From assembly GCF_009914755.1 (NCBI RefSeq), contig NC_060933.1: a DNA stretch of 64,000 nucleotides. One strand, written 5' to 3'. The notes below the pieces were generated by a model. It was not told where the DNA came from, searched no databases, and saw only the letters and a program-made list of their open reading frames with translations. Below, one piece after another: positions 1-64,000 of the stretch. Positions within the stretch are counted from its first letter, which is position 1; each line of letters starts with the position of its first letter. Position numbers and translations under genes: made by a program. This stretch comes from the human T2T-CHM13v2.0 reference genome, Homo sapiens.

Positions 1-116
1 CCTGGTTCTGGGAGGTGAGGAGGAAAAGGCTCCCATTGTGCGCCTTGGATCATCATCACCGCATCCCCAGGCGCTGCGCTTACATTACTGCATCAACCCT
101 CACCTGCACCCTAGGG

Positions 117-328
117 CAAGGTTTTCAGCCTCAGCACCATTGACCTGGGGGGCTGGGTAATTCTCCATGGTAGGGCGTGGGGGCTGCCCTGTGCACGTGG
201 GATGTGCAGCACCATCACTGGCTTCCATGTGGCACTTCAATGTGCCCCGTCCCCAGTTGTTGCAACTCAAAGTGCCTCCAGTAATTGCCAAATTGGGGGC
301 AAAATCGTCCTAGACTGAGACTCGCTGC
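117..328 (-). mobile_element. MER20 (hAT-Charlie) fossil
   Basis: attgccaaattgggggcaaaatcg and neighbouring text resemble the MER20 consensus. Confidence 0.6.
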
Positions 329-1050
329 CTCAGGAGGAAAGGATGGTCATGCCCATTTTACAGAGGGTAAGTGAAGGCTGGGAGAGGCAAAGTCACTTGC
401 CTGGGGTCACAGTTTCTAAGAAGCAGAGAGGAGAGTTGAACCCAGGGCTGCCTGACTCCAGAGCCCAGTGTTTCACCCCCAGGCCAGGCAGCCCTGGGCA
501 GGCATTGGGCATCCACTCCCCGGCGGGCGGCTGCAGCTGCCCCCCCACCTCCATGCCTCCAGCTGCCTGCCTCCTTTGGCGCCCACAGCCAGGTCAGGCT
601 GAGCAAGGAACCCTGGGGAGCCCAGCTTCATCTGAACCGCTCTGCTGTCACGGGAAACGCCTCCCCTGGCCCTCTGCGGCAGCATGGCCTGTCCCCTGCC
701 CCCACCCACTCCCCTAAATAAGCAGAATTGCTGCGTCGGCATTTCCTGCCCAGCTCATGCCTTACAGTTACGAGGCATTTATGGGAGCCTGGGGAGCAGC
801 CAGCAGCATCTCCCGGCAGACCTGAGCCCGCCTCCCTGTCTCCCCAGGGGCCTGGTCCATCCCGGCACATCCCAGCCAGAAGAGTTAAGGGAAAGGCCCC
901 AGGAAGAAAAACATTACTTATTTATTTTTCCGTTTAAACCACCTGTCACAACTTGTAGGAAAGTTCGAAAATACAGAAAAGCAAAATCATAATAATTTTT
1001 CTATTAAACTCACCCACAATTCTTCATCCAGAGCTAATAACTGTTAATAC

Positions 1051-3606
<2,556 letters not shown>

Positions 3607-3989
3607 TCATTTTTTGCCCAGCCTCTCACCCTCTTCCCCTCCCAGCCTGGGCCGGCTGGCAGTGGGACTCTGGCTCCCAGGGCAGGGGGTTGCCATGTAC
3701 CCTTCTGACACCTCAGGGTCTGGCCCAGTGCCTGTGCTCCTGGTAGCACAGGAGACCTTGCTGCCCCACAGGGGCGGCCAGGTGGAGGCACCTGCGGCCA
3801 AAGTGCTCCAGATGGCTTCCAGCCAGAGGCTCTCTCCCTGGATGATGGAGCAGGTGGCCCTTGGGACCCAGCCAGGAGTAGCTGGAGTGAGGCCCAGAGT
3901 CCTGGGAGCTCGTGCCTTTCACTGCTGACCCAGTGCCCGCATTTCTGCCCCTGAAGGGGAGGGCAGCTCCTCAGGCAGAAGGACGGTGA

Positions 3990-4220
3990 GCTCTGGAACC
4001 TGATTTGGGCTTGAAGCTGTACCCCACACCTGCCAACTATACATCCTTGGGCAAGTTCCTCAGTCTCTCTGTGCCTTGGCCATCTCATCTGTGAAATGGG
4101 GATGTTAAAAATAGCGCCTGCAGGGTGGGGCCGTTGTGAGGAGTGAATGAGTTGAGCCGCGCAGTGTTTAGAACAGGGCCTGGCACCAAGTCAGCCATCC
4201 CTAAGTGTCAGCTGCTGTGA
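3990..4220 (+). mobile_element. MIR
   Basis: ccttgggcaagttcctcagtctctctgtgccttggccatctcatctgtgaaatggggatg core. Confidence 0.7.
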
Positions 4221-5770
4221 TTGCTTTGTTTCCTCTGTGCCCCCTCCCCAAAACCTGCTAGGAGGGTTCAGGCTCACTCACACCTCCTTTCTCACTCATC
4301 ATATTCCTGAGCACCTCAACGTGACCAGCCTGGCCCAGTGAACCAGACAGACACAGGCTCTGCCCTCCCGGAGCTCCCGGTGGGCCCCTCGCTGCCACCT
4401 GCCTTACACACCAGGCAGGATTGAGATTCTTTGTAATCTGCAGAGGGGCCCAAGCTTTTGTGCCAACAAGAAGGACCAGGAAGACTCCCGAAGCCCCTGC
4501 CCACCCCACCACCCTCACCTGGCCAAGCCCGGCCTGACTCAGCAGGCCCCAGAAACCTCGGTGCCTGTTCCTCAAACACCCGGACACCTCCTTCCCCTTT
4601 CCCCTCCTGCCCACAGAGGGCTTAAGATTGGGGATGGGGTTGTTTGGGGGGTAGGGGATGAGGGCAGAGGGAGGCTCACAGGACTGGGGAGGTGGGGCGT
4701 GAATGGGACAGTTGGGAACCAGGAAATGGAGTTTCCAGCGCCCTTCTAGCAGGCACAGCTGACTGTGCCACCTGCCTTCAGAGGTCTCCCCATGCCCAAG
4801 AAAGGACGCATGGGCCCCCTGGCTTGGCCCAGCAGGAACATGAGGGCCAGGCAGGGCCAATTCCCAAGAAGCTGAGCCTGCAAGGGACCCGTGGAGAAGA
4901 CGGGCCTATAAGTTGAGGACGGGGCTCCTGGTGGCCCCCACAGCCCAGGCCAGGCTTGCGGTGCTGGGGAGTACAGGCCTGGACAATGCCTTTGACGGGG
5001 TGGCTTTGAGACCTGTGACTCGAGTTTTACACAGCCAGGCAGCGCTAACCCCGGAGACCAGGATCCCGACCTCTGGGTGTCAACACGGCGCCCCCTGCAT
5101 TTCCAGGGCTAGGACAAGAGCACAGATGGAGGCTCCTGTACCACGTGTCTGGATATTTAAAGCCGCCCATCAAGCTGTTGAATAAAGTTCAGCCAGTCCT
5201 AGACAAGCAATCCCTTCACAGTGACCTGAAAGGCTGGGCTCAAATCTGTACCCTTGGACTCCTCCAGCTGTGGCCAGCACGTGGTGGGGTGGCTGGGCCT
5301 GGCTTCCCCAACCAGTCACCCTACCCAGGCTCTGATCCTGGGTGGCCTAGAAGGAGTGTGCAGGCTCTGGGGGGCACGCCCCTTAAGCCCATGGCGGGGT
5401 TGGGGAGGCCCTGAGCAGGGCTGGAGATACCCAGCCTCACCTCCTGGGGCCCCCTGGGGCCACAGAAGCTATCAGGCAGCCTCTGTGACCCCTCTTGGAA
5501 GACCGGCCACAAATACCCACAGTCCCATGGTGCACATAGGGGCAGAGCTCTGGGGTAGCAGGAAACCTACGAGTGGAGACATTTGGGCCCACCCCCAGCC
5601 AGCCAGCTGCCTGCTTGGCCAACGGCAAATGTGTACTGCTGTGCGTGCCACGCTGGACAGCCCTGTGCCAGCCACTGGGGCAGCCAAGGGAAGTCTTGAG
5701 TGAGAAGCAGCCTCAGTTCAGACTGACGTGTCAGGGGGACGTAAGCCCTGGTGTTGCTGGTTCTTTAGAT

Positions 5771-6071
5771 CAGCATTTCCCTGGGGACAAGTTTCGTGGA
5801 AGACAATTTTCCGATAAATAATCAGAGTGGGGGATGGTTTTCAGGTGAAACTGTTCCATCTCAGATCATCAGGCATTAGATTCTCATAAGCAGCATGCAA
5901 CCTAGATCCCTTGAATGCACAGTTGACAATAGGGTTCATGTCCTATGAATCTGGCAGGAGGTGGAGCTCAGGCAGTGATGCTCACTTGCCACTCGCCTCC
6001 TGCTGTGTGGCCCCATTCCTAGCAGGCCATGGACCGGTACTGGTCTGTGGCCTGGGGGTTGGGGACCCCTG
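5771..6071 (-). mobile_element. MER1B (hAT-Charlie) DNA transposon fossil
   Basis: tcagatcatcaggcattagattctcataag...gggggttggggacccctg terminal motif. Confidence 0.8.
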
Positions 6072-6487
6072 CTCTAGATGTTTCAAGAAAAACCAGAAAT
6101 CTCAAGTTTAATGTCAACCTTTGGATTTTCAAACATTGACAACTACCTTGTCTATCTTTAAAATCATGGGGACCAATTCTTCAAAAAGTCAAACAGAATT
6201 CACATAAGATCCAGCAGTTCTGCTCCTAGTACAGGTCCTCAAAGAATGGAAAGAAGGTATTCAAACAAAAGCTTGTACACAAATGCTCACAGTGGCACGA
6301 TTCACAATAACCAAAGGCTACTGGGAAAACAGCACAAAAGCCACATTTGGGAAATAAATTGTCCATCAACTATCCATCAACTAATGAATGGATAAACAAA
6401 ATGCTGTACAGCCACACAGTGGACTGTGATTCAGTCAGAAAAAGGCATGAAGCACTACGATGTGGGTGAACTTAAAAACATTATGCC

Positions 6488-7862
<1,375 letters not shown>

Positions 7863-7958
7863 CTATGAAATGCCCAGAATAGGCAAATCCATGGGGACAG
7901 TAAGTAGACTGGTGTTCGCCAGGGGCTTGGGGAGGGGAGAAGGGGGAGTGCCTGCTTA

Positions 7959-13601
<5,643 letters not shown>

Positions 13602-14086
13602 TCAGGGGTCTGAAGAGGGGCAGGGGGATGGGAGGCTGGTGATCCTAGTTCAGCAGTGGCAAAGCCGGTGTCTGAGGGAGCCTGGTGGGGGGGTGACCCT
13701 GGGTTTCTGCCTCCAGCCCTTTGAGAAGCATGGGCTTTGCGTGTCCTGTCTCTTGGGGTCACACGTGGGAGTTACTGAAGTGAAGGCCCAGGCACATCCG
13801 CCTAACAGGGGCGGGGCAGCTGCAGTCCCGCCCACGGCCACCGGGGGCGGTGTGTATGGTTCTCCGCACAAGCCGAGGAGCTGAAGAGCACGGGGAGGAT
13901 GAAATCTTGCCCGCTCTGCTCTGGCCGTCTGGGTGCAGCTGCGTCCTCCTGGAGGCAGGAAGGGGCACCAGGCGGGCTAGCGTGCCACAGACCCACAGGT
14001 GAATGGGCCCACAGCCCAAGTCCTCACCAATGCTCTCCTAAGCAAAGGGAAAGTATCCAGGGAACCTCGGGGTGTTGTTAGGGTTA

Positions 14087-14815
<729 letters not shown>

Positions 14816-15847
14816 TCAGAATTTTTTTTAAAAGCCCCCAAGTGAGCCCAATGTGCTCCCTAAGGTTAAAAACTCAAGGCTGAAAACTACCAATCTGACA
14901 ATTCTGTTGCAATGCTGCTTGAAAACAAAGATAACTGTGTCTACTGAGCTGACAGGACAGCAACAGAGTTCCTCCTCCTGCAGTTTCAAACACCCAAACT
15001 ACGAATATGCCATTTCTGCCATTTGACTTGGCAAATGCCTTCTGTGTAGTAGGACAGGGTGACGATAACTCACGTCTTTGGAGTCATGGAGGGATCCCTT
15101 GTGTACAGAAACTGCCTTTGTGGTGCTGTACAACATTATCAATTCTATTTGAGCTGAGGCTAAATTTTAGTTTCGTCCCTCAATTATTTATTCCTCAATG
15201 AATGGTGAAACCCAGGAGGTGGGGGCGATTGTGGGGGCGGATGGGTCAGGAAAGAGATGTCTGGTGACTTCAAAAACCATCACTAAGGCTGCTGCATAAC
15301 CAATTCCACAAATGACCACCATGCAGCACTCATCTCTCGCCAGGCCATTGGGCAAATTTATTACTCCCCCTAAGTCCCAAACACACCATTTTACCCTCCC
15401 TGGTAATTTGTGTATGCATACTGAACAAGCCAAGCAGGCCAAGTGGGCTGTGTGCACACACTTCTGGGTACAGAAGGAGACACAGAGGCGGAGGTCAAGT
15501 GCCTTTTAACAGGCACAAGTGTGGGGAAGCTGACTACATTTCCTGAAGTTTATTGTTTTATAAAGTGTGTTCCACTTCCATAACCATCAGCAATTACCCC
15601 TGGCAAGGGCAATTCTACCCTGTCCCTCCACCAGTGCTTCTGGCAGCTCCTTTCACGGGTCACTGTTCATCTGTTCCTCCTATCTCACCTCCACCCCAAT
15701 TCCAGCCTAATGATCAGCACATATTTCTGTTGGACCAAACTTCAGTCTGTAACTAAACAGCACAGCTGGCCTCAATGCACCTCATTACTGTACAGAGAAG
15801 ATTCCAAAAGGAGCTAGGAAGGAGGGCCGGGCTGGATAATGAAACTT

Positions 15848-15993
15848 TTTATATCTGAATTGCACAAATCCCCACCAAGTAATTTCAGCATAAAGCAAAC
15901 CAAATGGCAGACGAAATGATGTTAGTACCTTGTAGTTTACTTCATAATACATAACCTCTAATCCATGTCCATCTTCTTGTTTCTGCTTTTAAT
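15848..15993 (-). terminator. Cluster of variant poly(A) signals: ATTAAA (15988-15993), AGTAAA (15936-15941), TATAAA (15848-15853)
   Basis: Hexamers read on the minus strand, with U/GU-rich sequence downstream; position fits the SETX 3' end. Confidence 0.6.
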
Positions 15994-18715
15994 TCTGCCA
16001 TTTCCTCTTAAAATTTAGGGTTTAACAAAGACAACAGGGCTGTTTGCCAAATCGCAGCTATTAATTCACAGCATAGAAAAGTCAAAGCTATAGCAAAAAA
16101 TTGCTAATCTGCACAACTTTAAAAAATAGTTCAGTACATTTTTGTTATAAAATTCATTTACAGGAGGTTATTCACATGTACTTGTCAAATTTACTCCTGA
16201 TAATTCACAAAAACATACAACTCAACAAACTGTGCACAATAAATCCAAGGCAAATTATATACAAAGAAACAAAACAAGCTTTTAAGTAGCACATATTCAT
16301 TTGAAATAACTAATATTGAAAGAAGACAGGGAACTTTCTTTTAATGCCATGGCAAAGACGAAGCGAAGAGCCACACTTCACACCTTGTAAAAAGAATAGC
16401 CCTGTTCAACAACGCTGCGCTGACAGCCACATCAGGAGGGGCCACGGTGAACATAGGAAATGGCTTTGGCAAATACTTGTACCAACTGGAACGAGTGAAG
16501 TTTCAAAAGTAATGTGAGGTACAACTGCATTCCGCTGTGAAAGGCCGTCACAGGACACAGGCTCGTCTGTTAGAAAGGATGATCTAGTTCTACCATTAAT
16601 TCTTGCAGAATCAGATCTGCTGAGTGGTGAACCAACAGGTGAACACAACGTAAGAACAGGCATCAAACTTCACTGGAAATAATATTGTTCAGTGTGTGGC
16701 GGCAAAATATGCATTTTAGAGAAAACTTATTTCTCAAATCATGTGTTAATAGTATTAACATGAGCAGCGTGAGAGACATCCTGACCCCAACGTTTTTGCC
16801 ATGCCTCCCTTTAGAAGCTTAGGAGTTTGTACATTCCCTAAGTGGTCAGCACTACAAGTGTCTGCTAAAATGGGCACTTCATCAAGATAACAGGAAAGCA
16901 AACTTAAAGTAACGAGATTTCTTCCCAAAGGCACATGGAAGAAGCTGATAGAGCCCTTGACCCAGACAGAATGGGACCCATCCCTACCCGTCCTGAACTG
17001 TCGCACACTGCATGGCCAAAGACAAACTCTCCACCCCCACAGAGGAAGCAGTGGCTGACTCTGGGGACAAAGCACTCCAGGAAGTCACCTGCTCCCTGGG
17101 TTTCAGGAGTATTCAGTTGACCGTCTGGACACCAGTGAGGGAGACACAGGTAATGAAATCAAATGCTCAAACTTTTGGCAACCGAAAGTTGTTTTTTAAA
17201 GCTCTTTATAATCTGCTCAAGTAGAATTTCTAACACAAAACCCTTTTTTGCTTAAAAAGCAGATGACAAAGGAAATGTCAAATAATGCACATGAATCTTC
17301 AGCTATTTTCCTACCCCCAAATGAGATATGGGGCTGCACAGCATTCACTACAGATCCCTAGTTTTTACAACTGTCAACTGTACATTCTCATGTTTAGGAT
17401 ACTCCAGTTCACTGCGTGGATATTTGGAAAACTGGACAAAATCAGGCAGCCCACCCCTCCCTTGTCCCGAGCTTCCTCGATCTCCATTCACCATGACCAA
17501 TTTTTTCCCCCACAAAAGCACTATCACCTCTAATAGTAGCTGGAAACACCTATCAGATATTCTAAACAGCATGTATTTTTACCAGGTAGATGATTTCTGA
17601 AGATCACAGGAAGTCTACCACTCTCTTCCCAGTTCTGAACTCCTCTGGTTACGCTTCATTTTAAATCGGGTGCTTCTTTCCCGCCCAAAATATTCTATTT
17701 GGCCTGCCCCAGTGGTTCCCAAGCTGCCTGGTGATCAGAATCCCTTGGGAAATGTTGAACACACAGCTTCCCAGGCTTTCTGGAAAACTAGTTAGATCTG
17801 TCTGACAATCTGTAAGCTGAGGCGATTCTTCCACAGCTGACCCAGCGCTAATCTAGCATTTGGCAACCAAATGTCTGTACCTCACCAGTCACACAAGGCT
17901 CACAATATGCTGGGAGCATTTGAATGATAGCTCAAGAATTATTCTTTCACTCCATATTCTTCTCTCTCAAGAAGATTAGGAATTTTAGCTAGGGAACTAT
18001 GTGCATACTGAAACAGGTAAATGAACTCATCACAGAAATATAATACCCTGGGCCAATGCACTCTATCTAAAAATGCACCATGTCAGCAAGACTTTACCTA
18101 ACATAACCGTGCTGCCCAAAGTGTCCCCTAGGAGACTCCAGGTTTTTGGGGGGGTTTTTGCTTTTTTTAATAGAGCCAGAGACACCTGACCCACCAGCAC
18201 TAACTCAGCTTATTCCAAGCTAGGCTGTTAAATAATTATCTGTCTTGCTCTAACAATGGTTGAAAGGACCCGCCCTCCTCCCATCTTTTTTTTTTTGGTA
18301 ATATAAAGTTTGTTCTGTTGAAAACTGATTAACATTTTAAACAGGGGGAAAGAAAAGCGGTCTACTAGATTAAATTTTAAAAGGATTTTGTTATTTGCTA
18401 TACAAATATACATTTCAACTTTTACAACATTCACTCCAGTCTGACCTCCTTGTCTATAGAAGACTAAGAGATCAACATTTCCAGTCTCTGACTTCAAGGA
18501 CATTATTACGGATACACAATGCCCTCTGAAAGCTTTTGCAAATGACAGAAAATACTGAAGATGACCAGAGGCTCAGGTGTTAAGGATGCATTTTCCATGT
18601 TTTCCAACAGCACACAAACTCCTTACAAAAAACAAGCTTATCTAGATGGTCCCACGAGCTGGTCATCTTCAGTTTACAATATGCTGTGGCTGCTGGCCCA
18701 TGTCACTGGGCTTTC
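15917..18715 (-). other. SETX: SETX 3' UTR (~2.8 kb, distal end approximate)
   Basis: Alu-free unique sequence directly following the stop codon and ending in a cluster of poly(A) signals. Confidence 0.8.
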
Positions 18716-19462
18716 CTATAAAAGCTTTCTTTTCTTGGAACTGCTGTCCTCCTGCTCCAGTGTCCTCTTGTCCCACCTAGAGTTCCTCCTGGTGTGATGG
18801 GTCTCGGAACCACACTTCTCCTGCTCCCCTTCACTGAAAGCCCTGGCCTCTCTCCTGTGACAGAGCTCCTCTTCCGGGTCATCACATTTGCTCTGACACG
18901 TGGAAGCCTCGGGACTGGCAGCTGGAGGTTCGCCCCGCACGGGAGGTTTGTGGCTGCTCAGAGCAGCCACTACAGCAGCGGGCTGCTGTATATGGCTCAG
19001 GTCCTGGTGAACGACAGGGAAGCCCGGCTCGCCCGTAGGAGGTGTTGCTCCAGGATGCTGGGGGCTCGAGGGTTGTGGATCCCAAAGGAATATTCCTCCT
19101 TTGACCTCAATGCCCATCCTCTTCAGCAGTCGTGGGTCCTGAAGTTGGTCATGAACAGGAGGTCTTTCAGGGTCCTTTGAAGTAACAGTAAGAGTAATTT
19201 CCTTGGAGTCAGAGGGTGTGTGGTATAGAGAAGCAGCAACAGATGTCTTGGCAAATCCACTGTCTAGCTTGCTGCTGGGCAAACCACCCTGGGGTCTGGA
19301 CCCCTCTGGGGCTATGGTAGGAGGGTGAGTGAGACTTCTCTGCAGCACAGGCTTGAGTTTCAGAATCTTCACTGCATCATGTCTATAGTTTTTGTCACAG
19401 GTCTTAATAATGGCACCACGCTTCTGAGCATCCTGAATCAGCTGATTCCAATGCTGGTTTTC
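18716..19462 (-). CDS. SETX: Senataxin last exon (26), coding part: end of helicase domain, Pro/Ser-rich tail, C-terminal NLS-like KKRK
   Basis: Acceptor attgtttcaag|GAA; encodes ENQHWNQLIQDAQKRG...EDSSSKKRKLL then TAG at 18716-18718 (ORF track 18716..19372). Confidence 0.98.
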   Translation of the reverse strand, partial: ENQHWNQLIQDAQKRGAIIKTCDKNYRHDAVKILKLKPVLQRSLTHPPTIAPEGSRPQGGLPSSKLDSGFAKTSVAASLYHTPSDSKEITLTVTSKDPERPPVHDQLQDPRLLKRMGIEVKGGIFLWDPQPSSPQHPGATPPTGEPGFPVVHQDLSHIQQPAAVVAALSSHKPPVRGEPPAASPEASTCQSKCDDPEEELCHRREARAFSEGEQEKCGSETHHTRRNSRWDKRTLEQEDSSSKKRKLL

Positions 19463-19662
19463 CTTGAAACAATGAGAAGGGAGAAATAATTACACCCCAA
19501 AGAGACACTGCTTGGGAAGCATAGAGTTCCAGCTTTCATTTCTGAACAAATAATACATATTATTGTATGAACATATTCTCAAGATTCATTACTCGTCAGA
19601 CAAGGATGAAAGGAAAAAATAAATTCAAATAAAAAATGATAAAGTCCCATTCCTAAAAATAA

Positions 19663-22980
<3,318 letters not shown>

Positions 22981-23388
22981 TTATACAGAAATTTTTGTGA
23001 GAGAGGTGTAGATCAGTGAGATTAACTTAAAGGCTTTTAATTCTAAAAAGAGATTACCCCAGTGAATCTTAGCCTAAACAAGCAGGAATGGAAGTACAAT
23101 TTCAAAGAGAGGAAAAAATAAAATAATATTGCTTTCTATTCCACTGGATATATTTAAGAGTGATGTAATAATTTTAATTGCTGTATTTTAAAATGTCAAT
23201 ATTGATAATACATCAGAAGCATAATCTTCAGTAATATTTAAACTTACAAAGATTTTTTCTATCAACTTAAAAATAGGAGGTACATAAAAATAAACGGTAC
23301 ACAGCTTTTAAAACTTCCTTCAGAGCAGGCACACAGACGACAAAGGCTGGAGGTGATAGAGGAGTGAAACAAGAAAGAAGGTGTATCT

Positions 23389-23407
23389 GAGCGCCACCTG
23401 GTGGCAG
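23389..23407 (-). promoter_or_regulatory. CTCF core motif in SETX intron 25
   Basis: Minus strand reads CTGCCACCAGGTGGCGCTC, a full match to CCASYAGRKGGCRS. Confidence 0.7.
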
Positions 23408-23759
23408 GAACCAAAACCAGGGGAAACAGCCACCAAGTTGGCTCTTCTTAGATGAAATCAATGACTTCATAAAAAAGAGAAATGAGGAAAACTACAAAGT
23501 TATTACCCCTAATAAGACAAACAGCAAATACGTGCTACATCTAGCTGTGATATCAGTGAATTAAGCTGTACCATTTGTCTACTGAAGTTGGAAACTCGTA
23601 CACCTCTTCCAGAGGGGCGCCTGTCCTGGCAGAAGAATGCCGGAGGCGCTAAGTGCTGGAGAAACAGAGTGAGCAGCACAGCTCCCAGTGCCAGCAGAAA
23701 AGCAGAGCAGAGCACGCGCCTGCAAACTCTCTCTGGCATTAAGCTGGGCCAATAACAGC

Positions 23760-23865
23760 CACATTTACTGAGTGTTTACTAAGTGCCAAGCAATTGCTTT
23801 GGCACTTTACATCTGTGGGTTTAATATACCTTCTTAACAATAATCCTATGATGTGGATAATTTGT
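23760..23865 (-). mobile_element. MIR fragment adjacent to the cassette-exon donor
   Basis: catttactgagtgtttactaagtgccaagca...acaataatcctatga. Confidence 0.55.
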
Positions 23866-23879
23866 TTTAAAATGGTCAC

Positions 23880-23966
23880 CTTGAGAGCCCAGTGTAGATA
23901 CTTGGGTTCTGGGCTGAAAAAAGGCGAATGGTTCACGTGTACACAAAAGCTCCTAGGAAGAAGTTG
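23880..23966 (-). CDS. SETX: Alternative in-frame cassette exon (87 nt, 29 aa) between SETX exons 25 and 26
   Basis: Acceptor gttttccag|CAA, donor AAG|gtgacc, phase 0-0, no stop; encodes QLLPRSFCVHVNHSPFFSPEPKYLHWALK. Matches my recollection of a longer annotated SETX isoform. Confidence 0.8.
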
Positions 23967-24091
23967 CTGGAAAACATAACAACCATTATTTTGTAATCCA
24001 GAAATCATTTACACTTTGATGGAAAATAAGAACAAAAACTCAATCCAACAACAGTAACAATGGGTAAACTTCTGAGCTCTCTGGTACCTAC

Positions 24092-24179
24092 CATCAGGGT
24101 CCTCAAATGTCCGAGGATGAAGAGGCTGTACTTGGCTCGTGTGATGGTGACATTCAATCTCTGCAAACTTGCCAGGAAT
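24092..24179 (-). CDS. SETX: Senataxin exon 25 (88 nt), motif VI
   Basis: Acceptor tattgcctag|A, donor ATG|gtaggt; encodes (G)FLASLQRLNVTITRAKYSLFILGHLRTLM. Confidence 0.97.
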
Positions 24180-24208
24180 CTAGGCAATAAAAAAAGAGTT
24201 CCTTCTTT

Positions 24209-24938
24209 GTCTAGAATGACTTAACATGCCCATGTGAGACAAAGGTGGACTCTAGAATGACTCAACGTGCCCGTGTCTGACAGAGGTGGAATCTTGAATG
24301 ACTCAGTGAGCCCGAGACACAGGTGGACTCTAGAATGACTCAGCGTGCCCGTGTGAGACACAGGTGGATTCTAGAATGACTCAGCATCCTCATGTGAGAC
24401 ACAGGTGGACTCTAGAATGACTCAGCGTGCCCGTGTGAGACACAGGTGGACTCTAGAATGACTCAGCATCCTCATGTGAGACACAGGTGGACTCTAGAAT
24501 GACTCAGCGTGCCCGTGTGAGACACAGGTGGACTCTAGAATGACTCAGCATCCTCATGTGAGACACAGGTGGACTCTAGAATGACTCAGCGTGCCCGTGT
24601 GAGACACAGGTGGACTCTAGAATGACTCAGCATCCTCATGTGAGACACAGGTGGACTCTAGAATGACTCAGCGTGCCCATGTGAGACACAGGTGGACTCT
24701 ACAATGACTCAGTATGCCCATGTGAGACACAGGTGGACTCTAGAATGACTCAGCGTGCCCATGTGAGACACAGGTAGACTCTAGAATGACTCAGCGTGCC
24801 CGTGTGAGACACAGGTGGACTCTAGACTCAGCATGCCCATGTGAGACACAGATGGACTCTAGAATGACTCAGCATGCCAGTGAGACACAGGTGAACTCTA
24901 GAATGACTCAGCATGCCCATGTGAGACACAGGTGGACT
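24209..24938. repeat. Minisatellite/VNTR, 41-bp unit, ~18 copies, in SETX intron 24
   Basis: tagaatgac recurs at 24331, 24372, 24413, 24454 etc. (period 41). Consensus unit gactctagaatgactcagc(g/a)t(g/c)c(c/t)c(g/a)tgtgagacacaggtg. Confidence 0.97.
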
Positions 24939-25742
24939 GCAGGCAGCTTTTCCGGGACTCCTTCACTCCTCTAGAAGTCACAGTGCTTTCTTACTCTCCG
25001 TCCCAATACAGGGTACCGGGCACAGAAGAATTCCTATTAAAAACAGGAAACAAACCAAAACCTCGGGGCTTCCTTCAAAGTGATGCATCTATCAATTTCC
25101 TATTTTTACCTGGATAAGATAATTGGAAATTTTAACAGTGCAATCTTGAAGCCTTGAAAAATCCTAAAAATGTGGTACCAGCCTAATCACTTTATTCTTA
25201 CATTTAAATATATCTAGACTGTTAAGATATTGTAGAACTAGTGTAGAAATACATGAACACCAGATAAATATTTCAGTAGATCAGAAAAAGAGCTCAGAAA
25301 TAGAATTGATGTATGATAAAAGTGAAATTTCAAATTAGCTGGGAAAGAAAGGTCTATTTATAAACTGACCCTGAGATACAACTGGGCTCTGTATATGCAG
25401 CCCATCCCAGGGAGGGGCAAAGATTACTTTAATTACTATTTTATTTGAAAACGAACTAATTTATAACCTGTAAATTCTGTCTGCTTCTCATGACAAGAAA
25501 CAAATAATCATGTAAGAGTCTTGGGCTTGGGATATTTTCTGTCACTCATACAGGTGTCCTTAGCATCTTAAATAAACTGACAGTAGTTAAGGTGAACAAA
25601 TTTAGCCAAAGCAGGAAAACACAGAAAACAATGACACTTTGACACATACCATGGGGAGTAATATGCCTCTGCAAAGTATAATCTAATTATTTATTTGAAT
25701 CTTATTAAATAAAAGAACAGATTCACACTATGAAATGGGTTA

Positions 25743-25892
<150 letters not shown>

Positions 25893-26186
25893 TTAGCTGG
25901 GCGTGGTAGCACATGCCTGTAGTCCCAGCTACTCGGGAGGCTGATGCAGAAGAATCGCTTGAACCCAGGAGGTGGAGGATGCAGTGGGCCAAGATTGCAC
26001 CAAGATCTAACAGTGGGTCTATTTCACAACTTAAAAGAGAAACTTTCATAGTATTACACAGGTTTTCACAAAAGAAAATTAAAAAAGCAAATGGTGTTCT
26101 CTAACAGTGATAATGAACCTAATCCTGAACTATAAACAAGCAACAATGTATACAAGTATAAAAGAGCAACAATGACAGTAACTCAC

Positions 26187-26285
26187 CCAATTGAACCTTG
26201 GATGCTATTTGCTCTGACACACGTAACAATAACACAATCCTTCTGCCGACCCTGGAATGCATCCACAGTGTCTACTTCTGCTGGT
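26187..26285 (-). CDS. SETX: Senataxin exon 24 (99 nt), motif V
   Basis: Acceptor tgtaaatag|A, donor TGG|gtgagt; encodes (G)PAEVDTVDAFQGRQKDCVIVTCVRANSIQGSI(G). Confidence 0.97.
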
Positions 26286-26329
26286 CTATTTACAAAAGAG
26301 AAACATATTTACTGGAAAAAGGAAGATAA

Positions 26330-26539
<210 letters not shown>

Positions 26540-27139
26540 TAGTAGAGACTGGGTTTCACTGTGGTCTCCATCTCCTGACCTCATGATCCGCCCGCCTCGG
26601 CCTCCCAAAGTGCTGGGATTACAGGCGTGAGCCACCGCGTCCGGCTTAGTTTTTTGGTTTTTGACAGTCTAGCCTCACTCTTGTCCAGGCTGGAGTGCAC
26701 CAGCATATTCATAGCTCACAGTAACTTGAACACCTGAGCTCCGTCTCAGCCTCCTAAGTGGCTAGGACTACAGGCATGGACCACCACCCTAATTTTTCCA
26801 TGTTTTGTAGAGATGGGGTCTTGCCATGTTGCCCAGGCTGGTCTCAAACCCCTGGCCCCAAGCAATCCTTCCACCTCACCCACCCAAAATGTTAGGATTA
26901 TAGATGTGAGCCACCATGCCTGGCCTTACAGTCTTTATTTTTAAAGAAACTTAAAAAAAAAAAGAGAGAGAGAGAGAGACAGAGTCTCACTGCGTTGCCC
27001 AGGCTGGACTCAAACTTCTGGGGCTCAAGCAATCCTCCTTGCCTCAGCCTCCCAAGGAGATGCATGCACCACCATGCTCGGCTGCTAAGACATTTTAAAA
27101 ACATTTTCTTGGAGGTTAGCCTGAATTTCCTCCTCTCTC

Positions 27140-29159
<2,020 letters not shown>

Positions 29160-29732
29160 TGATCTGCCCGCCTCAGCCTCCCAAAGTGCTGGGATTACAG
29201 GTGTGAGCCACCACACCCAGCCTACAGGTCTGATTTTCTATTGTTTTCTAGATTCGATTTTGGTAGTCTGTGTGCTTCTAAGTTAAGATGATTTTAAGGT
29301 TATGGATCTCCAATATTTAATCTTTAATTTTACTGCTGAGGTAAGAAGGAAACAAAAACATGATTTTCATTCTATACATAAAGGCAATACAAGGGTTAAA
29401 TCATTTATTTAAAGTGAAATGTTACTTTTAGTCTTGCTAGAACAAGAATTCAGATGAACAAGTCATGGAACTAAAAGGTAAAGACCTGGCAAGTTTCTTA
29501 GTCAATTCCACTGCCAAGGAGAATGTTGACATTCCAACTGCCAGGAAGTAACCTGTCTACCCAGGAGCCACACAGCACAAGTCTATGAAAGCCAGCAGCA
29601 TCCCAGCTTCCTCGTGCCGTATCACCAATTTGCACAGACCACTCCTTAAGAGTTTCCCTTTTCTTCTTTCCTTCTATATCCTCTCATTCTAATTCAACAA
29701 GAAAATTGGAAATATTTATAAAAATGCCTCAC

Positions 29733-29897
29733 CCTTTTCTATCGAACTCTTTGTCCAAATCCTTCTGAATCATCGTCTTCTGGGCCTTGTAATGAGTTAT
29801 TATGCCAATGTTTCGAAAACTAACATCCTTTCTTTTGTCTTTAATAAGCTTAATTATTTCCATCACCAGTTTTATTTCTTGAACATTTATATATGAG
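29733..29897 (-). CDS. SETX: Senataxin exon 23 (165 nt)
   Basis: Acceptor cttgtttag|C, donor AGG|gtgagg; encodes (D)SYINVQEIKLVMEII...NIGIITHYKAQKTMIQKDLDKEFDRK(G). Confidence 0.97.
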
Positions 29898-31536
29898 CTA
29901 AACAAGATGGAAAAAGAAAACACAGTGTTATCAAAACTAATAGCAGGCTAATTGCTAACTTAAGTTCCACTGAGTTTGTTTCCCATTATAGTAAAGGGCA
30001 GGCAGATAGGCTTCATCTTTTATTCAGCTAGCAGTGACTCCAAGAGGCTGTTACAATGACCATTAATATGGTATATATGAATAAATGTGAAAATACTATG
30101 GTAAATATGAATACATGTGAAATGCCCAGTGAAAAATGAAGTTGTAGAGAGAAAAGAGTTTGAAATCAACTGAAGTTTAGGCACCACTTTCTTCATCTGT
30201 TGAAACAGGGAGAGCAGTATTAAGAACAGCAGTATTAATAAGAACAAAGATGTGAATAAGAGATAGCTAACATGAATTAAGGATTAACTATCTTCCGAAC
30301 ACTGAGAAAATGCTTTACATGTATGATCTTCCTTGTCCCTCACCACTGGCTGCATACAACACACACCACACAACCGAGCAGCTGCCATCCACACAGACTC
30401 AATGTGAAGGATGTGTCCCACTTGACCCCAGTTGAACAACATGGGGCCCTGGAGCAGGTTCATGTCCTCTTTGTAGTCCTCAGCAGCCTCATATCCTGCA
30501 CTCTCAACCCCTCCTGAAAACACATGCTCCCTCATGACCATACCGGACCCAAAATGCACCAAGACCAGGGGATGCACTGCCCCATCCCTTGATTCCTGAG
30601 GCTACCTTACCCGCCTTGCTTTACGAGCCTTAAATACCCATTCTCCTAACTTTGAGACTTACTAAATGGACAACCCAATCAGCTAGCGATCTCTTCCATC
30701 CCTGAAATCCTCATGATGCTCTGCGGCTTAACTCGCAATCCTCTGCTCTCCTCCAAGAGGCCTCATTAAAACCTTTAGGCTGCAGTCCCTCCAGCACTAC
30801 AATCCCATGGCCAACAACTCCTCTGTATGTGTAACCTCTTCAATGAGTGTTCCCTACTTCCACCTCTGTATCTTATCTAACGCCTGATTCTCGCCTGAGG
30901 ACGCCACCTGCTCTGCAGCCATCCCATGATGTAGAAGTGGGATTTGTGTTTCCTCCTACTTCATGACAGAGTGGCACTTGTATCCGTGCCAACAAATGCT
31001 GCCCCTAGACCATTCCTCCCCTACTCTCTCACAAGAATCCCCAGCTCCTCTGACATTGCTGCTTCTAGCAACACCACTCCTCTTTGCTGTCATATACAGA
31101 CCACCTGAACACATGCCCTTATTCACAACCCAATACCATCCAACCTCTGTCACTACTTCCTTCCTCCCTTTCACATTTTCATTCAACTGAATTTATACTT
31201 AGCCTTCACAGTACTTAACCCAACTGGAATAACTGCTTACCCAGGTGATGACCTGCTGAAGGCCTGTCTTCCCATGAGACCACCATCTTGCAATGGGCAC
31301 GTCTGTTTCCCTCACTGCTGTGAGCTCAACAAGTATCTACTCAAGCACTTGCTTATGACATTAGGTAATATTATCCCCATTATACAGAAAAAAGAAGCAT
31401 CAACTTAAGTGAACATGACTGTGCCCTGACACTAGGCAGAGAGATGTGTATAGGAAATGTATTTAACAGAAATATGAATGCAAATCATGTAACAATTCTG
31501 GGACTATCAGAGGACTGAGGCAAGAGGAAAACATAC

Positions 31537-31629
31537 TCATTATCCCGTCTTTCTGAACCATCTCCAACATCAAACACAAGGTATGGCTGAAATGGCCAAT
31601 CTGATGAACATCGAATGGCTTCTGTCTGT
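31537..31629 (-). CDS. SETX: Senataxin exon 22 (93 nt)
   Basis: Acceptor T12-acag|ACAG, donor TGA|gtatgt; encodes (R)QTEAIRCSSDWPFQPYLVFDVGDGSERRDN(D). Confidence 0.95.
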
Positions 31630-32546
31630 CTGTAAAAAAAAAAAAGCAGTCAACATTCAGAATAAAGTCAAGATTTAAGAAAATATCTTGGTATTACTAC
31701 AATTTTTTCTGTGTGGTGATGTGGGCTGGGGCAAGTAAGGGGATAGCAGGAATATTCTTTTCTAGACGTGTATTAGTGAAAGGTACAAAACAAATTCTAT
31801 TTCTTTCCTGGTGCTGGGAGAGGTGTCTATATCATTAAAATATAACAAGTATGATTGGAAAGACACTCATAATAGAGTAAGCCACAGAATACTATGTTAA
31901 GTATGGTCCCACATTTTTCCTTCAAAAATTTAAAAAGTAAAAAAAGATATGCATAGTAAAAGGACTGAAACTTGGCCAGGTGCGGTGACTCTCGCCTGTA
32001 ATCCCAGCACTTTGGGAGACCAAGGCGGGTGGATTGCTTGAGCTCAGGAGTTCGAAAGCAGCCTGGGCAACATAGCGAAACCCCGTTTCTACAAAAAGAA
32101 AAATACAAAAATTAGCCAGGCATGGTGGTGACTGAGTGTAGTCCCAGCTACTCAGGAGGCTGAGGCAGGTGGATTGATTGAGCCTGGGAGGTCGAAGCTG
32201 CAGTGAGCCAGGACTGTGTGCCACTGCACTCATCCTGTGTGAGTGACAGAATGAGACCCTGTCTTCAAAAAAAAAAAAAAAAAAAAAAAGGACTGCTGAA
32301 AGTGGATATACCAAAATGTTACCAGTGATTATTTCTGGGTAGTATAAATATAGGTGACTTTTTCCCCTTTTCTTTTTTATGTGCTTTGCTGTATTCAACA
32401 TGATGGCTATTATAACAGGACAAAATTATTAACCCTTCATGATTTATGCTTTTTATGACAAGACCTAAGACGACAGTAAAATGTCTATTCTTCATAAGTA
32501 GCTAAACTACAACAAAATAAGGTCACAAACAATAAGGGGAACTCAC

Positions 32547-32734
32547 CTATTTGTTTTTAAGTTTCTGTTATAAACATAATTAGAAGGGAAGAGGCATATG
32601 TCTGGATGCATCCTGTACTGAACAGTGAGCTGTAGAATGGGCAGCCTGCTGATCATGTTGTGTTCTACATTCTCTTCCAGCAGTCTGCAGAAGCGAGCCA
32701 TCATTGACTGGTCGTAGCCATACTCCTGTGCTTT
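32547..32734 (-). CDS. SETX: Senataxin exon 21 (188 nt), QYRMHP motif
   Basis: Acceptor ccctcacag|AAA, donor TAG|gtgagt; encodes KAQEYGYDQSMMARF...LTVQYRMHPDICLFPSNYVYNRNLKTN(R). Confidence 0.97.
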
Positions 32735-32894
32735 CTGTGAGGGGCAAAATAAAGCAACAGTTTCCAAGAATTCATTTATATCTTTCCCACTATTATAAAC
32801 ACAATTACTGAGATCTAATACGTATATGGCAACGTTCAGGTAGCATAAGATTACCAACCACAGCTTCAGAGAAAAAAGGTGTTTCTGACTCTGA

Positions 32895-33104
<210 letters not shown>

Positions 33105-33449
33105 TGAATCTTGAATATATGTGGAGGTCTTTTCTACTCATATACTGCTAATGAAAGAGATATGATCTTGTGAAAGACAACTGATGCTATTTTGATGCTA
33201 CAAGACGCCACCCAAAAAAACCAGTAATAAAGGAAATGTAACACAGATTTTAACAATTATTTCTGGGGGTACACCCTCACAGACAGACATATTGAATGCC
33301 ACTGTAAACAAGCCTTTTGAAGACAAAATTCTTCATTCATCCATCTAATATGTACTAAGCATCTATAATTTGAAGTGCTAAGACCACTAGAGTGAATAAG
33401 ATGAAGTCTCACAGGACTTAATTTCCAGTGAAGGAAACAGACTCGACTT

Positions 33450-33595
33450 ATGTGTTGACCATCCCTAATCCAAAAATCCAAAATACTCCAATGAGCATAT
33501 CCTTCGAGCGTGAACTTTAAGCATAAAGTCAGCACTTGGGAAGTTTCAGATGGTGAAGCATTTCAAATTTTTGAATTAGGAACGCCGAAGCTGTG
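33450..33595. mobile_element. Tigger4/MER46-type fossil
   Basis: catccctaatccaaaaatccaaaatactccaatgagcat...agcatttcaaatttttgaattagg quasi-palindromic structure. Confidence 0.6.
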
Positions 33596-33748
33596 CTAAA
33601 TGGATTTCACAAACCAAATAATGGGTTATATTCTGCAATCTGAAAAACAGTGACCTAAGTGACAAGTGGGATAAACTGTCTTGATGTTACCACAGTTGTG
33701 CCTTGGGATCTACTTTCCGATGGCAGCAACACAGAAAGTTTCAAAAAG

Positions 33749-33897
33749 GGGAGGGGGAGGGATAGCATTAGGAGATACACCTAATGTAAATGACGAGTTA
33801 ATGGGTGCAGCACACCAACATGGCACATGTATACATATGTAACAAACCTGCATGTTGTGAACATGTACCCTAGAACTTAAAGTATAATTAAAAAAGA
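33749..33897 (+). mobile_element. Severely 5'-truncated L1PA 3' end (~150 bp)
   Basis: gggatagcattaggagatacacctaatgtaaatgacgag...aagtataat plus A tail; 14-bp TSD aaagtttcaaaaag (33735-33748 and 33898-33911). Confidence 0.92.
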
Positions 33898-35941
33898 AAA
33901 GTTTCAAAAAGTACTTTATCTTAAATAACCCTGAAGTAAAAATGTGCTGAAAACTTCACTAAGATGATGGAATCTTCATGAGTGATGTGAAAGATACTGG
34001 CACTGAAGACGTGCAAAGCCTGAATAAACTTGTTTCACAAACTATGGGAGTGGAAGAAAGGCATTACTTCTTAACCTATTTATATGTGTGATTTTAAACA
34101 GGTTTGTGAAAGCATAAAATAATTATTAATAGATACATGCCAATTTTCCCTAAATCCTCAAAAGTTTATCTGCGTTAGCTCACAAAACCTAATTTTTAAT
34201 CTTTTCTTTGGGGAAACAGAAAAGGAAGTTATGTAAGGTAACGCATCTACCTCCAGACAAAACCTTAGTCCATTCTACAAATGACATAGATTTATTAATA
34301 TATATTCTGACATGGGAGGATGTCCCTGATTTACTGATTGAAAAAAAAACCAATTCTGCACAGAATGATTTTGCCACCTTTAAACAAAACCAAACCCACG
34401 TACATATACACATAAACATATACATGTATACAAACCATATACCACTTTTTAGTAACTGACTCACTGTTAACCCCTAGAATACAAACACCATAAGGGCAGG
34501 GATTTTGTCTGTTTTCTTCACTGTCATAACCCCAGCCCCTAAACAGTGCCTGAATTATGGTGGCACTCAATATATACATACTGAAAAAGACGAATAAACA
34601 CACAAATGCCTAGCAATATCTGTTAAAAATACTCACTTTCACTGTAATTACCACTAGAAACAGGTGGTCAAAAAAGGCACCTTATGGAAATGAACTTTGT
34701 AATTATTTTCTCAAAATAGCCTGTTTTATTTGTACAACAATTTAAACAGCACAAATGGATTTTTTTTTTCTAATTTTTGTTGTTTTTATCAATCATTGAA
34801 GTAGGCAGTAAAGTTGAGGCCCATTAACAATCTCTCTTTTCACTATATGCCAAGGCCCTTCAATGAAATCCTGCATCATTTAAAGAAATGGGATACAGAA
34901 TTTGCTCTTCATTATTCTCCGTGAACAAAGTTACCTGCAGCAGTTCTTCCCTACACACACGGGTTTTCACTGGGTGACGGGTGTGCTTCTGGGCCACACT
35001 CTAACATGATCATGTACCTGCGCTCAAATGTCATACAAAGAACTGCACTATCATTCTGAATAATTCCGAAATCAAAAACCACTAACGATAACCACCTGCA
35101 TTCATTCCAAGCTTCAACAAAAATGCTTTGAAAATGATCTGTTCTCTAGGATTATTTATGAAGCCACTGCTCAATTATCTGTATAAATAATCTATGTTAT
35201 TAGTAAAAAATACACATTTCATTAAATTTCAAAACCTCTTCAGATTACTTCAAAACATCTACTGGATCCTGATTCTAATGTGCATTTCCAGGAGAATCTT
35301 TCATGAGATTAAAAAAAACCAACAGAGAAGAGTAGACTACAGTCTGGTTCTTCTCTTCCCAAAGTCAGAGCTTGTAATTGAGTCTTTTTTTCCCCTGTAC
35401 CTTCACTTTCAGATGATGTGAAGGGCACAGACATGTTCTTGTATTAACACTAGAATACCAAATTCTAAAAATGGAAATGTACTCCAAAATTAATTTAACT
35501 TCATGTTTTCCTCAATTTGTACATATTTAAACAAAAATGAGGAGGGTAGGATTCTTCTCTTTATTTCTGAAGTTTTTCTTTTATTATTGTTTTGGTGTTT
35601 GTATGATTAAAATAAATCAGATTCAGCTCTTAAGAGACTTAAAAAAGGCAGACATGCACACTGCCTTTCCCAAAGCTTGGTTTCCATGGCACGTCATCCA
35701 TCTAGGCTTCCAAGTCCCTGCCACACTGCTTCTGCCACACATACACAGAAGAACAACTATGACCAAATGGACATTTTTAGGCATTTTTTAAAATTTATTA
35801 AGTGCTTCTCTTTTCTTAGTTACTGCTTACTTTTCCCTCCAAATTAAGAGGCCAATCCAAGAAAGATGTCTCTCCCTCCTGAAAACAAAAATTTTAAAAA
35901 GCCCCTTCCATTTTAAAGCAATCTGAACATAAAAAACTTAC

Positions 35942-36049
35942 CATAGAGATGACTGTCGGAGGGAGCTGCTTAGGATCTCCTACTAGGATGAGCTTATTGC
36001 AGCGATGGATGAGTGGAGTAAGAGTCTCAATTTCACAAGACTGTCCAGC
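35942..36049 (-). CDS. SETX: Senataxin exon 20 (108 nt), motif II end and motif III
   Basis: Acceptor cttaccaag|GCT, donor ATG|gtaagt; encodes AGQSCEIETLTPLIHRCNKLILVGDPKQLPPTVISM. Confidence 0.97.
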
Positions 36050-36170
36050 CTTGGTAAGATACAGAAGAGAGAGGCAGTCTTAACAATCTTTGCTATTTAT
36101 CCATATAGTTTATCTGATTAAAGTTCTAACCATTCAGAAAAGTATCACACTTCTCCTGCACCAAATATCA

Positions 36171-36492
<322 letters not shown>

Positions 36493-37738
36493 CTAAAAAA
36501 AAAAAAAAAAAAAGCAAGACTCCGTCTCAAAAAAAACAATAAATAAATAAAAAGTAAACTCTCCAAACATGTCTAAAAAAAAAATCAAACTTGTATTTTT
36601 GAAGTCAGCCACCAACGGGGCCACTACCACTTGGGAACCAGCCGTAAGTTCAGAAGGCCATGCACATCCTAGATGCGTGCTTTTTGTTCCTGCTGGGCAT
36701 GAGCCTGAAAAATTTTTCTCCTTTAAAGTCCTTTTAAAACTTTATTTTAAATTTTTTATTTATTTTTTAACTTATTTTTTTTTTTTTTGAGAGAGAGAGT
36801 CTCACTCTGTCACCCAGGCTGGAGGGCAATGACATGATCGTTGTTCACCGCCTCCCGGGCTCAAGCAATCCTCCCACCTCAGCCTCCCGAATAACTGGAA
36901 TGACAGGCACACACCATCAACTCCTGGCTCATTTTTGTCTTTTTAGTAGAGACAAGGTTTCACCATGTTGCCCAGGTTGGTCTCAAACTCCTGGGCTCAA
37001 GCGATCCACCCTCCTCAGTCTCCCAAAGTGCCAGGATTACAGGTGTGCACCACCATGCCCAGGCCCTTTTCAAAACTTTGTATTTGAGGTTCAGAAATCA
37101 CATTAGGAGCGTCCATGAGTGTGTTTCCCCATATCTTTCTTCCTTGTTCCTCAGCATGCCTCTTTGATGACAAGACTCAAATTTCTCTTAAATTCAATGA
37201 CATTTTCTTCAACTATTTAATCATTTCCACTTTTTGTCCTTTCCTTCTGGTGAAAACTGGATCTTGGGTCTCCTGATCACTCAATTCTCTGGTATCTCCT
37301 GCTCCATCTCTTTTGTCTTCTGACTCTACGTTCTGACAAACAGTACGTACCCAATAAATGTTTGCTCAAAGAGTGAACTAGGAATAAAAGACATCAGGTG
37401 AACATACTGTGGCTCAAAGCTATCCAAAATTATATTAAAACTACTTCAAAAGGTTACCAGAGATATTCTAAGCAGGAGTGAGACAGTCACTCAGCAGAGA
37501 TTTTGTTAGAAACCATCAGTCATCCTCAAGACTAACCCCCAATACTGGAAAATCCACTTTCACTATGGAGGGTCATTAAGGAGTATATTTCTACATAAGG
37601 GAATACACAGGTAATAGCAAGTGAAAATCAGATGCAAAAAAAAAAAACACATTTCCTCAACATTTCAGCAGCCACAATTCATCTAAGACTTACTCCTCAT
37701 AGTAGTAGTCAAAGTTGTATGGCTGACCGTTCACTGAC

Positions 37739-37888
37739 CTCATCAACAATGACACAGCTGAAGGGGACACCCCCTTGCCCACGGAAAGCAGACTCAAGTA
37801 GTAAACCACCACTTGTGCTCAACGTGCAGCAGATGATATGGGACTCTAAGATGATGATACTCTGTGTTTTCTGTGGGCGTCCTTGAAC
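37739..37888 (-). CDS. SETX: Senataxin exon 19 (150 nt), motif Ib and first half of Walker B
   Basis: Acceptor ttctcttag|GTT, donor GAG|gtcagt; encodes VQGRPQKTQSIIILESHIICCTLSTSGG...FSCVIVDE. Confidence 0.96.
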
Positions 37889-39330
37889 CTAAGAGAACAA
37901 AGGTTAAATCAATATTCAGCTGTACATCAATCCTTGACTATGACAGGCCTATGTTTACTATAAAACACTCACTATTTATTAAAATAGATTTATGACAGAA
38001 AAATATTTAGTAAAAGTTAGGGGAAACCCTCAAATCTAGGAAACAGCAGAAACATTTAAGATAATCACAAAGCAGAAAGAATGTGTGCTTCGCGGCTGAA
38101 ACACAGAATATGATTTAAGCACATTAAAAATTTTTATCCAGGGTTTGATTTGGTCAAAGTAGATTACAATCCTTCCTGTAGTCAGATATATGTAGGTAGG
38201 TATCTGAAGTAGAGATGTAATAATTCTGAGTTGTGAATTATATGAGTAAAACCAGGGGTGGAATTCAGCCTGAATGTACATTTTTCTATTAGTTTTTAAG
38301 TATATAATATTGCCCTGTCTTTTTTTAGTGCTTTTGCTAGTACTAACAAAAATGCCTGTGAACCTGACAAATCCTCTATTTCCACAGTAAGGAACAGTCT
38401 GGTCTCCCTCTCTAACGCAGTGTGCTGTGATGGAGCCGGACGTGAGTGACGCCTCACAGTCACACCTACACTGCTCAGTCAATCAGCATTTCCAGCAGAG
38501 ATTCAGTTTGCTGCTTTTTGCTACTAAGAAGTAGTGGTGATTCATCTCAGCACATACGATATATTCAACCATGGAATTCAAGGCATTCGTGTGAGCTTTA
38601 GGAAGAGGGTGGCACTGTGGTCCTCCACGGCTCACACAGTAAAGCACTGTCAGACACTGTCCTCAGCCACCTAGTGAGTACAACTGCTGAGCATAGTTTC
38701 ATGGCCCACAGAACACATGTGATGAGCAGCAAAAAACATCTGTGAAGATGGACTTCATCCTTGACTCAGGAAAGATTAATCTGGGGTTCTGTTTAAAATC
38801 TGATTAAAATCTGTTTAATCAAAAGCTTTCACATAACTTTTAGTTTAAATAAACTGCTAATGAAAATATGCATTAAATTCAACTATATTTTAGTCACATA
38901 GAGAAAGATCATAATCCATTCAGGAGGAAACTTCAGCAAAAATACTACTAACGTCATCAGTTACTATTACCCTCTTTCCCTGACCCCAGTGTGGTTTGAT
39001 TAGGGCTGCATTCTGACAATCAGGGTATACACCTGGCTCGGCCAAGCTTCAATGAGTCTAAATCTTACAGGATATTTTCACATCCAAAAAATACTGGAGA
39101 AAAGCTACAAAATGTTACAGGAGTCTTATGATCCAACACAAGTACAGGGAGTTTATGCTCTAACCCAAGAATTGCAAAAAACAAAAACCAAATATCAAAG
39201 TGCTGTACTTTCTTTTGCCGAATTCTGCCCACCATCACTCTACTTCTATCCAGGTTGGAGCTCTGGAGGGCTCACAGTTGCCACCCTCATCCTAAAGCTC
39301 ATACAGGTGACTTTTTTTTTTTAATAGTGA

Positions 39331-40810
<1,480 letters not shown>

Positions 40811-40897
40811 AAGCCCATAGCTTGTCTGAACAGTCATACTTAAATTTTAAAAAGAAAAAAAAAAAAATCAAGAAAATGCTACAGGTGAACTACTTAC

Positions 40898-40969
40898 CTC
40901 TTTAATTTTAGAAGCAAGTTCCTGCCTTTCCTTAGAAACTTTGGAAATGTTTTCATCTAATTCTTGCCT
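40898..40969 (-). CDS. SETX: Senataxin exon 18 (72 nt)
   Basis: Acceptor ttttttccag|AGG, donor GAG|gtaagt; encodes RQELDENISKVSKERQELASKIKE. Confidence 0.95.
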
Positions 40970-41989
40970 CTGGAAAAAAATTCAAATGTCACAATTAAAA
41001 CTAAACTAAGCATTTTTAAATGCCTTCCAATGGACTACCTCTAATTTTAAAAGAGCCTGTATTTCACCAATGAAAAATGTATTTACCCAGCTTATTTCCT
41101 CTTTACCACTGGAGTCCTGACACACTCTGTATGCTGCTGCGTAAGACTCAGCTGTGTTCTGTGCGCTGCACGTGAGCTGTCTGCTTAGCATTCCAGCACT
41201 GGGAGCATCACGCCACCCTTAACTTCCAGGTGATTCAAATGAGGCTGTAAATCACACCCCAACCATTCCTCTGGCCACAGTGATGGGCATCTAACACAGG
41301 CCTGGCCAATCATGCACCCATCTTCTTAAAAATAGGGATTAGACCTGCTTGCTCACCCAGGGACTAAACTAACTGCTTCTTTGGATATATGGATGCTAAG
41401 AGAAAGACTTTCTCTCCCTCTGGGGTTTCAAAGCTGAGATGGTGGAAGCCCTGAGATGCTGACACTCACCTTTCTCAGAAGAAATGGCTGACACACAGAA
41501 AAACAAATTATGGAGTGGAGAAATGATATCATGTGACCCTCTGGATCCACCCATACTGAAGCTAATTCCCTTTCTGTCTAACCTAATTTGAACTGGGCTC
41601 AACATGCAACTGAAAGGCAACTAATAAACTCAGTATAGCTTTAATATAAGGCAGTACAGCCTATAAGCCAAATGCAAGGCCATGTGCAGGGACTCATGCC
41701 TGTAATCCTGGCACTTTGGGAGGCTAAGGTGAGAGGACTGCTTGAGGCAAGAAGTTCAGACCACCCTGGGCAACATGGCAAGACCCAGTTTCTACAGAAA
41801 ACAAACAAAAAAATTAGCCAGGCATGATGGCACACGGCTGTAGTCCCAGCTACTCAAGAGGCTGAGGCAGAAAGACAGCTCACTTGAGTCCAAGAGCTTG
41901 AGGCTAAATTGAACCACAACTGCACCACTGCACTCCAGCCTGGGCCACAAAGTGAGACCCTATCTCAAAAACAAACAAAAACGCAACAC

Positions 41990-42170
41990 CCCATCTATTT
42001 TCGTAAATAAAGTTCTACTGGAACACAGCCACATCCATTTGTTTATGTATTATCTATGGCTGCCTTTGTGCTACCAAAAGCAGAGTTGAATAGCTGCAAC
42101 AGAAACCAACCATATGGCTTGCAAAGCCTAAAATCTTTACTAGAATATCTTGCCCTTTACAAAAAAGTTT
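41990..42170. mobile_element. MER58-type hAT fossil
   Basis: gtaaataaagttctactggaacacagccac...gcaaagcctaaaat...gccctttacaaaaaagttt. Confidence 0.7.
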
Positions 42171-42710
42171 TTAAAAAGATTTTTAACAAAAGTAATTTTA
42201 ATAAAAGAAAAAATGAAAAAAAAAATTAAAACCAAAAGGACAAAAAAAAAAAAAGCAGAAAGAAATGTGTTAATCTGAGACACATTTTTAGTGTCTTAGT
42301 ACACATTTTTATACATGAATCATGCCATTCCCCAATAAATAAAGGGCATTAAATACTCATTAATTAGGCTGGTCGCAATGGCTCATGCCTGTAATCCCAG
42401 CACTTTGGGATGCTGAGGTGGGCAGATCAACTTGAGGCCGGGAGTTCGAGACTAGCCTGGCCAACATGGTGAAACCCCATCTCCATTAAAAATACAGAAA
42501 ATTAGCCAGGTGTGCCGGCACAACCTTGTAATCCCACCTACTCGGGAGGCTGAGGCAGGAGGATCACCTGAACCCAGGAAGGTGAGGCTGCAGTGAGTCA
42601 GGATTGTGCTACTGCACTCCAGCCTGGAAGACAGAGCAAGACTCTGTCTCAAAAAAAACTTGTTAACTAGTTCGTATACCTGAGTTATTATTCAAGAAAT
42701 GCAAAGATAC

Positions 42711-42826
42711 CTGTATTTCCCGTCCACCTCGGCATAGAGCTCGCTGCCGGGAAAGCTCATCCAGCTGATAATCTAGAAATTCCTTTCTTTTATGCATCGC
42801 CTGAACATGAGAAGGTAACTCTTTTT
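42711..42826 (-). CDS. SETX: Senataxin exon 17 (116 nt)
   Basis: Acceptor ttttattag|AA, donor CAG|gtatct; encodes (K)KELPSHVQAMHKRKEFLDYQLDELSRQRALCRGGREIQ. Confidence 0.95.
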
Positions 42827-43024
42827 CTAATAAAAATAACAAATAAAAAATTATATGCTATTCTAATTCTAACAAACTCACACACATATACAACACAATG
42901 AGAAGGAAAATTAGTTCCCAAAGCCAGACTAATTCTGGAGGCTTCAAATTACCTTTAGTGCCCAAGTCATTTTCCACCAAACAAAACAGAGAAAACACTA
43001 GTATATACCACATTCAGTACTTAC

Positions 43025-43126
43025 TCATTCTGTGGTTTACTTGGCTGTCCAAACTGAACTTTAGAACCTCACTATTAATAGACTTTTCTGGACCCAGTCG
43101 TACTAAATTTATATCTCCACAGTTTC
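43025..43126 (-). CDS. SETX: Senataxin exon 16 (102 nt)
   Basis: Acceptor tcaacag|GA, donor TGA|gtaagt; encodes (G)NCGDINLVRLGPEKSINSEVLKFSLDSQVNHRM(K). Confidence 0.96.
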
Positions 43127-43501
43127 CTGTTGATAAGAATCACAGTTAAGGACTAATAAGGACACTGCTGATCAATCCTGTCTCTATACATAGTATCTAT
43201 ATTTCTAAGTAAATATGTTAATAATCAGAGAAGGGAGCAAACATGAACTTCCAATTAACCAGACACCAGGGACTACACCACAAACTTCTTATACATTATT
43301 TCAGATATTGTTCCTAACAATCCTATAAGGCAAGTAGTTATCATTTCTACCTAATAAAGGTTAGCAAGGCCATCTAAACAGTACACTACAGAGTTGAGAT
43401 TCTATTACAGTAACATTTTCAAACTATGTTCAGTAGGACATTCCATAGCAAAATAGTTTCAAGAAAAATGATGAGATAAAATAAACGAAGCAGTTCTCTC
43501 A

Positions 43502-44046
43502 TGTTGGGGAAAGGGCTTGTGGGGTGCCTGCATAAACCAGCCATAAAAATATGGAACAGTAAGTTGTAGAAAGCCACAAGAGGCCTCTGAGGAGTAAAGC
43601 CTTCTAATTGCCATCATGTTCCCATGACCAGAATGTGACCTGCTCTCCTATCTATAAACACTGTGCTCAAGGAGAAAGATACTCCTTTGAAGCACTGGAA
43701 TGTGGCCAGATATGCCAGCTCCTAGTTAGGCCCACTCCCCACAGCTGCTCTCTGATAAGTTAAAAAATAAATCAGTAGTTAAGTTTATACTGCTTCAGCA
43801 CAAAGAAAATTTACCTAAACCGCCATTCCTATACATTAGGTGTATGACACACGGCTCTCCTTTCACCATTTCACTATTTATTTCAATAAATAGTGTGGAG
43901 ATCATAGCTTGGAGCCTTTGCAGCCTCTGATTTGCTCTGGCCCCCTGGTTCCCTCCTTTATGAACTCTTAACCTGTCTCTTCTCATTTCTTTGTCACCAC
44001 TGCACTTCGGGTACCCTACGGGTGGTATTGAGGCTGATCCCCAACA
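43502..44046 (+). mobile_element. ERVK-class solo LTR (LTR14 / HERV-K(C4), HML-10-like), 545 bp, antisense in SETX intron 15
   Basis: Terminal inverted repeat TGTTGGGGA...TCCCCAACA, 6-bp TSD ctctca/ctctta (1 mismatch), AATAAA at 43885; family assignment from recollection. Confidence 0.85.
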
Positions 44047-45621
44047 CTCTTAACTGCAGAATATTTCAAAAACTTTTATATGTTATATATTAATATGTAA
44101 TTTTCAGAACAGAATCTTATTTGACCATCGAGCCTTCTTTTGCAGAATACTCAGAATAAAGCTTTTAAAACTATGTTCCACATCACCTTGATACTCTAGA
44201 AACTAAGGGACACAAGATGATAGAAATTCTTGGATATAATAATTGCAAGAACTATAAAAACCAATTTAACCTGCCTGTTTACTAACCACATTTTAATCTC
44301 AGGTTAACACATTGCTTTCTTCTTGTCCTTTTGGTTTTAATGTTTTTGTTTTTTTCTTTTATTATAATTTCTTCTATTGGGTTTTTTAAAATCTTTTTTC
44401 TGACCAGGCACAATGGCTCACGCCTATAATCCCAGCACTTTGGGAGATATAAGTGGGCAAATCACTTGAGGTAAGGAGTTTGAGACGAGCCTGGCCAACA
44501 TGGCAAAACCCCATTTCTACTAAAAATAAAAAAATTAGCCAGGCATGGTGGCACACACCTGTAATCTCAGCTACTCAGGAGGCTGAGGCTGGAAAGTTGC
44601 CTGAACCCAGGAGGTGGAAGTTGCAGTAAGCCAAAGATTGCACCACTGCACTCCAGCCTGGGTGACAGAGCAAGACTCCGTCTCAAAAAAACAAACAAAA
44701 AAACACCTTTATTCGTCTTTATTTTTTTTCCCACGTGTTATTATTTTATTTAAAAATTCTCCATTACAAGGCTGGGCACAGTGGCTCACACCTGTAATCC
44801 CAGCACTCTGGGAGGCCAAGGCAGGTGGATCACGAGGTCAGGGGTTTGAGACCAGCCTGGCCAACATGGTGAAACGCCATCTCTACTAAAAATACAAAAA
44901 TTAGCTGGACGTAGTGGCACATGCCTGTAATCCTAGCTACTCGGGAGGCTGAGGCAGGAGAACTGCTTGAACCCAGAAGGTGGAGGTTGCGGTGAGCTGA
45001 AATCGCGCCACTGTACTCTGGCCTGGGAGACAGAGCGAGACTCCGTCTCAAAAAAAAAAAAAAAAAAAAAAAAAAATTCACCACTACAGCCAGGTGCAGC
45101 GGCTCAGGGCTGTAATCCTAGCACTTTGGGAGGCCAAGGTAGGCAGATCGCTTGAATCCAGGAGTCTGAGACCAGCCTGGGCAACATGATGAAACTCCAC
45201 CTCTATCAAAATTGACAAAAATTAGCCAGGCGTGGTGGCCTCCCCCTGTGGTCCCAGCTACTTGGAAGGCAGAGATGGGGGTATTGCTTGAGCAGGGGAG
45301 GCAAGACCAGTTTCATAAATAAATAAATAAATAAATAAATATTCCCCACTATATCACTGGGCTAAATTATGCAATCATGTAGAGTTTGTCAGCATTTATT
45401 CTAATTGGACACGTCACAGTTATTTGTTTACTGTCTATCTCCATCCTTTAAATGTTAAGCCCCAAAAGAATAGGGTTTTGATCACCACCTAGAAGAGTGG
45501 TGGGCACATAATAAATACAATGATTATATGAAAAATGAATGGCTTATTTTTAGTTATCTACAGCATATTTTTTATCCCAGTTCAGCTCATTTTCCTAAAT
45601 TTAAGGTCAACATTTACTTGA

Positions 45622-45846
<225 letters not shown>

Positions 45847-47046
45847 TAGCCAGGATGGTGTTGATCTCCTGACCTCGTGATCCACCTGCCTTGGCCTCCC
45901 AAAGTGCTGGGATTACAGGAGTGAGCCACCTCGCCCGGCCTGAAAATTTCTTAATTCACTTACGTTTCCACTAGAAAGGTAGATGAGATTACCTGGAAAC
46001 CCACCTACTATAAGCACCCAGAAATGTTCCGCAAATTATAACAGATATCCTTTACACTGCTGGGTAAGCTCAGGGGAATGTTAAGAGAAATCCCTAGAGG
46101 CCAAAAACAGAGAGAGAGCTGAAAACCAGATTTGAAAGCCCCTGAGCTGTTGTGGCACCCGTAAGGGAGCAAGGCTGGGCAGTGTCTAGGTGCCTGGGTG
46201 TCTGTTTTGTTCTTTAACATTCTTGAGGTATAATTTACATTCAGTAAAATGAACAGACTTTAAAATTCTATTGAGTTTGACATTGCTAAAGCTACCATTC
46301 CAATAAAAACATATAAATTTCTACAATGGGAGCTTGCTAATGCCCACAAGAAAGTAGAGGGGCCTGAAAGAGGTGGAAGAATTAAAAACAAGTGTAATTA
46401 TCTTGGCTTAGGCTCAGCTGGGCCAGGAAAAATGATTTTAATTAAAATATAAACTATTAATCAAGTGATTTAATTAAATTTAATTCCATCTATTAATTAC
46501 TGATTTAGATAAAATAATTTTAAAATAATTTATTTTTTCTGGCTTACAAAAAATAAATTTTCTCCTTATACTTTCCTACCCCTAAGCCTGTGTCACATGT
46601 GCATTTAGGGAATAAATATATAATACAGCAAACGTGGTCAGGGGCAGTGTCTCATGCCTGTAATCCCAGCACCTTGGGAGGCTGAGGCAAGAGCATTGCT
46701 TGAAGCCAGCCTGGGCAACACGAGGAGACCCTGTCTCTACAACAAAAATTTAAAAATTAACCCAGTGTGATGGCAAACCTGCAGATCCAGCTACTTGGGA
46801 GGCTGAGGCAGGAAGATCACTTGAGCCCAGGAGGGCAAGGCTGCACTGAGCCATGATCATGCCAATGTACCCCAGCCTGAGCTGGGGTACAAAAAAAAAA
46901 AAAAAAAAAAAAGAAAACATGATTAGACTTATAATCATTAATGACATTTAAACAGCAAATAGAAATTTACTTATTCTGTTAAAAAAAAGACAACAAATAA
47001 AGACAACAAATACAATACTAATAACAAATTAGCCTTCAAGAAATAG

Positions 47047-47276
<230 letters not shown>

Positions 47277-47849
47277 TAATTTTTTGTGTTTTCAGTAGAG
47301 ACTGGGTTTCACCGTGTTAGCCAGGATGGTTTCGATCTCCTGACCTGGTGATCTGCCCGCCTCTGCCTCCCAAAGTGCTGGAATTACAGGCGTCAGCCAC
47401 CGCACCTGGCCCCAACTCATTTTTTAAAGCCTGTGTAACTTCAATACTAAAACTAGACAAATACAGTGTAACAAAAATTACAGGCTGGCCTCATTTATGA
47501 ACATTAATTTCAAAGTCCTAAATAAAACATTAGCAATCTAGCAGTGTATTAAAAACTAATACAAGACACCAAGGTGTCCTTATTCCCTAAGAATCAAAGA
47601 TATTTTAACATCAGAAAAATACTATAATTTACCATATTAACAGATTAAAGAAAATTTTCATTACCATTTGAAGCATGCAATAAAATTCAACACCCATTCA
47701 TAACAAAAACACTAATGAGAAAGCAACTCTTTAACCTGGTAACGGGTATACACAAAACCCAGAAGCATTATACTTAATGGAGAGACGTTCAAGTCATTTC
47801 CTTAAAGGAGACCCAGGACCACAGGAAATAGTGAAAATGAAAGTACTGA

Positions 47850-48201
<352 letters not shown>

Positions 48202-48278
48202 TAAAAAAAAAATAAGGCTGGACGTGGTGGCTCATGCCTGTAACCCCAGCACTTTGGGAGGCCGAGGCAGGCAGATCA

Positions 48279-48554
<276 letters not shown>

Positions 48555-49049
48555 TTAGTCCTGGCCCGGCTGTGCAGTCAACATACACCTGAAAAGCAGC
48601 TTAAGCTCACGCCACCAGGGAAAGTTAAATTAAAACTACCAACTGTACACTGCACAGGGACTGCTCTCAGGAGCTAACTGGTACAATCACTTTCAAGAAG
48701 AATTTGGCACTACCTAGAAAACTGAAGATGTACAAACTCTTGAACCCCCACATTTTCAATTCTAGATATACATATGCTAGATACCCATGTTTTAATAAAG
48801 TTTTGTAATGCTCAAGTTTGAAATAAAAAATTGAAAAGAAACTAAATTATCAATGAATAAATGTTGCACACCTTCAATGAAACACCCTATAGCAGTTAAT
48901 ATGAGTGACTGCAGCTATTCACAAAATCAATCTCACAAATGTAAAGGCAAGTGGAAAAAAGTAAATCAGAGACTGACAATGTATTGTATGTTTTAAGAGC
49001 AAATGAATTCTACGTGTAGGTAATACATATGTGATACAAAGGAAAATGT

Positions 49050-49440
49050 GTGTGATTCCTCAGAATAAAGATGACATGTTCCAGCCTCTCTTATACCTCG
49101 GTGTGGCCGAAAGGAAATAAGCAGAGGCGCTATTGGCAGGACCTAGAAACTTTCCTTGTAACATAGCTAGTATGTTCCCTCTGCCCCTTCTTCATCTTTT
49201 CCTCACACTTGCTGGAGCTGGAGCAGCTATCCTGACCGCAGGTGCACTCGAGAATGGAGGCCACACATGGTGAAGCAACCAGATGGAGGCTGGGTCTCCA
49301 AGGACTCTCTAAGGCAGAGTAGCCATACCAGTGACTCTGGTACCAGTTCTGAACTGCCCACCTCTGGGTTTTTGATTTTTAAAAAAAAGAAGTAAACTTC
49401 TGTTATATTTAAAAGCCACTGTATTTGGAGTCTGCTAAAT
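49050..49440 (+). mobile_element. MLT1-type (ERVL-MaLR) LTR fossil
   Basis: gctggagcagctatcctgacc...gtaaacttctgttatatttaaaagccactgtatttggagtctg. Confidence 0.55.
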
Positions 49441-50346
49441 CAAATCCTGTTAAAAGGCACTGTTAGGTATCCTTAAGGAAAACTAAATTTGGTAGGGAAG
49501 ACAAGACATATGAGCTTGGAAAGGTCATCAAATACAAAGCCATAACTATACCACTCAACACAAGTGATATGAAAAATAAGTGTTAAGGTTAAATAAAATG
49601 AAATAATTTCACATCTTCACTTTAGTGCCCTGAATCATCCGTTGTAATGCTCATTATTATCTACATTCTACCGAAAAAAGTTATCCCTCTAGTGTATTTA
49701 ACATTTCTAAGCTTCAGTTTCCCCACCTATAAAATACAGATGGTAGGGTTAACACCAAGTTCATGGGATTATTTTGAGAATTACTGACACACAGTCAACA
49801 CTCAGTGACTGTAAACAATGACTGTTTTCACTGTTTTCAATAAGCTTGTGCTTACTCAAAGCCTCATCTTTCACCGCCACCTAATGCTCTGGGAACCTCA
49901 AGAACCATCTGAGGCTCTCTTGCCCTGATTCTTTTTTTTTATGGCAATCTCTGCTGCTCAAGTACTCCCTAACCCTCTACTGCCTGTGGCTAACTCCTAA
50001 CTGCCCTTCTCTAACCCTCACACAACTGAATCAGGGTCCCCCTAAGGTGTGTGGAACACCCCACATTTTAGCCTCACTGTGGAACTTATCACTCTGTACT
50101 GACCTCTCCACTTCCTCACTAGGCCGTGTGTCTCCTTGAAGACTTCACTGATGAAACCTCAGTACCTGGCACAGGCCCTGGCACAGGGTAAATGTTCAAT
50201 GAAATACTTGCTAAATGAACTCACAAGCCACAGATTCAAGTAGAAGCTATTACCAGGACTGGCCTGCTCTTTCCTTTGTCATTCAAAGTTGCCTACACTT
50301 AACACTGAAAACAAAAACAAATTTAAAATCCACAAAAGTATCATAC

Positions 50347-50503
50347 CTAAAGGATTCTTCTTGTCTTTACATTTTTCTTTGAATTCAAGGATAATTTTTT
50401 TCATGAGTTCATCAACAGCTGCATTGGAAGGTGCACACACGAGGACACGGTTTTGTTTGATTTTGGCATTGGAGTTTTCGTCTGAATGCCCCTTCCTCTG
50501 GTT
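50347..50503 (-). CDS. SETX: Senataxin exon 15 (157 nt), motif Ia
   Basis: Acceptor attgtag|AAC, donor TAG|gtatga; encodes NQRKGHSDENSNAKIKQNRVLVCAPSNAAVDELMKK...KNPL(G). Confidence 0.97.
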
Positions 50504-50729
50504 CTACAATTTGCCACATATACATACCAAACAAACACACAAAAAATATGGGTGAGCTCTATTACATAGCTTTAAAGTTTGTCTTTACTTCCATGTATTT
50601 TTGAAAGTTCTCGTAATAAAGTTAAAAATAAATAAAAGCATCTACATCTAACACTGATATTTAAAATTACTCCAGCAAAAAAATTTGTCATAACTGCTCT
50701 GAGCCTTACTTTATCATCCACTTACTTTA

Positions 50730-50951
<222 letters not shown>

Positions 50952-51361
50952 TCACTTGACCTGGGAGGCAGAGGTTGCTGTGAGTCAAGATCGTGCCACT
51001 GTACCCTAACCTGGATGACAGCGAGACACTGTCTCAAAAAAAAAAAACAAAAAACCACAATCCAACCAAAATGCAGCCCAGCATTCACAGCATTCTACGT
51101 GACCTACCGTGAAGCCTGAAGACCATCATTCTAGTCCTTACGATTTGTTTCACATAAGATAGTGGTTTTTTCCTCTTTTTATTTCCCATAACCTTCCCTC
51201 CCTCTGCCACCCTTTTCTCTGACACAGTTACACACAATATAAAAAATATATACAAATCAAAGAGGAAATGGCATGTTAATACTTATTTACATGTCAGTTA
51301 ACTCAAGTAAAGTAAAATGATACAGCTAGTTAACAGCATCAGTGCCCTCACCCATACCTAC

Positions 51362-51529
51362 CTCTGTCAGTAGACGATAGAGGAGGCCAACAATAGTTTT
51401 TGATTTTCCTGTTCCAGGTGGTCCATGAATCAAGCAGATTTTGGCAACTGATGGTGAGTGTTTCACCATAGCATATGCAGTTTCTATTGCTTTCTTTTGA
51501 TCTTCATTGAAATCTCTTAAGTACGCAAT
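51362..51529 (-). CDS. SETX: Senataxin exon 14 (168 nt), Walker A / motif I
   Basis: Acceptor ttttatatag|ATT, donor GAG|gtaggt; encodes IAYLRDFNEDQKKAI...LIHGPPGTGKSKTIVGLLYRLLTE. Confidence 0.97.
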
Positions 51530-52554
51530 CTATATAAAAAACACATTTTTGAGAATGAGTTGCTGTTTCTGTAGTGGAATTTGAAAGGAAGAACATGAAA
51601 AAGACCTGTCCAAATTTCTTTCAATGCATGAGACAAAAGCTTTGGTTATGGTCAGACAAGACAAGGACACCAAAGTGACCTTTAATCTAAAAAGCACGTT
51701 CACTACTGGAAAGAAAGCTAATTACTTACTAATTACTAATTAGTGTCTGTAACGCTTCAAGTACTTACAAATACAACTGTACTTTTATTTTTTATTCTTA
51801 CAAAGATAATCACAATAAATTGCATTTACTAATCCACAACTTTTCTTCTATTTACTACTCTGTTTTTTTCCTTCTTTAGTCAATTTTCTCCTTAGTGAAA
51901 ACATCCCAAGACTATTTATTTCCTAGCACATGTGATACAGTGGAAAAAGCATGTATGCCAGGGGAAGATCTGGGTGTAAGCTTCACTTGCACTTACAAGC
52001 TAGGCCACTACGCTCCTAACCCAAGCCTTGGCCTCTGTTACTCATTAAATCTAGGATTCCTTAAGAGGTGAGAACAGACTGAGATAATGCACATGAAAGC
52101 CATAGCATACAGCTCTAGAGTTTCTAAATAGTTAGTTTCCTTTTGCATTTCTCTGTTAACTTCCTAGAGTTTATACACAGCTTCACATGTTCAGTTGACA
52201 ACTTCATCTTTGCATTTCCAACAATACCGGCCAATTCTCCATCAATCATTCAAATGTAAATTTAACACCACTAAACCTGAGACTTCTCACCTAATGCACA
52301 TTAAGTAGGCTGCTGACCTAACATTTTAATGTTGCTCTTCCAGCAACCTTCGACGCTTATTGTACTGTACCTTTTCCTGAAGTGAGCTGACTTAACCTAA
52401 ATTACATACTTTGCAATACTAAAGAAAACTAACACTAAACTGTTCACCGTGAACACATTTTTGTTGTAAACATATAGGAATACATAGCAGCTAAAAAATA
52501 TGATGCTTTAACATCTTAACATGAAATTATCTAGTATCATACATCATCACTCAC

Positions 52555-52787
52555 AATTCTCTCAGATGTTGTAGTCAGTAAATCTTTTGTACAGAAGTCC
52601 ATAGGGTTTGGATTCAGAACAGCTCTAGCCAGTTGGTTCCGACTACCCAACAGAGACATGGCTTTCAACTTCCTTTGTGTAGTTACCAGAGAACTGATTA
52701 CAATACAATTCACAAGTTCGTTTAAATTGGCCGGAAAGTTCTCTTGAGTCTGGATGGAAAGGTAACACTCAGTTTTCCCATTACGCA
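52555..52787 (-). CDS. SETX: Senataxin exon 13 (233 nt)
   Basis: Acceptor gatgatag|TG, donor ATT|gtgagt; encodes (M)RNGKTECYLSIQTQENF...TTTSERI (ORF track 52537..52797). Confidence 0.96.
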
Positions 52788-52899
52788 CTATCATCAAGAA
52801 AGAGAAAAAGCAACTTCAGTTATCACTGAATAATGCTGCCTAGTTGTAAAGGTCATGCAGAATTAGGTATTTTTAACATATTTTTGGATATTATTTACA

Positions 52900-53870
52900 T
52901 AATTTACCCAGTAAATATTTATGGACTGCTTCCTGAACCCAGTAATGTTCTGTCCTCCGGAGGCTTATTTTCTAGAAGATGGAGGCAGATAACCAAATAA
53001 ATATGTCAGGTGGTAGTAAGTGCTCTGAAGAAAGCACACAAAGGGAGGAAGTGATGGGGATGGAGGCAGATAAGCTGGTCCGAGAAGGTCTTCCTGATGA
53101 AATATTTGAGCAGAGACTTGAAGTAAGGGAGTAAACAGTACTCAGCAGAGGGTAAATAGTACTACATGCAGAAAATAAGCAACTGCAAAGATCGTAAGAC
53201 AGAGATGTGCCAGGAATATTTTAGAAATAGGGAGAAGGCTAACATGGATAGAAGGAAAAATAGGGAGAAGAACGCTTAGCGACTCAGAGTAAAACGGGGC
53301 TACATTTTATAGGGCTGTGCAGATCACAGTAATGACTCTGAACGCTATTCAGGATCAGGGTAGAAAACCATTGGGCACTCTGTGTAGGGAAATAACATGC
53401 TCTATCTCACAAACTAAAAGAACCACTCTTACCTCAGAACAAAGAATAACTACAATGAGAAAAGTACAGAAACAAAAAGACCACTTACAAGGTTACCATA
53501 GTAATTTAGGTAAAAGTTAATGACAGCTTGGACCAGGAGGCACTAGTAGACGTGGGAACTGGATTTGGGATATATTGCAAAGGAAAAATCAATCATATCT
53601 GCTGACAAATTAGAAGTGAGGTGTGAGAGAAAGTAAGGATCATGGATAACTCCAAGGTTTTTGGCCTGAGTAACTGAAAGAAGTGAGGCCCCAATTAACA
53701 AGATGGGAAAGAATGAAGGAAGTGCAGATGTCAGGCAGAAAATCAAGTGTTAACTTTTGGACTAGTGGATTTGAAATGTCTAACACATTTCCAAATGGAG
53801 GTATCCAAGACATGATTTTGATCTATGAGGAGTTCAGGGAATGAGACTGCCTTAGAACTATAAATTTGGC
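52900..53870. mobile_element. L2 fragment
   Basis: gataactccaaggtttttggcctgagtaactgaaag and related purine-rich L2 3' text. Confidence 0.65.
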
Positions 53871-54417
53871 AAAGGTAATCATTTTCAAGAGCCAAAAGCA
53901 CAGAGTAAGCCATCAATCCTCACTGCAACTCTTCTAAATGTATCCTATATTCTACAGAATTAAGCCCTGATCACACAAATAAACATGGTACACCTGTTAT
54001 AATGCAGTACAATGTTGACACACTTTATTGCTATATTAATATATCATGCAAAAAGGAGAAGGAATAATGAAATAATGTTCTTCTCTTCACATAACTAAGA
54101 CTAAAAAAGTTGCAATTGCCAAAAAGGCAGTTTGGCATAAGAAAAACAATGTGGACTTTGCAGTCAACAAAAGCAGGCTTCAATTCTGGACTTACCAATT
54201 AACACTGATGACAGCCTTGAAAATAGGTTTACTTAACATCCCTGAACCATGATTTCCTGGGGAGCAAGGAATAATTTCTTCTACCTTTTGGGGCTTTGGG
54301 GAAGATTATAAATGTACATAAGAAGGACAAGTCTCGGCTGGGCGCGGTGGCTCACGCCTGTAATCCCAGCACTTTGGGAGGTTGATGGGGGTGAGGAGTT
54401 CGAGACCAGCCTAGTCA

Positions 54418-54603
<186 letters not shown>

Positions 54604-55104
54604 TCAAAAAAAAAAAAAAAAAAAAAAAAAGGGACAAGTCTCACTGCATACATCTGGTATTCATTAAATTTAGGCTAATATTTTTGTTATTAAATTACCT
54701 AGGGAGAAACATACAACGGATGGAAGTGATGTAAGCAGATTCCTCAAGCTGCCTTACAGTGAGTTTTATGTTTGGTCATCTCATTAGTAATTGGCCACAA
54801 AACCAAGGATGAAATGTAATTTAACAAACAACAGATGGTCTGCAAATGGTCCATTTTATAGCAAACACAATGATGGATAAAGAAATGTAACAAAAGGATA
54901 GAACATTACAAAAATAAATACAAGGTCTTTTCCAGTTAAGTCTAGAAAAACTAGAAAAGAGACTCTGAATGGCCATGTAATCAACATAGCAAAAACATGT
55001 TCGGTAAATGTCTATCAAATACACTTGATATACACAATTGAGAAGTAGATTATTAGATGAGACTGTATCTGACATTTCCTGTCAATGCCTCATTATTTAC
55101 TTAC

Positions 55105-55278
55105 TGACTGACGTGCGGCGAAATTTATGAACATAACCAGAATGATATTCGTGGAGATCTTGTATGTCATTTCTCTCTGTATCTTTCTTCTCTTCATTTA
55201 TTCTCTCAGGAGCTAAAAACACCAAATCGTTTTCCTTTGGATAAAGCTGTTTAGCCAGTTCACATTCTTCCAGATAAA
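55105..55278 (-). CDS. SETX: Senataxin exon 12 (174 nt)
   Basis: Acceptor gtttcatag|TT, donor GTCA|gtaagt; encodes (V)YLEECELAKQLYPKENDLVFLAPER...KFRRTSV(M). Confidence 0.95.
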
Positions 55279-55529
55279 CTATGAAACAAGAAGAAGTCGG
55301 AATTCATATAACTCTAATAGAATTATTTTAAATAAGATTAACTTAAAAGAAATTAAATCCTTGTATTAAGTTCAAAAATACACAGCACTAAAGGACTCTG
55401 CATATACTTTAAAATGGTAATCTAATCCAATCAAAAACTTCAAATATTAAAAATATCAATTATAGAATATAGTTTTCTTCAAAACTGCTATAAGGCCAAA
55501 ATAGACAAAACTATAATATTGAAAAGTAG

Positions 55530-55742
<213 letters not shown>

Positions 55743-55941
55743 TAGTAGAGATGGGGTTTCACTGTGTTAGCCAGGATGGTCTCGATCTCCTGACCTCGTG
55801 ATCCGCCCGCCTCAGCCTCCCAAAGTGCTGGGATTACAGGGGTGAGCCACTGTGCCTGGCCTATTCTGGTTTTTAACTAAATTTCTCTCATTTGTTTCCA
55901 ACTTTCAAAACCCCCGAAGAAAATTCGGAAACAGATCCAAG

Positions 55942-56254
55942 TAGTTATACACCGCATAATGATGTTGTGGTCAGTGATGGACCGGATATATACAACAGTG
56001 GTCCCATAAGATTATAATATATTTTTACTGTATCTTTTCTATGTTTAGATACACAAATACTTCCCCATGTTACAATTACCTACAGTATTCAATACGGTAA
56101 CATGCTGTACAGGTTGGCAGACTAGGTGTGTGGTAGGCTACACCGCCTAGGTTCCTCTAAGTACACTCTTACTTCTCATGATGTTGGCATGATGATGAAA
56201 TCGCCTGACACATTTCTGAGAATGTATCCCCATCATTAAGTGACATGTGATTGT
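55942..56254. mobile_element. Tigger3/MER7 (Golem) fossil
   Basis: gtggtcccataagattataat...acatttctgagaatgtatccccatcattaagtgacatgtgattgta. Confidence 0.75.
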
Positions 56255-56379
56255 ACATACAAGAATTTTGCAACTTCTACGCATTTCAAACAAGTGGGGA
56301 AAGACGGTTGTAAACTACATGGGACTAGGAAAACAGAGAAAGCACTGGAATAAAGTTCAGTACCAACTGCCGAATCTAG

Positions 56380-58315
<1,936 letters not shown>

Positions 58316-58377
58316 CATGGGCGCAGTAGCTCACGTCTGTAATCCCAGCACTTTGGGAGGCCGAGGCGGGTGGTTCA

Positions 58378-58578
<201 letters not shown>

Positions 58579-59641
58579 TCAAAAAAAGAGAGCTCAGGAG
58601 CCTCAGCCAGCTCCAAATCTACCAGGAGAAGGGTAAGACGAGCTCAAGTGTGAAAACACTAATGCAGCACCCTGACAAAAATCAGAATACAGCATACAGC
58701 ACAGGGTATTAATGGTCCATGGGGTTTGAACTGGCAGTACTTGAAACTCAAAGCTTCTGAGGGACAAGAGAAGAAGGGAGAAGTACCCTTTTATAACTGC
58801 ATACTGTAGGTAGAACCAAAAGGGGAGAAAATTTAGGGTCCTGCAAGACCCTCAAAAGTGGAACAAACTCTGGACTTCACTACACTTGCAGAAAAGGGTG
58901 TCACTGAACTTGTAATTGTGTAAACCATCTCATTACCTCAGAAATAGAAATAAAATTAATAAATCCATATGTAAAGATTACAAAAAAAAAAAGAAAATGG
59001 AGATCCAACATACTAATGAAAATTCTCAGCCTGGGAGTTTGAGGCTGCAGTGAGCTGGGATTGCGCCACTGAACGTCAGCCTGGGCGACAGAACAAGACC
59101 CTGTTTCAAAAAAAAAAAAAAAGAAAGAAAGAAAAGAAAAAGAAAATTCTCCCCAAAACCACAACCGGGAAGGAAAAGAATACTGAATTAGGCTGGGCGC
59201 AGTGGCTCGCGCCTGTAATTTAGGCACTTTGTGGGGCCAAGGCAGGAGGATAACCTGAGGTCAGGAGTTCAAGACCAGCCTAGCCAAAATGGCAAATCCC
59301 CATCTCGATTAAAAATACAAACATTAGCCAGGCATGGTGGCACATGCCATAATCCCAGCTGCTTGGGAGGCTGAGGCAGGAGAATCGCTTGAAGCCAGGA
59401 GGCGGGATGCAGTGAGCTGAGATCACACCACTGCACTTCAGCCTGGGTAACAGAGTGAGACTCCATCTCAAAAAAAAAGAAAAAAAAGAATACTGAATTA
59501 AACATATTAGCTACTTATTTGGGGATATAAAAAACTATTTTGGGCCAGGCGCAGTGGCTCACGCCTCACCTGTAATCCCAGCACTTTGGGAGGCCGAGGC
59601 GGGCGGATCACGAGGTTAGGAGATCAAGACCATCCTGGCTA

Positions 59642-59899
<258 letters not shown>

Positions 59900-60676
59900 T
59901 TAAAAAGGACAAGAAACTGGATATTTACTCATTACAAATGAAAAAATAGTAACTTCACAGTGGAAACATGAGACGCCACCTTAACAAAGCGATGCAAGTT
60001 AGTATCACCAGCAATGAGATTTATCAACGTCATGTACCTCCCAATCTGACAGACTGAGAAGAGCACAAACTACTTCTATGTTTTTCTTGCCAAAAATGCA
60101 AAACCTGAATTTGACTCACAAGGAAATATCAGAGAAACCAAAATGGAGGGACATTCTGCAAAGTAACTGGACAGCACTCTTTAAAAACATTTAGGCCATG
60201 AAAGACAGAGAGAATGAGGACCTAAGTGTCCTAGACTGAAGGAAACTAAGAAGACATCACAACTGAATGGAATTTGTGATTCTAGATTGGACCCTGGAGC
60301 AGAAAACAGACATTTGTGGGACAAGTGGTATAATATGAATAAGGTCTAATTAGCTCTTAGTCTACACCAACATAAAACCCTGGTTTTGATCATTGTTCTG
60401 TCTTTACGTTAAGATGTTAACATTTGAGGAAACTTGGTGAAGGTTATAGGAACTCTACTAATTTTGCAATTTTTTTGAAAAATCTGCAATTATTTCAAAA
60501 TAAAAAATCAATTCCTCCAAAGCAAATCCAACCCCACAGGATTCTTCATCTCCTTACTCCATCCCATGCAACTCCCTTCTCCCATAACGAGGGAACCCTG
60601 CCTCCTAACACCAGCTGTCTTATACGTTAGCTCTATTTTACAATACACAAAATCATCTAAGAATTACTAATACTAA

Positions 60677-60865
<189 letters not shown>

Positions 60866-61428
60866 TAGTAGAGACGAGGTTTCACCATGCTGGCCAGGAT
60901 GGTCTCGAACTCCCGACCTCAGGTGATCCACCAGCCTTGGCCTCCCAAAGTGCTGGGATTGCAGGTGTGAGCCACTGTGCCCAGCCGAGTCTACTATTTC
61001 TAAAAGTACTTATATCATTTTTTTCTCTGTGGGTTATACATATGACCAATTTAAAATATAATTAGGTTCACCTACTTCAATTGTATTTCTTTTTAAGGCT
61101 TGCTTTTTAAAATTCATCTTTGTTGATTTAATTGTTCAAGTCATATATATGTAAAAAGTATACTCTAGTTCTATCAGTTTTATTTATTTATTTATTTAGA
61201 GACAGGGTCTTGTTATGTTGCCTGGGCTAGAGTGCAGTGACCATTCACATATGTGATCATAACACAGCATAGCCTCAAACTCCTGGGCTCAAGTGATCTT
61301 GCCTCAGCCTACCACGTAGCAGGGACTACAGAGGCACAGGCCACTGTGCCCAGCTCTTTATCTATTTTATTAGGTATATGCATTCAGAATTGTCATATCT
61401 TCTGTTGAACCAAAATACTCCCTTTTTA

Positions 61429-61686
<258 letters not shown>

Positions 61687-62121
61687 CTACTGCACTCCAG
61701 CCTGGGCGACAGAGCAAGACTCTGTCTCAAAAAAATAATAATAATAATAACAACAATAATAATGTTTTCTGCCTTAATGTCTATTTAGTTTGATATTAAC
61801 AGAGCTAAATAAGTTTTTTTTTTTTAATTTGGATATGCATGGTTATCTTTTACTTACAATCTTTATGTATCCTTATATTTAGATGTATTACCCACTAACA
61901 GCATATAGCATGCCCAGATTGGTGTTGAAATACTGCTTTCAACTAAAATATAGCAAGGCTCCTTAGAAAACTGTAAGCTCAGTTATGGGATAAAAACAAT
62001 ATATATGATGAACTTGGAACATCTTGTCATAGCACACAGCCTCAGAGCCAACTAGAAGGAGCTGACTGAAATGGACTGAAACACAAGCACACCAATCCAT
62101 GCACTCATAGTTCTTTTTTAA

Positions 62122-62454
<333 letters not shown>

Positions 62455-63413
62455 TAGTGAATTAAACTCGTTATTCTGAAAACTGGTCAAGCAGCAAGTA
62501 TTTATACTGCCTTTCCTTTATAAACTATGCTACTGAGTAACCAAATAGTAGTAGAGAATTTTCTCTCTAGAGAAGTATTCCAGCTAACATAAAATGATTA
62601 AAGTATCACCATTTTGCTCCCTTTAATGAATTAGTGACTAAGTACAAGCAGCTGTGATTATCAGAAAAAGAAACCAGATACCACGTACCTGCTGCTGCTG
62701 ATGGAACATACCACCAACTATAAAATAGTTTTGCCAAAAACAAGTAACAAAAATTTACCTGAATTGGATCAATCCTCTAGTTCCAGGTATCAATATACAG
62801 GAAACACACAGAGGACAGAGACACATTCTAAACACCACCAAGGGGATGCAATATCAGCAAAATCCAGACCATGATTAACTCTATAAAACTAATTTTTCAA
62901 CAAAAAAATTGCAAGGGAAGAAAATGAGAGAATTCTAGTTTAAAAAGACCTATCAACCAATGCCATTGGGTGGACTACTTTGGATCTTAAGCTGAAAAAA
63001 AGTGTTATGAGATAACTGAAAATTTGAACACTGACTGATATGAAGGGATTATTGGTAACTTTTTAGGTATGACTTATTTTTAAGCTCTTATTTTTTAGAG
63101 ATAGTCACTAACATAGTCACTAACTGAAGATGACATGCAAAACCTCTCCACAGAAAACTATAAAACACTGAGAAAAATTTAACCTAAATAACTGAAGATA
63201 TATACCTTATTCATGAATTAGAAAGTATTAAAAGTTGTCAATTCTTCCCAAATTTCCACTTCTTTTCCTCTAAAATTTATATGGAAATGCAAAGGGCCAA
63301 GAATAGCCAAAGCACTCAAAAAGTAGAGCAAGGTAGGAGGGGTGAGGCGCCGTGGCTCACACCAGCACTTTGGGAGGCCAAGACGGGCAGATAACTTGAG
63401 GCCAGGAGCTTCA

Positions 63414-63689
<276 letters not shown>

Positions 63690-64000
63690 TTAAGTAAACA
63701 ATGTGATATGAGCCCAAGGGTAGGCAAATGATCTCAAGAAGAACAGACTGATGCCCAGACATTAAGTGGACTCCAGACGCATGACAAACATAGCAGTGCA
63801 GTGAAGCACAAATGGTCTTTCAATAAATAGTACTGGGATAATCAGACCTCTACTTGGGGGAAAAAAAAAAAATGGAACCCAACCCACATGCCTCAGTCAG
63901 AAACAAAACAAGAAAGCTTCTAGAAAAGGGGTTCCCAAATTTCCTCTGTAAAGGGCCAGATAGGCTTGTGGGGCCACACATAATGCCTGTTACATACTCT

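What the first reader, a model, noticed from the sequence alone, without database searches (positions are those of the whole stretch)
24209..24938. Intronic VNTR is a tandem array of AP-1 / NRF2-type antioxidant response elements: candidate copy-number-variable redox enhancer inside SETX
Seen: of 18 units, 16 carry TGACTCA (AP-1), 13 carry TGACTCAGC (ARE core TGACnnnGC) and 6 carry the full ATGACTCAGCA (for example 24376-24386). Nearly every unit also has a CAGGTG E-box, all at 41-bp (~4 helical turn) spacing. Established: ATGACTCAGCA is the optimal CNC-sMAF (NRF2/NFE2/BACH1-MAFK) site, and SETX loss sensitises cells to oxidative DNA damage. Inference: the repeat is a homotypic, length-tunable stress enhancer acting on SETX or its neighbours, so alleles of different length could modify expression or AOA2/ALS4 phenotype.
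Basis: partly seen in the sequence, partly recalled or inferred. Interest (0 to 1): 0.8.

Follow-up and report, generated by a model that had tools for sequence, protein, structure and literature searches.

The report
bZIP-bound minisatellite in SETX intron
A variable 41-base tandem repeat inside the SETX gene carries a stress-factor binding site in almost every copy and is bound by NRF2 and probably BACH1 in published data, but nothing yet shows that it controls SETX.

Summary
Window 24210-24938 is an 18-copy, 41-bp minisatellite. TGACTCA occurs in 16 units, TGACTCAGC in 13, ATGACTCAGCA in 6 and CAGGTG in 14, all on the + strand.

- **Occupancy:** NRF2 ChIP-seq peaks fall inside the array in A549 cells and in sulforaphane-treated lymphoblastoid cells. 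A knockout-controlled BACH1 peak in A549 most likely does too.
- **Population data:** Lu et al. 2023 list this repeat (hg38 chr9:132269731-132270461) as associated with SETX expression, by length in 1 tissue and by motif dosage in at least 3. All slopes are negative. It is absent from their fine-mapped table.
- **Expression response:** SETX mRNA did not respond to sulforaphane (1.03-fold) or to BACH1 knockout (log2FC 0.03).

The array is therefore a real, factor-bound cluster of AP-1/CNC-sMAF sites. The claim that it is a length-tunable redox enhancer of SETX is not supported.

Variable repeats built of AP-1 motifs are already described (LTR10 VNTRs; MORC3-restricted repeats). I found no paper that discusses this locus. 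I rate it a new member of a known kind, of moderate interest.

The parts
24210..24938 (+). 41-bp minisatellite, 18 units (12 distinct unit sequences). All TRE/ARE-type sites are in one orientation. It equals hg38 chr9:132269731-132270461, TR_locus 77087 of Lu et al. 2023.
   Evidence: coordinate match
24370..24656 (+). Perfect higher-order repeat of 82 bp. Units 5, 7, 9 and 11 are identical (…TGACTCAGCATCCTCATG…, no CpG, full ATGACTCAGCA). They alternate with identical units 6, 8 and 10 (…TGACTCAGCGTGCCCGTG…, 2 CpG, ARE core only). This indicates recent expansion. Short reads cannot be placed uniquely here.
   Evidence: k-mer uniqueness within the window (36-mers non-unique for starts 24370-24658, 75-mers for 24370-24604)
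24168..24444 (.). Estimated position of the NRF2 ChIP-seq region R-2050 in sulforaphane-treated lymphoblastoid cells (Chorley 2012): rank 448 of 849, 7 unique reads, ARE count 3, not in the high-confidence set.
   Evidence: mapped by distance to TSS (assumes the same TSS and no indels between assemblies)
24748..24898 (.). Estimated position of the 150-bp NRF2 ChIP-seq peak chr9-77 in A549 (score 40.2; one of 2,395 peaks; annotated 'intron 24 of 25'). The BACH1 A549 peak maps to about 24751 if its distance was measured from the RefSeq gene-span end.
24349..24389 (+). Approximate position of the 41-mer 'eMotif' of Lu et al. (CCGTGTGAGACACAGGTGGATTCTAGAATGACTCAGCATCC). It spans the unit 4/unit 5 junction. 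Its GGATTCTAGA junction occurs once in the window, at 24366. Its dosage is negatively associated with SETX expression in 3 GTEx tissues.
24092..24179 (-). SETX exon 25 of 26. Its acceptor AG lies at 24180-24181, and the array begins 30 nt upstream of it in the sense of the gene.
   Evidence: hub annotation; sequence
24197..25033 (-). Exon of other SETX transcripts that contains the whole array. Its 5' end at 25033 follows a good acceptor (tttcctgtttttaatag|G on the minus strand).
   Evidence: hub annotation

Best explanation
The array is a recently expanded, polymorphic minisatellite whose unit carries a composite bZIP site, so it forms a homotypic cluster of 16 AP-1 sites. Thirteen of these carry the GC extension used by CNC-small-Maf dimers, and 6 are the full ATGACTCAGCA.

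In cells the cluster works as a binding platform. NRF2-sMAF occupies it when NRF2 is abundant, and BACH1-sMAF probably occupies it in the basal state. I infer, without showing it, that FOS/JUN binds where MAPK signalling is active. That would explain the RefSeq enhancer and silencer features over it.

Its effect on steady-state SETX mRNA is small or absent in the conditions tested. It is best seen as a bound, context-dependent and weak cis-element, or a factor sink, rather than a redox switch for SETX.

**Shown:** sequence anatomy; NRF2 occupancy in two cell types; statistical association with SETX expression.
**Inferred:** AP-1 binding; the exact place of the BACH1 peak; any regulatory output.
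For: - **Site counts and orientation:**
- **NRF2 peak in A549:** hg19 chr9:135145658-135145808, 'intron 24 of 25', 84,639 bp from the TSS. Its centre maps to window 24823.
- **NRF2 region in SFN-treated LCL:** 85,156 bp from the TSS with 3 AREs. Its centre maps to window 24306. Both centres fall inside hg38 132269731-132270461.
- **BACH1 peak in SETX:** log2 WT/KO ratio 1.8. It maps to 24751 if measured from the RefSeq gene-span end.
- **BACH1 alternative placement is unlikely:** window 22879 has no TRE/ARE-like motif in 22300-23500, whereas 74% of BACH1 targets in that study carry TGACTCAGC.
- **Motif match:** both studies recover ATGACTCAGCA(A) / TGACTCAGCA as their top motif.
- **Mappability:** both NRF2 peaks sit on the uniquely mappable flanks of the perfect 82-bp core. 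Two of the three studies state that they kept only uniquely aligned reads, so occupancy is probably underestimated.
- **Weak output on SETX:** SFN/NT 1.03; BACH1-KO log2FC 0.03, padj 0.69.
- **Hub annotation (not verified by any search):** RefSeq enhancers 23829-25028 and 24147-25132, and silencer 24233-24407, overlap the array.
Against: - No AP-1, small-Maf, ATAC or H3K27ac data could be consulted.
- The LCL peak is weak: 7 reads, below the authors' cut-off of more than 15 reads for high confidence.
- The peak positions rest on distances to the TSS carried across assemblies, not on lifted coordinates.
- The strong eMotif associations (p down to 3e-19) could mean a real effect on SETX that the two perturbation experiments missed, since they used other cell types than the eQTL tissues.
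- The TRE columns are among the least variable of the unit (2 of 35 seven-column windows are as conserved). That would also fit selection for the site.
Confidence: 0.55

Rival explanations
1. Neutral minisatellite. The ancestral unit happened to contain a TRE/ARE, replication slippage and unequal exchange multiplied it, and abundant bZIP factors bind opportunistically with no consequence for any gene. The eQTL signal is linkage to a nearby causal SNP.
For: - Base rate: about 12 VNTRs with the 9-mer are expected by chance among 39,125.
- SETX did not respond to SFN or to BACH1 knockout.
- The locus is absent from the PIP >= 0.1 fine-mapping table, where the control term XRRA1 was found.
- The conservation test within the array is inconclusive, because variation is dominated by two CpG columns.
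Against: - RefSeq lists enhancer and silencer features over the array (hub annotation, not verified here).
- Occupancy is reproducible in two cell types and for two factors.
Confidence: 0.25
2. The array is an NRF2-inducible, length-tunable antioxidant-response enhancer that raises SETX (or a neighbour) under oxidative stress, so longer alleles give more induction.
For: - Six perfect ATGACTCAGCA sites and 13 ARE cores.
- NRF2 occupancy after sulforaphane and in A549.
- Length and motif dosage are associated with SETX expression.
- The link between SETX and redox/DNA damage is reviewed in PMC10103468 (passages).
Against: - SETX is 1.03-fold after SFN in the same cells where the peak was called.
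- SETX appears only in the peak table among the held supplements of the A549 NRF2 study.
- All four published slopes are negative.
- Four of the literature searches found no paper naming SETX as an NRF2 target.
Confidence: 0.08
3. RNA-level element. The array lies 30 nt upstream of the exon 25 acceptor and is wholly contained in an alternative exon (24197-25033). Allele length or composition would shift splicing or use of that exon, and so shift measured SETX mRNA.
For: - A good acceptor lies at 25033, and the array abuts the polypyrimidine tract of exon 25.
- The hub annotation lists the alternative exon.
- A negative slope is what one expects if longer or variant arrays divert transcripts into a truncated isoform (inference).
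Against: - No isoform-level data were seen.
- No polyadenylation signal is visible upstream of 24197 on the minus strand.
- No Rfam family matches in 23000-26500.
- This model does not explain the ChIP peaks.
Confidence: 0.07
4. Latent, actively repressed enhancer of the MORC3-restricted type. A large homotypic AP-1 cluster is kept closed in the steady state and becomes a strong enhancer only when repression is lifted.
For: - PMC13373173 reports MORC3-restricted VNTRs with AP-1-like motif clusters of up to 61 motifs, and an intronic VNTR that drives a gene about 100 kb away (passages).
- A RefSeq silencer feature overlaps units 1-5 (hub annotation).
Against: - SETX is not mentioned in that paper's main text.
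- The array is at least partly accessible to NRF2 and BACH1 in ordinary cells.
Confidence: 0.05

Closest known systems
LTR10A/LTR10F internal VNTR carrying AP-1 motifs (Ivancevic et al. 2024, Sci Adv, PMC466953; passages read)
   Same: A tandem array whose unit holds an AP-1 motif, with up to 33 copies. Copy number is polymorphic in humans. Motif number correlates with FOSL1 binding and H3K27ac.
   Different: The unit is 28-30 bp and lies inside an endogenous-retrovirus LTR. Here the unit is 41 bp, and I could not test whether it derives from a transposable element. The LTR10 work concerns MAPK/AP-1 in colorectal cancer, not CNC-sMAF factors. Here 13 of 18 units add the GC extension, and NRF2/BACH1 binding is what has been documented.
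MORC3-restricted VNTRs with homotypic SPI / AP-1 / SP-KLF motif clusters, for example the IFNB1-MRE in a FOCAD intron (PMC13373173; passages read)
   Same: An intronic minisatellite that is a dense one-factor motif cluster and varies in copy number. The concept that repeat expansion amplifies a binding site.
   Different: MORC3 binding or restriction at the SETX array was not examined. The MRE acts on a neighbouring gene and is silent until derepressed, whereas the SETX array shows NRF2/BACH1 ChIP signal in ordinary cells.
CACNA1C intronic VNTR and other eMotif loci of Lu et al. 2023 (PMC10234305; passages and supplements)
   Same: An intronic VNTR of the host gene whose motif composition, more than its length, is associated with expression of that gene. 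The SETX array is listed in the same tables.
   Different: CACNA1C motifs are presented by the authors as likely causal. The SETX locus is absent from the fine-mapping table, and the paper does not discuss it.
Classical multi-site ARE/StRE enhancers, such as the HMOX1 distal enhancers and the tandem NF-E2/AP-1 sites of beta-globin HS2 (recalled, no call)
   Same: Several closely spaced TGACTCAGC(A)-type sites are bound competitively by NRF2-sMAF, BACH1-sMAF and AP-1.
   Different: Those have a few non-identical sites in conserved unique sequence, with strong inducibility of the linked gene. Here there are 16 near-identical sites in a young repeat, and the host gene showed no inducibility in the two data sets seen.

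Membership tests
Minisatellite / VNTR | Head-to-tail copies of a unit of 7 bp or more | tested here: met
   Period 41, 18.0 copies, 87% matches
Minisatellite / VNTR | Copy number varies in the population | tested here: met
   The locus is TR_locus 77087 in the danbing-tk VNTR set. Its estimated length is associated with SETX expression (q 0.016), which requires length variation. No allele lengths were seen directly; hg38 and T2T-CHM13 both carry 730 bp.
Antioxidant response element / CNC-sMAF binding element | Core TGACnnnGC; optimal (A/G)TGA(C/G)TCAGCA | tested here: met
   13 of 18 units carry the core and 6 of 18 carry the full 11-mer. The remaining 7 core units read GCG, not GCA.
Antioxidant response element / CNC-sMAF binding element | NRF2 occupancy in vivo | tested here: met
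   Published peaks in A549 and in SFN-treated LCL (weak, 7 reads). Both centres map inside the array.
Antioxidant response element / CNC-sMAF binding element | BACH1 occupancy in vivo | tested here: inconclusive
   A KO-controlled BACH1 peak lies in SETX 86,583 bp from 'start'. It maps to 24751 or 22879 depending on which start was used. No coordinates are held. There is no motif near 22879.
Antioxidant response element / CNC-sMAF binding element | Linked gene is induced by NRF2 activation or derepressed by BACH1 loss | tested here: not met
   SETX SFN/NT is 1.03. BACH1-KO log2FC is 0.03, padj 0.69. Only SETX was looked up; neighbouring genes were not.
AP-1 (TRE) enhancer | TGA(C/G)TCA sites | tested here: met
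   16 of 18 units
AP-1 (TRE) enhancer | FOS/JUN occupancy and TRE-dependent reporter activity | not testable with these tools
   No AP-1 ChIP or reporter data were reachable. The RefSeq enhancer/silencer features come from the hub annotation and I could not trace their source. Neumayr 2022 is not held.
LTR10-type AP-1 VNTR | 28-30-bp unit inside an LTR10A/F element | tested here: not met
   The period is 41 bp versus 28-30 bp. Transposable-element origin of the flanks cannot be tested here because no repeat library is available.
MORC3-restricted homotypic motif cluster | MORC3 binding and gain of accessibility on MORC3 loss | not tested

The most novel reading that the evidence does not exclude
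The array is a composition-coded regulatory repeat in which the kind of unit matters more than the length.

In the 82-bp higher-order repeat, units that are perfect CNC-sMAF sites (…TCAGCA, no CpG) alternate with units where the deciding base is a CpG (…TCAGCG, overlapping a GCGTG core). Haplotypes with different unit mixtures, and different methylation, would set the balance between AP-1-only and NRF2/BACH1-competent sites.

Net repression through BACH1/sMAF or a MORC3-type mechanism would explain the negative eQTL slopes and the RefSeq silencer. Under stress, or in neurons, the balance would flip. That would tune SETX or a neighbouring gene and modify AOA2/ALS4 severity.
Probability: 0.07. 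Interest if true: 0.7.

Novelty: new member of a known kind. Interest (0 to 1): 0.35.

Why it matters
SETX dosage matters in two directions: recessive loss causes AOA2 and dominant mutations cause ALS4. A common, multi-allelic cis-element acting on SETX would therefore be a plausible modifier that SNP-based studies miss.

The pieces already exist in public data: NRF2/BACH1 peaks, a VNTR-expression association and RefSeq regulatory features. In the six literature searches I ran, no paper connects them.

The available perturbation data argue that any effect on SETX is small. The main value of the locus is as a clean test case for two questions. Does unit composition of a bZIP-site minisatellite have regulatory output? 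How much ChIP signal is lost in repeats when only unique reads are kept?

Tried and rejected
- **Literature searches with no paper on this locus:**
  - SETX + VNTR gave 8 papers, all about SVA elements or general reviews.
  - SETX + VNTR + eQTL gave 0.
  - SETX + antioxidant response element gave 11 reviews.
  - SETX/NRF2/ChIP-seq/BACH1: none of the 15 listed papers held SETX in its text.
  - NRF2 + tandem repeat/VNTR/minisatellite and senataxin + NRF2 target gave nothing relevant among the 15 and 12 papers listed.
- **Source of the RefSeq enhancer features:** Neumayr et al. 2022 is not held, so I could not trace them.
- **BACH1 peak coordinates:** none in the held supplements.
- **Fine-mapping table:** the first search also missed CACNA1C, so I read the file head and repeated the search with a control term that was found. 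SETX is truly absent from it.
- **Selection on the TRE within the array:** inconclusive.
- **Structured RNA in 23000-26500:** no Rfam match.
- **Not attempted:** comparison with other primates, a repeat-family (transposable element) assignment and a genome-wide count of similar arrays. The collections on hand are prokaryotic, viral, plasmid or E. coli, and I did not ask for the human genome.
- **Supplement not fully visible:** Data S3 of Lu et al. was cut when stored, so further eMotif tissues or genes for this locus may exist. Their Data S1 and Supplemental Material PDF were too large to read.

Full report
**1. Observation**

Tandem Repeats Finder gives one array at 24210-24938: period 41, 18.0 copies, 87% matches. 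Within 24209-24938 there are 16 TGACTCA, 13 TGACTCAGC, 6 ATGACTCAGCA and 14 CAGGTG. All are on the + strand and none on the other. Unit 1 (TGACTTA) and unit 16 (4-bp deletion) lack the AP-1 heptamer. Units 3, 16 and 17 are 37, 37 and 39 bp long, so the 41-bp spacing is not quite uniform.

The rest of the 64-kb window holds 9 heptamers, one 9-mer and no 11-mer. The consensus unit does not occur outside the array.

**2. Anatomy**

- There are 12 distinct unit sequences among the 18 units.
- Units 5, 7, 9 and 11 are identical, with …TGACTCAGCATCCTCATG… and no CpG. Units 6, 8 and 10 are also identical, with …TGACTCAGCGTGCCCGTG… and two CpG. Together they form a perfect 82-bp higher-order repeat over 24370-24656. 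This is the signature of recent expansion.
- The base that turns an ARE core into the full CNC-sMAF 11-mer (GCA versus GCG) sits at a CpG. Seven units read TGACTCAGCG and six read TGACTCAGCA.
- SETX is on the minus strand. The array ends 30 nt upstream, in the sense of the gene, of the acceptor of exon 25 (24179-24092).
- The array lies wholly within an exon of other transcripts (24197-25033). That exon's 5' end follows a good acceptor, tttcctgtttttaatag|G (exon list from the hub annotation).
- No Rfam family matches 23000-26500.

**3. Chance**

The 16 sites descend from one ancestral unit, so they count as one event. A 41-bp unit holds the 7-mer, 9-mer or 11-mer by chance with probability about 5e-3, 3e-4 and 2e-5. 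That gives roughly 196, 12 and 0.8 expected among 39,125 profiled human VNTRs.

The TRE columns are among the least variable in the unit: 2 deviations in 7 columns, and only 2 of 35 seven-column windows are as conserved. However, variation is dominated by two CpG columns, so this is not evidence of selection.

**4. Occupancy**

I searched the supplementary tables of three ChIP-seq studies for SETX.

- **A549 NRF2 (PMC6949066).** Peak chr9-77 lies at hg19 chr9:135145658-135145808, score 40.2, 'intron 24 of 25', 84,639 bp from the TSS. It is one of 2,395 peaks of 150 bp.
- **Sulforaphane-treated lymphoblastoid NRF2 (PMC3424561).** Region R-2050 ranks 448 of 849, with 7 unique reads (below the authors' cut-off of more than 15 reads for high confidence) and an ARE count of 3. 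It lies 85,156 bp from the TSS.
- **A549 BACH1 with knockout control (PMC12314328).** There is a peak 'in gene', 86,583 bp from 'start', with log2 WT/KO ratio 1.8.

To place these peaks I used hg38 coordinates from Lu et al.. Those are SETX 132261356-132354985 and the VNTR 132269731-132270461. With these the VNTR maps to window 24208-24938, an exact fit to the array. The two NRF2 peak centres map to 24823 and 24306, both inside the array.

The BACH1 peak maps to 24751 if the distance was measured from the RefSeq gene-span end (111334). It maps to 22879 if measured from the NM_015046 TSS. There is no TRE/ARE-like motif in 22300-23500, and 74% of that study's targets carry TGACTCAGC, so the array is the likelier place. 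No coordinates were available to settle it.

These mappings assume the same TSS and no indels between assemblies.

**5. Mappability**

Within the window, 36-mers are non-unique for starts 24370-24658 and 75-mers for starts 24370-24604. The LCL NRF2 study and the A549 BACH1 study state that they kept only uniquely aligned reads. I found no such statement in the A549 NRF2 paper. The two NRF2 peaks sit on the diverged flanks on either side of the perfect core. This is what one expects if the whole array is bound but its core is invisible to unique mapping. That reading is an inference.

**6. Population data**

Lu et al. 2023 (Genome Res, PMC10234305) list this locus as TR_locus 77087.

| Variant tested | GTEx tissue | Slope | p |
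|---|---|---|---|
| Length | Esophagus_Muscularis | -0.186 | 7.5e-5 (q 0.016) |
| 41-mer motif dosage | Artery_Tibial | -0.367 | 3.0e-19 |
| 41-mer motif dosage | Esophagus_Muscularis | -0.391 | 1.3e-17 |
| 41-mer motif dosage | Colon_Sigmoid | -0.388 | 4.2e-12 |

- By length, it is an eVNTR for SETX in that one tissue only.
- The motif is a 41-mer spanning the unit 4/unit 5 junction. The motif file was cut when stored, so there may be more rows.
- The motif's junction string occurs once in the window, so it may behave like a haplotype tag.
- The fine-mapping table (repeat variants with PIP >= 0.1; 2,161 rows) has no SETX row, while a control term was found.
- The authors state that 9,422 of 39,125 VNTRs carry eMotifs and that most are linked to nearby eQTLs.
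- hg38 and T2T-CHM13 carry the same 730-bp allele.

**7. Response of SETX**

- SETX was 1.03-fold after sulforaphane in the cells where the peak was called.
- SETX log2FC was 0.03 (padj 0.69) in BACH1-knockout A549.
- Among the 6 held supplementary files of the A549 NRF2 study, SETX occurs only in the peak table. It is therefore not in whichever of the held files lists the 253 genes that are both bound and down-regulated on NRF2 knockdown.
- I looked up only SETX, not neighbouring genes.

**8. Reading**

The array is a factor-bound homotypic cluster of composite AP-1/CNC-sMAF sites. The claim that it is a length-tunable redox enhancer of SETX is not supported: SETX was not inducible, all four slopes are negative, and the locus was not fine-mapped.

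My best account (0.55) is a binding platform with weak, context-dependent output. Rivals:
- neutral repeat with opportunistic binding (0.25);
- an RNA-level effect through the adjacent acceptor or the alternative exon (0.07);
- a MORC3-type latent enhancer (0.05).

AP-1 binding itself is inferred from the motif only.

**9. What is known**

- Variable tandem arrays of AP-1 motifs are described in LTR10A/F elements. Those have a 28-30-bp unit and up to 33 motifs, are polymorphic, and motif number tracks FOSL1 and H3K27ac.
- VNTRs with homotypic SPI, AP-1 or SP/KLF clusters are described as MORC3-restricted elements. One of them, intronic, drives IFNB1.
- The SETX array differs in unit length, and it is the CNC-sMAF extension and NRF2/BACH1 binding that are documented for it.
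- None of the six literature searches found a paper that discusses this locus. Hence 'new member of a known kind'.

**10. Recalled, not from any call**

- A549 cells have constitutively high NRF2.
- The HMOX1 and beta-globin HS2 multi-site enhancers.
- GCGTG as the AhR/ARNT core, and TTCnnGAA as a heat-shock element.
- Senataxin-deficient cells are sensitive to oxidative DNA damage. only showed review passages linking senataxin and redox homeostasis.

The RefSeq enhancer and silencer features come from the hub's annotation. I could not trace or verify them.

Noticed in passing
window 24197-25033 (- strand): The whole array is exonic in other SETX transcripts. The exon's 5' end at 25033 follows a strong acceptor (tttcctgtttttaatag|G). 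Its annotated 3' end at 24197 has no visible AATAAA/ATTAAA upstream and lies 17 nt before exon 25.
   Followed up: partly
window 24366-24376: The unit 4/unit 5 junction reads GGATTCTAGAATG because unit 4 ends in T instead of C. This makes the only TTCTAGAA palindrome in the array (heat-shock-element-like; the label is recalled). The same junction is the eMotif that Lu et al. associate with lower SETX expression.
   Followed up: partly
window 24336-24347 and six further units (starts 24418, 24500, 24582, 24664, 24746, 24787): In the 7 CpG-bearing units the ARE core runs straight into GCGTG (TGACTCAGCGTG). That is the core of the AhR/ARNT xenobiotic response element (the label is recalled).
   Followed up: no
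window 24970-24990: Thirty-one bases past the end of the array there is a degenerate unit-like stretch (TCTAGAAGTCACAGTGC…). It may be a relic of the progenitor sequence or an old diverged unit.
   Followed up: no
window 25771-25777: This is the only other TGACTCA in the same intron. It lies inside an Alu-like sequence (…GGCCGGGCGCAGTGACTCACGCCTGTAATCCCAGCA…) and has no GC extension.
   Followed up: partly
window 4535-4543: The only TGACTCAGC in the window outside the array. It lies downstream of the SETX 3' end.
   Followed up: no
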